From the NCBI GenBank assembly GCA_022843855.1, contig JALHMV010000002.1, positions 14,496 to 78,495 on the forward strand: a stretch of 64,000 nucleotides of DNA. The letters are read 5' to 3'. Of this stretch, positions 1-64,000 are shown piece after piece. Position 1 is the stretch's first letter, and each line of letters opens with the position of its first letter. Position numbers and translations under genes: made by a program. The notes under the pieces were generated by a model that was not told the DNA's origin, made no database searches, and was given only the letters and a program-made list of their open reading frames with translations. This DNA is from Patescibacteria group bacterium (GTDB lineage: Bacteria > Patescibacteriota > UBA1384 > 2-12-FULL-50-11).

Positions 1-690
1 CTGGCCACCAACGTCATCCAGCACTCGCATCTCCATGCTGTACGCCTCGACCTCTTCGAGGAAGTGATCCAGCTCACTATCCGGAGGCGGTGGACCGAAC
101 GCGGTAAACCGCGCCCAATGGAGCCCTTCGTGCAATGCCAGTACGCCGAGCCAGAGCAGGCTGAACTGGTCAGGATCACCCAAACCGATGGCGTTAACCT
201 CCGGTATATACGACGCGACGGATCGATGCGTCCCGTACACCTTACGCCAAGGTTCCGGGTCTTCTTTGAGGACGGGGACGAGCAGAACCCACGGTTCATT
301 CTCAAGACGATCGCCCCGAACGGTCGTTGGCGACGCAGCCAACTGCCCCTCGTAGATAAGCGGCGCACTGAGGATATAACCTCGGTGGAGCAACTCCCCA
401 ACTCGCCGAGCTTCGACGTCGTCTGTTCGCTTCAACACCGCATCGACCGAGGCCAGCACCTTCTTCATGACCTGCCGGCGCTTGGCCTGATGCGGATCGG
501 GCGGCGCCTTCGGCAGCGTTGATTGCGCCGTGTTGGACGAAGGAAGAGGACTGGGCTCTTTTTCTTGAGACAAGTTGCCTTTCGATCGGGAAGCCGAGTC
601 GGCGTTGGGCGGTTGGCTACCACAACCAACACCGCTCAGGCTGAGGACGAACGCGACGATGGCCGCGACACAAACCGGGATACTCTTCAT
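1..690 (-). CDS. Putative lipoprotein zinc metallopeptidase (HEXXH), 3' end runs off the window
   Basis: Manual translation, absent from the ORF track: MKSIPVCVAAIVAFVLSLSGVGC (signal plus lipobox-like Cys) ... LALHEGLHW ... FLEEVEAY. No stop codon between 690 and 1. Confidence 0.75.
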   Translation of the reverse strand, partial: MKSIPVCVAAIVAFVLSLSGVGCGSQPPNADSASRSKGNLSQEKEPSPLPSSNTAQSTLPKAPPDPHQAKRRQVMKKVLASVDAVLKRTDDVEARRVGELLHRGYILSAPLIYEGQLAASPTTVRGDRLENEPWVLLVPVLKEDPEPWRKVYGTHRSVASYIPEVNAIGLGDPDQFSLLWLGVLALHEGLHWARFTAFGPPPPDSELDHFLEEVEAYSMEMRVLDDVGGQ

Positions 691-846
691 GTAAACCTGC
701 AAGGCTGCCTGATGCAGTCACGCGAATTCTAGCAGTCGGTCGGAGACAGGTCAAGTACGCAGACGGCGCTAAAATAGGTATTGAGCGCTTGTTCAGGTAC
801 AACCCTTTAGGGTAAAATTCACTGTAGTTTCGCATCTTATTTACAT

Positions 847-1146
847 TCCGGAGTAGCTCAGCGGTAGAGCAGTGCGCTGTAGACTTAATTTGCAGCCCGC
901 GAGGGAAACGTCGCGGTGAACATTGGGAGGATTGCGGGAAGCCTAAAGTCTGAGAATGGCGATGGTAATCCGCAGCCGAGCCTTGTTCCATACGTCATAT
1001 ATGTCTTATGGTCGGGGAAGGTTCAGAGGCCATGCACCCAACAGCTAAGGCGAAAGCTAAGCTGAAGAGATGGTCCACGCCATTTGGAAACAAGTGGGTT
1101 GCGTGTAACGCATTGGTCGTCGGTTCGAATCCGACCTCCGGAGCCA
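847..1146 (+). tRNA. trnN: tRNA-Asn(GTT) interrupted by a group I intron; exons 847-880 and 1106-1146
   Basis: Acceptor stem TCCGGAG/CTCCGGA, discriminator G plus CCA, D-arm GCTCAGCGGTAGAGC, T-arm GTCGGTTCGAATCCGAC. Spliced anticodon arm reads GTGCG-CT-GT|T-AA-CGCAT. Confidence 0.93.
881..1105 (+). ncRNA. Group I self-splicing intron (225 nt, no internal homing endonuclease) at anticodon position 35/36
   Basis: Follows exon U and ends in G. P1 pairing GCTGT/GCAGC with U-G at the splice site. Core elements P (TTGCGGGAAG), Q (AATCCGCAGC), R (TTCAGAGGCCAT), S (AAGAGATGGTCC). Confidence 0.9.
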
Positions 1147-1279
1147 AACAAAAAATCTTCTTAATGGCGGGTTCTTTGTTTTGTTTGGGAGACGATTGAG
1201 CCGACCAGCCGAAGGCTTTGTCGGTGCGGATTCAAGCGAGTAGTAGCGAGCGAGAATCTAGTCGCCTTAGCGACGATCC

Positions 1280-1297
1280 TCCGACCTCCAGAGCAAA
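1280..1297 (+). repeat. Degenerate copy of the tRNA-Asn 3' end, 150 nt downstream
   Basis: tccgacctccagagcaaa versus tccgacctccggagccaa (1130-1147), 16/18 identical. Confidence 0.65.
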
Positions 1298-1443
1298 TAA
1301 ATCTAGTGAATTCAGTGCCGGGCACAGACCGACCCCTGCGTGACAAGCATCGGTGTTTCGTCTATGGCTCTTTTTGCCTTGGGGGGTCAAGGCCATGGTG
1401 GCACCGACCTTGGTCATTTTGCGAAAGTATCTATAGTTAAGAC

Positions 1444-2763
1444 ATGCGCAATAAACTTTTGATTGTTCTTGGTGTTGTCGGTACCCTGATCGTTATTGGG
1501 ATCGTAATCGCCATAACCGCGAAAAAAGATAAATCGACGACTAACTCCCCAACCGGGACTGAAGCAACGGGGTCATCGGAGAATTCAGATTTTGTCGGCA
1601 TGACTGGCGACTGTAAACCGCTCGACAGCAATCAATGGTACCGAACAGATGCCACCCTGACCGTTAGTCCGACTAACGACCAAATCATCGGTGTCTTTGT
1701 TGAGAAACGAGGCTTCTTCCGCTCGATCGATGGCGGCCAAACCTGGAAATACCTCTCGAAGGGCATTAAGGGCTTTCAATCTTCAGACACGCCTGAGGGG
1801 CGACCATGCTACCTCGAGTTCCGAGCCGCCCACATCGGCGACACCAACCCAGAGCGCTTACTGCTTGGGGCGCTTGGTGACTTTGGAACGATCACTTCGG
1901 CCTTCAACAAAGCCGGTGGCTTGCTCGAGAGTACAGATGGAGGTACTACTTGGAACCAAATCCTCACCGACGGCCTCAATGCGTACGTACACGGCATCGC
2001 TGTTGACCCAACCAACCCAGACGTTATCTACTACGTCACTTCCAACCAAAAAGGAATGAGCCAAACCGAATCACTATTAAAAAAAGGCCTGGTCTACAAG
2101 ACAACCAATGGCGGCAAGACCTGGGAAGAGCTACCAACCGGATTGGCCGAGAATACGGCTGGACAAGAAATATTTATTGACCCGGCCAACCCAAGCCGTC
2201 TGGTCGTTGCGACTGCGACTTTTAGTGGCGTGCCCGGCAGCCGAACAGCGGCAGAGCAGGCACTCGGTATTTTAGTCACCGAAGATGGCGGCCTAACGTG
2301 GCAAAGCTTTAAGAGTATTCCGACCGGGGAAGCAATCTTAGAGAGCTTCGCTGCGCCAACCAAAATTGAGCATATGTACTTCTCAATTATGAGCGATGCT
2401 GGGTCCAAGAGTTACTACTCCAAGGACATGGGTAAGACCGTGACCAAATCCGGTATGGCGATGGACGTAGTTGCCTACGACCCAAGCGACACTACCGGCA
2501 ACAAAATGCTCGGATATTCCTGGCAATCGGGTAGTAAAAGCATTTTTGAAAGCACTAACGCCGGTGCGACTTGGCAAGTAAAGGGGGCGATTCCGACGGA
2601 TATCACTAACATCCAAGATCCCAAGCAACGTATTTCGAAGATTGTGATCAGCAAAACCAACAGTAAGACTGTGTACATGTCTGGAGCTGACGCTAAAGTC
2701 TGGGGCTCTACAGATGGTGGCTTAACGTGGACGAGCCTCTTGTCGCTTGAGAAGCTCCCCTGA
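1444..2763 (+). CDS. Membrane-anchored BNR/Asp-box repeat beta-propeller protein (GH74/VPS10/YCF48-like)
   Basis: N-terminal TM helix and repeated S/T-x-D/N-G-G-x-T-W motifs (SIDGGQTW, STDGGTTW, TTNGGKTW, TEDGGLTW, STDGGLTW). Confidence 0.85.
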   Translation: MRNKLLIVLGVVGTLIVIGIVIAITAKKDKSTTNSPTGTEATGSSENSDFVGMTGDCKPLDSNQWYRTDATLTVSPTNDQIIGVFVEKRGFFRSIDGGQTWKYLSKGIKGFQSSDTPEGRPCYLEFRAAHIGDTNPERLLLGALGDFGTITSAFNKAGGLLESTDGGTTWNQILTDGLNAYVHGIAVDPTNPDVIYYVTSNQKGMSQTESLLKKGLVYKTTNGGKTWEELPTGLAENTAGQEIFIDPANPSRLVVATATFSGVPGSRTAAEQALGILVTEDGGLTWQSFKSIPTGEAILESFAAPTKIEHMYFSIMSDAGSKSYYSKDMGKTVTKSGMAMDVVAYDPSDTTGNKMLGYSWQSGSKSIFESTNAGATWQVKGAIPTDITNIQDPKQRISKIVISKTNSKTVYMSGADAKVWGSTDGGLTWTSLLSLEKLP

Positions 2764-2830
2764 ACCGGACTTAACAAACTCACCATCATCAGAACTCGAC
2801 AGAACAACACGCGACGTGTAGATTCTGCCT

Positions 2831-3178
2831 ATGCGATTCATCGATCGGCAGCATCCGGTTTCGCTCGCCCAACTTCAAGACCTAGCCAACGAGCATTTTG
2901 CCGGAGAGTTAGTCAAGGCGGTTGTCGATATCGAGAAGGGCGTGATGGGTATCGGCGGATCCATGCACGCCGACGTGGTTGCGCTGCTCCTCGAGCAAAG
3001 ATCAGCGCAACCGAATCTCTGGGGAATCAACCTCCGTCCGAACGACGAGGAGTTTATCGAGTTTGACTCGATGATCAATATTCGCCCCACTCAGAACAAT
3101 CGATCACGCGGGGTAGAGGACGAGAAGATCCAACGACAAATCAGAGCAATTGTGGCGGAGTTGGTAAGCGATGCATGA
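2831..3178 (+). CDS. DUF5674-like protein
   Basis: VKAVVDIEKG..GGSMHAD..LWGINL..IEFDSMINIRP.QNNRSRGVED pattern recalled for this family. Confidence 0.7.
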   Translation: MRFIDRQHPVSLAQLQDLANEHFAGELVKAVVDIEKGVMGIGGSMHADVVALLLEQRSAQPNLWGINLRPNDEEFIEFDSMINIRPTQNNRSRGVEDEKIQRQIRAIVAELVSDA

Positions 3179-3494
3179 TTGGCAGACCAAATCTATCCAC
3201 TACCAGCTGGGCAATATCGGCAGCGAGATCGGACGGGCGCTGAAGTGGCAACAGACCGCCCCTCAAAAAGCAGTCGCCGCCGCGGAGCGAGCGCTCGAGT
3301 TGATCGATTGGTCACTCGCTGACCGACGTAATACGGCCTTTCTTAAGGAGTTAGCGCGGATTCGAGAGGTGTTTGCCGATTCATTTTTCGGCACCAACCA
3401 ATATGACCAAACCCAAGAAAGTTGGGATCGGTATTTTTTCCCGTACGCATTGGTAGCCAATCAACGGTTACCGAACGCATCGATCGAGCAATGA
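3171..3494 (+). CDS. Conserved helical hypothetical protein
   Basis: QLGNIGSEIGRA..ERALELID..KELARIRE; overlaps both neighbours, suggesting translational coupling. Confidence 0.7.
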   Translation: MHDWQTKSIHYQLGNIGSEIGRALKWQQTAPQKAVAAAERALELIDWSLADRRNTAFLKELARIREVFADSFFGTNQYDQTQESWDRYFFPYALVANQRLPNASIEQ

Positions 3495-3817
3495 AAAAAA
3501 TCTATAACAAATTAGTGCGAGACAAAATCCCAGAGATATGCCGCGCCAACGGCGCCGAACCTGAAATACGGATCCTTCCGCAAAAAGAATACCGTCTCGA
3601 ATTGCGTAAGAAACTAGCCGAAGAGGTGGCAGAATACCGAACGGACGGGACGCTCGAAGAGTTGGCCGACATCCTGGAGTTGGTTATCGCCAACGCCGAA
3701 GCCAACGGCGATTCTCTGGCAGCGCTTGAGAAGATTCGCCTCAAGAAAGCCGAGCAACGGGGCCGTTTCAAGAAAAGGATCTTCCTTATCGCAACGGTAG
3801 AAGATAGAATCAAATAA
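3491..3817 (+). CDS. MazG/HisE-like nucleoside triphosphate pyrophosphohydrolase
   Basis: YNKLVRDKIPEI..KKLAEEVAEY..EELADILE..RGRF motifs; ATGA overlap start at 3491. Confidence 0.85.
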   Translation: MKKIYNKLVRDKIPEICRANGAEPEIRILPQKEYRLELRKKLAEEVAEYRTDGTLEELADILELVIANAEANGDSLAALEKIRLKKAEQRGRFKKRIFLIATVEDRIK

Positions 3818-3834
3818 TAGAAAGGGGATTGCTT

Positions 3835-4116
3835 ATGAGTTGTCCTGTTTGTAACGAAAACTTGCTGATGAGCGAACGCCACGGGGTAGAGATCGACTAC
3901 TGTCCGAAGTGTCGCGGTATTTGGCTCGATCGCGGTGAGCTTGACAAGCTGTTGTCGCTCTCCGAACAGCACGGTCAATCGCGTACTAAAGAGTTCGAGT
4001 CAGAGGCGCCGCCGACCCCTCGAGATCACGGCCACAGAGACGACAGCGACGATCGTCATCACCGACGACCGCAGCGCAAGCGCGAATCGTGGCTTGGCGA
4101 TATTCTTGATTTTTAG
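3835..4116 (+). CDS. zf-TFIIB zinc-ribbon domain protein
   Basis: CPVC..GVEIDYCPKCRGIWLDRGELDKL and C-terminal SWLGDILDF; upstream AAAGGGG SD. Confidence 0.9.
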   Translation: MSCPVCNENLLMSERHGVEIDYCPKCRGIWLDRGELDKLLSLSEQHGQSRTKEFESEAPPTPRDHGHRDDSDDRHHRRPQRKRESWLGDILDF

Positions 4117-4155
4117 TCGTTTCGGTTGATCGACATCAAACCGCCCAGACCTAGC

Positions 4156-4281
4156 CTAAGCCTCGGCGGCGGCCGGTCGTCGAACTACGCAATGCTCGCA
4201 ATCGATACAGACGCCGTGATCGCAAGTACAATGCAGCGTGTGATCGCCGTGGGCTTCACAATCGGTGCACTCGCACGTCAT
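4156..4281 (-). CDS. Small Cys/His-rich metallothionein-like peptide (41 aa)
   Basis: Manual translation MTCECTDCEAHGDHTLHCTCDHGVCIDCEHCVVRRPAAAEA*; alternative in-frame ATG at 4296. Confidence 0.65.
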   Translation of the reverse strand: MTCECTDCEAHGDHTLHCTCDHGVCIDCEHCVVRRPAAAEA

Positions 4282-4407
4282 TTTCTTTTCTTCCATGCAT
4301 GAAGCGTAGCAGTTGCTCGGCTGATCGCAAGCGGACGCGTCACCAAATCAACGAAGCGGTCGTCAAAGCTAGTTGTCAGCCCTTACCAGGTGCTAGAATA
4401 GACGGAG

Positions 4408-4710
4408 ATGATCAGACAGTCGATCGCCGGCGGGACCGCCCATAGACTTCCGGTCGATCTCAAAAAAGTCCTCGCCGCCGACAACGCGGCACTGACCAAG
4501 TGGGAAAGCCTGACACCGCTCGCTCGCAACGAGTGGATCTGCTGGGTCGAATTCGTCAAACAAGAAAAGACCCGCCAAGAGCATCTCGCCCGCGTCGTCC
4601 CGGAGCTCAAAGCCGGCAAGCGCCGACCGTGCTGCTGGATCGGCTGCACTCACCGCACCGATAAGCCGCTCAACCCGACGCAGCAACGCCTGACCAACGC
4701 CGGTCGTTGA
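4408..4710 (+). CDS. YdeI/OmpD-associated family protein
   Basis: LPVDLKKVL..WESLTPLARNEWICWV..KQEKTR..GKRRPCCWIGC. Confidence 0.85.
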   Translation: MIRQSIAGGTAHRLPVDLKKVLAADNAALTKWESLTPLARNEWICWVEFVKQEKTRQEHLARVVPELKAGKRRPCCWIGCTHRTDKPLNPTQQRLTNAGR

Positions 4711-4858
4711 CTTGCTATCGACCGTCGAGAGCGAACTATCCCTGGTGAGGCTGTCTGACCTCCGCCGGAGCGGCCGAGCCACGCTCGACTCCTGATCATT
4801 GATTTTGACAGGTATCGCGGGTTCGGCCTTAATAGAAGTATGTCCTCACGCCAAACAA

Positions 4859-7800
4859 ATGGATAAACAGCTACTCAATCGAAAGCGCCTTCGCGTTCTG
4901 GCCGGAGCGGCAGGCGGCGCGTTAGTCGTGATCCTTGTCGCGACCGGGCTATGGTTTCGGGGCGACCAAGAGAACAACAACCTCGCCCAGATCGGAGCCC
5001 CGATCGTCTTTCGAACCAACACTAGCGTTGAGCCAGGTGACACCATCAACGTTATCGGCTCGTTTAACGAGACGGCGCGCGTCTTTTTTCAGGTCATTAC
5101 GAACACCGGTCAGCGAGGGCCTGAACAGAGCTTATCGATCAATAATCAGAGCGGATCGCTTATCCAAGCCGTTCTCCCAGCAGACATTGACGGTTCGTTT
5201 CTTGGCGTGGTCAAGGTAAGGCAAACCGTCGGGTCGGTTGAGAACGTTGAGAGTAACGAACTACTGATCAACGCCCCTCAAGTCAACCACTTTATTACCG
5301 AAGACGTCGCCCCAGGCGAGACGCTTGATATCTTTGGTCGGGATCTCGTTCCCGATCGGGTCAGTACCAAGCGCTTCAGCGCCAGTCGTGTCTATTTTGA
5401 GCGAGACGGGCGACGATACGAAGCGCCGGTCATCAGCGGTGACTGGCTCCACCTTACGGTTCGCGTACCGAACAACCTTCCGCCAGCGAACGACTATCGT
5501 CTGATTATCTCAAACGGTTTGGGCGGCTCGGCAGGAGAAGTGGCAACCACCCGACCGTTATCGGCTGTCCGCGCTGGCACCGATGATAGTCTCGGGCTCG
5601 GAGTCAATTGGGCACGGGAGCTTGATTTTATCAACGATCAGAGTCGAACGATTAACGTCAAGACGGATGGACGCCTCATTGTCAGGGCGATCGGTGACGG
5701 CGTTGCCAACGATCTGCCTGCGTTGCAGGCGGCGATCGATCTTGCGAGCCAACTCGGTGGTGGCGTTGTGTTTGTTCCAGAAGGAACCTATCGTCTTGAT
5801 CTTAACGCCGGTAGTACGATCAGCCTCAAACAACGCGTCGTCGTGCGCGGCAGCGGTAAGGAGAAAACCCGGCTGGTCTACGGCAGCGTCGATCAACCCG
5901 ATAATAAGCGCCTCCTAACCTTCAACCAAGACGCTGATGGCGGACACGCGGGTCTGACAAGTCTGACAATCGAAAACATTAATCACCAAAACCCGAACCC
6001 CGCGCTCCGGGGGCTACCGTGGGCAACCGGCATCGATCTCGGAACCGCTGACTATATCTTTCTGCATCAGGTTCAATATCTGATGGGTAGTAACGACGGG
6101 CTTGGATCTGACTTTGTCAGCCGACTGTTGATTGCTGAGAGCGAATTTATTAATCGCCTCGCGCTCGATCGGAACGTCTTCAATTTTCGTGGCCATATTC
6201 CGCTACAGGCCGTCTCACCAGAACGCCAAAAGAGCGCTGGGCGCTACAACCTCATACGTAACAGCCGATTTGTCTATATCAACGACCGGTTTACCACGCT
6301 CGGTTGGCAAGATAGCGCGCTTATCGGCAACGAAATCACTCGCGATCTTCAGGCAAAGCCCGATCTCCAACGGCACACCGGCTGTTGCAGCGGCGGCTTG
6401 TCGTTCAACTTCAGTAACGATGCGTCGTTTATCGGCAACACCGTTCAGACGATTAACGGCTTCAACCGGCACGGCAATAACGACGGCGAAGGCATCGGCA
6501 GCGAACAGTGGACCGATTATCTCTGGCACCGAGGAACCGTCACGACAGCGACAGCGACGACGCTCGGTGACGCGTCGAGAAAATGGGACACCAGCAATCG
6601 CTGGCCGACGTACAACAACGGCAAAAACTTCGGCCAACCGAAACGAATCGGCACACCCGGATACAATCCGAGCACGGATTACAACAGCGATGGGATCGAC
6701 AGCGATATACCTGCCGATCTCCCGCCCGGTAGTCGGATCGTTCCGTGGGCGCACTACCAACAAGTGATCGTCGCAATTACCGATGGGCATGGCTTCGGCC
6801 AGTGGCGTCGCGTCGTAGGCCATAGTCCAACCGAGCTAACCGTCGACCGGCCGTGGGATGTGATACCTGACAAAACTAGCTCATACAAAGTACTAGTGGC
6901 GACCAATCTCGGTATCACTGTCGCCAATAACCAAGTCCGCGGCAGCGCTGTTGGGATTAATTTCTACGACGGAGTGATCGACTCGCTGATCGCCAATAAC
7001 ACGGTGATTGACGGCGGAGAGATTAGCATCCTGGCCAAAGACCTCCACGGCGGTTACGCGCACAAATCGTGTGACTTTATGGGACACGTTGACGGACCAT
7101 ATTCCCCGCTTCGACAAGCCGGTTTGCGGACCGAACTTGAAAACGTGCCGGCCGCCTACAACGATTGTACGATGCAATCGCTTTCCTGGGACAACGATTT
7201 GATCGGCAACCGAACAGAAAATACTACCGGCCTCTACGTTTCGAGAATCTTTCTCTTGGCGAACAATTTTATCAACGGGAGCGATCACGACGACCAGGAC
7301 TACGTGACCGACTGCAATAGCGACGGGCGCGTTGATTGGGCTGATGTACCGTGCAGCAACGATTATAAAAAGGACCTGCCGGCGCCGTCACACGGAAACG
7401 CGATACTCAATACGACGCTGCGACGTAACACAATCGTCGCTCACCCAACCGCGCTGATGGATAATAACTATCTGCGAAATATTCCGGGGAACGCCGCCAA
7501 GAACGCCGATATCGACTTTGCTTCGCGCGAGCGATTTTATATCGTCGCCGGCGGTTCGGCGCAAGGGATGGTACAAAACGTGCAAGCCGGCGCCAAGCAC
7601 ATCGTCGGGACAGTCCTCGACGACAACGTGATCACCAACTTCAGCGTCTCTGCTGACGACAGTGCCTACAGCTTTTCGCTTGGCACGGCTCAGACCTCCC
7701 TCAAAAGCGACCAACAGCCAGCTCAGTCGTACTGTTACCGAACTAATCTCGGTCGTTCGGACAATCGGGCGTCATCGATTCGATTGATCGTCACCGACCC

Positions 7801-8320
7801 GAGCCGAAAAAACAGTTATTACAAAGTGAGTCAGCCGTTTGTGACCGAATCCAACACGCTCGTTGCAGACGGATCTGGGATAATGATTGAACGCGACCCG
7901 GCGCACAATTTTCGTCTACGCTATCGGTACCAAATTTCCGACCGTCAGGATAACGGGGTCAACTGGTCGTATCAGCGCTGGGTACCTATCAATACTGGCC
8001 AAACGTACGACGTCTGGCAGAAAGTTCCAGGCTTTCTCTCTCGGAAGGTCACCAATGTTAACGCGGCCGAACTGATGGCGCCAGACAACTGTCAGAACAT
8101 CGCCCTGCGCCAGCCGCTCCTCCCCGGCGACTTTGATGGCGATGACAGTATCACCCGCGCCGACACCACGACCCTTATCAGTCAGTATCGTCGGCGCGGC
8201 AGCATCGAAGGTAACCACGTCGTATACAGGACGTACAACGGCCCGCCGACACTGAAAAACGTGGCCGACTTAATCCGTTTCCACAATAATCGCGCAACGG
8301 GCGACTCGTTCGTTCCGTGA
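4859..8320 (+). CDS. Large membrane-anchored surface protein: Ig/IPT-like domains, pectate-lyase-superfamily beta-helix, C-terminal dockerin-like motif
   Basis: N-terminal TM; AIGDGVANDLPALQAAID..GGGVVFVPEGTY (Pectate_lyase_3/GH55-type start); parallel beta-helix repeats; PGDFDGDDSITRAD tail. Start placed at ATG 4859. Confidence 0.8.
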   Translation: MDKQLLNRKRLRVLAGAAGGALVVILVATGLWFRGDQENNNLAQIGAPIVFRTNTSVEPGDTINVIGSFNETARVFFQVITNTGQRGPEQSLSINNQSGSLIQAVLPADIDGSFLGVVKVRQTVGSVENVESNELLINAPQVNHFITEDVAPGETLDIFGRDLVPDRVSTKRFSASRVYFERDGRRYEAPVISGDWLHLTVRVPNNLPPANDYRLIISNGLGGSAGEVATTRPLSAVRAGTDDSLGLGVNWARELDFINDQSRTINVKTDGRLIVRAIGDGVANDLPALQAAIDLASQLGGGVVFVPEGTYRLDLNAGSTISLKQRVVVRGSGKEKTRLVYGSVDQPDNKRLLTFNQDADGGHAGLTSLTIENINHQNPNPALRGLPWATGIDLGTADYIFLHQVQYLMGSNDGLGSDFVSRLLIAESEFINRLALDRNVFNFRGHIPLQAVSPERQKSAGRYNLIRNSRFVYINDRFTTLGWQDSALIGNEITRDLQAKPDLQRHTGCCSGGLSFNFSNDASFIGNTVQTINGFNRHGNNDGEGIGSEQWTDYLWHRGTVTTATATTLGDASRKWDTSNRWPTYNNGKNFGQPKRIGTPGYNPSTDYNSDGIDSDIPADLPPGSRIVPWAHYQQVIVAITDGHGFGQWRRVVGHSPTELTVDRPWDVIPDKTSSYKVLVATNLGITVANNQVRGSAVGINFYDGVIDSLIANNTVIDGGEISILAKDLHGGYAHKSCDFMGHVDGPYSPLRQAGLRTELENVPAAYNDCTMQSLSWDNDLIGNRTENTTGLYVSRIFLLANNFINGSDHDDQDYVTDCNSDGRVDWADVPCSNDYKKDLPAPSHGNAILNTTLRRNTIVAHPTALMDNNYLRNIPGNAAKNADIDFASRERFYIVAGGSAQGMVQNVQAGAKHIVGTVLDDNVITNFSVSADDSAYSFSLGTAQTSLKSDQQPAQSYCYRTNLGRSDNRASSIRLIVTDPSRKNSYYKVSQPFVTESNTLVADGSGIMIERDPAHNFRLRYRYQISDRQDNGVNWSYQRWVPINTGQTYDVWQKVPGFLSRKVTNVNAAELMAPDNCQNIALRQPLLPGDFDGDDSITRADTTTLISQYRRRGSIEGNHVVYRTYNGPPTLKNVADLIRFHNNRATGDSFVP

Positions 8321-8326
8321 TCGACG

Positions 8327-9409
8327 ATGAAGCGGCTTCGAGGTATCGGTATTGGCCTGCTAATCACGGTCGGGCTTGTTGGTAGCCTCTCGACTGAGCT
8401 GCGCGCCCAACAATCAAACTCCGGCGTCAATCAGACAGACCGGCTGTTCTTTTCGCCCAGCAGCCTCTCGCCTCTGCTTAGTCAACCGAGCACGACAACG
8501 ATCCGCCTCGACAGCGCCCAGGGAGTGAGTATCGTTTCGCTCGTCCTCAACTACCCGGCCGAACGACTGCGAGTGACTGCGGTTGACTTCTCTGGCTCAG
8601 TCTTCGAAGAAGAAGTTGAACCGGTGACTGATACCAACGGCGAACTGCGCTTTAGCCGCGCTACTTTCCAGGAGAATGGCTATCTCGGCGGCGACGGTCT
8701 TGTCGGTCGGATCAGCTTTGAAGCGATAGCGACCGGTGAGAGCTCCGTAACGGTTGCGGTCGATCAGTCAGAAGTGCTCCACTACATTACTGGCGACAAC
8801 GTGCTTGCCTCGGCTGATAGGCTGACGATCGCCGCCCAGGCGAGCGGCCAAAGCGGATCCGGCAATAACCAATCCGGTGGTGGCGGGGGCGCTGGCTCTA
8901 ATCAAAGCTCGAACAAAAAAACCTCAAAGCGCTCATCGACTATCACGCCGATCGAAATACCGCTGCCGCCGAGCGGTCGTTTGAGCGACATTCGGGCAAC
9001 GGTCGACCAGACTGAGGCGACGATCGCCTGGCAGACCAGCGAAGCGTACGGTTACCGCTTGCTGTTTGGGCCGGATCAAACGGACCTGCAGCCGGAGCGA
9101 CGGCTCGAGCAAAAAGTCGCGCTAACCGAGCACTCAGCCCGTCTCAGTCAACTGACCCCGTGCACAACGTATCGTTTCACACTCAATCTCCTCACCGCCG
9201 TTGATTGGAGCGTGATTGACGAGCCGTATCAAGCCAGCTTCCGGACGCTCGGCTGCGACCAATCAGACGACGCCGTGACGTTGCCGGCGATCGATCGAAA
9301 CTCGGACGGACGTCGAACAATGGCTCTATTCTTGCTTGGACTCTTTATCCTGACCGCCACAACGACCTATCTGATGATCCGCCGCCGGCATCGGGGCGTA
9401 GCGCGCTAG
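8327..9409 (+). CDS. Cohesin-like domain + FN3-like domain surface protein with C-terminal TM anchor
   Basis: Signal peptide; LFFSPSS..VSLVLNYPAERLRV..GDGLVGRISFEAIATGES (cohesin-like); G/S linker; ATIAWQT..LSQLTPCTTYRF (FN3-like); TM followed by RRRHR. Confidence 0.75.
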   Translation: MKRLRGIGIGLLITVGLVGSLSTELRAQQSNSGVNQTDRLFFSPSSLSPLLSQPSTTTIRLDSAQGVSIVSLVLNYPAERLRVTAVDFSGSVFEEEVEPVTDTNGELRFSRATFQENGYLGGDGLVGRISFEAIATGESSVTVAVDQSEVLHYITGDNVLASADRLTIAAQASGQSGSGNNQSGGGGGAGSNQSSNKKTSKRSSTITPIEIPLPPSGRLSDIRATVDQTEATIAWQTSEAYGYRLLFGPDQTDLQPERRLEQKVALTEHSARLSQLTPCTTYRFTLNLLTAVDWSVIDEPYQASFRTLGCDQSDDAVTLPAIDRNSDGRRTMALFLLGLFILTATTTYLMIRRRHRGVAR

Positions 9410-9413
9410 CGAG

Positions 9414-9545
9414 TCATCGGCTCCAGGCGCTGTTTGATCCGGCTTCCCAGCGTGGGGTGACTGACGCGCTGGACAGCGAGACGAAGACGGCGGCCATCAT
9501 CACTGCGGCCAAGGTCATGGTGGCCAGTCGAGTCGGAGTCTTCAT
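9414..9545 (-). CDS. Candidate small secreted peptide (43 aa)
   Basis: MKTPTRLATMTLAAVMMAAVFVSLSSA|SVTPRWEAGSNSAWSR: signal-peptide-like N-terminus, purine-rich leader. Confidence 0.45.
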   Translation of the reverse strand: MKTPTRLATMTLAAVMMAAVFVSLSSASVTPRWEAGSNSAWSR

Positions 9546-9655
9546 TTTCTTGCCTCGAACCACTACACCGCTTGAGCTCAGCAGTTCAAGCCCACAACAC
9601 ACCCGCTCAGGCACTAGAAGCAAGAGAGAACGCTCTGATTTATTTTATTGGGAAA

Positions 9656-9678
9656 GCCCCCGCCAATCTGGCGGGGGC
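9656..9678 (-). terminator. Intrinsic terminator-like hairpin
   Basis: gcccccgcca-atc-tggcgggggc stem; followed by TTT on the minus strand. Confidence 0.6.
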
Positions 9679-9699
9679 ATGGGGATGGACTCGGTCCGA

Positions 9700-9801
9700 T
9701 CAGGACCGGGTCGTGATCGGCTCTTGCTGCCTCGTTGGCAGCCTCAAGATTACACGCGCGGTCCGCGGACCCGCCCGACATCGGGCAAAGTTGTCTGACA
9801 T
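9700..9801 (-). CDS. Candidate 33-aa basic peptide
   Basis: AAGGA SD, then MSDNFARCRAGPRTARVILRLPTRQQEPITTRS*, followed by the terminator hairpin. Confidence 0.3.
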   Translation of the reverse strand: MSDNFARCRAGPRTARVILRLPTRQQEPITTRS

Positions 9802-9949
9802 GATTGTCCTTGATCTTACCGGCACGGTCGCTGGCTAGATCAAGTGAAGAATACCATTTATCTTTGGATTAGTCAACAATTACGAGCACAGTTTTCGCTG
9901 AGTTATTGTGCGACTAGACAACCACCACGGCGCTCGGTAGCCTGAAAGT

Positions 9950-11281
9950 ATGAGCTCGACGCGCCGGATCTTTCTCTTCATCGCCCTGCCGCTGGTAGCG
10001 GTGTTTCTATTGATCGGCTACTTCTGGATAACGGACGTTGACAATAGCGGTCAACGAAAGACCGGCGACGGTCGCACGCAATACACGATCGACTGCCAAC
10101 CGCCCGACGAGCATCAGTGGTACCGCACCGATAATACTTTCCTCATCGATCATAAGAATCCAGACACCCTCTATGTCAGTGTCGAGTGGAAGGGCTTCTT
10201 CAAGTCAGTTGACGGCGGCGAGACCTGGACAAAAGTAGTGAACGGCATCTTCAGCGACCATATTGATAAAGTGACGAAAGAGAACTGCTACGGCGAGTAC
10301 CCAGCGGCGGTTATGGATCCAGAAAATCCCAACAGAATACTGCTAGCTACTTCCGGCTCTCCGGGTACTTTGAAAGACATTAACTCACAAGGCGGTGGCA
10401 TCTACGAAACTACCGACGGCGGCGAGAGTTGGACGCAGAAGATTCGCAACGACATGAACGTCTACTCGACCCGACTCGGGCTCGCGTTTAAACCTGGCGA
10501 CACTCAGACGTACTACTACGGCACCAGCGCTGCGCCGGCATCATATAACGAGGCCGATCAAACTAAGATATTCGTAACGAAAGGGATCATCTATCAGACA
10601 ACCGACAACGGGCAGACATGGACTGAACTTGAAACTGGTTTCATAAAGAACGCCCGACTAATGAGTATCATGGTCCACCCATCTAAGCCGGATACAATCA
10701 CGGCCGCAACAGCGGTCATCAACCGAAATATCGAGGGTCCGAACGATATCGCCGCCCAACAGATGGGTATCATCCAAACCACAGATGGCGGCAAAACGTG
10801 GAAGCGTGTCGACAACCTGCCGGTCGGCTACGAAGGCTCACAAGAAACAAAAGCGGCTCCGTCTAACGGTGACAATATGTTTCATATCCCCATGATCCAA
10901 GGCGACGACAATCTGCCGAAAGCTTTCTACTCACTTGACGGTGGGAAGACGTGGCTGGAGTCAGCTAAACATATGGACTCTGTTTCATACGACCCCCACG
11001 ATCTGAGCGGTAAGCGTCTACTCGGCTACTCTTGGCAGTGTATGGGTGAATGTCAAAAGACGCTCTGGCAAAGTCTCGACGCCGGTAAGTCCTGGCAGTC
11101 GTTCGGAACACTACCCAGCGAGATTAAGAACATCATGGATCAGAAAACTCGTGTACAGAACATCGTCTGGCATCCAACCAACAAGAGTACTTTCTTCATG
11201 ACTGGCGCCGGTGGTTTAGTCTGGAAGACAACTGACAACGGTTCGAGCTGGAACAAACTGCTCGACTACGGTCAATTATAG
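9950..11281 (+). CDS. Membrane-anchored BNR/Asp-box beta-propeller, paralog of 1444-2763
   Basis: Repeated DGG-x-T/S-W motifs; shares C-x-P..QWYRTD, CY.E and YDP.D..G...LGYSWQ with the first copy. Confidence 0.85.
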   Translation: MSSTRRIFLFIALPLVAVFLLIGYFWITDVDNSGQRKTGDGRTQYTIDCQPPDEHQWYRTDNTFLIDHKNPDTLYVSVEWKGFFKSVDGGETWTKVVNGIFSDHIDKVTKENCYGEYPAAVMDPENPNRILLATSGSPGTLKDINSQGGGIYETTDGGESWTQKIRNDMNVYSTRLGLAFKPGDTQTYYYGTSAAPASYNEADQTKIFVTKGIIYQTTDNGQTWTELETGFIKNARLMSIMVHPSKPDTITAATAVINRNIEGPNDIAAQQMGIIQTTDGGKTWKRVDNLPVGYEGSQETKAAPSNGDNMFHIPMIQGDDNLPKAFYSLDGGKTWLESAKHMDSVSYDPHDLSGKRLLGYSWQCMGECQKTLWQSLDAGKSWQSFGTLPSEIKNIMDQKTRVQNIVWHPTNKSTFFMTGAGGLVWKTTDNGSSWNKLLDYGQL

Positions 11282-11329
11282 GCCGGGTCTCGACTCCCAG
11301 GCTAACAGCAGTTACAATTACCGATAACT

Positions 11330-12307
11330 ATGCCAAATGGAAACGCCATTATCGTCAAAGGTTTGCGTAAATCGTACGGCAAGACCGAAGTCTTGAAGGG
11401 CGTTGATCTTGTCGTCGAAAAGGGAACGATGCTCGCCTTGCTTGGACCCAACGGCGCCGGTAAAACAACGGTCGTTCGGATCTTAAGCACCCTCCTTTCT
11501 CATGACGGCGGCGAAGCTTCGGTCAACGGCTACGACACCGCTACCCAATCCAACGAAGTTCGCAGCGTCATCGGCCTGACTGGTCAGTACGCCGCTGTCG
11601 ACGAATACCTAACCGGCCGCCAGAATCTCCTAATGATGGGTCGGCTGTATCGCCTGAGCGCTGCTGGCGCCAGACAGAGAGCCGAAGAGTTGCTCGAGCA
11701 ATTCGACCTCGTCGACGCTGCCAACCGCGTTGTTAAGAAGTACTCCGGCGGCATGCGGCGCCGTCTCGACCTGGCGATCAGCCTCATTGCGACGCCGCCG
11801 ATCATCTTCCTGGACGAGCCGACCACCGGCCTCGACCCACGCAGCCGCTTGGCGATGTGGGACGTTATCCGCAAGCTAATGGATTCCGGCGCGACGATCC
11901 TATTAACCACTCAGTATCTCGAGGAGGCTGATCAGCTCGCCGACAAGATCGCGGTCATTGACCAGGGTCGAGTTATCGCCGAAGGAACAGCCGACGAGCT
12001 CAAGCAGAAAGTCGGGAGCGACCGGCTCGAACTTACAATGGCAACCGACGCTGATTTCGCCAAGGCCGAAAAAATCGTCAGCGGAGATAATAAACAGACC
12101 CACCCGAAACGACGCGTTATTAGTATCGCCACATCGGGCGGTGTTTCGGGCTTAAACGCTGTCCTCTCTAGCCTTGAGAATGCCGGCGTAACCGTCGAAA
12201 CGCTCTCACTTCACAAGCCAACGCTCGACGACGTTTTCTTGCACCTAACCGGCCACGGCGCCGAGGCCGAAGAGCACGAGCCCAACATCGAGGAAACCCA
12301 TGTCTAA
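11330..12307 (+). CDS. ABC transporter ATP-binding protein, DrrA family
   Basis: Walker A GPNGAGKTT, signature YSGGMRRRLD, Walker B IFLDEPTTGLDP. Confidence 0.95.
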   Translation: MPNGNAIIVKGLRKSYGKTEVLKGVDLVVEKGTMLALLGPNGAGKTTVVRILSTLLSHDGGEASVNGYDTATQSNEVRSVIGLTGQYAAVDEYLTGRQNLLMMGRLYRLSAAGARQRAEELLEQFDLVDAANRVVKKYSGGMRRRLDLAISLIATPPIIFLDEPTTGLDPRSRLAMWDVIRKLMDSGATILLTTQYLEEADQLADKIAVIDQGRVIAEGTADELKQKVGSDRLELTMATDADFAKAEKIVSGDNKQTHPKRRVISIATSGGVSGLNAVLSSLENAGVTVETLSLHKPTLDDVFLHLTGHGAEAEEHEPNIEETHV

Positions 12308-13106
12308 CGCTACCGTTTCAACGAAGCCAGTCCAAAGCAGTGCGCTTGGACGGATCTTTTCCGACTCCGCCACGCTTATCAAGCGCAACCTGACTCATAT
12401 AAAGAACAACCCCGATCAGCTGCTCTCAATGGTTTTGCAGCCGGTGATGTTTATGTTGCTCTTCCGTTACGTCTTTGGTGGCGCCATTAACACCGGTGGA
12501 ACAAGTTACGTCAACTTCTTAACCGCCGGTATATTGGTCCAGGGCGCAGCCTTCGGCGCCACCACCACCGCGCTTGGCGTCGCGACCGACTTGCAACGCG
12601 GTATTATCGATCGCTTCCGCTCGCTACCGATGTTTAGTTCAGCCGTCTTAATCGGCCACGTCACAGCCGACCTTGTTCGTAACACCGTCTCCTCCGCGAT
12701 CATGATTGGAGTCGGTTTGATGGTTGGCTTTCGTCCCGAAGCCAACCTTGTCGAATGGTTAATGGCAGCCGGTATCCTCCTGCTCTTTACCTTCGCCATC
12801 TCCTGGCTCTCCGCTATTCTCGGCCTCCTGAGTAAGAGTATCGAAGCGGTCCAGTGGTTTAGCTTTATCGCCATCTTCCCCTTAACATTCGCCTCAAGCG
12901 CTTTCGTTCCAACCGACGGGATGCCGGCCGGTTTGCGATGGTTTGCCGAGAATCAGCCGATTACCCACGTCATCGAAGCCTTACGTGCACTCTTAGTTGG
13001 CACGCCGATCGACAATCACGGGTGGCTGGCCGTTGTCTGGTGTCTTGGTGCGATCGCCGTCTCGGTCCCGCTGACTGCCTACCTCTTCCGCCGCTATTCA
13101 AAGTAA
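12300..13106 (+). CDS. ABC-2 type transporter permease (DrrB-like)
   Basis: Six TM segments, GIIDRFRSLPM, FASSAFVP; overlaps the ATPase gene. Confidence 0.93.
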   Translation: MSNATVSTKPVQSSALGRIFSDSATLIKRNLTHIKNNPDQLLSMVLQPVMFMLLFRYVFGGAINTGGTSYVNFLTAGILVQGAAFGATTTALGVATDLQRGIIDRFRSLPMFSSAVLIGHVTADLVRNTVSSAIMIGVGLMVGFRPEANLVEWLMAAGILLLFTFAISWLSAILGLLSKSIEAVQWFSFIAIFPLTFASSAFVPTDGMPAGLRWFAENQPITHVIEALRALLVGTPIDNHGWLAVVWCLGAIAVSVPLTAYLFRRYSK

Positions 13107-13144
13107 GCGGTCGACAATAGGCATCGAGGGCGTACAATACCGCT

Positions 13145-13375
13145 ATGGACTATACAAAATTTGTGAACCTCAGCGGCTTTGAGTTCTCTGGAGCTAGCCT
13201 TGTTATCTTTGTCCTTTTGGCAATCTGGGAGCTGGCATGGAAAGGCCTAGCCTTATGGCGCGCGGCTGGGTTACGACAGAGCGGTTGGTTTGTCGCAATC
13301 CTCATCCTCAATACGTTCGGCGTTCTGCCGATTCTATATCTATACGTTTTCTCTAAGAAAAGTGTCACGCAGTAA
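13145..13375 (+). CDS. DUF5652-like small membrane protein
   Basis: WELAWKGLALWRAA..WFVAILILNTFGVLPILY. Confidence 0.8.
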   Translation: MDYTKFVNLSGFEFSGASLVIFVLLAIWELAWKGLALWRAAGLRQSGWFVAILILNTFGVLPILYLYVFSKKSVTQ

Positions 13376-13887
13376 TGCCCCAGAAGATATCGACTTGTCT
13401 CTGGTTTGATAGCGAAGCCGAGGAAGCCGCCGCGTTTTACACATCGGTTTTTCCCAACTCTAAAGTTGTGAGCACCCAGCGCTACCCCGAAGGTGGCGAA
13501 GGGGTAACCGGCAAACCAGCCGGATCGGTGATGACGGTTAGCTTCGAGATAGAAGGTCGCGAGTTCTTGGCCTTAAACGGCGGCGACGACTTCAAGTTTA
13601 ACGAATCCGTCTCCTTTATTATCGACTGTAAGGATCAGGAAGAAGCAGATCATTACTGGAATACCCTCACCACCAACGGCGGACAGGAGAGTATGTGCGG
13701 GTGGCTGAAAGACAAATACGGCGTTTCTTGGCAGATTGCCCCTCGACGACTTAACGAACTCCTGGCTGATCCCGATAAAGAAAGAGCGAAACGCGTGATG
13801 CACGCGATGCTACAAATGCGTCGCATCGATATCGCCGCGTTAGAAGAGGCTGCTAATGGAGCTTCCAAAAACCAGTCAGCCGGCTAG
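13375..13887 (+). CDS. VOC/PhnB family protein (3-demethylubiquinone-9 3-methyltransferase-like)
   Basis: KISTCLWFD..AEEAAAFY..LNGG..FNESVSF..CGWLKDKYGVSWQ. Confidence 0.9.
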   Translation: MPQKISTCLWFDSEAEEAAAFYTSVFPNSKVVSTQRYPEGGEGVTGKPAGSVMTVSFEIEGREFLALNGGDDFKFNESVSFIIDCKDQEEADHYWNTLTTNGGQESMCGWLKDKYGVSWQIAPRRLNELLADPDKERAKRVMHAMLQMRRIDIAALEEAANGASKNQSAG

Positions 13888-14038
13888 CCGAGCGCTGGCC
13901 GCTATCGGGGTAAAGTCGCTTGAGGACTTAACTAGATTCACCAGAAAAGAAATTGCCGACCTACACGGTATGGGGCCAAAGGCGCTCGATATTTTGTCGG
14001 CCCATCTGCGCACGGCTCATCTTGATTTCAGACCATGA
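13856..14038 (+). CDS. Small helix-hairpin-helix / RNAP alpha-CTD-like protein
   Basis: PASRALAAIGV.SLEDL..EIADLHGMGPKAL. Confidence 0.75.
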   Translation: MELPKTSQPASRALAAIGVKSLEDLTRFTRKEIADLHGMGPKALDILSAHLRTAHLDFRP

Positions 14039-14391
14039 CGAAACCAAAAACAGTTGAGGCCTACATCGCCAGTTTTCCGCCAGACACTCAAACAAAGCTC
14101 ACTGCAATACGCACGATCATCAAGAAGACCGCCCCCGAAGCCGAGGAGGGTATTAGTTACGGTATCGCCGGCTATACGCTTAACGGTCCGCTCGTCTATT
14201 TGGGCGGCTACAAGCAACATGTCAGCCTGTTTGCGACCGCGAGCCAACGGGTGGCCACAAAGTTTGCTCATGATCTCGCACCGTACAAACAATCGAAAGG
14301 AACCATTCAGTTTAAACTTAGCGAACCGCTCCCAACCGAACTAATACGCCGGATTATTACCGAACGAGTCCTGGAAAATACTGGCCGCTAA
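14035..14391 (+). CDS. DUF1801 (YdhG-like) protein
   Basis: TVEAYIA..IRTIIKKTAPEAEEGISYG..KGTIQF..PLP.ELI. Confidence 0.88.
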   Translation: MTKPKTVEAYIASFPPDTQTKLTAIRTIIKKTAPEAEEGISYGIAGYTLNGPLVYLGGYKQHVSLFATASQRVATKFAHDLAPYKQSKGTIQFKLSEPLPTELIRRIITERVLENTGR

Positions 14392-14424
14392 GACGGTGAG
14401 TCCTTTTATTGCTACAGTTATTCT

Positions 14425-15216
14425 ATGAGTTCAACACGAAAACTTTTTACCTTCATTGCGCTCCCACTGGTTATTATTTTTGTCGTCGTTACGGTTTTGG
14501 CGTCTCGCACTGGCGGGAAGAGCGACGGACCGTCTGCTGCGGAATCGGAGACGGTAGAGAGCGAGGACTCTTCCGCGGCTCAACTCAAACTTCAAAACCT
14601 TGGCGGCATTACACTAGCTGCCTATAACGCCGCTAGCGGTCTAGCGGGTGATATTAAGTTCTCTAAGAATGGACTCGACACGGCTCGGGGCCTGGAAACC
14701 CCGTTCTTCATGTTCGGCCAGAACCTTCCCAAGAACAGCGTCGACGAACCGCAACGAATCAACCCGAATTTTGAGTTCCGTAATATTGCAACTCAAATCG
14801 ACATTATCGCGGCCATCGACGGCATCGTCGTTGACCTCAAACAGCAGCCGGGCAGTAACGATTACGAGATCTTTCTCATCCCAAACGACAATAGTCCGTG
14901 GGTAGTTGGCTACGACCACGTTGTCTCGCCAACAGTCAAGCGCGGCGAGAAAGTCAAAGTCGGTCAGAAACTTGGCCTTATCGCTCCGGAAAACTCCGGA
15001 GGCTATCGTTACGAACTGCAGATAAACAACAATAACGACGACACGATGCATTGCCCGACTGAATTGCTCGATGCGAGCGTGAAAGAGACGATTAGCGCAC
15101 AGATCACGCAACTCGCCGCTGACTGGGTGGCCTGGTACGGCAAAGACGTCTTTGGCACGCACACAAACGGCTGTCTCACACCAACGCTTACCGCCGCCAA
15201 ATCAGAAGGCCGCTAA
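14425..15216 (+). CDS. Membrane-anchored M23/LytM-fold protein, zinc motifs degenerate
   Basis: IIAAIDGIV..YDHV..VKRGEKVKVGQKLG barrel-hybrid pattern; no HxxxD or HxH. Confidence 0.65.
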   Translation: MSSTRKLFTFIALPLVIIFVVVTVLASRTGGKSDGPSAAESETVESEDSSAAQLKLQNLGGITLAAYNAASGLAGDIKFSKNGLDTARGLETPFFMFGQNLPKNSVDEPQRINPNFEFRNIATQIDIIAAIDGIVVDLKQQPGSNDYEIFLIPNDNSPWVVGYDHVVSPTVKRGEKVKVGQKLGLIAPENSGGYRYELQINNNNDDTMHCPTELLDASVKETISAQITQLAADWVAWYGKDVFGTHTNGCLTPTLTAAKSEGR

Positions 15217-15255
15217 CCCCTTCGCAGACAAAGAACGTTGTAGTATGGTCGGACT

Positions 15256-15675
15256 ATGACTGCTCGCCAAACGCTGTACGCCCGCCTTGCTTTTGTCCTC
15301 GTTTTTTTCTCGGTTGTCGGCAGCCTGTATTTCAGTGAAGTTGCGGGCTTTCCGCCGTGCAAACTGTGTTGGGTTCAGCGCCTCGCAGTATTTCCATCAC
15401 TACTTATCCTGGGAGTCGGCCTGATACGGAAGGACTCACTGCTACACACGTATGTTTTACCGCTTGCTATCCCTGCGCTTTTGGTCTCGGCTTACCATAA
15501 TCTACTCTACTACGGCGTCCTCGCAGAATCCAAAGCAACCTGCGAAGCAGGCATCTCATGCACAACCAAATACATCGAGTGGTTCGGCTTTGTCACTATT
15601 CCGTTGCTAGCCCTGGTAGCCCTCGGTGGACTGACAACGTTAATGATTTTATTTCGACAAGAAGGAAGAAAGTAA
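15256..15675 (+). CDS. dsbB: Disulfide bond formation protein B (BdbC-type)
   Basis: GSLYFSEV..PCKLCWVQR, second Cys pair CEAGISC, TM helices. Confidence 0.88.
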   Translation: MTARQTLYARLAFVLVFFSVVGSLYFSEVAGFPPCKLCWVQRLAVFPSLLILGVGLIRKDSLLHTYVLPLAIPALLVSAYHNLLYYGVLAESKATCEAGISCTTKYIEWFGFVTIPLLALVALGGLTTLMILFRQEGRK

Positions 15676-15712
15676 TGATAGCCATTATATTTCGCAATGA
15701 AGGGAGAAAAGG

Positions 15713-16372
15713 ATGAGTTCGGATATGAAGTTCGTGAGCGTTATGATCGTCGTAGCCATCGCGGCGATTGCTGGCTTCTTTGTCTTTGGCCGCAACGGTG
15801 CCGAGACAAATGGCCCGATCGAACCAGCCGTATTGACTGACGCCGGTCAGCTCGTTCGAGAAGATTCGCCGGTGCGCGGTCCGGCTGATGCGAAGGTAAC
15901 AATCGTTGAGTTCGCCGATTTCCAATGCCCAGCCTGCAAGGCCGCCAAGCCAGTAATTCTGTCTGTTCTCGAAAAGAATCCAACGACCGTCAGGCTCGTT
16001 TTTCGTCATTTCCCAATCTCGTCAATCCACCAACACGCCGATCAAACCGCCCTATCGGCTGAAGCCGCCAAAAACCAAGGAAAGTTTTGGGAATGGTACG
16101 ACAAAATGTACGACGATCAAGAGGCTTGGAGCGCACAATCAAAGCGTAAGATTACCGAATTCCTCACTCAGATCGCCACAGATCTCGGGCTGAACACCGA
16201 GACGTTCACGACTGATGCAGCGGCGGCAGCGACTCGCGATATCGTCGCTCGCGACCTGGCTGACGCCGACGCGCTGGGCGTCAGCTCAACACCGACGTTT
16301 TTCGTCAACGGCCAGAAAATTGAGGGTACCAGCGCCCTCGAAGCCGCCGTTACCGCCGCGCTCGGACGGTAA
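15713..16372 (+). CDS. dsbA: DsbA/BdbD family thioredoxin-fold protein
   Basis: VTIVEFADFQCPAC, FRHFP, GVSSTPTFFVNG; N-terminal anchor. Confidence 0.9.
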   Translation: MSSDMKFVSVMIVVAIAAIAGFFVFGRNGAETNGPIEPAVLTDAGQLVREDSPVRGPADAKVTIVEFADFQCPACKAAKPVILSVLEKNPTTVRLVFRHFPISSIHQHADQTALSAEAAKNQGKFWEWYDKMYDDQEAWSAQSKRKITEFLTQIATDLGLNTETFTTDAAAAATRDIVARDLADADALGVSSTPTFFVNGQKIEGTSALEAAVTAALGR

Positions 16373-16397
16373 CTTCGTTTTTGCTACGATTAACACG

Positions 16398-17219
16398 ATG
16401 AACACGAAAAGAGCACTGCTGATCGCTATCCCAGTGATTATTGTTGCGATAGGGGCGACGTACTACTTGATGGGCGGCGAGAGAGAGCCCGTTCAACCGA
16501 ACGATTCGGCCACGAACATCGAGCCAGAGCCAAAGAATACGGACGAGAAAGCGGTGACGTGGCAGTTTGACGGTCAGCGGTGGCAACCTTCCAATACACC
16601 GCCAGAGTGTGACGAGCCCCTGGTACTCCAAACCCCCGTTGATATCTCCAAAGTAACCGCCATCCTTTACCCGGGACAAACCCGTGGCCAATACAAGCCG
16701 CACGGAGGTTTTCGATTTGACGGTGCGCCAAACGAAATTACCGTGACCGCCCCATACGACGCAATTGTCACTCAGGCGAGTCGTTACATCGAAGGCGGAG
16801 AAGTTCAGTACCTCTTTGAATTTGTAAACGAGTGCGGCATCGCCTATCGCTTTGACCACCTCCTCACACTCTCTGACAAATTTCAGGCATTGGCCGAACA
16901 GCTTCCGGCAGCCAAGGCTGACGACTCCCGCACCACCCGCCTATCACCGGTCGCTGTGACAGCCGGCGAAACAATCGCCACGGCTATCGGCTTCGCCACA
17001 ACAAAAAATGTAACCGTCGACTTCGGCGTCTATAATCTCCGGACACCGAACAAAGCTTCAGAAAACGCAGCGTACAAGGCTGCTCACACAAACCAGTCCT
17101 CGCTGGCTTACTACGGGGTGTGTTGGCTCGATCTCTTACCAACAGATGATAAATTAACCGCCAAAGCCCTACCAGGTGGCGATGGCCAAGTCGGCAAGCA
17201 AAGTGATTACTGCGAGTAG
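16398..17219 (+). CDS. Membrane-anchored M23-like protein, degenerate
   Basis: TM anchor; KPHGGFRFD..VTAPYDA..YRFDHL..VTAGETIAT. Start placed at ATG 16398, 7 nt after TACGAT. Confidence 0.65.
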   Translation: MNTKRALLIAIPVIIVAIGATYYLMGGEREPVQPNDSATNIEPEPKNTDEKAVTWQFDGQRWQPSNTPPECDEPLVLQTPVDISKVTAILYPGQTRGQYKPHGGFRFDGAPNEITVTAPYDAIVTQASRYIEGGEVQYLFEFVNECGIAYRFDHLLTLSDKFQALAEQLPAAKADDSRTTRLSPVAVTAGETIATAIGFATTKNVTVDFGVYNLRTPNKASENAAYKAAHTNQSSLAYYGVCWLDLLPTDDKLTAKALPGGDGQVGKQSDYCE

Positions 17220-17292
17220 AGCGAGCAGGAACCGAAGGATTACTGCGAGTAGAGCGAGCAGGAACCGAAGGATTACTGCGAGTAGAGCGAGC
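17205..17292 (+). repeat. 33-bp tandem repeat (2.7 copies) that includes the last codons and stop of the upstream gene
   Basis: gattactgcgagtagagcgagcaggaaccgaag at 17205 and 17238, partial at 17271. Confidence 0.95.
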
Positions 17293-17383
17293 TCGCGATA
17301 ACTGAAAGGTCGCTTCCCCAACCCCTCGCGATCATCTACTGAGCCCGTTCGCTTTTCCGCACACATTTTTGTACGGTTGGGGT

Positions 17384-17872
17384 ATGGAAAGAGCAACCTT
17401 TGGGGCTGGTTGTTTTTGGGGCGTGGAAGCCGCCTTCCGCATGCAGTCAGGCGTCACGAACACGGTAGTCGGCTATACGGGCGGCCAGACCGAAGATCCG
17501 ACCTACGAGCAGGTTTGTCGGGGCGACACCGGTCACATCGAAGCCCTCCAGATCGAGTTCGATCCAGCGACGATCTCGTACCAACGCTTGTTAGATATTT
17601 TTTGGCAGATTCACGATCCGACGCTCATCGATCGCCAAGGCAACGATGTCGGACCGCAGTATCAAGCCGTCATCTTTTATCACAACGACGCCCAGCGTCT
17701 TGCCGCTCAAGCTTCGAAAGAAGCATTAGAGAAGGCTGGACAGTACGACGAGCCGATCGCCACCAAGATCGAACCAGCTGGGCAGTTTTGGCCAGCTGAG
17801 CAAGAGCACCAACGCTATCTTGAACGTCACCCTGGCGGCTACTGCCACATCAACCTCAGAGCTATCCGTTAA
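17384..17872 (+). CDS. msrA: Peptide methionine sulfoxide reductase A
   Basis: ATFGAGCFWGVE, GYTGG, PTYEQVC, HDPT, QGNDVGPQY. Confidence 0.96.
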   Translation: MERATFGAGCFWGVEAAFRMQSGVTNTVVGYTGGQTEDPTYEQVCRGDTGHIEALQIEFDPATISYQRLLDIFWQIHDPTLIDRQGNDVGPQYQAVIFYHNDAQRLAAQASKEALEKAGQYDEPIATKIEPAGQFWPAEQEHQRYLERHPGGYCHINLRAIR

Positions 17873-17936
17873 CAAGCGCTTGGCCGGCGGACAACTTCTG
17901 CTGCTGATTTTGCTAAGATGGACTAAAAGGAGGGGA

Positions 17937-18158
17937 ATGTTTTTCCACAAGAGAGAAGATAAGTCGTTTGTGGCCGTGGCTATGACGATGATTATGATCG
18001 GTGCGGCGATTGTGGCGTTCGGACTGGTTGGGTGGCTGGTCAACGTATCGAACGCAGAAAATATCATTGCGTTTCCGTCGATGAAAGTTATCGGCGGCTT
18101 CGTCATCATCGCGCTCGGCTATATCCAGCTCGAGCTCGGTCTACTGCGACAGAAGTAG
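17937..18158 (+). CDS. Small two-TM membrane protein
   Basis: AAGGAGG SD; two hydrophobic segments. Confidence 0.7.
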   Translation: MFFHKREDKSFVAVAMTMIMIGAAIVAFGLVGWLVNVSNAENIIAFPSMKVIGGFVIIALGYIQLELGLLRQK

Positions 18159-18225
18159 GCTAAATAACGTCTGGGTAGAAGTTGCGCCCGGCTGTAAGAG
18201 CCGGGCGCTACGCTTGGAGAGCGAT

Positions 18226-18591
18226 CTACCGGGCGCCAGCCAGGACTGGCACCGGGATCGACGGCAGGTGCGACTGGGCGCCGGCCACCAGCGGCGGCGA
18301 TTTGGGCCGGTCGAGAACCGACTGGACGCTCGTCACTACCCCGACGAGGAAAGTCTCTGCGGCATCGTCCCCTCCGGCGATCTCGATGAGCGCTGGAGAG
18401 CCGCCCAAGACCACAGCCGTCAGCTGATTGGGACGGACGCTGAACCCTTTACCGAAGGGGATCGCCATCGGTTTGATTTCAACGTTGACGCCCTGCGCTT
18501 TGAGTCTTTGGCCCAGGGCATCAAACCAGGCCGTGGAATCGTCGACAGCCATTTCTGGCAAGTGCAGTTGCACAACCACTTCTTGTTGCAT
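18226..18591 (-). CDS. Hypothetical protein
   Basis: GAGGA SD before ATG 18591; downstream hairpin gcgcccggc..gccgggcgc at about 18184-18208. Confidence 0.55.
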   Translation of the reverse strand: MQQEVVVQLHLPEMAVDDSTAWFDALGQRLKAQGVNVEIKPMAIPFGKGFSVRPNQLTAVVLGGSPALIEIAGGDDAAETFLVGVVTSVQSVLDRPKSPPLVAGAQSHLPSIPVPVLAGAR

Positions 18592-18686
18592 TATGTCCTC
18601 GCAGGCGATCATCGCCTACCGTCGTATTGTCCGCCAGCCGCGATATTTTTTCAACCGTTCGTGACTTTTTTTAGAGAGGGTCTACA

Positions 18687-19766
18687 ATGACTGTTGTTAT
18701 GAATCCAGTTGTCTATGTCGCTATCGGTGGAGTTGTCGTCGGGGTTTTCATTGGAGTTGGGCTCGCCAACTACTTTTTCCGGGGCCGAAAGAACGACGCC
18801 TCACAAATCATCGCGCTCGCCAAAGAGAAGCTTTCAACCGACAAGGAAGAAATTAAAATCGACCTCGAGGGCAAGAAAGACGCGATCAAAACGCTCGTCG
18901 AAGAGATCCGCAAACAGCTTAACGACACTAACCGGCAATTCCTCGAAAGCGAAAAAGAGCGCGTCAGTCACTTTGCTGAGCTTAAAAAGGAGCTCGAGAC
19001 GCACAAGCAGTTGGCTGGGGAACTGCGTGGATCGACCGAAGAGCTCAAGAATGTCTTATCTAACAACCAAATGCGAGGGGCTTTTGGCGAGCGCGTTGCC
19101 GAAGATCTCTTAAAGATGGCGGGCTTCGTCATCAATCAAGATTACTTCGTCCAAGCCAATTTTGAAGATGGTCGGCCGGATTTCACCATTGTTTTACCGG
19201 ATAAAACCAAGGTTAATATCGACGTGAAGTTTCCGTATCAAAACTTGCAGAAGTTTACCGAGGCCAAAGATCCCGAAGAAAAGAAACGACATATCGCGCA
19301 GTTCCAACGCGACGTTCGAGAAAAGATTAAGCAGATCGCCACCCGTGGCTACATTAACCCCGACGACAATACTGTCGACTTTGCCGTTGCCTTTATACCC
19401 AACGAGATGATTTTTAGCTTTATCTACGAACAGAGCAACGACATTTGGGAAGAAGCAATGAGCAAGAAGGTTATTCTCGCCGGGCCGTACTCGTTTGTGG
19501 CGCTCTTGCGTCTGGTCAAACAAGCGCATTCCAACTTCCGGATGCAGTCCAATATTCACCAAGTCATTCAACTGGTCCAAAAGTTTCGCCAAGAATACGA
19601 GAAGTTTTCCGGTGAGCTGGATGTGCTGGGTGCGCGCATTGATTCGGCCGCCAAACAATTTCAGTCAGTATCCTCGACCCGCTCGCGCCAACTCGGCCGG
19701 GTGATGGATCAGATCGACAGCCAACAGGTCCTCGACGAGAGTGAACCGATTAAGTTGATAGATTAA
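18687..19766 (+). CDS. rmuC: DNA recombination protein RmuC
   Basis: N-terminal TM and coiled coil; RGAFGE, RPDFTIVLP..IDVKFP, DFAVAFIPNE. Confidence 0.92.
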   Translation: MTVVMNPVVYVAIGGVVVGVFIGVGLANYFFRGRKNDASQIIALAKEKLSTDKEEIKIDLEGKKDAIKTLVEEIRKQLNDTNRQFLESEKERVSHFAELKKELETHKQLAGELRGSTEELKNVLSNNQMRGAFGERVAEDLLKMAGFVINQDYFVQANFEDGRPDFTIVLPDKTKVNIDVKFPYQNLQKFTEAKDPEEKKRHIAQFQRDVREKIKQIATRGYINPDDNTVDFAVAFIPNEMIFSFIYEQSNDIWEEAMSKKVILAGPYSFVALLRLVKQAHSNFRMQSNIHQVIQLVQKFRQEYEKFSGELDVLGARIDSAAKQFQSVSSTRSRQLGRVMDQIDSQQVLDESEPIKLID

Positions 19767-19812
19767 ATCTGTACGTTTCCCCAACCCCTCTCTTCAGGTA
19801 GAATCTAGCTAA

Positions 19813-21273
19813 ATGACCGAGAACAAATCAGAGGCGGCGATCCGGCTGGAGAAATTGGAGTCTCTCAAGAAACTTGGCGTCGATCCGTACCCACCGGCGA
19901 TTCCCAGCCACCAAACTATCGATCACGTCCGCACTCAAAAGGAAGGTGAGGCCGCGGCGACGGTTGGACGTATTTCGGCGATTCGCGAACACGGCAAATC
20001 GACGTTTATCGACCTCGTCGATGAGCAGAACAAGCTGCAAATTTACTTCAAGCAGGACGTTATCGGCGAGGCATCGTACAGCCACCTTCCGCTTTACGAC
20101 ATCGGTGACTTTCTTTGGGTTGAGGGTGAGTTGTTCGTTACAAAAGCCGGTGAGTTGTCCTTAAAAGCCTCAAAAGTCCAGCTGCTCGCCAAATCCCTCC
20201 TCCCAATCCCAGAGCATTGGCACGGCTTGTCTGACGTCGAGACACGCTACCGCTCCCGCACACTTGACTTCAAGATCAACGACAACGCCTACAAAACGAT
20301 TCAAACGCGCAGCAAAATCGTCGAATCAATCCGGGATTTCTTTATCCGTCACGGCTTCATCGAAATCCATACCCCAATCCTCCAGCCGATTCCGGGCGGT
20401 GCCGCGGCCAAGCCGTTTACCACTCACTACAACGTGCTCGACGCCGACTTCTACCTCCGCATCGCTCCAGAGCTTTACCTGAAGCGCCTGGTTGCCGGCG
20501 GGTTCAATCGAGTCTTCGAGATCGGGCCGAACTTCCGCAACGAAGGCCTGTCCCACATGCACAACCCCGAGTTCTACTCGTGCGAAGCCTATTGGGCGTA
20601 CCAGGACTACAACGGCTTCATGAAGACGACGCAAGACTTGGTCCAAGAACTCGTCAAGAAAGTACACGGTTCGCTAAAGATCACGTATCAAAATCAGCCG
20701 ATCGATTTTTCTACAGCCTTCGCCGTTAAAAAGTACGCTGACATCATCAAAAAGGATACCGGTATCGATATTGAAGCGTCCGACACGTTCGAAGCGCTCA
20801 AGGCGGCGATCGATAGCGCCGGGATCTCATTCGAGGGGCAAAAGATTACTGTCTGGAGCGAGTTGGTCGACGAGTTATTCAAGAAAATTTCGCGGCCAAA
20901 GATCGTCCAGCCAACCTTTGTTGTCGATTATCCGCTCGTCACCACCCCGCTCGCTAAGCGTCACCGCGACAACCCGAAGGTAGCGGAACGATTCCAGCTC
21001 ATCGCCGCCGGGGGCTTTGAACTCGTCAACGCTTACACCGAGCTCAACGACCCGCTTGATCAGGAAGCGCGCTTCCGCGAGCAGATGAAGATGGGCGAAG
21101 CAGGTTGGGACGAGGCGCAGACGCTCGACGAAAACTTCATCGAAGCCCTCAAGTTTGGGATGCCACCGACATCCGGCTGGGGTATGGGCATCGAGCGATT
21201 TGTTATGTTGCTCACCGACCAGCACTCAATCAAAGAAGTAATTCCGTTCCCAACCCTACGACCAAAAAAGTAG
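19813..21273 (+). CDS. lysS: Lysine--tRNA ligase (class II)
   Basis: YLRIAPELYLKRL, FRNEG..HNPEF, GMPPTSGWGMGIER. Confidence 0.97.
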   Translation: MTENKSEAAIRLEKLESLKKLGVDPYPPAIPSHQTIDHVRTQKEGEAAATVGRISAIREHGKSTFIDLVDEQNKLQIYFKQDVIGEASYSHLPLYDIGDFLWVEGELFVTKAGELSLKASKVQLLAKSLLPIPEHWHGLSDVETRYRSRTLDFKINDNAYKTIQTRSKIVESIRDFFIRHGFIEIHTPILQPIPGGAAAKPFTTHYNVLDADFYLRIAPELYLKRLVAGGFNRVFEIGPNFRNEGLSHMHNPEFYSCEAYWAYQDYNGFMKTTQDLVQELVKKVHGSLKITYQNQPIDFSTAFAVKKYADIIKKDTGIDIEASDTFEALKAAIDSAGISFEGQKITVWSELVDELFKKISRPKIVQPTFVVDYPLVTTPLAKRHRDNPKVAERFQLIAAGGFELVNAYTELNDPLDQEARFREQMKMGEAGWDEAQTLDENFIEALKFGMPPTSGWGMGIERFVMLLTDQHSIKEVIPFPTLRPKK

Positions 21274-21342
21274 AGAAAATCCCGTGACAGACGACTGATG
21301 TCGGTGTAAGCTACGGCTACCACGTTTTGGTGGAGGTACCTA

Positions 21343-21660
21343 ATGGCTGGATCTGGAATATGTGAAGTTGGGAGACCGGACGCAAGAGCCGGCACCGTCG
21401 CTGCCGTTGAGGCCCGCGCGAAAGCAATGGCCAACGGCGAGGAGCAGCTCGATCAGGAATGGCTTGAGGACAAGGCACGCACCGTCTGGTCGGTCTACGT
21501 CTCGTCGCTCGTTGGCCGATTGGCCTTCTTCGCCGGCAACTACGCCAAGGCGATTGAGTTTCTTCAACTCGCCGCCGAACGGGCCGATGAAGAGGAGAAA
21601 AAGAAACTTCTTGGGGAAATTGAGGAGGCCGAAGCCGCGCTCCGCGGCGAAACTCACTGA
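21343..21660 (+). CDS. Small TPR-like helical hypothetical protein
   Basis: GGAGG SD; VGRLAFFAGNYAKAIEFLQLAAE; followed by hairpin aggcccgtc..ggcgggcct-tttt. Confidence 0.6.
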   Translation: MAGSGICEVGRPDARAGTVAAVEARAKAMANGEEQLDQEWLEDKARTVWSVYVSSLVGRLAFFAGNYAKAIEFLQLAAERADEEEKKKLLGEIEEAEAALRGETH

Positions 21661-21699
21661 TCGTGACCGAAGGCCCGTCGTGCTACACTTCGTGTACGC

Positions 21700-22461
21700 A
21701 TGGCGGGCCTTTTTCAATTCTCTTCATTTGCTCAATTCCCCTCGGTCGTTCACGGCGTTGCTACCGCTGATTTTGGCAACATGTCGTTTAATTGGGGCGA
21801 GCATGACCAAGTGCGGACTAATCGAAAAAGCTTTTTTGACGCCCTACAGGTTGAAGAGCAGAGCGTCGTCGTCGCTTCGTTGGTTCACGGCAACGGCGTT
21901 ATCGACGTTGTTGCCTCAGACCGGGGTCGCGGCGTCGCCGTACCGAAGGAGTCGCTCGAAGCCGACATTCTGGTCACCGCCGAACCAGATACTTTCCTGT
22001 TCATGGTAATGGCGGACTGTCTGGCGCTTTTTCTAATTGAACCTGAGAAACGGGTCAGTGCCCTGGTTCACGCTGGCTGGCGCGGCGTTGATGCCAGAGC
22101 CCCCCAGGTGGCAATCCGTTATCTTGAAGAGCGGTACGGCTGCCAGCCGGCCGAGCTCTGGGTCGGTCTCGGCCCGGCGGTTCAAGCGGATTCCTTCTGT
22201 TTTCCCACCCAAGAGATCGAGCAGCGCCACCTGCCCAACTGGAGACCGTATCTGAAGACAAACGGCTACCTGACCAAAATTGACTTTGTTGGCTACGCCC
22301 GTGACCAGCTGATCGAGGGCGGCATACCAGCAGCGCAGATCGAAAACTCCGGCATCGACACTCGGACCGACCGGCGTTTTTTCTCTCACCGCCGATCGGT
22401 CGAGACTCAAGAGCCGGAAGCTCGGTTCGGCTGTTTGATCGGTTTTCATTCTGAGGGGTAA
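21700..22461 (+). CDS. pgeF: Peptidoglycan editing factor / YfiH laccase-domain protein
   Basis: ADILVT..MADCL..VHAGWRG..GPAV..FFSHRR. Confidence 0.88.
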   Translation: MAGLFQFSSFAQFPSVVHGVATADFGNMSFNWGEHDQVRTNRKSFFDALQVEEQSVVVASLVHGNGVIDVVASDRGRGVAVPKESLEADILVTAEPDTFLFMVMADCLALFLIEPEKRVSALVHAGWRGVDARAPQVAIRYLEERYGCQPAELWVGLGPAVQADSFCFPTQEIEQRHLPNWRPYLKTNGYLTKIDFVGYARDQLIEGGIPAAQIENSGIDTRTDRRFFSHRRSVETQEPEARFGCLIGFHSEG

Positions 22462-22574
22462 GGATTTTCTCAAAAAAATAACTGCTGAACCGATTGACTT
22501 TTAGCCTGTAGTCTGGTAGACTCGCCCCACAGTCTCGGGGTCAGGCAGGCCGCCGCCGAACCTGAGACAGGAAC

Positions 22575-23315
22575 ATGAAAATGTTGAACATGAAAGTTTT
22601 CGTCATCGTCGGCGCGCTCCTGGTGAGCTCGCCGACCTTCGCCCAACAAGTCGAGCGGGAGACCACTCCGCCGGAGACGACCCAATCCGCCGGAGACGGC
22701 GGCAACAACATCGACCAGCTGGGGCAGGACGACGCGACGACAACGTCGCAGTCCGGCCAGGCCGACCACGGCGTGGTTGACCCGCAAACGGGTCACCCGA
22801 CCTTCCCGGTCTCGGACGGGGGAGACCAACTCCCACGGATCGAGCCGCCGACCACATCGGTCGCGACGGTTGGTGGACCGCCGGGTTCGCGTGGCCACAC
22901 CGGTCCACCCGGTCCGGCCGGCCGCTCTGGCCGGGTGACGTACGTCCCGAAAGGGATGGTCACCCACGCCGAGTTGCAAAAGCTGCTCGGCGGGATGGAG
23001 GGTCGGCTGGCACGCCAAATCAGCGCGCTGGCCGCCCAAAACCGCGCCGGATTTGCCCGGGTGGACGGTCGCTTGACAGCGATCGACGCCCGAACAGGCG
23101 AAGTCCTGGCGCGAATCGACCATCTCCCTACGCGGGAGGAAATCGGAGCGCTGCTGCGAACTCCGCAGCCGGCGCCCACCGACCCGGCAAAAAAGCCGTC
23201 CGAGGGCGGAGCAACCCAAAAGGAGCCGACAACGGTCTCACCGATCGCCTGGGCGGTTCTCGCTCTCGGCGGTCTCGCCGTTGTCGGCGCGGCCATAGCC
23301 GCGCCAAGGAAGTGA
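22575..23315 (+). CDS. Secreted, C-terminally anchored protein with short collagen-like Gly-X-Y run and coiled coil
   Basis: Signal peptide (..PTFA|QQ); GPPGSRGHTGPPGPAGRSGR; heptads FARVDGRLTAIDAR; C-terminal TM. Confidence 0.7.
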   Translation: MKMLNMKVFVIVGALLVSSPTFAQQVERETTPPETTQSAGDGGNNIDQLGQDDATTTSQSGQADHGVVDPQTGHPTFPVSDGGDQLPRIEPPTTSVATVGGPPGSRGHTGPPGPAGRSGRVTYVPKGMVTHAELQKLLGGMEGRLARQISALAAQNRAGFARVDGRLTAIDARTGEVLARIDHLPTREEIGALLRTPQPAPTDPAKKPSEGGATQKEPTTVSPIAWAVLALGGLAVVGAAIAAPRK

Positions 23316-23322
23316 AAGAAAG

Positions 23323-23767
23323 ATGGAGACTACAGTTCTCATTCTCGGCGGCCTGCTCCTGCTGGCCGCCATCGTCGTCCTAGCCCGTTCGCTTCGGCGG
23401 CGGCCAACAGTCCACCAAGGCTGGTACAGCAGGTAACTGGCCGTCCGGTGATGGCGAGACCGTTGCCGGTGAAAGCGACGGGCAGGCCGTTCGGGTAACC
23501 GAGCGGCTGGAGTCACTCGTCACGGGGGTGGCCACCACGGGCGGCCCGGCTCGGATCCGGTGTCGGACCGGCCGGACCGAGGTATTGGTCGAAGTGGGCG
23601 AAGCCGCGCTCAGTCGTCCGACCGGGCCAGCCAGCGCAGGAGGGAACACCGGCCAACAACCGTGGCTGGTCCAGAACTTCTACGGCGGGTGGCCGCCCAC
23701 AAAGCCCGCCGCCGACCCACCGACCACGCCGCCGGTGCCTGAACCGGCCCCGGTTCCGGGCGGCTAG
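23323..23767 (+). pseudogene. Frameshifted membrane-anchored Pro/Gly-rich gene (or sequencing error)
   Basis: ATG 23323 gives METTVLILGGLLLLAAIVVLARS and stops at 23436; the +1 frame is open from 23384 to 23767. Confidence 0.5.
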
Positions 23768-23792
23768 ACCCTAGACCGCCGACCCGACATCC

Positions 23793-23824
23793 GCCCCCGA
23801 CACTATCCGTGTCGGGGGCTTTTT
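23793..23824 (+). terminator. Intrinsic terminator
   Basis: gcccccgacac-tatcc-gtgtcgggggc-ttttt. Confidence 0.85.
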
Positions 23825-23829
23825 CTTAA

Positions 23830-26800
23830 CTACTGCTTCACTAAACCGCTCGAGAGCAACTGGAAAAGCGAAACCTTGATCGACTTTTGCGGACTGATCT
23901 TGAGTGTCAGTGTGCGATCGGTTGTCTGACCGGCGCCATCAACTTCCCGACGATAGTTTTGGATTTCATAGCCGTGACCCAAAAGCGCGTCCTCCGACAG
24001 CTCGTTATCTCTGGCAAGGCCGCGCAAGAGAGTTTGCTGATCTTCGCTTAGTTGGTCGGCGGCCTGAAACGAGATGGTCCGACCAACGTCAAACGCATCC
24101 GGACCGCCGTACTCATTAATCAGATTCTCGAGCGGGCGATCGTCATCCCGGCGCTCGTCCTTAGCGCCAGGGTCAGGTTCGGGAGCCGGTGGAGCGGGCG
24201 GTTCCGGCGAGACAGCCGCCAACCGATCGTTCGCCTCCCGCAAGAATGCCACAACCTGACCAACTGTGAGTGGGTTTCTCTTGGTACCAATGATTGTGCC
24301 GTCGTAATCTTTGTATTTGACCGAGTAACCGCGATCTGACTCGGTAAATTTGAGTGAAGTCGTTACCCCGTCGGGAAAATGTAAATCGATATACTCGGCC
24401 GGCCGGCCGTTCGGATCTTTGTCTCTATCGATAACCACCAGATCGTTGAGGGAATCAGCTCCATCAGCGCCCGCCCATCGCTGGCGCAGCTGCTCAAAAT
24501 ACCGATAGAGCGTTTCGGCTGAGGCGGCGTTAATGCGCTGGCTGAGGATCGAATCGTCCACATCTTGGCCGCTCACAGCCAATTCGATCTGCTGTTGAAT
24601 GTCTGCCTTTTCCTTTTTGTTAGTTGGCTCGGGAGTCGGTGGCCTTTCCTCCTGGTCGGAAGCGCCACTACGCTGACCGACTTCCAGATGGCCGTGCGTC
24701 TTGAGGAAATTGGTGACCGTGTCCCGCTTAACCACGTACGGGCGATCTTTCTCTGAGCCGCTCGCCCGATAGGCGTAGACGATTTGATCGGACTCCGGAT
24801 CGGCCTCCAAGACAAAATCATAGATCCGGCTGCCGTCATCGGCGAGGACGAGGCGATCGCCCGAAGCGGTTCGGCGCGAATAGCCGGGCAGCTGCTGTCG
24901 ATTGAGCGCTTGGGCCAGGGTGGTCGGATCGCGATTCCACCAGTCGGGTTCGCGACCGCCGGGAGTCGACGGCAGGACCATCCCCAATTCTCGAGCGAGC
25001 TTCTCAAGATCGGCGCGGGTATCCCCTGGCTGCTGCTCTTTGGCAGCGGAGCCGACGTCTCCCTCTTTATGGAGTCGCAACGTAACCGCGTGCGCTTCGA
25101 GCGCGTCGATCAGCGGCTTATTGTCGGCCCGCAATTGGTCAGCGGAGATTCGGCGATCAGAATTTATTGTCGTTGCCGCTCCCTCGCTCAGGGCAGTGGC
25201 GGCGGCCATAGTTGCAGTTGTCAACGCGAGATTCTGCCACAATTGTTGTTGGATGAGGGTCGGGAGCGCGTCTGTAGCAGTAGCGATCTCCTTGACATGC
25301 AGAATCGGCCGGTCACCCGAGACAACATCCTCCAAACGGACTCCCGACATTTCCTTTATGTAATTTTGAAAATCGGGGCTAGCGAAGTAGGCTGCTTGAT
25401 CGGCCGGGCTCAGCCCGCTCAGCTCGGGATATTGATTAAGAACCGTCGTTTTGATTTGGTCGATCTGCTGCTCACTGAGATACTGGTGGTAGTGCTCGTG
25501 CCAGTTGTCGCCCAATCGAAGCGCGCTTTCGGTAAACTTAACATCGCCACCGCCGATGATGTCTTTTTGCTCGATGGCGTAGCGCCAAAGTCCGTCGTTG
25601 GTTTGGTAGACCTCGTGACCCAAGCTTGGGTCGCTTTGAAGAAAAAGATTGCCCGCATCGTCATGGTCAACGCGAATACCGTCTTCGCCGGCTCTTCTCA
25701 CGGCCTCGCCCTGAAAAATGCCTTCACTGAAAAACGAGCTAAGAGCCGTGGAGAGCGACGCACCGCCAACAGCCCCGAGGAAGCTGTATATAGCCTTTTT
25801 TTTCTGGTACTTCCGTTCGAGCTGCTGATATTTTACTCGGCGCTCAGACTCGCCCTCTAACCCTTGCTCCTTAGCGACCGCGATCATTAGTAGTTTATTC
25901 ATCGCCGCCGCCCGCTTATCTTGGTCGTCACCGGCCGACTCTAATAGCTGCTTGGCTTCACGCTGCATGAGCAGAACGCGGTAGAGCGCGTCCTCGATCA
26001 CTTTCTGACCGATTTCTTCGTGACCGAGCGCCCGATGACGGAAGTAATCAGCGCCCAACCGACCGAGCGCGCCGCCGACCACGCCGCCAGCCAAACCAAC
26101 CAACGAGATCGGGCCGCCAAGAACACCGATGACACCGACGGTTGCCGCCGAAATCCCGGCTGACACTGCCGTGCGGCGACTAAATATTTCCTTAAGCGCC
26201 GAGTAACGCCGGTCTCGCTCAAGCGTGACGTGCAGCGCCTCGCCGGCTTTTGTATCGGCTGAGATGGCCGAATCAACACGCAACCGGCTCATCGCGGCCT
26301 GAAATGTAGCGAACCCGAGTTGATTAACCACGAGCTCAGCTAATGCAGCGCGCTCGGCGTTGTGAGTAACATCAAGCGCCAGGATCGTCAGTTGTTCGGG
26401 ATCGACTTTCTCGCCGTGACGCAGTCGATCGAGAACCTGGTCGGCAATCAATCGGTAGTCGTTGCTGCGCTCGCGCTCTGCTTCTTGTAAAAGGTTTTGG
26501 AGACGGTCTTTGTCAGCATCCGGCTCGGCCAGCTCGGCCTCAATCTCCTTGATTCTCTGTTCGGTCTCGTCCAGTCGTTGCTGCGCTGCCTCGGCATTCT
26601 CCCGCATAGTATGCCGCTCCTTTTCTTGAACGCCCTTGCGACGCTCGGAGCCGGTCAGTCTCTGCCAAGCGCCGGTTAAAAAACCGAGGCGTTGTTTGGC
26701 CGCAGGCGACTCCGACAGATGATGAGCCGGAGTCTCTTTCTCAGACGAAGTACCTCCCGTAACCCCAGATGTGGGAGCTGACTTTAGCTCCGAATCAACA

Positions 26801-26880
26801 ACACCCTGATCAACGGGTTGTCGTTCAGCAGAAGATTGTGGATCGCTCTCTACTGACCGTGGGGGGCCCTCGCCAGACAT
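23830..26880 (-). CDS. Large (1016 aa) hypothetical protein with coiled coils and glycine-zipper hydrophobic segments
   Basis: Long uninterrupted ORF; no signal peptide; GVIGVLGGPISLVGLAGGVVGGALG; acidic and Pro-rich linkers. Confidence 0.85.
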   Translation of the reverse strand: MSGEGPPRSVESDPQSSAERQPVDQGVVDSELKSAPTSGVTGGTSSEKETPAHHLSESPAAKQRLGFLTGAWQRLTGSERRKGVQEKERHTMRENAEAAQQRLDETEQRIKEIEAELAEPDADKDRLQNLLQEAERERSNDYRLIADQVLDRLRHGEKVDPEQLTILALDVTHNAERAALAELVVNQLGFATFQAAMSRLRVDSAISADTKAGEALHVTLERDRRYSALKEIFSRRTAVSAGISAATVGVIGVLGGPISLVGLAGGVVGGALGRLGADYFRHRALGHEEIGQKVIEDALYRVLLMQREAKQLLESAGDDQDKRAAAMNKLLMIAVAKEQGLEGESERRVKYQQLERKYQKKKAIYSFLGAVGGASLSTALSSFFSEGIFQGEAVRRAGEDGIRVDHDDAGNLFLQSDPSLGHEVYQTNDGLWRYAIEQKDIIGGGDVKFTESALRLGDNWHEHYHQYLSEQQIDQIKTTVLNQYPELSGLSPADQAAYFASPDFQNYIKEMSGVRLEDVVSGDRPILHVKEIATATDALPTLIQQQLWQNLALTTATMAAATALSEGAATTINSDRRISADQLRADNKPLIDALEAHAVTLRLHKEGDVGSAAKEQQPGDTRADLEKLARELGMVLPSTPGGREPDWWNRDPTTLAQALNRQQLPGYSRRTASGDRLVLADDGSRIYDFVLEADPESDQIVYAYRASGSEKDRPYVVKRDTVTNFLKTHGHLEVGQRSGASDQEERPPTPEPTNKKEKADIQQQIELAVSGQDVDDSILSQRINAASAETLYRYFEQLRQRWAGADGADSLNDLVVIDRDKDPNGRPAEYIDLHFPDGVTTSLKFTESDRGYSVKYKDYDGTIIGTKRNPLTVGQVVAFLREANDRLAAVSPEPPAPPAPEPDPGAKDERRDDDRPLENLINEYGGPDAFDVGRTISFQAADQLSEDQQTLLRGLARDNELSEDALLGHGYEIQNYRREVDGAGQTTDRTLTLKISPQKSIKVSLFQLLSSGLVKQ

Positions 26881-26885
26881 GACGA

Positions 26886-27215
26886 TTACGGTTGGTTTTC
26901 GGCCAATTTAATCAACTGGACGACTTCGATCCGGTGCTTGGTCGCCTCCTCGCTGACGATGCGGGGCAGATCGATCTCAGTCTCAACTAGAAAATCAGCT
27001 AGTTTCTGCGGGTCACCAGCTTCGGCAACTCGTTTGAATTCGTCCGCTTCCGTGTCCGATAACAGCTCAGCAACCCGATTGACAACCCGAGCCTCGACGG
27101 TTGTGACCATCGTCTGAATTAGTTGCTGTTTTCGCTCGTCTGAGGCGCCATCGATGTCTAATAGCTCAAAAATATCTTTCTCAAGTATCTCTTCGACCGA
27201 GGGAATAAGGCTCAT
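26886..27215 (-). CDS. DUF5663-like small acidic protein
   Basis: IFELLDI...SDERKQQLI..VEARV..LSD.EADEF..LADFL pattern typical of CPR. Confidence 0.65.
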   Translation of the reverse strand: MSLIPSVEEILEKDIFELLDIDGASDERKQQLIQTMVTTVEARVVNRVAELLSDTEADEFKRVAEAGDPQKLADFLVETEIDLPRIVSEEATKHRIEVVQLIKLAENQP

Positions 27216-27292
27216 CCTCTCAAAGATAAGCTCTCAGTTAGAGGACGTCAACCTGAGAATTGGGAAAGAAAAAAGCGGCTGGGATACGCCGC

Positions 27293-27958
27293 TTATTGAT
27301 CGTCATGCAGTTGGGTTGCTTCGTCGGCCAGTCTTTTGAAGAGACGCTCCAGTTTGTTGTTCATCGCTTGTCGAGAGACGCCACGCTTGGCGGCGAGCTC
27401 AGCAACCGACTGGCCCGATCCACTCTCAAGACCAAATCTGTCAATGATTAACTGCCGCTCTTCTGTTTCAAGAGTCGCTAGTAGCTGGGAAACAAGTAGG
27501 CGATCGAGCGACGGGACATGAGTTGGGTCTCTATCAATCAGACTGTCGCCCACCGTCACAACCCGACCATTACCACCAACAACCGGTTGCTCAAACGACA
27601 TATTCAGATGAGGAGGGATGACGCTTTTGCGGCAAGCGTGGCGAATGAGACGAGCACACTGCCATCTCATTTGCGTGATGACAAAGCTTCGCCAGGACAT
27701 CCCACGATTCGGCTCATAGGCCCGGAAAGCAGCGACCACAACCGGTCGGAGCAGCTGCTCCCAGTTCAGCCGATCTTCCGAGGAGAGAAGCGGGAACATC
27801 TGAGCAAGGGTCACTTGGACATATCGCTCGGCATCGGCGACAACCTGTTCTTCTATGCTCATGCGCTCGACTGCCGAAGTGGCGGGGTCACGATGCCGGC
27901 GCAGCCGGACTTCAAAGTCATCCGGATTCTTCTTCAAGGTGCGCTCCAGATACCGCAT
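27293..27958 (-). CDS. Divergent sigma-70 family alternative sigma factor
   Basis: Region 2-like AFRAYEPNRGMSWRSFVITQMRW; region 4 LETEERQLIIDRFGL..SVAELAAKRGVSRQAMN. Confidence 0.8.
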   Translation of the reverse strand: MRYLERTLKKNPDDFEVRLRRHRDPATSAVERMSIEEQVVADAERYVQVTLAQMFPLLSSEDRLNWEQLLRPVVVAAFRAYEPNRGMSWRSFVITQMRWQCARLIRHACRKSVIPPHLNMSFEQPVVGGNGRVVTVGDSLIDRDPTHVPSLDRLLVSQLLATLETEERQLIIDRFGLESGSGQSVAELAAKRGVSRQAMNNKLERLFKRLADEATQLHDDQ

Positions 27959-28036
27959 CGTACTCGAAACAACGACGAAAAACAATCAGCAGCCGATTAT
28001 CGCCGGCGGAGACTGGGCAGCCGGATTAATAGTACG

Positions 28037-29149
28037 TTAGCTGAGGTAGTCCTTGAGGCGCGATGACTCTTCGTGTTTTTTGAGCTTCTGCAACGCTTTG
28101 GCTTCGATTTGCCGAATACGCTCGCGGGTAACGCCGAATTCTTTTCCAACTTCTTCGAGCGTGTGGGTCTTGCCGCCGTCGTCCAGACCAAAGCGCATCC
28201 GCAAGATCTTCTGCTCCCGGGGCGTCAGGATCGCCAGCGAATCCTGAACATGACCCTTCATGAGCTGGTAGATCGCCTGCTCCTCGGGCGACATCTGCTG
28301 TTTGTCTTCGATAAATTCACCGAGTGTTGAGTCGTTTTCCTCGCCAACCGGCGCCTCAAGCGAGACGATGTCCTGCGAAATCTTCATGATGTGTTCCAGC
28401 TTTTCGACTTCGATACCAAGCTTCTTAGCCAGCTCCTCGTAGGACGGCTCGCGGCCGAGCTCTTGTTGAAGCTCACGCTGAACGCGCATGTAACGGTTAA
28501 TCGTCTCAACCATATGAACCGGGATACGAATAACACGAGCCTGGTCAGCGATTGCGCGCGTAATCGCCTGCCGGATCCACCACGTCGCGTAGGTCGAGAA
28601 CTTAAAGCCTTTTTTATAATCAAATTTTTCGACAGCGCGCTGTAAGCCCAGATTGCCTTCCTGGACCAAGTCCAAGAGCGTCAGGCCCCGACCGATATAT
28701 TTTTTGGCGATCGAAACCACCAGGCGTAAGTTGGCTTCCGTGAGCCGGCGTTTAGCTGCTTTGTCGCCGCGTTCGATTCTTTTTGCTAACCGCACTTCTT
28801 CGCTTGAAGATAGGAGCGGGTACTGTCCGATCTCGCGCAAGTACATCCGGACCGAGTCGTCCGACATGCCTGTCAGATCGTCATCCTTGTCGGGCTTCTT
28901 TTTCATGTCTTCTTCGCTCGGGATTTCGAGAAGCGGTTTGGCGTCACGAATCTCGACACCAATCTGACCGAGGTACTTGGTAAACGAGTCGATCATCTCC
29001 AGATCCTCTTCCGGCTCCGGATAGGCTTGGATAATCTCTTTATACGTTACAAAACCGTGCTGCCGACCCTTGCGGATCAGATACATGAGTTCTTCCGGGA
29101 AACTTACCCCGGCGTCTTGTTTCAGTTTCTTGGGAACTGCTTTTGCCAT
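28037..29149 (-). CDS. rpoD: Primary RNA polymerase sigma factor RpoD/SigA
   Basis: [69 protein letters not shown]. Confidence 0.98.
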
Positions 29150-29175
29150 GTTTGTACTCCTTTAATTTAATCTAA

Positions 29176-29268
29176 ACGACAATGCTTCTTCGGCTTTGCG
29201 GAGCGGGGTACGCGAGCAGAAGCGCAAAGGTGAGCACATTTTTGACGCGGCCGAAGAGGTATTGTCGT
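29176..29268. repeat. 93-bp palindromic MITE/REP-like element between dnaG and rpoD
   Basis: Terminal inverted repeats acgacaatgcttcttcggc / gccgaagaggtattgtcgt (17/19); inner ctttgcg/cgcaaag. Confidence 0.7.
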
Positions 29269-29270
29269 CA

Positions 29271-31013
29271 TCATCCTCGCTCCTTCGCAAGTTTGCTTAA
29301 TTCTTGCATTAGTTGTTTGACTTGGTTGATATCGCCTTTTTCCTGAGCGCGCCGAATATCCTGAGCGAGCGCTTCCTTGCGACGCTCGTAGCCCTTCGTC
29401 GCGAGTTGACCGAGTTTTTCGCGAAGCAATTCGCCCATGAGTTCGTCAGATATTTCTCCCCACTGATTGGAGAGCCAAAATTGCCACGAGTCGATCTTCT
29501 CACTTACACGTGAGTCAAGGTTGGTTTTTACCTGCGAAAGGAAGACAGACGGCGTTTTCGTCAAGGTCTTGTCAGTATACGCTTTTTTAACCTCGTCGGC
29601 AATCCGGCTAGCCTGTTCACTTTGCCAGACTACCTGCTCAAATTCCGGCTTCATTTTGACCGCGATATCTGGCCGAGCTAAAACGGCGGCAAGAAGCTGC
29701 TCCTCGTTCGTTAGATTTTGAACAGGTACCCGCTCCGGTTGAGTCCCTTGTGATTTTGAGTGAGCAGCAAGACCGGCTTTCTCAAGAGCAGCGTACACCG
29801 CATCATTTTTGACCCCGATCGATAACGCGAGACGCTGCACGTAGTGATCGAGTCGGGTCGGCTCAGTCACCAGCTGCAAGATCGGCAACATCGCTTTTAC
29901 CACTTTCTTTTTATTCTCAATGAACTGGAGGTCTCCAGCGGCTGCGACCTCTTGGCTGATCCACCACTCCAAGCCTTCCTTCGCTTGCTTAACACGCTCG
30001 GGCCAGGCCTTCGGATCCTTTTCCAAGAGCTCACCAGCGTCTTTGGCGCCGGCAAAATCAACAACCTTAACGTTGAGATCAAATCTCAGAAGCGCCTCGA
30101 TCACCTTTTTCGTCGTTGCAACCCCAGCCGAGTCAGCATCAAACGCCAGCAAAAAATTTGTTGTGTACTTCGAGAGAATTAGTAGTTGGGCGTCGGTAAT
30201 GGCTGTTCCCGAACTGGCTACCGCCTGGGTTGCCCCCGCTTGATGGAGCGCGACCACATCCATCTGGCCCTCAACGAGCACGACGTAATCGCGCTCTTTG
30301 ATGCCGGCCTTGGCAAAGTTCAGTCCGTAGATCGTCCTACTCTTGCTAAAAAGCGGGCTGTCGGGTGAGTTGAGGTACTTTGGCTGCGTGTCACCGAGGA
30401 CGCGCCCGGTAAAAGCGATCGTGTGGCCGAGCACATCTTGGATCGGAAACATAATTCGATCAAAGAACTTGTCCGGTGAGCCAGCTTTGACGATATCGGC
30501 AGCGCTAAAACCACGCTTGAGAAGGAAATCGCGCAAACTGAACGTACGCGGGACAAAACCAATGCCAAACTGTTTGATTGTTTCTTCGCTTAAGCCACGC
30601 TTCTTAAGATACTCAAGCGCAGTTTTAGCGACCGGCTGCTCGAGTAGTATCTTCTGAAAAACTTTCGCAGCTAGATTATTGATGCCGTAGAGCGTCTCTT
30701 TTTTGTCGCGAGTTTGGTGTTCGGCCTGGGTCCGCGGCTGAAGCGTCACGCCGGCTTTTTGAGCAAGGAGTCGCAAGGCATCGCCAAACTCGAGGTGCTC
30801 GGCTTCCATGATAAATTTGAAGTGGTCGCCGCCACGGCCGCAGCCAAAGCACTTCCAAATCTGCTTCTGGGGGCTGACCATCATTGACGGGGTTTTTTCC
30901 TGATGGAACGGACAAACGCACTTGTAGTTGGCGCCAGCTTTTTTGAGCGTGACGTACTGACCGATCAGATCCGTCAGATCCAGGCGCGATTTTACTTCTT
31001 CGACTTCGTTCAT
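29271..31013 (-). CDS. dnaG: DNA primase
   Basis: CPFHQEKTPS..CFGCGRGGD zinc finger; KYLNSP; VEGQMDV; FDADSAG. Start MNEVEEVK at 31013. Confidence 0.97.
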   Translation of the reverse strand: MNEVEEVKSRLDLTDLIGQYVTLKKAGANYKCVCPFHQEKTPSMMVSPQKQIWKCFGCGRGGDHFKFIMEAEHLEFGDALRLLAQKAGVTLQPRTQAEHQTRDKKETLYGINNLAAKVFQKILLEQPVAKTALEYLKKRGLSEETIKQFGIGFVPRTFSLRDFLLKRGFSAADIVKAGSPDKFFDRIMFPIQDVLGHTIAFTGRVLGDTQPKYLNSPDSPLFSKSRTIYGLNFAKAGIKERDYVVLVEGQMDVVALHQAGATQAVASSGTAITDAQLLILSKYTTNFLLAFDADSAGVATTKKVIEALLRFDLNVKVVDFAGAKDAGELLEKDPKAWPERVKQAKEGLEWWISQEVAAAGDLQFIENKKKVVKAMLPILQLVTEPTRLDHYVQRLALSIGVKNDAVYAALEKAGLAAHSKSQGTQPERVPVQNLTNEEQLLAAVLARPDIAVKMKPEFEQVVWQSEQASRIADEVKKAYTDKTLTKTPSVFLSQVKTNLDSRVSEKIDSWQFWLSNQWGEISDELMGELLREKLGQLATKGYERRKEALAQDIRRAQEKGDINQVKQLMQELSKLAKERG

Positions 31014-31047
31014 GGGTTGGATGAGTGAATTTAACCTTAAAAGCAGG

Positions 31048-31053
31048 TAGAAT
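31048..31053 (+). promoter_or_regulatory. Candidate -10 box for the tRNA-Ser locus
   Basis: TAGAAT 14 nt before the first tRNA 5'-end copy. Confidence 0.45.
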
Positions 31054-31067
31054 ACAAAGGACTTTTT

Positions 31068-31192
31068 GGAAGAGTCGCCTTGATGGTCTATGTGAAGCCA
31101 GCTCCGCTGGCGGAAGAGGGCCACTTGGCAAAATGGAAGAGTCGCCTAGTGGCCTATCTTGAGCTTTGCGAAAGAAGGCCAGTTGGCAAAAT
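31068..31192 (+). repeat. Two extra copies of the tRNA-Ser 5' end with short spacers
   Basis: ggaagagtcgccttgatggtctatg (31068, variant) and ggaagagtcgcctagtggcctat (31135, exact); both spacers end in ggcca(c/g)ttggcaaaat. Confidence 0.9.
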
Positions 31193-31279
31193 GGAAGAGT
31201 CGCCTAGTGGCCTATGGCGCCGCCTTGGAAAGGCGGTTTACCCTCACGGGTATCGTGGGTTCAAATCCCACCTCTTCCG
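31193..31279 (+). tRNA. trnS: tRNA-Ser(GGA), CCA not encoded
   Basis: Acceptor GGAAGAG/CTCTTCC plus G73; anticodon arm CCGCC-TT-GGA-AA-GGCGG; long variable arm TACCC-TCAC-GGGTA; T-arm GTGGGTTCAAATCCCAC. Confidence 0.95.
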
Positions 31280-31474
31280 CAGTACAAGGCAACTGCTCCC
31301 CGCACTTCTAGGATTCGTCCAGCGTGCCCGTTTCTCCCGTTGGTCGAAATCGTGGGTTCAAATCCCACCTCTTCCGCAGTACAAGGCAACTGCTCCCCGC
31401 ACTTCTAGGATTCGTCCAGCGTGCCCGTTTCTCCCGTTGGTCGAAATCGTGGGTTCAAATCCCACCTCTTCCGC
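31252..31474 (+). repeat. 97-bp tandem repeat (2.3 copies) giving two extra tRNA-Ser 3' ends
   Basis: atcgtgggttcaaatcccacctcttccgc at 31252, 31349 and 31446, separated by an identical 68-nt spacer. Confidence 0.95.
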
Positions 31475-31507
31475 GATATTGGTAGACTAACAAGAGAAGG
31501 AGAAGGA

Positions 31508-31885
31508 ATGAAAAATCGTGTGGTGCATTTTGAGATTGGCTCGGAAAATCCGGGTAAGTTGTCGGAGTTTTATAAGAAAGCGCTCGGCTGGGAGATTAAC
31601 GAGTGGCCGGGGAGCGACTACTGGATGGTCGGTAAGGAAGAGGACCGCGCTGTTGGCGCCATCAACGGCGGCATCATGAAACGGTTTGAGAAAGAAGGGA
31701 CGATCAACACGATCGAGGTTGAGGATATCGAAGCCTCAATCAAAGACGTAATCGATGCTGGCGGCACGATCGCCAAACCACTCGCCGACATGGACTTCGG
31801 CGACGACCAGATTATGCGTTGGTGCTACTGCAAAGACCCAGACGGCAACGTCTTCAGCCTGATGCAGGTGGTCCCCAAGAAGTAA
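31508..31885 (+). CDS. VOC/glyoxalase family protein
   Basis: VVHFEI..FYKKALGW..GAINGG..DPDGNVFSL; AAGGA SD. Confidence 0.9.
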   Translation: MKNRVVHFEIGSENPGKLSEFYKKALGWEINEWPGSDYWMVGKEEDRAVGAINGGIMKRFEKEGTINTIEVEDIEASIKDVIDAGGTIAKPLADMDFGDDQIMRWCYCKDPDGNVFSLMQVVPKK

Positions 31886-32344
31886 TTACTGGCCTTCGCG
31901 CTTTTTGCGCGCTTCCATTAGTTCGACAGTGTCTTTAATGAGTCGGCGCAAGACTGACTCGTCGATGTCGGAGAGCTTGTTGAAATAAAGACAGACCTTG
32001 CTGGTCGTGTGCTTGCCGAGCTTCTTTAGGAGCGGTGTTGGGTCGTAGCCAGACGCGATCGAATACTCCTCAAAGCCGGTCATGATGTAAGCAGTCATGG
32101 ACTGGACTCGCGGCGAGAATCCAGTCAGCGGCATATCGCCCTCCCGACCGGAGGCGTACTTGTAGTGGTACGTCCCGAAGCCGATAATAGCCGGTCCCCA
32201 CATTTTGGCGGGGTAGCCCGTCTCCTCCTCAAAGATTTTCAAGAGCTTCAAGGCATCTTCACGGCGCTGCTTGTTGGGAACGCCGAGGATAAAGGCCTTA
32301 ACATCTCCATCGTTCTCGACGGTTTTGTTTTCGTTTCTGCTCAT
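31886..32344 (-). CDS. DUF1801 domain protein
   Basis: MWGPAIIGFGTYHYKYASGREGD..GFSPR..LGKH.TSKVCLY. Confidence 0.88.
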   Translation of the reverse strand: MSRNENKTVENDGDVKAFILGVPNKQRREDALKLLKIFEEETGYPAKMWGPAIIGFGTYHYKYASGREGDMPLTGFSPRVQSMTAYIMTGFEEYSIASGYDPTPLLKKLGKHTTSKVCLYFNKLSDIDESVLRRLIKDTVELMEARKKREGQ

Positions 32345-32391
32345 TAGGCAGATTCTAGCAAAATTGAGTCACTACCCGCATAATCCAAGCG

Positions 32392-32811
32392 ATGCGTCTT
32401 TGGAGCCTCCACCCGAAAAATCTGGACCGTCAGGGCTTGCTCGCCCTTTGGCGCGAAGGATTGCTCGCTAAGAAAGTCCTCAGAGGCGGGACGAAGGGTT
32501 ACGCCAACCACCCGCAGCTACAACGCTTTCGCTCTCACGCTGATAGTGGAGCAGCGATTAATCACTTCCTGCATGTAGTTGCTGACGAGGCCCAGCGGCG
32601 AGGCTATCGCTTTGACCGTAGTAAACTGCAAGCTGTCGATGGAGTCGAGCCTATTGCAGTGACAAGCGGTCAGGTTGAGTACGAATTTGAGCACCTTCGT
32701 AAGAAACTATCCGCTCGAGACCCGGCTCGCGTCGACACTCTCACCAACGACGTTCACCCGCTCTTTCGCGTCATCGACGGACCTGTTGAACGCTGGGAGA
32801 TTGTTAAATGA
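32392..32811 (+). CDS. Pyrimidine dimer DNA glycosylase / endonuclease V family
   Basis: MRLWSLHP..LD..GLLALWREGLLA..GY.NHPQL.RF. Confidence 0.88.
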   Translation: MRLWSLHPKNLDRQGLLALWREGLLAKKVLRGGTKGYANHPQLQRFRSHADSGAAINHFLHVVADEAQRRGYRFDRSKLQAVDGVEPIAVTSGQVEYEFEHLRKKLSARDPARVDTLTNDVHPLFRVIDGPVERWEIVK

Positions 32812-33380
32812 ATCGCTGTAGCTGGCCGGGTAATAACGACCTAATGGTCAAGTACCACGACGAGGAGTGGGGTACACCCTGCCGGGACGACCGCAGATTG
32901 TTTGAGTACCTAGTTCTTGATGCGTTTCAAGCCGGTTTAAGTTGGGCTATTGTACTGAAGAAACGGGAAGGGTTCCGTGCGGCGTTTGAAGATTTTGACC
33001 CAATCAAGATCGCCCGTTATGACGAGACTAAGATCCAAGCACTCCTCCAAGACGCGGGTATAATTCGTAACCAGGCTAAGGTCCGCGGCACCGTCACCAA
33101 CGCCCAACAGTTCCTGGCGATCCAAGCAGAGCTGGGCAGCTTCTCGAACTATGTTTGGAGCTTCGTCGGTGGCAAGACGATTCAGAACAATTGGTCGAGC
33201 GACTCTGACATTCCGGCGACCAGCCCCGAGTCAGACGCCATGGCAGCCGATATGAAAAAACGCGGCTTCAAGTTCTGTGGCCGGGCGATCTGCTACGCCT
33301 TCATGCAAGCCGCTGGCCTCGTCAATGACCACGTCACCGACTGCTTCCGCTACCAAGCGGTCAAAGGTATAGTAAGGTAG
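32808..33380 (+). CDS. tag: DNA-3-methyladenine glycosylase I
   Basis: RCSW..YHDEEWG..LFE..QAGLSW..GIIRN..MQAAGLVNDH..C. Confidence 0.96.
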   Translation: MNRCSWPGNNDLMVKYHDEEWGTPCRDDRRLFEYLVLDAFQAGLSWAIVLKKREGFRAAFEDFDPIKIARYDETKIQALLQDAGIIRNQAKVRGTVTNAQQFLAIQAELGSFSNYVWSFVGGKTIQNNWSSDSDIPATSPESDAMAADMKKRGFKFCGRAICYAFMQAAGLVNDHVTDCFRYQAVKGIVR

Positions 33381-33382
33381 TC

Positions 33383-34129
33383 ATGACCTGGCGAATCATC
33401 GCGGTACTCACCACCATCCTCACCCTTGTCGTCAACGGACTCGCCACAGCGCTGCCGCTCAATGGGCTAACCACTGCTGAGATTTCTGACAGCTTCAGCG
33501 TTTTCTTTGTACCAGCCGGTTATGTGTTTAGTATTTGGGGGGTCATCTATCTACTCTTAATCGCCTTCTCCGCCTACCTTTTCACCACGGAGGGTAAAAA
33601 CGATCCAGTCGCAACTCGGATCCTGCCGTGGTACGTCGTTAGCGCCTTTGCCAACTCAATCTGGCTGTTTTGTTGGCACTACCAACAATTCGGCCTCAGT
33701 GTGGTGGTTATGCTCGTGCTTTTAGCTACTTTACTGCGAATCTACACGCTTCTCCCCACCCCCACGACACGCGCTCAAACGTGGGCTCGTAACCTCCCTT
33801 TTAGTGTTTACTTGGGCTGGATCTCGGTCGCAACGATCGCCAACGTGAGCGCGTATCTCGATTTGATCAGCTGGAGCGCTTTCGGCTTAAGTGAGCGAAC
33901 CTGGGCGGTGATTATGGTTATCGTTGCTGGGCTACTCGGTTCACTGATGGCTATCCGTAAACGAGAGATCGCCTACCCGCTTGTGATCGCCTGGGCGCTA
34001 ATCGGCATTAGCGTTAACTTCCCTGAGCAAAGCACGATTACCAGAGCTGTTATCGTCTCGACGATCATGATTATGGTCGCACTCATCGCGAGCGTTCGAA
34101 GTAGTAGTACTCCGGCCCGGACAACGTAG
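33383..34129 (+). CDS. Tryptophan-rich sensory (TspO-like) membrane protein
   Basis: PAGYVFSIWGVIY, PFSVYLGWISVATIAN; multiple TM segments. Confidence 0.8.
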   Translation: MTWRIIAVLTTILTLVVNGLATALPLNGLTTAEISDSFSVFFVPAGYVFSIWGVIYLLLIAFSAYLFTTEGKNDPVATRILPWYVVSAFANSIWLFCWHYQQFGLSVVVMLVLLATLLRIYTLLPTPTTRAQTWARNLPFSVYLGWISVATIANVSAYLDLISWSAFGLSERTWAVIMVIVAGLLGSLMAIRKREIAYPLVIAWALIGISVNFPEQSTITRAVIVSTIMIMVALIASVRSSSTPARTT

Positions 34130-34276
34130 GATCCATCGGCGAGAGAATAACGCTCGAGGGAAGGAAATGGCTAGTGGTGCGCCCACTTTGATGCAGGCTC
34201 AGTGATCGGTCTCTGTACGAGGCTAGACGCTGACTCAATCTTTCGATAGAATGTCGGTGACCGAAGGACACGAACC

Positions 34277-35224
34277 ATGAAAACAAGTCAATTGTTCGTA
34301 GCTGTCATGGCTGCGCTCTGGATTCTTCTGGCTGGATGTCAAACCGCCGCCTCCAGAGACAATGACGCCGCCGGTGCGACGCCGCGATTCCCCCACCGAG
34401 ACAACGCCGAGCCGCCAACGAGCGACAAGATCGGTCAGAGTATCCGAGATGCCGTGGAAACCCACGAGATTGCCATCACGGATATCATCCGAACGACTGG
34501 CACTGAGAGAGTCCGAGTCTTGACGGATATCGTCAGCCTGACCGAGGAGCAAGTTGGGGAGATCGCGGACGAGATCCGGGAGATCTCGGTCGAGTCAGCG
34601 CCAGCGTTGACCGGACCGAAGAAGCACTCACTTGATCTCGCCAAAGCAGTCGAGGAATGGCACAAGCGATCTCGCGAGATGCTTGGTCGACAGGATGCGC
34701 TCTCCAAGCGCAACCTTGAGGACGCTACCGACCACCTTATCGCTGAGTTCGAAGGCTTCCAGGACCAACCGGGTAGCCCGCTTGAGCGCTTCGACGGCGA
34801 GCCAAGTCGACTTCGTCGAGCAACGGCGGTCATCGTTCAAGTCGCCGAGGCCGCTCGCAACGCCTCTGTGGCTCGGCCGACGAGCGCCGCCCAACGTCCC
34901 CGATCGTCAACCAGCCCGCCTGCGTCATCGGCGTCAAGCGGTCGTCCGGTTGCAGCTGTCGGACTGTTACCGGTGTCGGCGTTCCGTCTACTCACTGAGG
35001 CGGACCTGCGGTACTTCTCTCCGAGAGAGCTCACGCTTATCCGGAACGAGATCTACGCCCGGCACGGTCGGACGTTCCAGACAGCGTGGATTCAAGCGTA
35101 CTTCGACTCCCAGAGTTGGTACCAACGAGACCCGACGTACCGCGATTCCTGGCTGAGCCGGACTGAGGCTAGAAACGCTGCCTTCGTCGCCGACTATCAA
35201 CGTCGGACCGGGCAGACGTACTAA
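34277..35224 (+). CDS. Lipoprotein with C-terminal YARHG domain
   Basis: Lipobox LAGC; LIRNEIYARHGRTF..YFDSQSWY. Confidence 0.88.
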   Translation: MKTSQLFVAVMAALWILLAGCQTAASRDNDAAGATPRFPHRDNAEPPTSDKIGQSIRDAVETHEIAITDIIRTTGTERVRVLTDIVSLTEEQVGEIADEIREISVESAPALTGPKKHSLDLAKAVEEWHKRSREMLGRQDALSKRNLEDATDHLIAEFEGFQDQPGSPLERFDGEPSRLRRATAVIVQVAEAARNASVARPTSAAQRPRSSTSPPASSASSGRPVAAVGLLPVSAFRLLTEADLRYFSPRELTLIRNEIYARHGRTFQTAWIQAYFDSQSWYQRDPTYRDSWLSRTEARNAAFVADYQRRTGQTY

Positions 35225-35232
35225 ATCAAAAT

Positions 35233-35255
35233 GCCCCCGACCGTTGGTCGGGGGC
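35233..35255. terminator. Hairpin between convergent genes
   Basis: gcccccgacc-gtt-ggtcgggggc. Confidence 0.7.
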
Positions 35256-35273
35256 GAAACATATCGCTCAACC

Positions 35274-35963
35274 CTACTGGCCGAGCAACGTCGTCTTGAG
35301 CGCTCGGACAACAGCGCTCGCGTAGGCTCGCTCATTGCCTGCTCGGTCAATCCAGTCAACGCCGGCCGCGTTCAGCGGCACCACTTCCAGGAGGACCACT
35401 GGTACCGTGGCGTACCGCGAACCCGTCAACAAGCCGTTCTGCCGGGCACCAACCGCCGTCTGTTCGTCAGAACGAACACCGCCGCGTCGAATCTGCGAGT
35501 CGAGCGTTGGTTCGATTGACTGCCAAATGACCCGAGCAAGCTCTTCGCTCCGGCCGGCCAGCTCTCGATCCGGATGTCGGCGAGGAACATAGAGCGCCGC
35601 TGCGCCGTTCGGGGCGTCGAACTGCAAACGCAGGAACAGCGCTGCCCCAACGCCGTTGGCAATCTCGGCTCGTCGACGGTTGTCCTCAACCTGGTTTTTG
35701 GCCCCGAGATCGTCGCGCGAACCGCGCCGCGTCACGACAACCCGGAACCCCGCCTCAACGAGCATTGGCTCGAGCACTTCGGCCAGTCGAAGCGCTCGAC
35801 TCGCCTCACCGACAGCACCCTCAGGGTTTGCGACGGTCCCGTGACCGGGATCAACGCAGATGACAGGAGCCGCTGCCAGAGGACGAACTGTGGGGTCGGC
35901 TAGGGATGACGAAAGAGACGATCCGGCCGTTACGGCCGCTGCTAGTAGTAGCGAAAGGAACAT
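35274..35963 (-). CDS. N-acetylmuramoyl-L-alanine amidase (Amidase_3) family, secreted
   Basis: Signal peptide; ICVDPGHG, GE, VVVTR, RRAEIAN, VPVVLLEV; GGAG SD before ATG 35963. Confidence 0.85.
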   Translation of the reverse strand: MFLSLLLAAAVTAGSSLSSSLADPTVRPLAAAPVICVDPGHGTVANPEGAVGEASRALRLAEVLEPMLVEAGFRVVVTRRGSRDDLGAKNQVEDNRRRAEIANGVGAALFLRLQFDAPNGAAALYVPRRHPDRELAGRSEELARVIWQSIEPTLDSQIRRGGVRSDEQTAVGARQNGLLTGSRYATVPVVLLEVVPLNAAGVDWIDRAGNERAYASAVVRALKTTLLGQ

Positions 35964-36160
35964 GGTTCTCCGTCGGAAGTTTAACTTACTTCGCTGCGTC
36001 AATCAAGAGACAGCCCGTCCCATCGCCAAATACGGAACCGGCCGTAGACGATCTGTTATTGACGGGCTTCTTCTGTTTGGCCAGTATTGAACAAGCAGCT
36101 TTGTGGTCTCTCCCAAATTAGGGAGAATTCTCCAATAACCAGCCATAGAACAGTCAATAG

Positions 36161-36541
36161 ATGCCAACACCTCACAATAACCCTGATCTCACCGACGAAC
36201 AGCGCCGGATACTATATGAAGGCGGCACCGAACCGCCCTTCAGCGGACAGTACGTCGACCATCACGAGGAAGGCATGTACGCCTGCGTTGCGTGCGGCAC
36301 CGAATTATTCGCCTCGGACACTAAGTTTGAGTCACACTCAGGCTGGCCGAGCTTTTACGACGTGATAAGCAAGGGCAATGTCGAGCTCAAAACCGACACC
36401 TCGCACGACATGACCCGCACCGAGGTCGTCTGCGCCACCTGCGGCGGCCACCTCGGCCACGTCTTTGACGACGGGCCGCGGGACAAAACAGGTTTACGCT
36501 ACTGCATTAATTCCGCTTGCTTGGATTTTAAGAAGAAATGA
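36161..36541 (+). CDS. msrB: Peptide methionine sulfoxide reductase B
   Basis: GTEPPF, CVAC, GWPSF, HLGHVFDDGP, RYCINS. Confidence 0.97.
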   Translation: MPTPHNNPDLTDEQRRILYEGGTEPPFSGQYVDHHEEGMYACVACGTELFASDTKFESHSGWPSFYDVISKGNVELKTDTSHDMTRTEVVCATCGGHLGHVFDDGPRDKTGLRYCINSACLDFKKK

Positions 36542-37194
36542 CTCGTAAACAGAGTCAAATAGTTACTGAAATTGCCGGTATTGTACGTGATAAGTTCACA
36601 AATGATACGAGCGGACACGATTGGTACCACATGGAACGGGTCTGGAAGATGGCGCGACAACTGGGTGAGGCTGAGGGCGCCGATCTCTTTATCGTCGAGC
36701 TTGCCGCCTTGCTTCACGATTGGGCTGACTGGAAGTTCTCAGCCGATCAGTCAAAAGATACGGAGGAGATGAAGCAGTTACTTCGCAATCATGGCGCTAC
36801 CGAGGATCAGATCGGCAACATTTGCGAGATTATCGAGAACGTTTCATTCAAGGGACTCGAGAAGCGTTCTACTCAATCGACGCTTGAGGGCAAAGTGGTC
36901 CAGGACGCTGACCGGCTCGATGCTATTGGGGCGATCGCGATCGCCCGAGTGTTTGCGTACGGCGGCCACAAAGGCCGTCCGATTTACGACCCAAGCATTC
37001 CGCTCAACGTCACTTTGACCAATGAGCAGTACCTCAAGAACGAGCGGTCGGGACTGGCTCACTTCTTTGACAAACTGCTTCACCTTAAGGATCAAATCAA
37101 TACCGAGTCAGCTAAAAAGATCGCCGAAGAGCGGCATCGGTATATGGAAGAATACGTTGAGCGATTCCTCGCGGAGTGGGATGGCAAACGGTAA
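36538..37194 (+). CDS. HD domain phosphohydrolase
   Basis: GHDWYH, AALLHD, VQDADRLDAIGAIAIAR. Confidence 0.92.
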   Translation: MTRKQSQIVTEIAGIVRDKFTNDTSGHDWYHMERVWKMARQLGEAEGADLFIVELAALLHDWADWKFSADQSKDTEEMKQLLRNHGATEDQIGNICEIIENVSFKGLEKRSTQSTLEGKVVQDADRLDAIGAIAIARVFAYGGHKGRPIYDPSIPLNVTLTNEQYLKNERSGLAHFFDKLLHLKDQINTESAKKIAEERHRYMEEYVERFLAEWDGKR

Positions 37195-37267
37195 AGGCCT
37201 CGTTCCAGAGAATGGGCTTACTTTGACTCGAGCAAACAACGTCGCTCGGTCTCAACGCTTGGGATAC

Positions 37268-38026
37268 TTATCGCAAGCGAAACACAACCGTCACTGAGTA
37301 AGTCACGGTTTCTTGCCCAGTCAGAAGGACGGGGGCGGTTGTTGGGCTGGGGCTCTCAAGCGCCATATTGCGGCTATCGGTGGCGGACATCGGGATAACG
37401 CCGCCCCATGATGGCTCGGAAACCGAAATAACACGACCGACCGACACCCCAAGCTGGTCGGCTGTCTGCTGGGATTTGTCACGAGCGTTACGGAGTGCCT
37501 CGGCGCGCGCTTCCGCCTCTAAGCGATCGCGTGTCCGAGCGCTGAAAGTGCTTTGCGGCGACAACCCGTAGAGCGGCTCGGTTGTCGCTAGGTAATCAAG
37601 AACTTTTTGGGCGAGCGTCTTGTCGTTGAGCGTAATCGTTAGCGAAAAGATCGCCCGGTAGCCGTCGGTCGTCGAACCACCAAGATCTGGCGCTGGCGCG
37701 ATTTCGTTGGAATATTCTGGAGAGCTGTTGGCCGACGTTTTAATCGCGCTCTCAGCAACGCCAAGCTCCTTGAGCTTGGCAACGACGTCGTTACCGACCT
37801 TGGATACCGCCGAGATCGCTTCGCTATTGGTGGCGGCCTCCCGCTGATACGTTGGGTAGAAGACAAACTCGTCCGGCGCCGCTTTGACTGACGCCTCACC
37901 AACGATGGAGATTGTCCGGTCGGCATCTGTTCGCCACGGCTGCCACAGGGCGAGCATAACAAGCACGACTCCGAAAAGAAGACCGCTGATGAGCTTGTAG
38001 TTCACCCGAAGGGTTGCCTCATGCAT
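37268..38026 (-). CDS. SIMPL (DUF541) domain protein
   Basis: RTISIVGEASV..PD..A...ARDK...A..LGV.VG.VISVSE..VTVVF; start MHEA at 38026. Confidence 0.88.
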   Translation of the reverse strand: MHEATLRVNYKLISGLLFGVVLVMLALWQPWRTDADRTISIVGEASVKAAPDEFVFYPTYQREAATNSEAISAVSKVGNDVVAKLKELGVAESAIKTSANSSPEYSNEIAPAPDLGGSTTDGYRAIFSLTITLNDKTLAQKVLDYLATTEPLYGLSPQSTFSARTRDRLEAEARAEALRNARDKSQQTADQLGVSVGRVISVSEPSWGGVIPMSATDSRNMALESPSPTTAPVLLTGQETVTYSVTVVFRLR

Positions 38027-38134
38027 ACGGCTACTATAGCAGAATCCCGTCAAGCACAATGCTCAACGGGAGTAGGGGTATGTACCGCCCAACCACTGGA
38101 CAAGCCCGAGAAACAATCACCGGTCGCGCATAAC

Positions 38135-38428
38135 TTACGGCCGACGGCGCCGCATCTCTTCGAGCGTCCGACGCGCCGTCTCCTCCACCTCATCAGTCAC
38201 CGCTTCATTCGACGGCCGAGAGCCGCCCAGCTCTAACGCAGCGCCCGTCGACTCGATGCCAGCGGCGCGCAGCGTATCATCAACAACTCTGTCCAGATCG
38301 GCTCGTTGGTCTCTCTGGGCCGTTTTGGGCGGGGGCGACTTCGGTCGAAGGATGTGGTAGATGATGTAGGCGCCCGTCAGGAGTAGCGCCGCCATCAGAG
38401 CGTAGAGGGCAATTGGGTTGTCGAGCAT
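38135..38428 (-). CDS. Small membrane-anchored hypothetical protein
   Basis: GGAG SD; N-terminal TM. Confidence 0.6.
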   Translation of the reverse strand: MLDNPIALYALMAALLLTGAYIIYHILRPKSPPPKTAQRDQRADLDRVVDDTLRAAGIESTGAALELGGSRPSNEAVTDEVEETARRTLEEMRRRRP

Positions 38429-38515
38429 GTGCAAGTCTCCGGTTGCTTATGGTATCACCGACGATTGGGGGTGACAATAACCGGCAACTATCGTATAATC
38501 CGGCTGGAGGTTTCT

Positions 38516-38812
38516 ATGCCGGAACCAATACCAACCGACCCGCTCCTTGAAGCCCTAGAGAAGATCAAACTGTCAGGCAGATCACAGCCTCAACCCGTCG
38601 CCGCTCGACGGCCGGGCGCGCCCACCCTAGAACAGGCGGCGACGGCCAGGCCGCAGTCGCCAGTTTCGTCAGCTCTTCCGTGCGGCCAAGTCGACATCGA
38701 ACGGCTTGTCGATCTGGAACCCGAGGCTTTCAGTCGGGATCGTGAGGCCAACCACCTCAACCGTTGTCGCGGCTGTCGCGAAGAATACTGGCGGCAAAAG
38801 CAGGAGAAATAG
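38516..38812 (+). CDS. Small protein with C-terminal zf-HC2/ZAS-like motif
   Basis: TATAAT promoter and GGAGG SD; C..IERLVD..HLNRCRGC (HxxxCxxC). Confidence 0.6.
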   Translation: MPEPIPTDPLLEALEKIKLSGRSQPQPVAARRPGAPTLEQAATARPQSPVSSALPCGQVDIERLVDLEPEAFSRDREANHLNRCRGCREEYWRQKQEK

Positions 38813-38873
38813 AAAGGGCAAGCGTGAACCACGACCCCGAGGCCCCGCACCGAGCGGGGCCTTCTCAGTTCTT

Positions 38874-41207
38874 TTAATCAAGCGCTTGGCTGAGCAAAAT
38901 CTTTTTTTCAACGGAAGCGATGAGTTTACGGGTTGAGATGGCGACGTCAGGCGCAACCGAGACGCTCGTCGTCCCGGCTTTAACCATCGCTTCGGTAATT
39001 TCCGGGTAGACGCTTGGTGCCTGGCCGCAGATCGAGACCGTAACGTGATGCTTGCGACAGGTCCGGACAACGTGAAGGATCGAGTTCAAAACAGCTGGGT
39101 AGCGCTCATCAAATTCGGCAGCTAACTTAGCCGAGTCACGATCGATGCCGAGCGTCAGCTGCGTCAGGTCGTTGGAACCGATCGAAACGCCGTCGATCCC
39201 TTCTTTGATATATTCCTCGAGCTCCAGCACTGTTGACGGTACTTCAACCATAATCCACAGCTTAAAGTCTTTATCCTGACGCAAATTATTAGCGTGCATC
39301 AGGTCGCGAACCTTACGGAATTCGTCAACGGTCCGCACAAACGGAATCATGACATGAAGATTCTTGAGATCCATACCGTCGCGGACTTGTTTAATCGCCT
39401 CGATTTCGAGCGCAAACTCCTCGGGATCGGCGATGTAGCGCGAGGCGCCCCGATACCCGATCATCGGGTTACTCTCTGGTTCCTCAAACTTTTCGCCGCC
39501 CTTCAAAGATTTATATTCATTCGTTTTAAAATCGGTGAAGCGGTACACGACCGGTCGCGGGTTGAACGCCTGGGCGATCGTGCCGATCCCTTGCGCGAGT
39601 TTCTGAACATACTCTTTACTGGCACCGCGCGCCATCATCGCTTTCGGGTGCTCGCCGATACCAGCAATAATGAACTCCGCTCGAAGGAGGCCAACGCCAT
39701 CGACGGGTAACTCAGCGTACTCTTGAGCTTTTTCTGGTTCAGCCAGGTTCAAATAAACTTTAGTGGCGGTGATCGGTACTGTCGTCTGAGCGGTTGATCC
39801 AGCAACCCGCGCTTGTTTCATTTCAGCGGCTGGTACCTGCGCCGAGGCGACTTTTCCCTTATAGACCTTCCCGCCGGCGCCATCGACAGTCACTATCTGA
39901 CCGGTTTTGAGCGTCGCTGTGGCGGTACCGGTGCCAACAACACACGGGATGCCAAGTTCACGGGAAACGATCGCGGCGTGACTAGTTCGACCGCCGGTGT
40001 CAGTCACGATCGCCGCCGCCCGACGCATCGCCGGGACAAAATCGGGACTCGTCATCTCCGTTACCAGCACGTCGCCCTGCAATACTTTGTCGATCTCGCT
40101 CGGTTTATGAATGACCTTGACGGGACCGAACTGTAAACCGACGGAAGCGGCCGCTCCATGAAGCAGCTCTTCGGCCTTGCTGAGGTCAACAGTATCGCCA
40201 GCCGGAGCGTTACCGGCGGCCGGCGCCGATTCGGCGCCCTTCTTTTCATTCTTCTGCTCACCGAGCGTCGTTACTGGGCGGGCCTGAACCATATAGAAAC
40301 TACCGCCCTCAAACGCCCATTCTGTGTCTTGTGGCTTGCCGTAGTGATCTTCGACCTGTTTCCCTACCGTAGCGAGCGCAATGATTTGATCATCAGTCAG
40401 CTTCTGACCTTCTTTTTGTTCTTTGGTCAGGTTGACGTGCTTATTCTTACCTTCCTTGTCGCGAACGATCTGCCACGCTTGTGGGCCGATTTCTTTGGAG
40501 ACGATCTTCATCGTGGCTTTATCGACAACGTAGTGGTCAGGAGTAATCGAACCGGAAACAACCGCCTCGCCCAAACCAAGGCCGGCATCGATCGTAATCT
40601 TGCCGGTGTCTTCGCCAACGGGGTCGACGGTAAACATAATGCCGGAGACTTCGCTCTGAACCATTTTCTGGACCGGCACGGCGATACCCACCTTCATGTG
40701 ATCAAAATTATTGACCGTTCGGTAATAGATTGCCCGCGCTTCAAACAACGACGCCCAACACTCGCGAATTGCCTTAATCAGCTGGGTCTTGCCCTCGACG
40801 TTGAGGAACGTCGCTTGCTGACCAGCGAACGAGGCGTCGGGAAGGTCTTCCGCAGTCGCTGACGAGCGAACCGCGACTGGGCCGTGCTTCATCTGGTCGT
40901 AGGCTTTTTCGATATCACGCACTAATTCGGCGGGTAGCGAAAAACTTTTCATCGCCTTCTGCAACTCGTGGGCAATCTTATTAAGCTTTTTTGAATCCTC
41001 AGGATCCAGCCCCTTCGTCCACTTCAGAATATAGGCGTCGATCTTCTTCTCGCGAACAAAACGGAAATAAGCCTCTGAAGTGACGATGAAACCTTGCGGC
41101 ACCGGCAAACCGGCTTTTGTCATCTCGCCCAGGTTAGCACCCTTACCGCCAACTAACGGGATGTCGCCCTTACCGACTTCTGAAAACCAGACTACCTGTT
41201 TGGCCAT
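38874..41207 (-). CDS. ppsA: Phosphoenolpyruvate synthase
   Basis: VGGKGANLGE, VRSSATAED..SFAGQ, GGRTSHAAIVSRE, GVGLLRAE, SIGSNDLTQL. Confidence 0.96.
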   Translation of the reverse strand: MAKQVVWFSEVGKGDIPLVGGKGANLGEMTKAGLPVPQGFIVTSEAYFRFVREKKIDAYILKWTKGLDPEDSKKLNKIAHELQKAMKSFSLPAELVRDIEKAYDQMKHGPVAVRSSATAEDLPDASFAGQQATFLNVEGKTQLIKAIRECWASLFEARAIYYRTVNNFDHMKVGIAVPVQKMVQSEVSGIMFTVDPVGEDTGKITIDAGLGLGEAVVSGSITPDHYVVDKATMKIVSKEIGPQAWQIVRDKEGKNKHVNLTKEQKEGQKLTDDQIIALATVGKQVEDHYGKPQDTEWAFEGGSFYMVQARPVTTLGEQKNEKKGAESAPAAGNAPAGDTVDLSKAEELLHGAAASVGLQFGPVKVIHKPSEIDKVLQGDVLVTEMTSPDFVPAMRRAAAIVTDTGGRTSHAAIVSRELGIPCVVGTGTATATLKTGQIVTVDGAGGKVYKGKVASAQVPAAEMKQARVAGSTAQTTVPITATKVYLNLAEPEKAQEYAELPVDGVGLLRAEFIIAGIGEHPKAMMARGASKEYVQKLAQGIGTIAQAFNPRPVVYRFTDFKTNEYKSLKGGEKFEEPESNPMIGYRGASRYIADPEEFALEIEAIKQVRDGMDLKNLHVMIPFVRTVDEFRKVRDLMHANNLRQDKDFKLWIMVEVPSTVLELEEYIKEGIDGVSIGSNDLTQLTLGIDRDSAKLAAEFDERYPAVLNSILHVVRTCRKHHVTVSICGQAPSVYPEITEAMVKAGTTSVSVAPDVAISTRKLIASVEKKILLSQALD

Positions 41208-41249
41208 TCGTTTCCCTCCATTCTTTTCAGTGTAACAATCGGTCGGAAA

Positions 41250-41708
41250 TTAGGAAGCTTTGTCGGCTTCGAGCACCGCTCGCACAACTCTTGCCGAAAA
41301 GCCACGACGCTGAAGTAAACTCGTCAGGCGAGCGCGCCGTTTCAACGGGTCGAGCGCCTGCCAGTTTTTTAATCGACTTTCAGCCAGACTCTGGGCCGCC
41401 GAGAGCTCATCTGCTTCTTCAACCTCGCCAAGCGCCTGATCAATCTGATCCCTGGCCACCCCTTTTCGAAGTAGATCCAAACCGATCCGAAACCGACCGC
41501 GCCGATAGATAGCAATCTTGTCACGTGCGTAATTGCTCGCAAAAACCGCGTCGTCGATCAGCTTCATCTCTCTCAGTCGTTCAATTGTCAGAGCGATGTC
41601 GTCGTCTGAGTACTTCTTCTCGGCTAGCTTGTCACGTAACTCACGTTCGGTGCGACCGCGACGACCAAGCAAGTAGAGCGCGTAAGCCAGAATAGGCCGT
41701 TTGCCCAT
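41250..41708 (-). CDS. recX: Regulatory protein RecX
   Basis: ALYLLGRR..ELRDKL..IDD..FA..LQRRGF; directly downstream of recA. Confidence 0.9.
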   Translation of the reverse strand: MGKRPILAYALYLLGRRGRTERELRDKLAEKKYSDDDIALTIERLREMKLIDDAVFASNYARDKIAIYRRGRFRIGLDLLRKGVARDQIDQALGEVEEADELSAAQSLAESRLKNWQALDPLKRRARLTSLLQRRGFSARVVRAVLEADKAS

Positions 41709-41722
41709 CAGATGGGCGCGGA

Positions 41723-42784
41723 CTAGGCCGGTTCTTCAACCGGCGCTACTCCTAACTTGCCTTGTTCGGCCAGCTCGCGGATCTCTTTTTCCAACTTGAC
41801 CGCGAGCGCCTTGTCACCCTTGAGAAAAGCTTTGGCAGCCTCCCGTCCCTGCCCAAGCTTTTGCTCTCCTAACTGAAACCAGGCGCCAGATTTCTCGATG
41901 ATTCCTGCTTTGGTTCCGAGCTCGAGCAGGTCGCCTTCTCTAGATATACCCGAAGCAAACATTAAGTCAAACTCGGCCGTCCGAAACGGTGGCGCAACCT
42001 TATTCTTAACGATTTTAACCCGAACTCGATTACCGATCGCGTTGTCACCGTCCTTAATTTGCTCGGCCCGACGAATATCCATTCGGACAGAACAGTAGAA
42101 CTTCAACGCGTTACCACCCGGTGTTGTCTCGGGGTTACCAAACATCACGCCAATCTTCATCCGGATTTGGTTAATGAAAATAAGAACGGTTTTTGACTTG
42201 GCGACCGCGCCAGTCAGTTTACGAAGCGCCTGGCTCATGAGTCTAGCCTGAACACCCATCATCGCATCGCCCATCTCGCCTTCGATCTCGGCGCGAGGAA
42301 CCAGCGCCGCAACCGAGTCAACAACGATTACGTCAACAGCGTTCGAGCGAACCAAAGTTTCAACGATCTCGAGCGCCTGTTCACCGGTATCCGGCTGACT
42401 GATAAGGAGCGCGTCAAGATCAACGCCGAGCTTGGTTGCGTACGACGGGTCAAAAGCGTGTTCCGCATCAACAAGCGCGCCGAGCCCGCCGCTCTTTTGA
42501 GTAGCGGCGATCGCTGAGAGCGCCAGAGAGGTCTTACCGCTTGATTCCGGGCCAAAGATTTCGACGATCCGACCACGAGGCAGACCGCCGACCCCCAACG
42601 CAACGTCCAAAGCCAACGACCCCGTTGGTAACGCTTCGACGTTGAGATGAGTCTGTTGACCCATCACCATAATCGAACCGGCACCAAACTGCTTCTCTAT
42701 CTGACTAATAGCAGCTCGAAGCGCTGTTTCGCGACCGCCCTCCGAACTGGACTGCGGAGACTTCGATTCTTTCTCTTTGGCCAT
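41723..42784 (-). CDS. recA: Recombinase A
   Basis: [40 protein letters not shown]. Confidence 0.99.
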
Positions 42785-42793
42785 AAACCTGTT

Positions 42794-43504
42794 TTACAGG
42801 CCGCCTGCCGCTTGTGCAAGGTTAGGATTGAACAGGATCTTGACGCTCTTCTGACTTTGCTTGCCCGCTCTCGATTTGGCGGCGATAACCACTTCGTTAA
42901 TCCCGGGGGAGAGCTGAACCTGTTGCGAAAACTGACCGGCGGGGGTTACGACGATCGGTTCGTTGTTCATAGTAACGATCGAGCCTTCGGTGGTGGCGCC
43001 TTGGATCTGGACGGTATCAGCTTCGCTGGTAAACTCTTCGGTGTGACTCGTAAGAACAATCGTTGGCGGCTGAGTAAACTGGTTGAGCTGGGCAGCGATA
43101 TACGCCACAACCCCGCCAAATAACAGCAGTGCGCTCGCAATACCGATGACTTTTGGCGTAATAAGAAAGCTCCAGTCGCTGGTTCGCACTGGAGCGAGAT
43201 TAACTTCGCGTGACGACGGAGTAAAACGCTGCTGGCTTCGCTCTTCTCGATACATCCGGATGATTTTTTCGGGATTGAGCTTGAGAAACTCTGCGTAACA
43301 TCTAACAAAACCGATGTTGTACGCGTCGGCGGGTAACGACTGATAGTCGCCGCTTTCTAACGCCTCGAGATGCTTGATACGAATTCTTGTCTTCGCCTCA
43401 GCGTCTTCGAGCGAATAATTTGATTTTGTGCGCGCCGCACGCAGGATAGATCCAAGCGTACGGGTTCGGCTTGGAGCAATTTTTTTCGTCACAAAACCCG
43501 TCAT
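42794..43504 (-). CDS. RodZ-like HTH protein with TM and Ig-like C-terminus
   Basis: LGSILRAAR..LEALESG..GFVRCYAEFL; central TM; near ftsK. Confidence 0.8.
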   Translation of the reverse strand: MTGFVTKKIAPSRTRTLGSILRAARTKSNYSLEDAEAKTRIRIKHLEALESGDYQSLPADAYNIGFVRCYAEFLKLNPEKIIRMYREERSQQRFTPSSREVNLAPVRTSDWSFLITPKVIGIASALLLFGGVVAYIAAQLNQFTQPPTIVLTSHTEEFTSEADTVQIQGATTEGSIVTMNNEPIVVTPAGQFSQQVQLSPGINEVVIAAKSRAGKQSQKSVKILFNPNLAQAAGGL

Positions 43505-43588
43505 GTCTTTTCAGACTAGCCAAGCATCGACGCGTCGTCAAACCTCGGGCGGCCAAGAGTGAGCGGCGCTTCGTGTATGATGGTCTCG

Positions 43589-43765
43589 ATGCCAAGCGGC
43601 GGAATCTGGTTTACGGCACTATTCGTCCTCCTTCTTGTTACCGGAGTCGCTTTTGGCATGTCTTCAATTCTCAACGGTCTTAAAGCCGATCCCCCGGTAG
43701 TAATCCCGGCAACGAACAACTACTCGTTAACTGTCCCGTATCCTGAGTTTCCGCTTTTGCCCTAA
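43589..43765 (+). CDS. Small single-TM protein
   Basis: ATG 7 nt after TATGAT; MPSGGIWFTALFVLLLVTGVAFG. Confidence 0.5.
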   Translation: MPSGGIWFTALFVLLLVTGVAFGMSSILNGLKADPPVVIPATNNYSLTVPYPEFPLLP

Positions 43766-45804
43766 CTCTCGTCGTAGTTTTCTTCGCCGCTGATTAAGAC
43801 GTCGCGCGGCTTTGCGCCATCAGCTGGACCGATAGACCCTTCCGCCTCGAGTAAGTCGAGCAAACGAGCAGCGCGGGCGTAGCCAACCTTCAGACGCCGC
43901 TGGAGAAGCGAGGCCGAGGCCTTGCCCGCTTGAACGACTAATTCTCGAGCATCGCCGAGTAGGTCGTCTTCGCCCTCGTCATGCGACCCCGCCAAACCAG
44001 GCTTCATTTGCGACCGGTAGGTGGTTATTGTTTCGTCGTATTGCGCCGGCGCCTGACTCTTTAAAAACTCTGTGACCGTCTTAATCTCTTTATCTTTGAG
44101 CATAACGCCCTGAATGCGTTTTGGTTGTGGCTGATCGCTCGCCAAGTACAGCATGTCGCCGCGACCGAGCAGTTTGTCGGCGCCGCCAGCATCAAGAATC
44201 GTCCGTGAGTCTGGCTGCGAAGCGACGGCGAAAGCAATGCGAGCCGGAATGTTGGCCTTAATCAAGCCAGTAATAACATCAACCGACGGTCGCTGGGTCG
44301 CAACAATCAGATGCATACCAACAGCCCGGGCCATTTGAGCGATCCGGACAATCGAAGTTTCTACCTCGTTAGCGGCTTGCGTCATCAGATCAGCCAGCTC
44401 GTCGACAACGACTACCATGTACGGCAGCTTCTGCTCACCCTCAGGGACCGACTCGTTGTACGCATCGATATTGCGCCGGTTATAGGTTGAGAGCAGTTGG
44501 TAGCGGCGCTCCATCTCGGCCACCGTCCAGCGCAACGCCGAGATGATCTTGTCGGTTTCAGTAATGACGTTGGTCAACAAATGCGGAATGCCGTTATATT
44601 CGGTGAACTCAACGCGCTTCGGGTCGATCAGGAGTAAACGCAAATCCTCGGGGGAGTTTTTATAGAGTAGGTTGACCAGGAGCGCATTCATACAAACGGA
44701 CTTACCCGAGCCAGTCGCGCCTGCAATCAACAGATGCGGCATTTTTTTGATATCAGCGATCGCTACGTTACCGGCAACGTCGCGACCCAAGCCGAGCGCC
44801 AGGTTAGAGTGAGCGTCTTTATACTCCGGCGCCTCCAACACTTCTCGAAGCGAAACCGTCGCAGCTACTTTATTAGGCACCTCAATACCAACCAGCGACT
44901 TACCGGGGATTGGGGCTTCGATACGGATCGGGTGAGCGGCAATTGCCAGCGCCACGTCGTTGGCTCGCGCCGTAATAGTATTGAGTTTGACGCCTTCAGC
45001 TGGCTTGAGGGTGTACTGCGTCAATGCTGGGCCAACATTAACCTCGTTCATCGAGACGTCAACGCCAAAGTCCTTCAAGGTTTTCTTGATCATCTCGACG
45101 TTCTTACCGATATCGCCGGCTTCGGCCTTGGTCGAGCTTGAGTAATCAAGTAAGTCGAGCGAAGGATAATCCCAACTGCCGCCGCTTGGCATGAGCGGCG
45201 CGGGTGTCTTTAAACGGTCGGGCGACATCGTTTTGACCGGCACTCGTGAGTTCTCGTTGATCTTGACGCCCTTGCCGTCACCTCGGTTAATCGGCAGACT
45301 GAAACGCTCTGTGAGCGACTTGAGCGAGACGCTAAAGGCTAACAAGACGGAGACGGCGGTTGCGCCGAGCAAGACGATATAGCCACCGACCGCCCCAAAG
45401 ACCGAACTAAATACCCCGCCAACGCCAACCCCGATCGAACCACCGGAAGCGCCAAACATCGCCGGAACCAGCAGGAATAACGCGATGATCCCCACGACGC
45501 CGGCCGCCCGCAAAACGTCGCTTTTCAAGAAGAGAAGCCGCACGCCAAGATAGACAAAGATAAACGGAACAACATACGCCAGCACGCCAAAAAGGGCTGA
45601 GGCGGCTTTAAAGAACGCCTCACCAAATCCACCTGCTAGGCGGAATAGCCCGAGAGCAAAGAGAAGGCCGAGGACCAACAAAATAATCGCGACAATTTCG
45701 CGCGCTGTGTCGGGGTCAACTGCCCAAACCAAATTGTCCCAAATGGTCGGCATGCGCTTGCGCCGCCGGCTGGAGTATCGCCTCCGCCTCCCAAAAAGTC
45801 CCAT
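43762..45804 (-). CDS. ftsK: DNA translocase FtsK
   Basis: N-terminal TMs; HLLIAGATGSGKS, VDELADLM, ATQRPS; gamma domain ASASLLQRRLKVGYARAAR. Confidence 0.97.
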   Translation of the reverse strand: MGLFGRRRRYSSRRRKRMPTIWDNLVWAVDPDTAREIVAIILLVLGLLFALGLFRLAGGFGEAFFKAASALFGVLAYVVPFIFVYLGVRLLFLKSDVLRAAGVVGIIALFLLVPAMFGASGGSIGVGVGGVFSSVFGAVGGYIVLLGATAVSVLLAFSVSLKSLTERFSLPINRGDGKGVKINENSRVPVKTMSPDRLKTPAPLMPSGGSWDYPSLDLLDYSSSTKAEAGDIGKNVEMIKKTLKDFGVDVSMNEVNVGPALTQYTLKPAEGVKLNTITARANDVALAIAAHPIRIEAPIPGKSLVGIEVPNKVAATVSLREVLEAPEYKDAHSNLALGLGRDVAGNVAIADIKKMPHLLIAGATGSGKSVCMNALLVNLLYKNSPEDLRLLLIDPKRVEFTEYNGIPHLLTNVITETDKIISALRWTVAEMERRYQLLSTYNRRNIDAYNESVPEGEQKLPYMVVVVDELADLMTQAANEVETSIVRIAQMARAVGMHLIVATQRPSVDVITGLIKANIPARIAFAVASQPDSRTILDAGGADKLLGRGDMLYLASDQPQPKRIQGVMLKDKEIKTVTEFLKSQAPAQYDETITTYRSQMKPGLAGSHDEGEDDLLGDARELVVQAGKASASLLQRRLKVGYARAARLLDLLEAEGSIGPADGAKPRDVLISGEENYDES

Positions 45805-45954
45805 GGGTCTACTCTATCAACAACCTGGAATCTGGAAAAGCGGCTCCGCCTCTTGAAGCCCGCACGCGAAAACCGTACAATTGCTATCCTGATTTTGAAG
45901 CTAGGCTTTGAGCCGCTTCGGGATTGGAGACTAGGCGAACCGCCCTTTAAGAAC

Positions 45955-46965
45955 ATGAGAAGAACGCTCAGCTTGGCCCTCGCCAGCGTCGTCATCGCTG
46001 GCCCGACCCTTCCCTCGAAAGACGAGGCAATGACCTGGGCCGCTGGCGTCGAAAGCGGTTCCGAACCCAACCCCATCCCGATCACCGCTGTCGGCCGCGA
46101 CGCCCTGGGCGACGAGACGATCCCCGAAGGGGTCAATGACCTGACGGCCGACCACCTTGACACGGAAGCCGGCGTCGCAGTCGACGCCTACCACCAGCTG
46201 CTCGGTGTCGAAGAAACAAGCGACGGCTGGCGAGCGATCATTCAGGCCGACATCCTGGCAGCCCCGCCGCTGCGCGAGCTTGATCAGGGGGCTACCGACA
46301 CTGTCCTGGTCGCAGTCTCTGGGTTTAGCAGTCCCGAAGAAGCTCGAGAGTGGTTCGGGCACATCGGTGAGCATGAACGGCGCTTCTTCCCAGATTTCGT
46401 TAGCATCGGTCTTGTGCGAGTGACCGATAGCAACTCGTCAGAGGATTACTACTCTGACGAGTCGGAGGTCGATCTCAACAACGGCGTCACAACGTTCGGT
46501 GTGGTGGATGACCTAGCCTGGCTTGGCCCCGTCGAAGAGCGAGGCGAAGAAGGTGGGTGGGGAATTATTTTCGTCGCAGCAGGCATCAGATACGCAATTA
46601 GGGTGCCAGCGACTGGGACGACTACGACTGCCGGTCAAAACTACCACGAGCGCGGTGTCATCTCCAGCCCGGTTCTTGCCGACGAGAGTACGGCGCAGAA
46701 CTGGCTCGAAGACCTCCGTAACGGCAACGTCGCGACGTTTGTGCCGCAGTTGGTCGGCCGGGCAGCCGTTGAAGCGTTGGGCAACGACACGCCGGAACTC
46801 GGCGAGTTCAACCATCTGCCGCACAACGTCGATTGGGCTAGCCCGATCAGGGTCACTGAAGTCAACGAACACTACGGGACGGTTCCGTTTGAGGGCGGCT
46901 TCGTCGTCGTTGTCAACGCCGACTTCACCTACACGGCGAAAGTGGCTGTCGGTGCTGCCGACTAG
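45955..46965 (+). CDS. Acidic secreted hypothetical protein
   Basis: Signal-like MRRTLSLALASVVIAG; terminator at 46990-47014. Confidence 0.65.
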   Translation: MRRTLSLALASVVIAGPTLPSKDEAMTWAAGVESGSEPNPIPITAVGRDALGDETIPEGVNDLTADHLDTEAGVAVDAYHQLLGVEETSDGWRAIIQADILAAPPLRELDQGATDTVLVAVSGFSSPEEAREWFGHIGEHERRFFPDFVSIGLVRVTDSNSSEDYYSDESEVDLNNGVTTFGVVDDLAWLGPVEERGEEGGWGIIFVAAGIRYAIRVPATGTTTTAGQNYHERGVISSPVLADESTAQNWLEDLRNGNVATFVPQLVGRAAVEALGNDTPELGEFNHLPHNVDWASPIRVTEVNEHYGTVPFEGGFVVVVNADFTYTAKVAVGAAD

Positions 46966-46989
46966 CGACACATCGCCAACCCAAAACAC

Positions 46990-47014
46990 GCCCCGAGGCT
47001 TACCACCTCGGGGC
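46990..47014. terminator. Hairpin
   Basis: gccccgagg-cttacca-cctcggggc. Confidence 0.65.
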
Positions 47015-47097
47015 AAAACTTACCATTAATTGTAGTTTTTACTACAATATTTCAACCGGTGAGTGTCACGCCGGTCGGTTCGTACAAGGAAATCGAT

Positions 47098-47256
47098 ATG
47101 GGAGTCAAACACGCAAGTCAGAAAAGGGTTGCCGCCAAGCGCAGCGAAAAGAAGCGCAACCGTCAGGCACGTCGGGCAAAACGGAAAGCCGAGCAAGAAC
47201 TGCGTATCGAAGCCGCTCGGGGTCAGCGACTAGGGGGGTCGTTCGCTCGGGGCTAA
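47098..47256 (+). CDS. Small highly basic protein (52 aa)
   Basis: AAGGA SD; K/R-rich helix; downstream hairpin atcccct..aggggat-tttcttt. Confidence 0.55.
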   Translation: MGVKHASQKRVAAKRSEKKRNRQARRAKRKAEQELRIEAARGQRLGGSFARG

Positions 47257-47429
47257 GGGCAGCCCCGCTCACAACTTCATCGGATCCCCTCCGCCAGACA
47301 CGGCGCGAGGGGATTTTCTTTGCCTTAAATTTGTATGACTACAGGTATTACCATCGGCCGATGCTGCGTCTTACCACCAGCTAACGCCGGAGAAAAGCCG
47401 CAAATCTCATACGGACGCTTCCAATTTAA

Positions 47430-49505
47430 CTAGATCTGGATGACCACGGGAATAACCATGGGCCGACGCTGCGTCTTTTCAAACAAGAGGTCCCCGACCG
47501 ATTCGCGCAGTTCCTTCTTTAAGGATTCCCAGCTTGGCTTGCCGCGACTGGTCAGGCGGGTGTGAACGCGCTTAATCTCGGCACGAGCTTGCGAGATAAG
47601 ATCCTCCGATTCTTTCATATAGACAAAACCGCGGGAGATGATATCGGGACTGGTCAGCATCTGGCCCTTTTTGCCGTCGAGCGTCAGGATAACCAAGAAG
47701 ACGCCGTCAGCGGCCATCGTTTGACGGTCGCGCAAGACGATCTCGCCGACGTCACCGACACCGAGACCGTCAATTAATACCGAGCCGACATGAACTTTTT
47801 CGTCAGCAATTTTGCCGTTGCCCTTGAGGTCAAACTCTAAGACTTGGCCGTTTTCGATGATGAGGACGTCCTCTTCTTTAGTGCCAAGCTCGACGCAGAG
47901 CTTGCGCATCTCAACAAATCGGCGGTAATCACCGTGAATCGGAACAACGTATCTTGGCTTCACGATGTTTAAGATGTGCTTAATCTCTTCCCTGGAACCG
48001 TGACCAGATGAGTGAATGTCGAGCTCCGACTTGGTAATGACTTCAGCGCCCGCTCGGTACAAGTTGTTGATCGAGAGTTCGACGGCCCGCTCGTTGCCCG
48101 GAACGGTTGAGCTCGACAGAACGACGGTATCGCCTTTTTTGATCCGGACGTGGCGGTGTTCGCCGGCAGCCATTCGGGTCAGAGCCGAGCCTTCCTCACC
48201 CTGGGAGCCAGTACACATGACAACGATTTTATCGTCCGGCAAGCTGTTGATCGTTCGAATATCACTAATCAGGCCTTTTGGCACGTTGAGATACCCTAGA
48301 TCCATGGCGATATTGGTGTTGCGCTCCATCGAGCGACCGGCCAAAAACAGCTTGCGGCCGGTTTTGGCACAGGCATTGATGATGTGTTGAATCCGATCGA
48401 TTCGGGAAGCAAAACTCGAAACAATGACACGCCCTCGGATATCTTTGAGGACGTCTTCAAGCGACTTACTGACAACCGTTTCGCTGAGTGTGTGGCCCGG
48501 AACCAGGACGCCCGTTGAGTCAGTTAACATACAGAGCACACCGCGCTTGGACAGCTCAGCCAGCTTGTCGAAATCAGTTGGTTTGCCGAAGGCGGGGGTA
48601 AAGTCGACTTTCCAGTCGGTGGCGTGGTAAACCAAGCCAGCCGGCGTCGTAAACGCCAGGCCAAGAATATCTGGGATCGAGTGCGTCATCTGGACAGGTT
48701 CGAGCAGGAAGGCGCCGATCTGAATCTTTTGCCCCGGCAAGATGATGCGAAATTCGGCGTTGGTGATACCGTGCTCTTCAAACTTTGCCTTAATAAAGCC
48801 GGCGGTCAGCGGGGCGGTATAGATCGGGACTGGGAATTTTGGCCAGATGTACGGCATGCCGCCGATGTGGTCTTCGTGGCCGTGAGTGATGACAAAAGCG
48901 CGGATTCGGTCGCGGTTTTCTTCGAGATAGGTGGTGTCGCAGACAACGTAATCGATACCCGGCATGTCGGGGGTGGGAAACTTAACACCAGCGTCGACGA
49001 CGATGATATCACGGTCGTACTCGAAGACGAGCATGTTCTTGTCGCCGGTTTCACCGCTTCCGCCGAGCGGAATGATTCGTAGCTTCTCACCATGGCCTTG
49101 GCTGATAATTTTACCTTCGAATGGCTTGACCATCGGTTTGGCCTTAGCTGCTCGCTTCATATTACGGTTGCGTGCCGAACGAGTAACGCCGCCGCCGTTA
49201 TGGTGACGAGGCCGGTTGTCTATCGGTCGGCCAGTATTCTCCTTGGTTTGGCCATCCGGATTAGCCGGGGTAGTTGGAGCGTCGACAGTGGGGCGCGAGA
49301 GCGCTAGACCGTTATGACTGCGGTCGCGGTGCACTGGTCGTGGTCGATTATTGTGGCGGCGGTTACGCCCCCGGTTTTGGTCGCTGTTTGGTCGTGGGCC
49401 TCTCTTTTGAAAGTTGGGCTGCAGGACTGAACCAGCGTCGCTGATATCTACCAGATCGCGGTTATTAGTTGGCGCATCAGTAGCGTCGCTGTTAGTTTCG
49501 GTCAA
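47430..49505 (-). CDS. rnj: Ribonuclease J with long disordered N-terminal extension
   Basis: THGHEDHIGG, THSIPD, TGSQGE, HSSGHG, PIHGD; probable TTG start at 49505 after AAAGGA. Confidence 0.94.
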   Translation of the reverse strand: MTETNSDATDAPTNNRDLVDISDAGSVLQPNFQKRGPRPNSDQNRGRNRRHNNRPRPVHRDRSHNGLALSRPTVDAPTTPANPDGQTKENTGRPIDNRPRHHNGGGVTRSARNRNMKRAAKAKPMVKPFEGKIISQGHGEKLRIIPLGGSGETGDKNMLVFEYDRDIIVVDAGVKFPTPDMPGIDYVVCDTTYLEENRDRIRAFVITHGHEDHIGGMPYIWPKFPVPIYTAPLTAGFIKAKFEEHGITNAEFRIILPGQKIQIGAFLLEPVQMTHSIPDILGLAFTTPAGLVYHATDWKVDFTPAFGKPTDFDKLAELSKRGVLCMLTDSTGVLVPGHTLSETVVSKSLEDVLKDIRGRVIVSSFASRIDRIQHIINACAKTGRKLFLAGRSMERNTNIAMDLGYLNVPKGLISDIRTINSLPDDKIVVMCTGSQGEEGSALTRMAAGEHRHVRIKKGDTVVLSSSTVPGNERAVELSINNLYRAGAEVITKSELDIHSSGHGSREEIKHILNIVKPRYVVPIHGDYRRFVEMRKLCVELGTKEEDVLIIENGQVLEFDLKGNGKIADEKVHVGSVLIDGLGVGDVGEIVLRDRQTMAADGVFLVILTLDGKKGQMLTSPDIISRGFVYMKESEDLISQARAEIKRVHTRLTSRGKPSWESLKKELRESVGDLLFEKTQRRPMVIPVVIQI

Positions 49506-49610
49506 AGTACATTCCTTTCTATGAATCTTTCTAAATGGTGACAACTTCGTGGGGAGTACAGAAGTAGTCCGCTTATGTACAAGCTATTATGCACGGAACC
49601 GCGCTGAAAG

Positions 49611-50183
49611 TCAATCGCTCGGCGCTATCTCGTCCATATACTCCGGGATTTTTGAAAAGTCGTCGAGAAGCGTCTGGCGCATACCGCCATTGTATAAAGC
49701 GGCAGCAGGGTGGTAGAGCGGCAGGTATTGTTGGCCGTCTTTTTCAATCAGTTGGCCGTGAATTTGACTGATCGTTTTACCTATGTCCCCCAAGAACGCG
49801 CCCATCGAATGCCGGCCTAAAAAGCAGATAAGCTTGGGCTGAATAATCGCAATCTGCTTTTTGAGAAACGGTAGCTGCAAGGCGATCTCATCTGGTTCGG
49901 GATCGCGGTTCCCCGGCGGTTGGTATTTAATAATATTGGCGATAAAGACGTCTTCGCGCTCCAACCCGATCGAATTGAGCATCTCTTCTAAGAACTTGCC
50001 GGCGGCGCCGACAAACGGCCGGCCAGTTTCGTTCTCTTTGGCACCAGGCGCTTCACCGATAAACATAATCTCGGCGTCCGGGTTGCCCTCGCCGGGCACC
50101 GGATTCTGATTAGGTACGTATTTGCACCGCTCGCAGGCAGCGATCCGTTTAGCAACTTCGGCCAACGCTTCTTCTTTAGTCAT
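49611..50183 (-). CDS. Uracil-DNA glycosylase family 4
   Basis: GEGNP.A.IMFIGEAPG..E..GRPFVGAAG, PPGNRDP, YHPAAALY. Confidence 0.93.
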   Translation of the reverse strand: MTKEEALAEVAKRIAACERCKYVPNQNPVPGEGNPDAEIMFIGEAPGAKENETGRPFVGAAGKFLEEMLNSIGLEREDVFIANIIKYQPPGNRDPEPDEIALQLPFLKKQIAIIQPKLICFLGRHSMGAFLGDIGKTISQIHGQLIEKDGQQYLPLYHPAAALYNGGMRQTLLDDFSKIPEYMDEIAPSD

Positions 50184-50293
50184 TCTTCGTTATTGCGAGC
50201 ACACCGCCAGAAAGCACGTCATACGGTGAGTATGTTGCTGGTATACCAAAAAGAAAACGAGGCGGGTAGCCTCGTTTCAAAAGAACGATCGCT

Positions 50294-51373
50294 TTACGGA
50301 CGGCGGCGCCTGGCGACAGCGATGAGGACCGCCAGTCCGATGAGCCCGCTCGGTTCGGGAACCGGTGTCATCAGGTACGGACGAACGAACCCCTCATACA
50401 CGCCGGTGCCGACGATCTGTCCGCGGTCGTTAACGTCGCTGGCCGCCAGGAGCCGCCAGCCCGCGCGCGGATCAATCAAGCTCTCGAGCGCGACGACCTG
50501 GCCAGATCGCCAGAGACAAGGGGTAGTGAGGCCACCCCAGTAGATCGTCTCACCGACGATCAGCCCACCCTCGTTGATCGCGTGGGCCCGAGATCCCACC
50601 CCGCCGGGCAGTAGACCGAGGTCGCCGCCGCTCCCGTCCTGCCACCAGAAAGCTCGATCGTAATCCCAGAGATACCACCCAACGACTCGGCCGGCTTCGG
50701 TAATACCCGTCGCGTGGTGCTCGCGACTACCGAACCCGAAACCGGTGATCGTTTGGCCGCGCCAAACGAAGGCTTCCAGTTCGTTGGTTGCTCGGTTTTC
50801 GTTCTGTCCAACGATATCGCCGTGATCGTTACTCCCACCGACGGTACTGGAGAGGAAGTCGTAGAAGTCCGCTAAGCGGAATCCGCCCTCTCGAGGCCAG
50901 GCGATCGCCCGACTGACGGTTCGCCAACCGCCGTGCGGATGCTGAACGGTATGCCAGCTATTGCCGGCGGCCTGACCGTCGCGATTGACGGTGACGGCTT
51001 CGCTGCCTCGGGGAAGCGGCCAGTTTGGTTCCGGCAGGTGAAAGGCAACGCCGCCTTCCCAGGCAACGGCGGCGCTCCGATCGGGAAAGGTGTATTGGGC
51101 GGCGCCGACGACGCGAGCGGCGTCATTAATGTCTCGAGCGAGCGTCCCGACGCTACCTGGGACAGTCAGCCAAGTCGTCCGACCGTTCTCCCAAACGAAA
51201 GCTTGTGGTCGACTGCCAACAGTCGCTTGACGATAGCCGACGACTTGACCGACGTTATTGACCGCCGTCGCGGCGCTCGACCAGCCGCCGACTTCAAGAC
51301 CGGTAACAACGTAGGCCTGCCCCCAAGAGATCAGCGGCCCCAGAACGAGGGTGGAGAGAAGGACTCGTCTCAT
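50294..51373 (-). CDS. HAF-repeat extracellular protein with PEP-CTERM sorting signal
   Basis: Signal peptide; repeats A..IN..GQVVG..AFVW; C-terminal VPEPS, TM, RRRR. Confidence 0.85.
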   Translation of the reverse strand: MRRVLLSTLVLGPLISWGQAYVVTGLEVGGWSSAATAVNNVGQVVGYRQATVGSRPQAFVWENGRTTWLTVPGSVGTLARDINDAARVVGAAQYTFPDRSAAVAWEGGVAFHLPEPNWPLPRGSEAVTVNRDGQAAGNSWHTVQHPHGGWRTVSRAIAWPREGGFRLADFYDFLSSTVGGSNDHGDIVGQNENRATNELEAFVWRGQTITGFGFGSREHHATGITEAGRVVGWYLWDYDRAFWWQDGSGGDLGLLPGGVGSRAHAINEGGLIVGETIYWGGLTTPCLWRSGQVVALESLIDPRAGWRLLAASDVNDRGQIVGTGVYEGFVRPYLMTPVPEPSGLIGLAVLIAVARRRRP

Positions 51374-51608
51374 GATTGTGCTCCAGATTGACAAAGGGCA
51401 CGACCCCAAACGAACGGAATCGTCCTTCCACTCTAGCATCCGTCGCAGCAAGCGCGATATCCCAAACCGATACGAATCGGTAGCGCTCCTCAGCTCGAGC
51501 GGTGAGCGGGAACGTCGATCAACCAATTCGAACGAGTGAGATGCGTTCGGACGCTATCAAGCCCGTACCCAGATAGCCCGCCGCTCGCCAGAAAGCCACA
51601 GGATAAAC

Positions 51609-53714
51609 TTACCCGATACGCACTAACGAGATTCGACCCCTCTCTGAATCGACGTCCTTGATCCGAACCTTAATCCGGTCACCAATTTTGACCACATCAG
51701 AGACTTTTTGAACAAATTGGCCGTTCAAGCCAAGACTCGAGACGTGAACCATACCGTCGCGGTTTGGCCCAAGCGTAACGATCGCGCCGATCTCGTTGCC
51801 GCGGATCTTATCTTTCACGATCGAAACGACTTCCCCCTCAAACTCTTCGCCGACCTTCGGCGGAATACCGATCGATTCGACGATCTTTTTGACGCGCTCG
51901 GCTTTCTCAGCGTCAGCGGAGGTAATCATGACCGAGCCGTCGTCATCGATATCAATATTCAAGACTTCGCGGCCGCCCTCGGCGTCGATAATACCGTTAA
52001 TCATTTTGCCGCCTGGGCCGATCAGCTCGCCGATCTTCTCCGGATCGATTGTGGTGACGATAATGCGCGGCGCGAATTTGGAAAGTTCTTTTTTCGGTGC
52101 TGGTAGCGTCTTTTCGATCACGTCCATAATCTGCATCCGCGCTGTATAGGCTTTGGCAAACGTATCGCGAATCATCGCTTCGGTGAGGCCTTTGTTCTTG
52201 ACGTCAAGCTGAATCGCGGTAATGCCGTCGCGGGTGCCAGCGATTTTGAAGTCCATCTCCCCGGCAAAGTCCTCTAGGCCCTGAAGGTCAGTTAGCACCT
52301 GAAATTCGTCGTCGGTCTTTCCTGTCACCAAACCCATCGCGATACCAGCGACTGGCTTTTCGATCGGGACGCCGGCCGCCATGAGCGACAGCGTCGAACC
52401 GACAACCGCCGCCATCGAGGTTGAGCCGTTGGAGCCCATGATCTCACTGACAACCCGAATCGTGTACGGAAACTCGTCGCGAGCCGGGATAACGGGAACG
52501 AGCGCTTTTTCGGCTAAGGCCCCGTGACCGATCTCGCGGCGACCGGTGCCAAGGCGACGAACCTCACCCGTTGAGTACGGCGGAAAGTTGTAGTGGTGGA
52601 TGTAGCGCTTTTTCCAAAGCGAATCCAAGCCCTCAACCCACTGCTCGTCGCTTGGGCCGGCCAGAGTCGTGATCGTCAGCGAACTGGTCTCCCCGCGACT
52701 GAAGAGCGCGGAACCATGGACGCGCGGCAGAAGATCGATCTCAGCCGAAAGCTCGCGAACCTCATCCATTCCTCGGCCATCAGGACGTTTTTTGTCATCG
52801 ATAATCAACGACTTAATCGCTTTAAAGTACGCGGCTTCAACGGCGCTTTTAATCTCTTGGGCTTCAAACTTTTCGCCGAGTTCCTCGAGCGCTTGTGTTG
52901 TGATAGCTGACACTAGGTCTTCTCGCTTGTCGTAATCGGTCTCGGTAACAGCTTTGGCCAGATCTTTGCCGAATTTTTCTTTTACCAAGCCGTACGATTC
53001 TGGCTCAGTGTACTGAGAATCTTCTTTAGCCCCCCCGACAAATTCGCCCTGTGGAGCGTTGGCGGCCTTGAGCCCCTCGAGACCGACCATCATCGCCTCG
53101 ATCATCTCTTCTTCTGGCATCTCCAAGCTGGCAGCTTCGATCATGTTGATCTTTGTGTCCGAGCCAGCGACCAATAGGTCGAGTGTACTGTCTTCGAGCT
53201 GCGTGTTGGTTGGATTGAGAACGAGTGAGCCGTTGATCTTGGCAACTCGAACGGCAGCGATCGGACCTTCAAACGGCGCATCGGTCTGCAGTAGCGCACA
53301 CGACGCACCGACAACCGCTAGAGCCGACGGATCGTGCTCACCGTCGTACGACAGGGTCGTAACGATGATCTGAACGTCGCGACGGAAACTTTTCGGAAAC
53401 ATCGGTCGGATCGAGCGGTCGATGAGGCGGCCACGTAAGACAGATTCGTCAGATGGCTTATTTTCGCGCTTCATAAACTTCGAGCTCGAGATCTTACCAG
53501 CAGCGTAGAACCGCTCTTCGTAATCGACTGTTAACGGAAAGAAGTCCGTTCCTTCTTTCGCCGTTTTCGCGATTGTCGCCGTTACCAGCACAACCGTTTC
53601 CCCGTCCGTTACCGTCACTGCGCCGCTGGCGCGGCGAGCTAACTTACCGCTCTCCGCAATAATTTCGCGATCACCAAAAGGAATGGCGACGCGCTTGATC
53701 TTCGCTTCTTTCAT
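51609..53714 (-). CDS. pnp: Polyribonucleotide nucleotidyltransferase
   Basis: FFPLTVDYEE, RPDGR, RREIGHGALAE, SNGSTSMA, KH and S1 domains. Confidence 0.97.
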   Translation of the reverse strand: MKEAKIKRVAIPFGDREIIAESGKLARRASGAVTVTDGETVVLVTATIAKTAKEGTDFFPLTVDYEERFYAAGKISSSKFMKRENKPSDESVLRGRLIDRSIRPMFPKSFRRDVQIIVTTLSYDGEHDPSALAVVGASCALLQTDAPFEGPIAAVRVAKINGSLVLNPTNTQLEDSTLDLLVAGSDTKINMIEAASLEMPEEEMIEAMMVGLEGLKAANAPQGEFVGGAKEDSQYTEPESYGLVKEKFGKDLAKAVTETDYDKREDLVSAITTQALEELGEKFEAQEIKSAVEAAYFKAIKSLIIDDKKRPDGRGMDEVRELSAEIDLLPRVHGSALFSRGETSSLTITTLAGPSDEQWVEGLDSLWKKRYIHHYNFPPYSTGEVRRLGTGRREIGHGALAEKALVPVIPARDEFPYTIRVVSEIMGSNGSTSMAAVVGSTLSLMAAGVPIEKPVAGIAMGLVTGKTDDEFQVLTDLQGLEDFAGEMDFKIAGTRDGITAIQLDVKNKGLTEAMIRDTFAKAYTARMQIMDVIEKTLPAPKKELSKFAPRIIVTTIDPEKIGELIGPGGKMINGIIDAEGGREVLNIDIDDDGSVMITSADAEKAERVKKIVESIGIPPKVGEEFEGEVVSIVKDKIRGNEIGAIVTLGPNRDGMVHVSSLGLNGQFVQKVSDVVKIGDRIKVRIKDVDSERGRISLVRIG

Positions 53715-53743
53715 TACTTTCTCCCTAACTAGTTAGACTACCC

Positions 53744-54151
53744 TTACTTACGCAACCCCAGCTGAGCAATGAGGCTTTTGTAACGCTCGTTGCTTTTTTT
53801 CTCAAGGTAATTGAGTAGGCTGCGACGCTGGCCGATCATCTTCAGCAGGCCCATACGACTGTCATGGTCCTTTTTGTGCCCCTGAAGGTGCTTGGTGAGA
53901 GCATTAATCTTCTCGGTCAATACCGCAACCTGGACATCCGTCGACCCGGTGTCGTTATCGTGAGCTTGATACTTCTTAATAACCTTGGCTGTTTTGTTAT
54001 TGGCTTTCGGCGCTGCTTTCTTGGCAACGGCTTTAGGCGCAACCTCAACAGCTGGTTCGGCCGCGATCACCGGTTCGACGACTTCGGCCTCTTTTTTGGA
54101 GACCTTCTTGGCAACTGGCTTCTTAGCGGCTTTTTCTTTCTTCTCGCTCAT
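53744..54151 (-). CDS. rpsO: 30S ribosomal protein S15 with K/A/E/P-rich N-terminal extension
   Basis: [38 protein letters not shown]. Confidence 0.96.
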
Positions 54152-54185
54152 GTGTGTTTTATTTTAACAAAGACGGGTCTGTTGT

Positions 54186-55373
54186 TCAACCAGTCGAACT
54201 GGTCCGTTGTTCACCCGGCAGCTTTTCGCCGTTGGGAACGCGCCAGTGGCGAATGGTATTAAGGATCGTTTCTTCTTTTTCTTGAATCGTCCCCTTCACT
54301 CGAAAACCGCTCGCCGCCGCGTGGCCGCCGCCGCCGAACAAACCGGCAATCTCGGAGACGTTACAGGTTGGGTTAATCGAACGCAGGTTGCCACGGACTT
54401 CGCCGTCACGATCGGTCAACAAGAGTGCAAAATCGGCGTCGCCGACGGACTTGGCCAACTCGTTTGCCAAACCAGAGCTCTCGCCAGCGCCGCCGCCGGT
54501 CTCGGCCATATCGGTTTCCGTGATCGTCGACCAGATGAATTTGTGCTTCTGATCCTGCTGAACTTTGGCGAGCATGCGACCCCATAGCCGCATTCGGGGC
54601 AGGGTGATAGAACGATAGATGCGCTCGATAATCTCCTGCTGACGCGCGCCCGCCGCTACCAACTGCGCCGCGACGGTCAGCGACTTAGGGGTCGGCCGAT
54701 GTTGGAAGCTCCCGGTATCAGTAATCAGCCCGGTTAGTAAGCAGGTGGCGATATCGGCATCAAGGAGCGGCTCGTCGCGACCGAGCGATTCAACGAGCGA
54801 AACCAGAATCTCACACGTCGACGTAGCGGTCAGATCGACCCAGTTAACCTTGGCGAAGTGATTGTTGTCGGCGTGATGGTCGATGCTAATTGTCGGTACT
54901 TCGTAAAACAGGTCAGCGAACTGATCTTTGAGCGGACCGATTCGGTCAAGGTTAGAACAGTCGAGCATGACGATAAGGTCGTACTTAGGAAGCGACGACT
55001 CGATCGTTACGTCTTCTGGCTTTAGGCTCCCGCGCGGTGGCGTCACAATAATCTTGATTCGGTGCTCGTCTGGAAGTTTTTTATAACCAAGCTGCAGCTC
55101 CTCACCTGTCTGGCGCGTATCGACGGTTAAAACAAGGTCGTTACTGCCAACCAGCTCGGTTTTTGCCTGGTCGTAGCCTGGCAAGTACGAGAAAACGTCG
55201 CCGATCGTACCCTGAAAAACGGTATCAACCGTTTTACCGAGCTTGAGAAGCGCTAAATGAAGCGCAAGCGCCGAGCCAAGAGCGTCGCCGTCCGGGTCTC
55301 GGTGCGTCAAAATCAGTACTGTTTTCGCCTGCTTAATTAGCTCTACCGCTTGGGCCTTGGGCGTTGTTTCCAT
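54186..55373 (-). CDS. DHH/DHHA1 phosphoesterase (NrnA-like)
   Basis: HRDPDGDALGS, IDHH, TDTGSF, GGGHAAASG; start METTPK at 55373. Confidence 0.9.
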   Translation of the reverse strand: METTPKAQAVELIKQAKTVLILTHRDPDGDALGSALALHLALLKLGKTVDTVFQGTIGDVFSYLPGYDQAKTELVGSNDLVLTVDTRQTGEELQLGYKKLPDEHRIKIIVTPPRGSLKPEDVTIESSLPKYDLIVMLDCSNLDRIGPLKDQFADLFYEVPTISIDHHADNNHFAKVNWVDLTATSTCEILVSLVESLGRDEPLLDADIATCLLTGLITDTGSFQHRPTPKSLTVAAQLVAAGARQQEIIERIYRSITLPRMRLWGRMLAKVQQDQKHKFIWSTITETDMAETGGGAGESSGLANELAKSVGDADFALLLTDRDGEVRGNLRSINPTCNVSEIAGLFGGGGHAAASGFRVKGTIQEKEETILNTIRHWRVPNGEKLPGEQRTSSTG

Positions 55374-55476
55374 GTCTTGTGCAGTATAGCGCCCAACAGA
55401 GAAAAAGCAAGACTCCAAAGACCGATAGTGAAAGGGTTTACAGGTAAGGCAGCGACCGGTATAATTCTTGCTAGAA

Positions 55477-55812
55477 ATGCCAATTTCTAAGTCCGCCAAA
55501 AAAGCCCTCCGCGTCGCCGAGAAGAAGACCGAAATCAACCGTCGCCGCAAAACTGCCCTCAAGTCCAGCTTGAAGGGTGTTTCAACCAGCACGATTAGCA
55601 AGGCTTTTTCGATGATCGATAAGGCTGCTAAGTGGGGCATCATCGAGCCAAATAAAGCTGCTCGGATGAAGTCCCAGCTCGCCAAGCAGGTTGGTTCGAC
55701 CCCCGCCGCTGACAAGTCAACCAAGGCTACTCCCAAGAAGTCGGCCAAGACAGCTACTCCAAAAAAGACCGCCACACCAAAGCCCGCCTCCAAGAAAACG
55801 ACCAAAAAGTAA
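55477..55812 (+). CDS. rpsT: 30S ribosomal protein S20 with internal shortening and K/A/T-rich C-terminal tail
   Basis: MPISKSAKKALR..IDKAAK.GII..NKAARMKS. Confidence 0.92.
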   Translation: MPISKSAKKALRVAEKKTEINRRRKTALKSSLKGVSTSTISKAFSMIDKAAKWGIIEPNKAARMKSQLAKQVGSTPAADKSTKATPKKSAKTATPKKTATPKPASKKTTKK

Positions 55813-55849
55813 CGTGGCCGCCTCCGTCGGAATACCGTAGAGTAGATCT

Positions 55850-56410
55850 ATGCGATCGACGGGCTTTTTGGGCGCCTCAACAACTTTTTTCGAAATAACC
55901 AAATATCTCCTTCTGGCGGTTGTTCTAATCGCCGCTATCTTTACGCTCGTCGGCGTGCCGCTCCTTATCGAAGGTGTGAGCATGCAACCCAACTTTAAAA
56001 CCGGTGAGATCGTCGTCATCGAACGCCTCAGCTATCTGGGCGATAGGCCAGTAAAGCGCGGCGACGTTGTGGCCGCTACGTTTCCCGGCGACCCGAAGCG
56101 AACCCGCCTCATTAAACGCGTCATCGGCCTCCCGGGCGAAACGGTGACGCTTGTGAACGGTCGATTTAGCATCAACAACCAACCTCTGACAGAAATATAC
56201 GACATCACCCCCGGCACGCCGCCGTACCAGGAATTGGAGACGGTACTCCTCAAGGCAGACGAATACTTTCTATCTGGCGATAATCGGCCAGGTTCCTCAG
56301 ATTCACGCTTGTGGGGACCGGTCACCCGCGCCGATATACAAGGCCGCGCAAGCTACGTTGTTTGGCCGCTTCGGTCGGTCCGGTACGTTGATCGGTTGAT
56401 GCCACGTTAG
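55850..56410 (+). CDS. lepB: Signal peptidase I
   Basis: GVSMQPN, IKRVIGLPGE, GDNR..SSDSR.WG. Confidence 0.93.
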   Translation: MRSTGFLGASTTFFEITKYLLLAVVLIAAIFTLVGVPLLIEGVSMQPNFKTGEIVVIERLSYLGDRPVKRGDVVAATFPGDPKRTRLIKRVIGLPGETVTLVNGRFSINNQPLTEIYDITPGTPPYQELETVLLKADEYFLSGDNRPGSSDSRLWGPVTRADIQGRASYVVWPLRSVRYVDRLMPR

Positions 56411-56451
56411 CTGACAGGAAATACTGAAAGCTCTACTCAGGCGGCTCTTTG

Positions 56452-57954
56452 CTACCGTGATGACGGACCGGCGGTGATGGCTAGAGTATGGGAGACGTAC
56501 CCAAAGAGCGGAAAGACCTTATTGGCAAACTCGTCAATCGTCGTGATCCCCGCCGCCAGATACCAATTCGGTTGAGCAAACGGCAGGTCGTAAAAGCGCT
56601 TGGTCCACTCAACTTCAGTTTCCATCACGATGGCGTACGGCAAATACGCTAAAAATTTGTCCTGGCTGTGAGTAGCGAACGAAACCGGCCCAGAGGAGGC
56701 CAGATACCGTCCGAAAACCAGCCACCTGGCCAACTCACGGTCGCCGTAGACTGTCCGGCTCGGTAAGCCTCGAGAAAAAATGAAGATCAGAATCGCGGAG
56801 ATAAGCATACCAATCCAGAAGAGCAGAAAGAACGGTGCGTCAGTGAAGATGAAGAGAGAGAGAAAGAACCCAACTAGGCCGATGAAGAACAGCCCAACCC
56901 CGACTGCCTGGTATCTTCGGTGAAGGCGAAGCGGGTTGGTGTAGAAATAGCCAAGATCGTTGATCTTTTTATACGCAAGCATAAAAGCCTGGCTAATCCG
57001 CTTACTAAACAGCTCCTGGGCGAGCGTAAAGCTAATCTCCTCTGAATCAGTTCGGTCTGAAATCGGGCCGAAAATCTGATCGAGCAACACCTGCTCGAAA
57101 TCCTCAAGTCGGTCGTGAGCTGCCCGGCGAGAGAAACGGAAATCAGTAGCACTCACCTGGCGAATAACGAGATGTCCACGGCGGGCCAGATCGATCAGCG
57201 TCGCCGCCACGTCTCGGCTGTTGAGGTGACCACGCATCAGGATGCCAAGCAGTGCCGGCGCAAGTCGGGTTGGTGGATCGTCGATCTGGCCGAGATGCTC
57301 GGTGGGCGCTCGGCGGTTACGAGCGATCGCTATCATCAGCAGTAGTAACATCGTCAGTACCGGCAGGGCGATCGAGACGCTCGACCAGACTACTGGCGGC
57401 AAATCAGAAAGACGTTGCTGGAGCGCTCTCAATGCCGTAATCGAAAGGTAGGACTGCGGTACTTCGATCTCCCAAGTCAACTGCGCCTGGCTGCCGATCG
57501 AAGCAGCCTCGAAAAGAAGCGTCTGAGGATCGAGGAGCTGACTACGGACAACCGACGCGCCGCCGTTATTAATAAAGCGATGACCGATCGCCTGATCGTT
57601 GATCGGCTTTGGCAGAAAGAGGGCGACCGAAAACTGATCGAGAGCCTGGTTGGGTCGATCAACGACTTGGTAGCGAAATCGGTACGTTTGCTCGCCGGTG
57701 ATCGTTTCAACCGTTAGACGCTCGTTACCAAGAAAGAACGTGCCGCTTTCAGTCATTCGAATGGCGAGATCGTACGTTCGATCAGGATCGCCCGACGCAG
57801 CATCGGGAACGTCATCGGCTCGAAGCGGGCCAAAACTACTGATCCCAAAACCAACAGCAGCCAGCACGACAAAAAAGAAAAACGACTTCGAGTAAAACCC
57901 GACTGACCGCAGTAACGCGCCTACGACGCCATCTCCTCCCATGATTGTTCCCAT
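56452..57954 (-). CDS. DUF2207-like membrane protein (start uncertain)
   Basis: ATLIDLARRGHL, W..F.RYL, YLPYAI...VE.EW..F. Confidence 0.75.
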   Translation of the reverse strand: MGTIMGGDGVVGALLRSVGFYSKSFFFFVVLAAVGFGISSFGPLRADDVPDAASGDPDRTYDLAIRMTESGTFFLGNERLTVETITGEQTYRFRYQVVDRPNQALDQFSVALFLPKPINDQAIGHRFINNGGASVVRSQLLDPQTLLFEAASIGSQAQLTWEIEVPQSYLSITALRALQQRLSDLPPVVWSSVSIALPVLTMLLLLMIAIARNRRAPTEHLGQIDDPPTRLAPALLGILMRGHLNSRDVAATLIDLARRGHLVIRQVSATDFRFSRRAAHDRLEDFEQVLLDQIFGPISDRTDSEEISFTLAQELFSKRISQAFMLAYKKINDLGYFYTNPLRLHRRYQAVGVGLFFIGLVGFFLSLFIFTDAPFFLLFWIGMLISAILIFIFSRGLPSRTVYGDRELARWLVFGRYLASSGPVSFATHSQDKFLAYLPYAIVMETEVEWTKRFYDLPFAQPNWYLAAGITTIDEFANKVFPLFGYVSHTLAITAGPSSR

Positions 57955-58769
57955 TGTACCCGGTTCCTTCTGGGAGTGGGTAGGTGCGCGCCGATAATAG
58001 CCGCGGCGCTCTCCCCTTCGAGAAAACCGGTCTTTAGGCCAAGATCGATATCGATCAACAGCGCCGTCAAAGCTCGTTTTTCATCACTGGGACGCAGCTC
58101 TTTGCGAACAGCAGCGGCGAGCGATCCCATCGTTAGTTCCATCGGCTCCCCCTGACGAACTTTGCGCGCTAATTCTTGGCGAACCCCTGACCAATCTTGT
58201 TTGCGAACTAGATTAAAAAACACAAACGGCTCACTGGCCTGTTCTCTCGCTCGGCCACCGCTCAGCTCACCTCCGAGGCGACTCTGTAACTCGGTCTCCA
58301 ACCACCACAGATCGGTAATTGGTTCTGCCGCCAAGGCAGCAACTGCCTCTCCAGACAGCTCGAGGCCCAACTCGGTCGCTCGTTTCGCAATCCAGTGCGT
58401 CCGTGCTTTGCCGACCGGTGTCGTGACGGCGATTGTCTTACTGGCTCCCGCAAGGGCTTGCAGCAATTCCTGGTCAGCCACCGCTCTGCCGTCCCAGACG
58501 ACAACGACCGTCGAGGACGGAACATCTGCCAAAACTCTCGGAAGAATCTTTTGGACACTCAGCGGAAATAGGCCAAGCCGGCGAATGATTACTAGGCGCG
58601 TTGTAGCGAAGAGCGGCACAGCCTGCAGGTCGGCCCAGTTTGGAGCGCTGGTCGTCTCGTCAATTGCGACCAGCTCTGCGCCGTCGTTTTTGGCAAGATA
58701 CTTATCCTTAATCTGTTTTATCGCGTGGCCGGCCAGATACGAATCGTTGCCGGAAAGAAAGATCAGCAT
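57921..58769 (-). CDS. holA: DNA polymerase III delta subunit
   Basis: LIFLSGNDSYL..PLFATTRLVII..LETEL..D.GLKTG; downstream of polA. Confidence 0.8.
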   Translation of the reverse strand: MLIFLSGNDSYLAGHAIKQIKDKYLAKNDGAELVAIDETTSAPNWADLQAVPLFATTRLVIIRRLGLFPLSVQKILPRVLADVPSSTVVVVWDGRAVADQELLQALAGASKTIAVTTPVGKARTHWIAKRATELGLELSGEAVAALAAEPITDLWWLETELQSRLGGELSGGRAREQASEPFVFFNLVRKQDWSGVRQELARKVRQGEPMELTMGSLAAAVRKELRPSDEKRALTALLIDIDLGLKTGFLEGESAAAIIGAHLPTPRRNRVQWEQSWEEMAS

Positions 58770-61459
58770 CAGCCCTTTAGCTCGGCCCAGTTGGTGCCGT
58801 GATTGACGTCGACAACGAGCGGAACTTTCAGTTCGGCGACGGTACTCATCACTTTCTCAATGTGGGCTTCCGTTGCTTCGACTGCGTTCTTGTCCACTTC
58901 AAACAAAAGCTCGTCGTGAATCTGGAGCAGCATCGTTGCGCCTTCCGGAAGTTCGTCAACCACGCGAATCATCGCCATTTTCATCAGGTCAGCGACCGTC
59001 CCCTGACACGGCATATTGACGGCCATCCGCTCGGCGGCCGATCTCATCATCATGTTCGGCGAGTGGATATCTGGCAGATACCGACGGCGGCCAAACAACG
59101 TCGCCACGTAACCTTGCTCACGCGCCTGATTCTTCTTCGCTTCAATAAACGCCGCTACGCCGGGGAAGGTTGCAAAATACTTATCAATAAACGCTCGCGC
59201 TTCAGTCGCGCTGATCCCAAGATCGTTTCCGAGCGCTGAGGCACCGAGACCGTAAATAATCCCGAAGTTAATCGCTTTGGCGGCCCGTCGATCCACCCCT
59301 AACTGGTTGGCAACCGCCGCGTGAAAGTCCGCTTCTGACTGAAAAGCGTGAATCAACCCTGAGTCCTCCGATAGATGCGCCAAGACGCGCAATTCGGCTT
59401 GGGAGTAATCGGCCCCGATAAACACCTTCCCCTTCTCAGCGATAAATGCTCGGCGGACTTTATTGCCCAGCTCTGTTCGGATTGGGATGTTTTGGAGATT
59501 TGGGTTATTACTGTTCATCCGGCCAGTCGCTGCGCCGATTTGGCCAAAGGAGGTGTGAACCCGGCCGTTCTTATCGGCGAGTGTCGGCAGAACCTCAACA
59601 TACGTATTCAAAAGCTTACTCATCTCCCGAAACTCGAGAACCTTCTGAACGATTGGGTGGGCACCACCAAGCTTGGTCAGACTATCAGCGTCGGTCGAAT
59701 AGCCAGACTGAGTTTTTTTAATGCCGACAACGGGCAGGTTGAGTTTGGTAAATAAGATCTCTTGGAGCTGGGCCGGGGAAGCAACGTTAAAGTCCTGGCC
59801 GGCCAGTTTTTTGATCTCGGCTTCAATCTTGGCGATCTCTTTCTTGAGGTAGCCGCCCAAATCCTTGAGGTATTCGCTGTCGAGCTTGATACCGACCAGT
59901 TCCATCCGGGCCAGGATCGGGGTCAACGGCATCTCAATCTCGTAAAAAACCCGCTTGAGGTCAATCTCTTCGATCGACGGCATCAACTTCTCCCAGAGCC
60001 GCCAAGTAACAATCACATCTTCGCAGGCGTAAGCAGCCAGTTCGTCGAGCGAAGCATCCGTCATTTTGCCGGTCTTCTTGCCACCCAAGAGTTGGGTCGT
60101 CGGGATTTTTTGAATCCCCAGCTCAGAAAACGCCAGCGCATCGAGGCCATGAGCGTAGAGTCCGGTATTAACTAATTGGGAGGCGATCATCGTGTCGGCG
60201 CATACGTTTTTTACCTCAAAGCCAGCGCGGGCCAGAGAAAGAAGATCGTATTTGATGTTGTGACCGACTTTCTTGATCGAATCGTTACCGAGGATTGCCT
60301 GAAGGGAGTCCCGCACCTCCTCGAGCCGTAGGCCGCCATCGTACACCGGACCGACCGGCAGATAGGCACCCTGGTCAGCGCCCCAAGCAAACGCCAAGCC
60401 GATTAGCTCGCCATCAACGTCCACGGTTTCGGTATCGACTACTAAAAGCGGTTGTTTTTGCAGAATCGACACCAGCTCGCTCCACCTCTCGAGCGTCGTT
60501 ACCGCCTCCCAGGGGAGCGTTGGCTCGATCTTGGTCGCTTCTTTCTTCAAGCTGGTTGAGCTAAACAATTCGGCTTGACTACCGAGATTAGCGTGCGGCA
60601 GTTTCGTGAGGAGGGACTTGAAATCGAGCTCGTGAAAGAGCGTTACGACTTTACTGAAATCAAAATTAGTGACATCAGCTGCCTTGAGATCAAGATCGAT
60701 TGTGAGATCCTTGCGGATCGCCGCTAAGCGTTGGCTCATCATCACCTGTTCCTTATTGTCGGCCAGGATCTGTCGAGTTCGATCTTTTAGCTCGTCCAGG
60801 TGCTCGTAGATACCTTCGAGTGCTTGGTACTTATGGAGTAAGTCGGTAGCGGTTTTCGGCCCAATGCCAGGAGCGCCGGGAATATTATCCGAAGAGTCAC
60901 CAGCCAGCGCTTTATAGTCGATCACTTGTTCAGGGAAGATGCCAAGCTTCTCGTAGACCGCGCTGCGATTAAAGGTTAGGGTATCGGTAACGCCGCGACG
61001 CAGACTATAGACAGACGTGGTGTCGTTAACCAGCTGCAACGCGTCGTTGTCGCCGGTTACGATGACAGCGTGTAGGCCCTGTTGGGCGGCAACCACAGAT
61101 AAAGAGCCGATCAAATCGTCGGCTTCAACGCCTTTTTGGGCAAACAGCGGCATGTTTAAAACCTCGACAATCTGGCGAACGCGAGGGAACTGCAAGGTTA
61201 GAGCTTCGTCAGACTCCTTACGATGCGCCTTATAGCCGTCATAAATTTCGTTGCGAAACGTTTCCTTGCCGGCATCAAAACAGGCAACCGCGTACTCCGG
61301 CTTCTCGTCCTTAATCGCTTTTAGAAGCGCGGCTGCAAATCCGTACACAGCGTTGACCTGCTCGCCCGCCGGCGTCGAGAGCGGCGGCAGGGCATGGTAT
61401 GAGCGATGAACCAGCGCGTTGGCATCGAGTAACAGAATCTTCGGCGCCGCTTTACTCAT
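58769..61459 (-). CDS. polA: DNA polymerase I
   Basis: 5'-3' exo (LLDANAL, EADD, GDSSDNIPG), 3'-5' exo (VDTET, HNIKYD, YACED), polymerase (DYSQAELR, KAINFGIIYG, QIHDEL). Confidence 0.98.
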   Translation of the reverse strand: MSKAAPKILLLDANALVHRSYHALPPLSTPAGEQVNAVYGFAAALLKAIKDEKPEYAVACFDAGKETFRNEIYDGYKAHRKESDEALTLQFPRVRQIVEVLNMPLFAQKGVEADDLIGSLSVVAAQQGLHAVIVTGDNDALQLVNDTTSVYSLRRGVTDTLTFNRSAVYEKLGIFPEQVIDYKALAGDSSDNIPGAPGIGPKTATDLLHKYQALEGIYEHLDELKDRTRQILADNKEQVMMSQRLAAIRKDLTIDLDLKAADVTNFDFSKVVTLFHELDFKSLLTKLPHANLGSQAELFSSTSLKKEATKIEPTLPWEAVTTLERWSELVSILQKQPLLVVDTETVDVDGELIGLAFAWGADQGAYLPVGPVYDGGLRLEEVRDSLQAILGNDSIKKVGHNIKYDLLSLARAGFEVKNVCADTMIASQLVNTGLYAHGLDALAFSELGIQKIPTTQLLGGKKTGKMTDASLDELAAYACEDVIVTWRLWEKLMPSIEEIDLKRVFYEIEMPLTPILARMELVGIKLDSEYLKDLGGYLKKEIAKIEAEIKKLAGQDFNVASPAQLQEILFTKLNLPVVGIKKTQSGYSTDADSLTKLGGAHPIVQKVLEFREMSKLLNTYVEVLPTLADKNGRVHTSFGQIGAATGRMNSNNPNLQNIPIRTELGNKVRRAFIAEKGKVFIGADYSQAELRVLAHLSEDSGLIHAFQSEADFHAAVANQLGVDRRAAKAINFGIIYGLGASALGNDLGISATEARAFIDKYFATFPGVAAFIEAKKNQAREQGYVATLFGRRRYLPDIHSPNMMMRSAAERMAVNMPCQGTVADLMKMAMIRVVDELPEGATMLLQIHDELLFEVDKNAVEATEAHIEKVMSTVAELKVPLVVDVNHGTNWAELKG

Positions 61460-61477
61460 TGGCCGAGTATAGCAACA

Positions 61478-62827
61478 TTAACGCACCTGATATTTAACCA
61501 GCAGCTCTTCAAGAACACCCCGGTCTGACCAAGGGATGAAGCCGTCTTTGGTGACCATCACTTTTTCAGCACCTTTACCGAGCACTAGGATCACATCCTG
61601 CGGCCGAGCCATCGCTAAAGCTTTGGCGATCGCCTCTTTCCGGTCCGGAATTCGCCACCACCAGATGTCTTCGCCAGAATCTTTGTATTTGATCGGGATC
61701 TCCGACTCTTTGTTAACTCGGAGGCGACCGCCGCGGTTTGGCCGGCCACGAGGCACGCCCTCGGCAACTTCGTCGATAATCGCGTGCGGGTCTTCGCCGT
61801 ACGGATCGTCGGTGGTCAGGATAACGTAATCGGCGTACTTACCGGCCAGCGCCCCGAGAATCGGACGCTTAGCGCGATCGCGCTCGCCTGTCGCGCCAAA
61901 CACGACAATCATCTTGCCCCGCACGGTCGGCTTGACGGTTTCGTATACCTTCAGCATCGCGTCCGGCGTGTGGGCGTAGTCGACAATCACCGTAAACGCC
62001 TGGCCCTCATCAATCACCTCCATCCGACCCGGCACACCCGAAACTGATCGGAGACCGATGATAACTGTTTCGAGCGACAGGCCGGAAGCCAGCCCAACGG
62101 CGGCGGCGGCGAGGGCGTTGTAAACGTTAAAGGTACCGGGCAGCGGCAGGTTGACGGTCGCTTGGCGGCCCTCGATGAGCAAGACAAAATCGGTACCACC
62201 AGGTCGGGCGTAGATTTTTTTAGCCATCACATCGCCGCGGTTCTTAGTCGAATAAATAACGGTTCGGTTGGCGGTGTACTTCAAGAAATGCTCAGCGACT
62301 GGGTCGTCGCCGTTGACGATCGTCAGCGCCGGCCGACCCTCAAACAGCTTCTCTTTGGCCTTCCGGTAGTTCTCCATCGTGCCGTGATAGTCGAGGTGAT
62401 CGTGAGTTAAATTAGTAAAGACGGCGGTATCGAACTTGATCCCCCAGAGCCGATGTTGGACTAAACCGATCGAGGTCACTTCGAGCACCACGTCCTGACA
62501 GCCGGCGTCCGCCATTTGGCGCAGTAGCTTTTGCACCAAGAACGGGCTCGGTGTCGTCATCTTGAGATTGTTTTCGATGTAGCGACCGTTGATCTTGAAA
62601 CCGATCGTCGTAATCATTCCGACCGGACGGTGGGCGGCTTCCAGAACGGAAGTAATTAAGTGGCAAGTTGTTGTTTTGCCGTTCGTACCAGTCACACCGA
62701 TGATGCGCATCCTGCGAGCCGGGTGACCGTAGCGGTACGCCGCAATAACGCCACGCGTTAGGTGGTAGAAGTTGATGAGCCAGTCTGGGGTGGCTTGCCG
62801 GACTTTTTTCTTGAGCGTGCGGATCAT
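61478..62827 (-). CDS. murE: UDP-N-acetylmuramoyl-tripeptide synthetase
   Basis: GVTGTNGKTTT, FTNLTHDHLDYH, VPGRME, DYAHTPD, GKGAE. Confidence 0.93.
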   Translation of the reverse strand: MIRTLKKKVRQATPDWLINFYHLTRGVIAAYRYGHPARRMRIIGVTGTNGKTTTCHLITSVLEAAHRPVGMITTIGFKINGRYIENNLKMTTPSPFLVQKLLRQMADAGCQDVVLEVTSIGLVQHRLWGIKFDTAVFTNLTHDHLDYHGTMENYRKAKEKLFEGRPALTIVNGDDPVAEHFLKYTANRTVIYSTKNRGDVMAKKIYARPGGTDFVLLIEGRQATVNLPLPGTFNVYNALAAAAVGLASGLSLETVIIGLRSVSGVPGRMEVIDEGQAFTVIVDYAHTPDAMLKVYETVKPTVRGKMIVVFGATGERDRAKRPILGALAGKYADYVILTTDDPYGEDPHAIIDEVAEGVPRGRPNRGGRLRVNKESEIPIKYKDSGEDIWWWRIPDRKEAIAKALAMARPQDVILVLGKGAEKVMVTKDGFIPWSDRGVLEELLVKYQVR

Positions 62828-62830
62828 AAA

Positions 62831-63742
62831 TTAGAGTGCCCTCCGGCGTCGCTTCTGGGCGTACCGGTATATGGTATACCAGACCGGGCGATGAACCAAG
62901 TCCCAACTCCCCAACATCCTCACCGATTGGCCGCCGAACTGCGTCTTGAACCGGGTCAGACCAGCATGCACATGGTCTTCTTTTCCTTCTGGCGCGATTG
63001 CGAGCAAGTCGTACACCTGGCAACCTTCTTTCTTGGCCCGCTTGATCGCCGCCCAGTGCATCAGGTACGGCGCCATGAGACTCCGATCCCCGCCCGAGCC
63101 ACCGTAGAGATAGCTGGCTACATTACCGTAGAAAGTGACGAGCGCGGCCGCCAAAACCTCACCGTTACGACTCACGGTAACAATCTCACCAAGTCTATCG
63201 CCGCGGATTGCCTCAACGAGCGCCACAAAATAAGCAGAATCGCGTCCGGCAAAACCGGTCCGCTTAGCCGTTTCTTGGTACAGGCTAGCAAGCGCCTCAA
63301 CTTTTTCTGGCTCCAGTCCCCAGGCAACCTTCAGGTCGTGCTTTTCAGCTACCCGAATGTTGTAGCGACCTTTCGGCTTCATTTCCTTCAGAAGCTCGTC
63401 CTCGGTCTTGTCGAGCAGCACCCACTGCCGGTAATCCGGTTGAACATCCTCAAACGACTTGGTCAGTCCCAGCTCAACGAGACGCTTGGCGTTGTCAGCC
63501 GTCCAGACATTCAAAAATTCAAATCGCGTAAATATTCGATTACTTGGTACTGCCTGCTTAGCTTCGTGACGAACAAATCCTAGACTTTCCTCATTGAGCG
63601 GTAACTCCGGAAAATAGAGCATCGACTTGCCAAAGCCGAGCACCCGCTCGAGGCCGTAAAAGTCCCCTGTTTGCTTAACTTCCCAGCCAAACCGCTCCTT
63701 AAAACGGCTCCAAGCTTCAGTTTGAAAGACAGATCGCAGCAT
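62831..63742 (-). CDS. FemABX family peptidoglycan bridge aminoacyltransferase
   Basis: FQT..W..FK, QP, RYNIR.A.K, YLYGGS, YD.., GL.RFK..FGG. Confidence 0.9.
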   Translation of the reverse strand: MLRSVFQTEAWSRFKERFGWEVKQTGDFYGLERVLGFGKSMLYFPELPLNEESLGFVRHEAKQAVPSNRIFTRFEFLNVWTADNAKRLVELGLTKSFEDVQPDYRQWVLLDKTEDELLKEMKPKGRYNIRVAEKHDLKVAWGLEPEKVEALASLYQETAKRTGFAGRDSAYFVALVEAIRGDRLGEIVTVSRNGEVLAAALVTFYGNVASYLYGGSGGDRSLMAPYLMHWAAIKRAKKEGCQVYDLLAIAPEGKEDHVHAGLTRFKTQFGGQSVRMLGSWDLVHRPVWYTIYRYAQKRRRRAL

Positions 63743-63781
63743 TCATGTACTAGTATACGTCCAACCTGTAAAATTAACGAG

Positions 63782-63871
63782 ATGCGGATACTAGCGATTG
63801 AGACATCCTGTGACGCATTCGACTCGTCCGAAGGACGGGGGAGAATTACGAGCGGGGAGTTACACTTATGA
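63782..63871 (+). other. Upstream 29-codon mini-ORF starting with a synonymously recoded copy of the tsaD N-terminus
   Basis: [11 protein letters not shown] then [18 protein letters not shown]; its TGA overlaps the tsaD ATG (ATGA). Confidence 0.85.
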
Positions 63872-64000
63872 GAATATTGGCAATCGAGACTTCCTGCGAC
63901 GAAACGGCGGCCGCAATCGTTGAGGACCACAACTATCAGCCAGTCGTCATTAGCAACATTGTCGCCTCGCAAATGGAGGTTCACGCCGAGACCGGTGGGG
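63868..64000 (+). CDS. tsaD: tRNA N6-threonylcarbamoyladenosine transferase TsaD (5' part only)
   Basis: [33 protein letters not shown]. Confidence 0.92.

What the first reader, a model, noticed from the sequence alone, without database searches (positions are those of the whole stretch)
63769..63900. tsaD start duplicated with purely synonymous recoding, joined by a 53-bp insert and translationally coupled
Seen: ATG CGG ATA CTA GCG ATT GAG ACA TCC TGT GAC (63782) and ATG AGA ATA TTG GCA ATC GAG ACT TCC TGC GAC (63868) both encode [11 protein letters not shown]. They differ at 8 nt in 6 codons, and every change is synonymous. Copy 1 sits 7 nt after a TAAAAT box, the leaderless position used by many genes here. 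It reads on through the insert (hairpin gtcc-gaa-ggac, SD-like GGGGAG) to a TGA that overlaps the ATG of copy 2. Known: TSCDE is the conserved N-terminal motif of TsaD/Kae1. Inference: a simple slippage duplication would not give only synonymous changes. Either an element integrated at the conserved TSCD|E site and brought its own replacement gene start, or both copies are under protein-level selection, for example as a regulatory leader or a splicing/bypass arrangement.
Basis: partly seen in the sequence, partly recalled or inferred. Interest (0 to 1): 0.82.

Follow-up and report, generated by a model that had tools for sequence, protein, structure and literature searches.

The report
Tiny insert carrying spare gene start
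An 86-base piece of DNA has slipped into the start of an essential tRNA-modifying gene of an ultra-small bacterium, bringing its own differently spelled copy of the first 11 codons and a hairpin matched to that copy, and the same kind of self-repairing insert sits at the ends of many other core genes, which points to a little-described, very small kind of mobile DNA.

Summary
The same double tsaD start occurs in 6 of 19 genomes of this Patescibacteria family, once as a triple. At least 8 gene starts and 6 gene ends of this genome show the same layout.

New here: the insert carries an 8-9-base 'guide' complementary to the end of the DOWNSTREAM copy. It covaries with that copy's serine codons (permutation 58 of 40320, against 0.68 for the upstream copy). 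The 'SD-like' motif is this guide. The upstream ORF stops within -1..+4 of the second ATG in 23 of 33 units, against 2 and 4 after frame shifts.

Best reading: an enzyme-less cassette [hairpin + guide + foreign gene start] inserts repeatedly at a conserved motif and displaces the resident start, which survives as a coupled leader. No long form, enzyme or spliced form was found at tsaD. It works like dusA-type islands but is not a member. The scan noted this class before on other DNA (e1-852527 and others). My paper searches found no description of it.

The parts
63769..63774 (+). -10-like box TAAAAT, 7 nt before the first ATG (putative leaderless promoter)
   Evidence: sequence; spacing peak of TAnAAT at 6-10 nt before ATGs; no full sigma-70 site called; promoter activity inferred
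63782..63814 (+). outer copy of tsaD codons 1-11; inferred displaced resident start, now the start of the leader ORF
   Evidence: polarity inferred from other loci; at this locus the test is uninformative or points the other way (10 vs 6 differences to a distant congener)
63782..63871 (+). 29-aa upstream ORF whose TGA overlaps the tsaD ATG (ATGA)
63815..63867 (+). 53-nt non-coding insert: hairpin scaffold, guide, short spacer
   Evidence: single-copy in this genome; scaffold shared with relatives' tsaD inserts
63823..63839 (+). 7-bp stem with GAA loop (variable central hairpin of the scaffold)
   Evidence: fold; the same core is in the G003 and G011 inserts
63852..63860 (+). guide: 9 nt complementary (7 Watson-Crick + 2 G-U) to the end of the inner copy; includes the 'SD-like' word
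63868..63900 (+). inner copy of tsaD codons 1-11; working start, inferred to have arrived with the insert
63889..63897 (+). partner strand of the guide (Thr-Ser-Cys codons); the helix closes a 28-nt loop that holds the ATG and ends 3 nt before the junction
63868..64000 (+). 5' part of tsaD (337 aa, continues beyond the window to G000:C2:79376)
62831..63742 (-). divergent FemAB/FemX-like gene sharing the 39-nt intergenic region; context only
   Evidence: below family cut-offs
47325..47477 (-). mirror-image unit at a gene END in the same window: last 15 codons + stop occur twice (10 nt differences, 1 aa) around a 57-nt insert; gene named RNase J from a recalled motif
51519..51632 (-). second gene-end unit in the window: ISLVRIG* twice (8 nt differences, 0 aa) around a 66-nt insert

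Best explanation
The 86 nt [insert + inner copy] are one unit: a non-coding, enzyme-less gene-end-replacement cassette. SHOWN: (1) the unit has a fixed anatomy - hairpin scaffold, a guide complementary to the junction-proximal end of the gene fragment it carries, a short spacer, and a recoded copy of the gene from ATG to a conserved motif; (2) the guide goes with the inner copy, not the outer one; (3) units stack at one site and are swapped between close relatives; (4) the upstream ORF nearly always stops at the new ATG; (5) mirror units exist at gene ends. INFERRED: the unit enters as DNA from another lineage, most likely as single-stranded DNA during natural transformation, and is joined at the conserved TSCD|E motif by short-homology or hairpin-directed recombination. 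The carried start becomes the working N-terminus and the resident start is pushed outward. The synonymous differences are simply those between two species' orthologous starts. The insertion is tolerated because ribosomes still load at the old leaderless start, open the guide helix and restart at the overlapping ATG. The moving enzyme is unknown; a trans-acting small GIY-YIG nuclease is the best candidate, and host recombination alone is the alternative.
For: Guide covariation: across 8 tsaD units the guide fits the downstream copy (58 of 40320 permutations as good) and not the upstream one (27420 of 40320). Across 33 start units in 15 genes, 25 had differing ends: 18 pair better with the inner copy, 0 with the outer, 7 tie. 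An energy-free score gave 22 inner, 3 outer, 8 ties. In the G004 triple each guide fits the copy below it. Patch swap: G003 and G011 differ at 1 of 33 nt in copy 1, 0 of the first 28 insert nt and 3 of the first 60 nt downstream, but at 7 of 33 nt in copy 2, and the right halves of their inserts differ. One scaffold occurs at different genes with gene-specific guides: a scaffold-only search gave 6 matches in 162 genomes; the 4 in this family lie at tsaD, fusA (twice) and an rplJ-like start, each with a guide for the downstream start (read by eye); the 2 in another family do not. Coupling: 24 of 33 units have length = 2 mod 3; stop within -1..+4 of ATG2 in 23 of 33, against 2 and 4 after dropping 1 or 2 bases. 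Polarity: the outer copy is closer to a congener's single gene end in 8 of 11 gene-end units and in 3 of 3 tsaD units of genus g2 (not independent). The closest relative's single gltX start is identical to the outer copy for 26 nt. ComEC is present in 5 of 5 unit-bearing genomes. Recoding level: 50 of 100 same-residue codons differ between the tsaD bodies of G000 and G002, similar to 6 of 11 between the two copies.
Against: No mobilising enzyme was found: Y1 transposase, reverse transcriptase and Cas1 were 0 of 5 genomes each (completeness 85-95%), and G000 has no stand-alone GIY-YIG. No empty allele, circle or excision joint appeared in four runs' contigs. Polarity at gene starts between G000 and G001 split 5 to 5, and at this very locus the inner copy is nearer the congener's start (6 vs 10). 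Against G002, efp tied (31/31) and the RNase J end slightly favoured the inner copy (7/8). Outer copies are mostly intact, and two upstream typA copies in different genera differ at 5 positions, all synonymous (listing); this needs fast turnover or else selection on the 'dead' copy. The guide is weak or absent in 8 of 33 start units (score <7) and weaker at gene ends (10 inner, 3 outer, 2 ties of 15). The G000 region alone does not fold better than shuffles (z -1.6). Units were picked by eye from scans of five genomes plus fetched loci, and related genomes are not independent, so the p-values overstate.
Confidence: 0.62

Rival explanations
1. Scar of a larger integrative element (integrase island or nuclease-bearing element) that replaced the tsaD 5' end and was then deleted down to about 50 nt; the small unit is not itself mobile.
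For: Same polarity as dusA islands (PMC4482086, passages). Small GIY-YIG genes in this family sit at tRNA/tmRNA 3' ends, some with repeated target fragments and hairpins. The hairpin inserted in the G126 tsaD copy resembles the one in front of those genes (by eye).
Against: No long form at tsaD in the GTDB or metagenome pattern scans (the pattern needs this insert family's first bases), among 42 multi-hit genomes, or in a 2.5-kb upstream scan of three genomes and part of a fourth. Stereotyped 50-155-nt lengths, stacking and guide match are hard to get from random deletion.
Confidence: 0.15
2. An evolved regulatory leader: both copies are kept by selection, and the guide helix makes TsaD synthesis depend on translation of the leader (for example sensing t6A-dependent decoding).
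For: Coupling bias; helix around the start codon as in the RNA-unfolding model (PMC12548453, passages); G-U outnumber A-C pairs on the sense strand 17 to 7 (p=0.06); outer copies are mostly intact.
Against: Present in only 6 of 19 family genomes, including only one of two close congeners in places. The leader peptide is unconserved after TSCD. The same layout occurs at 15 unrelated gene starts and at gene ends, where coupling cannot apply. Some outer or middle copies are decaying (lepA, efp, G034 tsaD).
Confidence: 0.1
3. Local birth without mobility: a hairpin-triggered fold-back duplication (copy, inverted piece, copy) made in place, with the outer copy later overwritten by recombination with other strains.
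For: Some units have identical or nearly identical copies (topA 0 differences; lepA of G000 identical over 42 nt). In tsf of G001 the guide extends over most of the copy. This probably explains how new units are born.
Against: Where the copies differ, the outer one tends to be the vertical one. In triples each guide matches the copy below, not the one above.
Confidence: 0.08
4. RNA-level removal (splicing) or ribosomal bypass joins copy 1 to codon 12, so copy 1 is the true N-terminus.
For: The two predicted helices bring both junctions close together; outer copies are mostly intact.
Against: Strong selection for stop/start overlap would be pointless if the insert were removed. Inner copies keep ATG and reading frame in 8 of 8 tsaD units. 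There is no stop after the take-off codon and the hop would be 86 nt. No Rfam match (0 at E<=1).
Confidence: 0.04
5. Chimeric assembly of two strains.
For: The genome is a 39-contig assembly with 3% contamination.
Against: Independent genomes carry the same arrangement with related inserts; public contigs span it.
Confidence: 0.01

Closest known systems
dusA-associated genomic islands and prophages (DAI tyrosine integrases; PMC4482086, passages read)
   Same: Insert in the 5' end of a tRNA-modification gene, supply a new 5' end (first beta-strand), and leave the original 5' end as the outer boundary, with imperfect direct repeats.
   Different: Those are kilobase islands with their own integrase and one target gene family. 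This unit is 86 nt, has no gene, occurs at many different genes and both gene ends, stacks in tandem, and has a guide matched to the carried fragment.
Prophage e14 / phage 21 at E. coli icd with the icdC relic (recalled; also named in earlier scan notes; my search returned nothing relevant)
   Same: Replacement gene end with a displaced, recoded relic - the layout of the gene-end units.
   Different: Large integrase-encoding prophages.
MIRUs of mycobacteria (as summarised in PMC12548453, passage read)
   Same: Short, apparently mobile units at start codons made harmless by a -4 coupled ORF.
   Different: MIRUs are a multi-copy repeat family that inserts at the start codon. Here each insert is single-copy, the junction is inside the coding region, and a gene-specific fragment is carried.
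Ssn (GIY-YIG, cd10448) / SRM-NTS hairpin systems (PMC11893778; abstract, sections 10, 12, 17 and passages read) and REP/RAYT (recalled)
   Same: Small hairpin elements acting on single-stranded DNA in naturally transformable bacteria; small GIY-YIG genes with hairpins occur in this family.
   Different: SRM consensus matches 0 of 33 units; no nuclease gene at the locus; the paper's main text has no mention of Patescibacteria, tRNA or start codons.
Insertion with long target duplication of RM systems (PMC2853133; abstract and section 10 read)
   Same: Insert flanked by repeats of more than 30 bp, no mobility gene.
   Different: There the repeats are nearly identical and the cargo is RM genes; here 25 of 33 nt are identical, changes are synonymous, and there is no cargo.
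T4 gene 60 translational bypass (recalled; one search listing seen)
   Same: About 50-nt structured insert after a codon repeated downstream.
   Different: No stop after the take-off codon; a full second start is present; 86-nt distance.

Membership tests
TsaD (TIGR03723) | full-length match above the curated cut-off from ATG2 | tested here: met
   384.5 bits vs 296.1
dusA-type 5'-end-replacing integrative elements | element supplies a replacement 5' end | tested here: met
   second start joined to the gene body and covarying with the insert
dusA-type 5'-end-replacing integrative elements | original 5' end left as the outer boundary | tested here: inconclusive
   supported at gltX, typA, g2 tsaD and 8 of 11 gene ends; 5 vs 5 at G000/G001 starts; reversed at this locus
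dusA-type 5'-end-replacing integrative elements | integrase gene inside the element | tested here: not met
   53-nt insert; no long form found
dusA-type 5'-end-replacing integrative elements | excised circular form and restored empty site | tested here: inconclusive
   no such joint in contigs of 4 runs; contigs drop rare variants
Ssn/SRM system | SRM consensus motif | tested here: not met
   0 of 33 units, (motif)
Ssn/SRM system | adjacent single-domain GIY-YIG gene | tested here: not met
   none at tsaD; G000's only PF01541 match is in a 571-aa frame
Ssn/SRM system | cd10448 identity of the family's small GIY-YIG proteins and ssDNA cleavage at the hairpin | not testable with these tools
   no CDD library; NCBIfam gave nothing above cut-off for 4 proteins
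REP/RAYT or IS200/IS605 derivatives | Y1 transposase in the genome | tested here: not met
   0 of 5 genomes, 85-95% complete
REP/RAYT or IS200/IS605 derivatives | many near-identical copies per genome | tested here: not met
   insert single-copy in G000; strict scaffold in 4 of 162 genomes
MIRU-like start-codon elements | coupling by -4 overlap with the target gene | tested here: met
   ATGA here; 17 of 33 units
MIRU-like start-codon elements | multi-copy repeat inserted at the start codon itself | tested here: not met
   junction after codon 11; single copy
Insertion with long target duplication (RM type) | repeat longer than 30 bp | tested here: met
   33 nt
Insertion with long target duplication (RM type) | near-identical repeats and RM cargo | tested here: not met
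   25 of 33 identical; no ORF
Self-splicing introns / catalogued RNAs | Rfam match; reverse transcriptase for group II mobility | tested here: not met
   0 matches at E<=1 in 4 loci; RVT_1 0 of 5
T4 gene 60-type bypass | stop codon right after the take-off codon (recalled feature) | tested here: not met
   frame stays open for 18 more codons
CRISPR-like Cas1 repeat-spacer expansion | Cas1 present, identical repeats, unrelated spacers | tested here: not met
   Cas1 0 of 5; repeats recoded and inserts related

The most novel reading that the evidence does not exclude
These are autonomous-looking but gene-less mobile elements of 50-150 nt with a folded single-stranded (possibly circular) intermediate. 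The built-in guide pairs with the captured gene fragment to define the element's end, and a trans-acting small nuclease or ligase inserts the unit at conserved motifs near either end of essential genes. This would be a new class of minimal mobile element that routinely swaps gene termini between Patescibacteria species.
Probability: 0.25. Interest if true: 0.88.

Novelty: new variant of a known kind. Interest (0 to 1): 0.66.

Why it matters
If right, streamlined symbiont genomes under 1 Mb carry a dozen or more tiny, self-rescuing inserts in essential genes, and the N- and C-termini of those genes are often foreign. That bears on how mobile DNA can be minimal yet harmless, on how CPR bacteria start translation (leaderless loading plus reinitiation), and on gene-start annotation. 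The guide gives a concrete, testable handle on the unknown insertion chemistry; a base-pair-defined, very small insertion unit could also interest tool builders. If it is only a recombination scar, it is still a widespread genome feature that I did not find described.

Tried and rejected
- Long form with a gene at tsaD: not found. The GTDB pattern scan gave 6 loci (5 short units with sequences already seen, 1 chance match). The metagenome scan gave 3 (1 new short unit, 2 without the motif). The phylum search listed only 150 of 456 matches. A follow-up of 42 multi-hit genomes gave 2 close pairs, both short. The 2.5-kb upstream scan gave tandem paralogues and one 913-nt case in a methylase-like gene.
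- Repeat copies of the insert in G000: none. Scaffold in viral contigs: 0 (one exact 18-mer only).
- Rfam 0; SRM motif 0 of 33; Y1 transposase, RT, Cas1 0 of 5. One XerC/D-sized tyrosine recombinase in each of 5 genomes is read as housekeeping.
- RNA evidence: no RNA holder on record; the four runs laid were contigs, probably DNA, so they say nothing about splicing or expression. One run's contigs stop on both sides of the duplication; not interpretable.
- Strand test: G-U vs A-C 17:7 at starts (p=0.06) and 7:5 at ends: inconclusive. GC3 of inner vs outer copies: no difference. Circular folding gave two hairpins rather than a single rod; stronger with the inner copy in 7 of 8 (DNA, one by only 0.1) and 6 of 8 (RNA), but not clearly for G000.
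- The first permutation picked the wrong guide for 2 of 8 units and was redone. One fold (L006) used wrong coordinates and was ignored.
- Rows dropped: 3 of 18 gene-end candidates (one tRNA-like, two weak or atypical); 1 of 7 lepA pattern matches was a false positive.
- Paper searches without a description of this arrangement: (open-access library only; supplements not read).

Full report
OBSERVATION. The two 33-nt copies, the 8 synonymous differences in 6 codons, the 53-nt insert and the ATGA overlap are all as described. The window ends inside the gene; the genome shows an intact 337-aa TsaD from the second ATG. The insert is single-copy in the genome. Public contigs reproduce the arrangement: one spans the whole 1.6-kb stretch with no difference (it may be the source), one from another run spans the duplication in one piece, and one from another study covers the right part with 4 differences. 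No contig skips the insert. These runs are probably DNA and are contigs, so they give no information on RNA.

DISTRIBUTION AT tsaD. A double-motif pattern matched 6 of 162 class genomes, all in this family (6 of 19 including G000); G004 has three copies. A named record with the same arrangement is titled Candidatus Berkelbacteria. One more unit came from a metagenome contig. Two genomes of other families (G034, G126) have a different form, in which a hairpin sits in the first copy and is followed by a few native codons. No tsaD unit held a gene.

ANATOMY. The family's inserts share a scaffold with a variable central hairpin. Right after the scaffold come 8-9 bases complementary to the Thr-Ser-Cys codons of the downstream copy. 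Four spellings of these codons occur and the guide follows each one. Reassigning downstream copies among the 8 units gave an equal or better total in 58 of 40320 permutations; for upstream copies 27420 of 40320. The helix ends 3-4 nt before the junction and encloses the ATG in a 23-32-nt loop. In G000 it has 7 Watson-Crick and 2 G-U pairs.

A GENOME-WIDE HABIT. Scans found duplicated starts at 8 G000 genes (tsaD, lepA, typA, efp, gltX, dinB, topA, tsf) and others in G001 and G011, but none in 400 kb of G009. Gene names other than tsaD come from recalled motifs, not from a family search. I assembled 33 start units in 15 genes by eye. Of 25 with differing ends, 18 pair better with the inner copy and none with the outer; a symmetric score gave 22, 3 and 8 ties of 33. 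A search on the scaffold alone found two further fusA units and an rplJ-like unit with guides for the downstream start, and two unrelated matches in another family. Duplicated lepA starts were found in 6 of 401 phylum genomes, of the second form. Mirror units lie behind stop codons: 7, 8 and 3 candidates in G000, G001 and G011, two of them in this window. There the guide signal is weaker (10 inner, 3 outer, 2 ties of 15).

WHICH COPY IS OLD. The outer copy is nearer a congener's single end in 8 of 11 gene-end units and in 3 of 3 tsaD units of genus g2. The closest relative's gltX start equals the outer copy for 26 nt, and gyrB (8 vs 13), typA (5 vs 8) and fusA (13 vs 15) lean the same way; efp ties and the RNase J end leans the other way by one. 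Starts compared between G000 and G001 split 5 to 5, and at tsaD itself the inner copy is nearer (6 vs 10); synonymous sites are close to saturation at that distance. So polarity is supported for the class and only inferred for this locus. G003 and G011 share copy 1, the left insert and the gene body but differ in the right insert and copy 2. This is what a second unit inserting at the same junction, followed by collapse, would leave; G004 shows the uncollapsed triple.

WHY IT IS TOLERATED. 24 of 33 units have a length of 2 mod 3. The upstream ORF ends within -1..+4 of the new ATG in 23 of 33, against 2 and 4 when one or two bases are removed. A -10-like box lies 6-8 nt before the first copy in all 7 tsaD loci. 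I infer that ribosomes load at the old start and restart at the new one, opening the guide helix on the way, as in the coupling models reviewed in PMC12548453 (passages). This bias argues against obligatory splicing or bypass.

HOW IT MOVES. Not shown. Five unit-bearing genomes lack Y1 transposase, reverse transcriptase and Cas1 matches and all have ComEC. Stand-alone small GIY-YIG genes occur in 7 of 19 family genomes, often behind tRNA or tmRNA genes with hairpins and sometimes repeated target fragments, but not in G000. Ssn nucleases of this superfamily cut ssDNA next to hairpins and modulate transformation (PMC11893778), which makes them candidates, but the SRM motif matches 0 of 33 units. 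My reading is import as transforming ssDNA and joining at the conserved motif, with the two helices bringing the junctions together. Birth of a unit by fold-back copying at a hairpin would explain gene-specific guides; that step is speculation.

COMPARISON. It works like dusA-associated islands, which supply a new 5' end and leave the old one as the outer boundary (PMC4482086), and like MIRUs in using a -4 overlap. It is a member of neither: no integrase, no cargo, no multi-copy repeat. Nine paper searches found no description; subscription journals and supplements were not seen.

EARLIER SCAN NOTES. The scan has met this class on other DNA: the same tsaD arrangement with a start 'locked in a hairpin' (e1-852527, seen, after my guide note), lepA, NYN and miaB starts, and many gene ends in CPR bacteria and archaea. 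These are unchecked notes and are not counted as support. What I tested here is the covariation, the coupling statistics, the stacking and swapping, and the polarity.

VERDICT. Real, recurrent and apparently undescribed in the searchable literature. A new, minimal variant of gene-end-replacing insertion; mechanism of movement open. Interest 0.66.

Noticed in passing
window 47325-47477 (-) and 51519-51632 (-): Two gene-end duplications with recoded copies around short inserts (RNase J-like gene; S1-domain-like gene end; names recalled).
   Followed up: partly
window about 15620-15720 (+): Possible further duplicated gene end (…ILFRQEGRK* then …IIFRNEGRKG*), 41 nt apart; left out of the counts.
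   Followed up: no
window about 31320-31480 (+); G000:C13 about 17610-17770; G000:C2 about 8340-8520: Repeated tRNA-like fragments: a 97-nt-period repeat of a tRNA 3' part in the window, a duplicated tRNA 5' part around a hairpin insert on C13, and tandem tRNA-end repeats on C2.
   Followed up: no
G000:C8 (- strand, about 9600-11700): First ~50 codons of a 1051-aa methylase-like gene occur twice, 913 nt apart, with a ~200-aa ORF of unknown kind in between: a candidate long form.
   Followed up: partly
L249-L258: TsaD proteins of many class members carry in-frame insertions at several loops, made of palindromic or heptamer-repeat-derived sequence.
   Followed up: partly
L124: A small GIY-YIG gene lies inside what reads as the 5' part of a 16S rRNA gene in G009 (recognised by eye).
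   Followed up: no
L122, L150: tRNA-Lys 3' end followed by a terminator, a segment complementary to the T arm, hairpins, a repeat of the tRNA end and a small GIY-YIG gene: a mirror-like layout with an enzyme.
   Followed up: partly
L070, L071: Two genera share the same typA module (short start variant + related insert + rare second variant, 2 of 27 nt different), which suggests transfer or long retention.
   Followed up: partly
G001:C1 about 10030-10155: The FemAB-like neighbour of tsaD has a duplicated, recoded C-terminus in the congener; its outer copy matches G000's single end.
   Followed up: yes
L262, L264: Intergenic arrays of related hairpins in G116 that match the scaffold pattern but are not at gene starts.
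   Followed up: no
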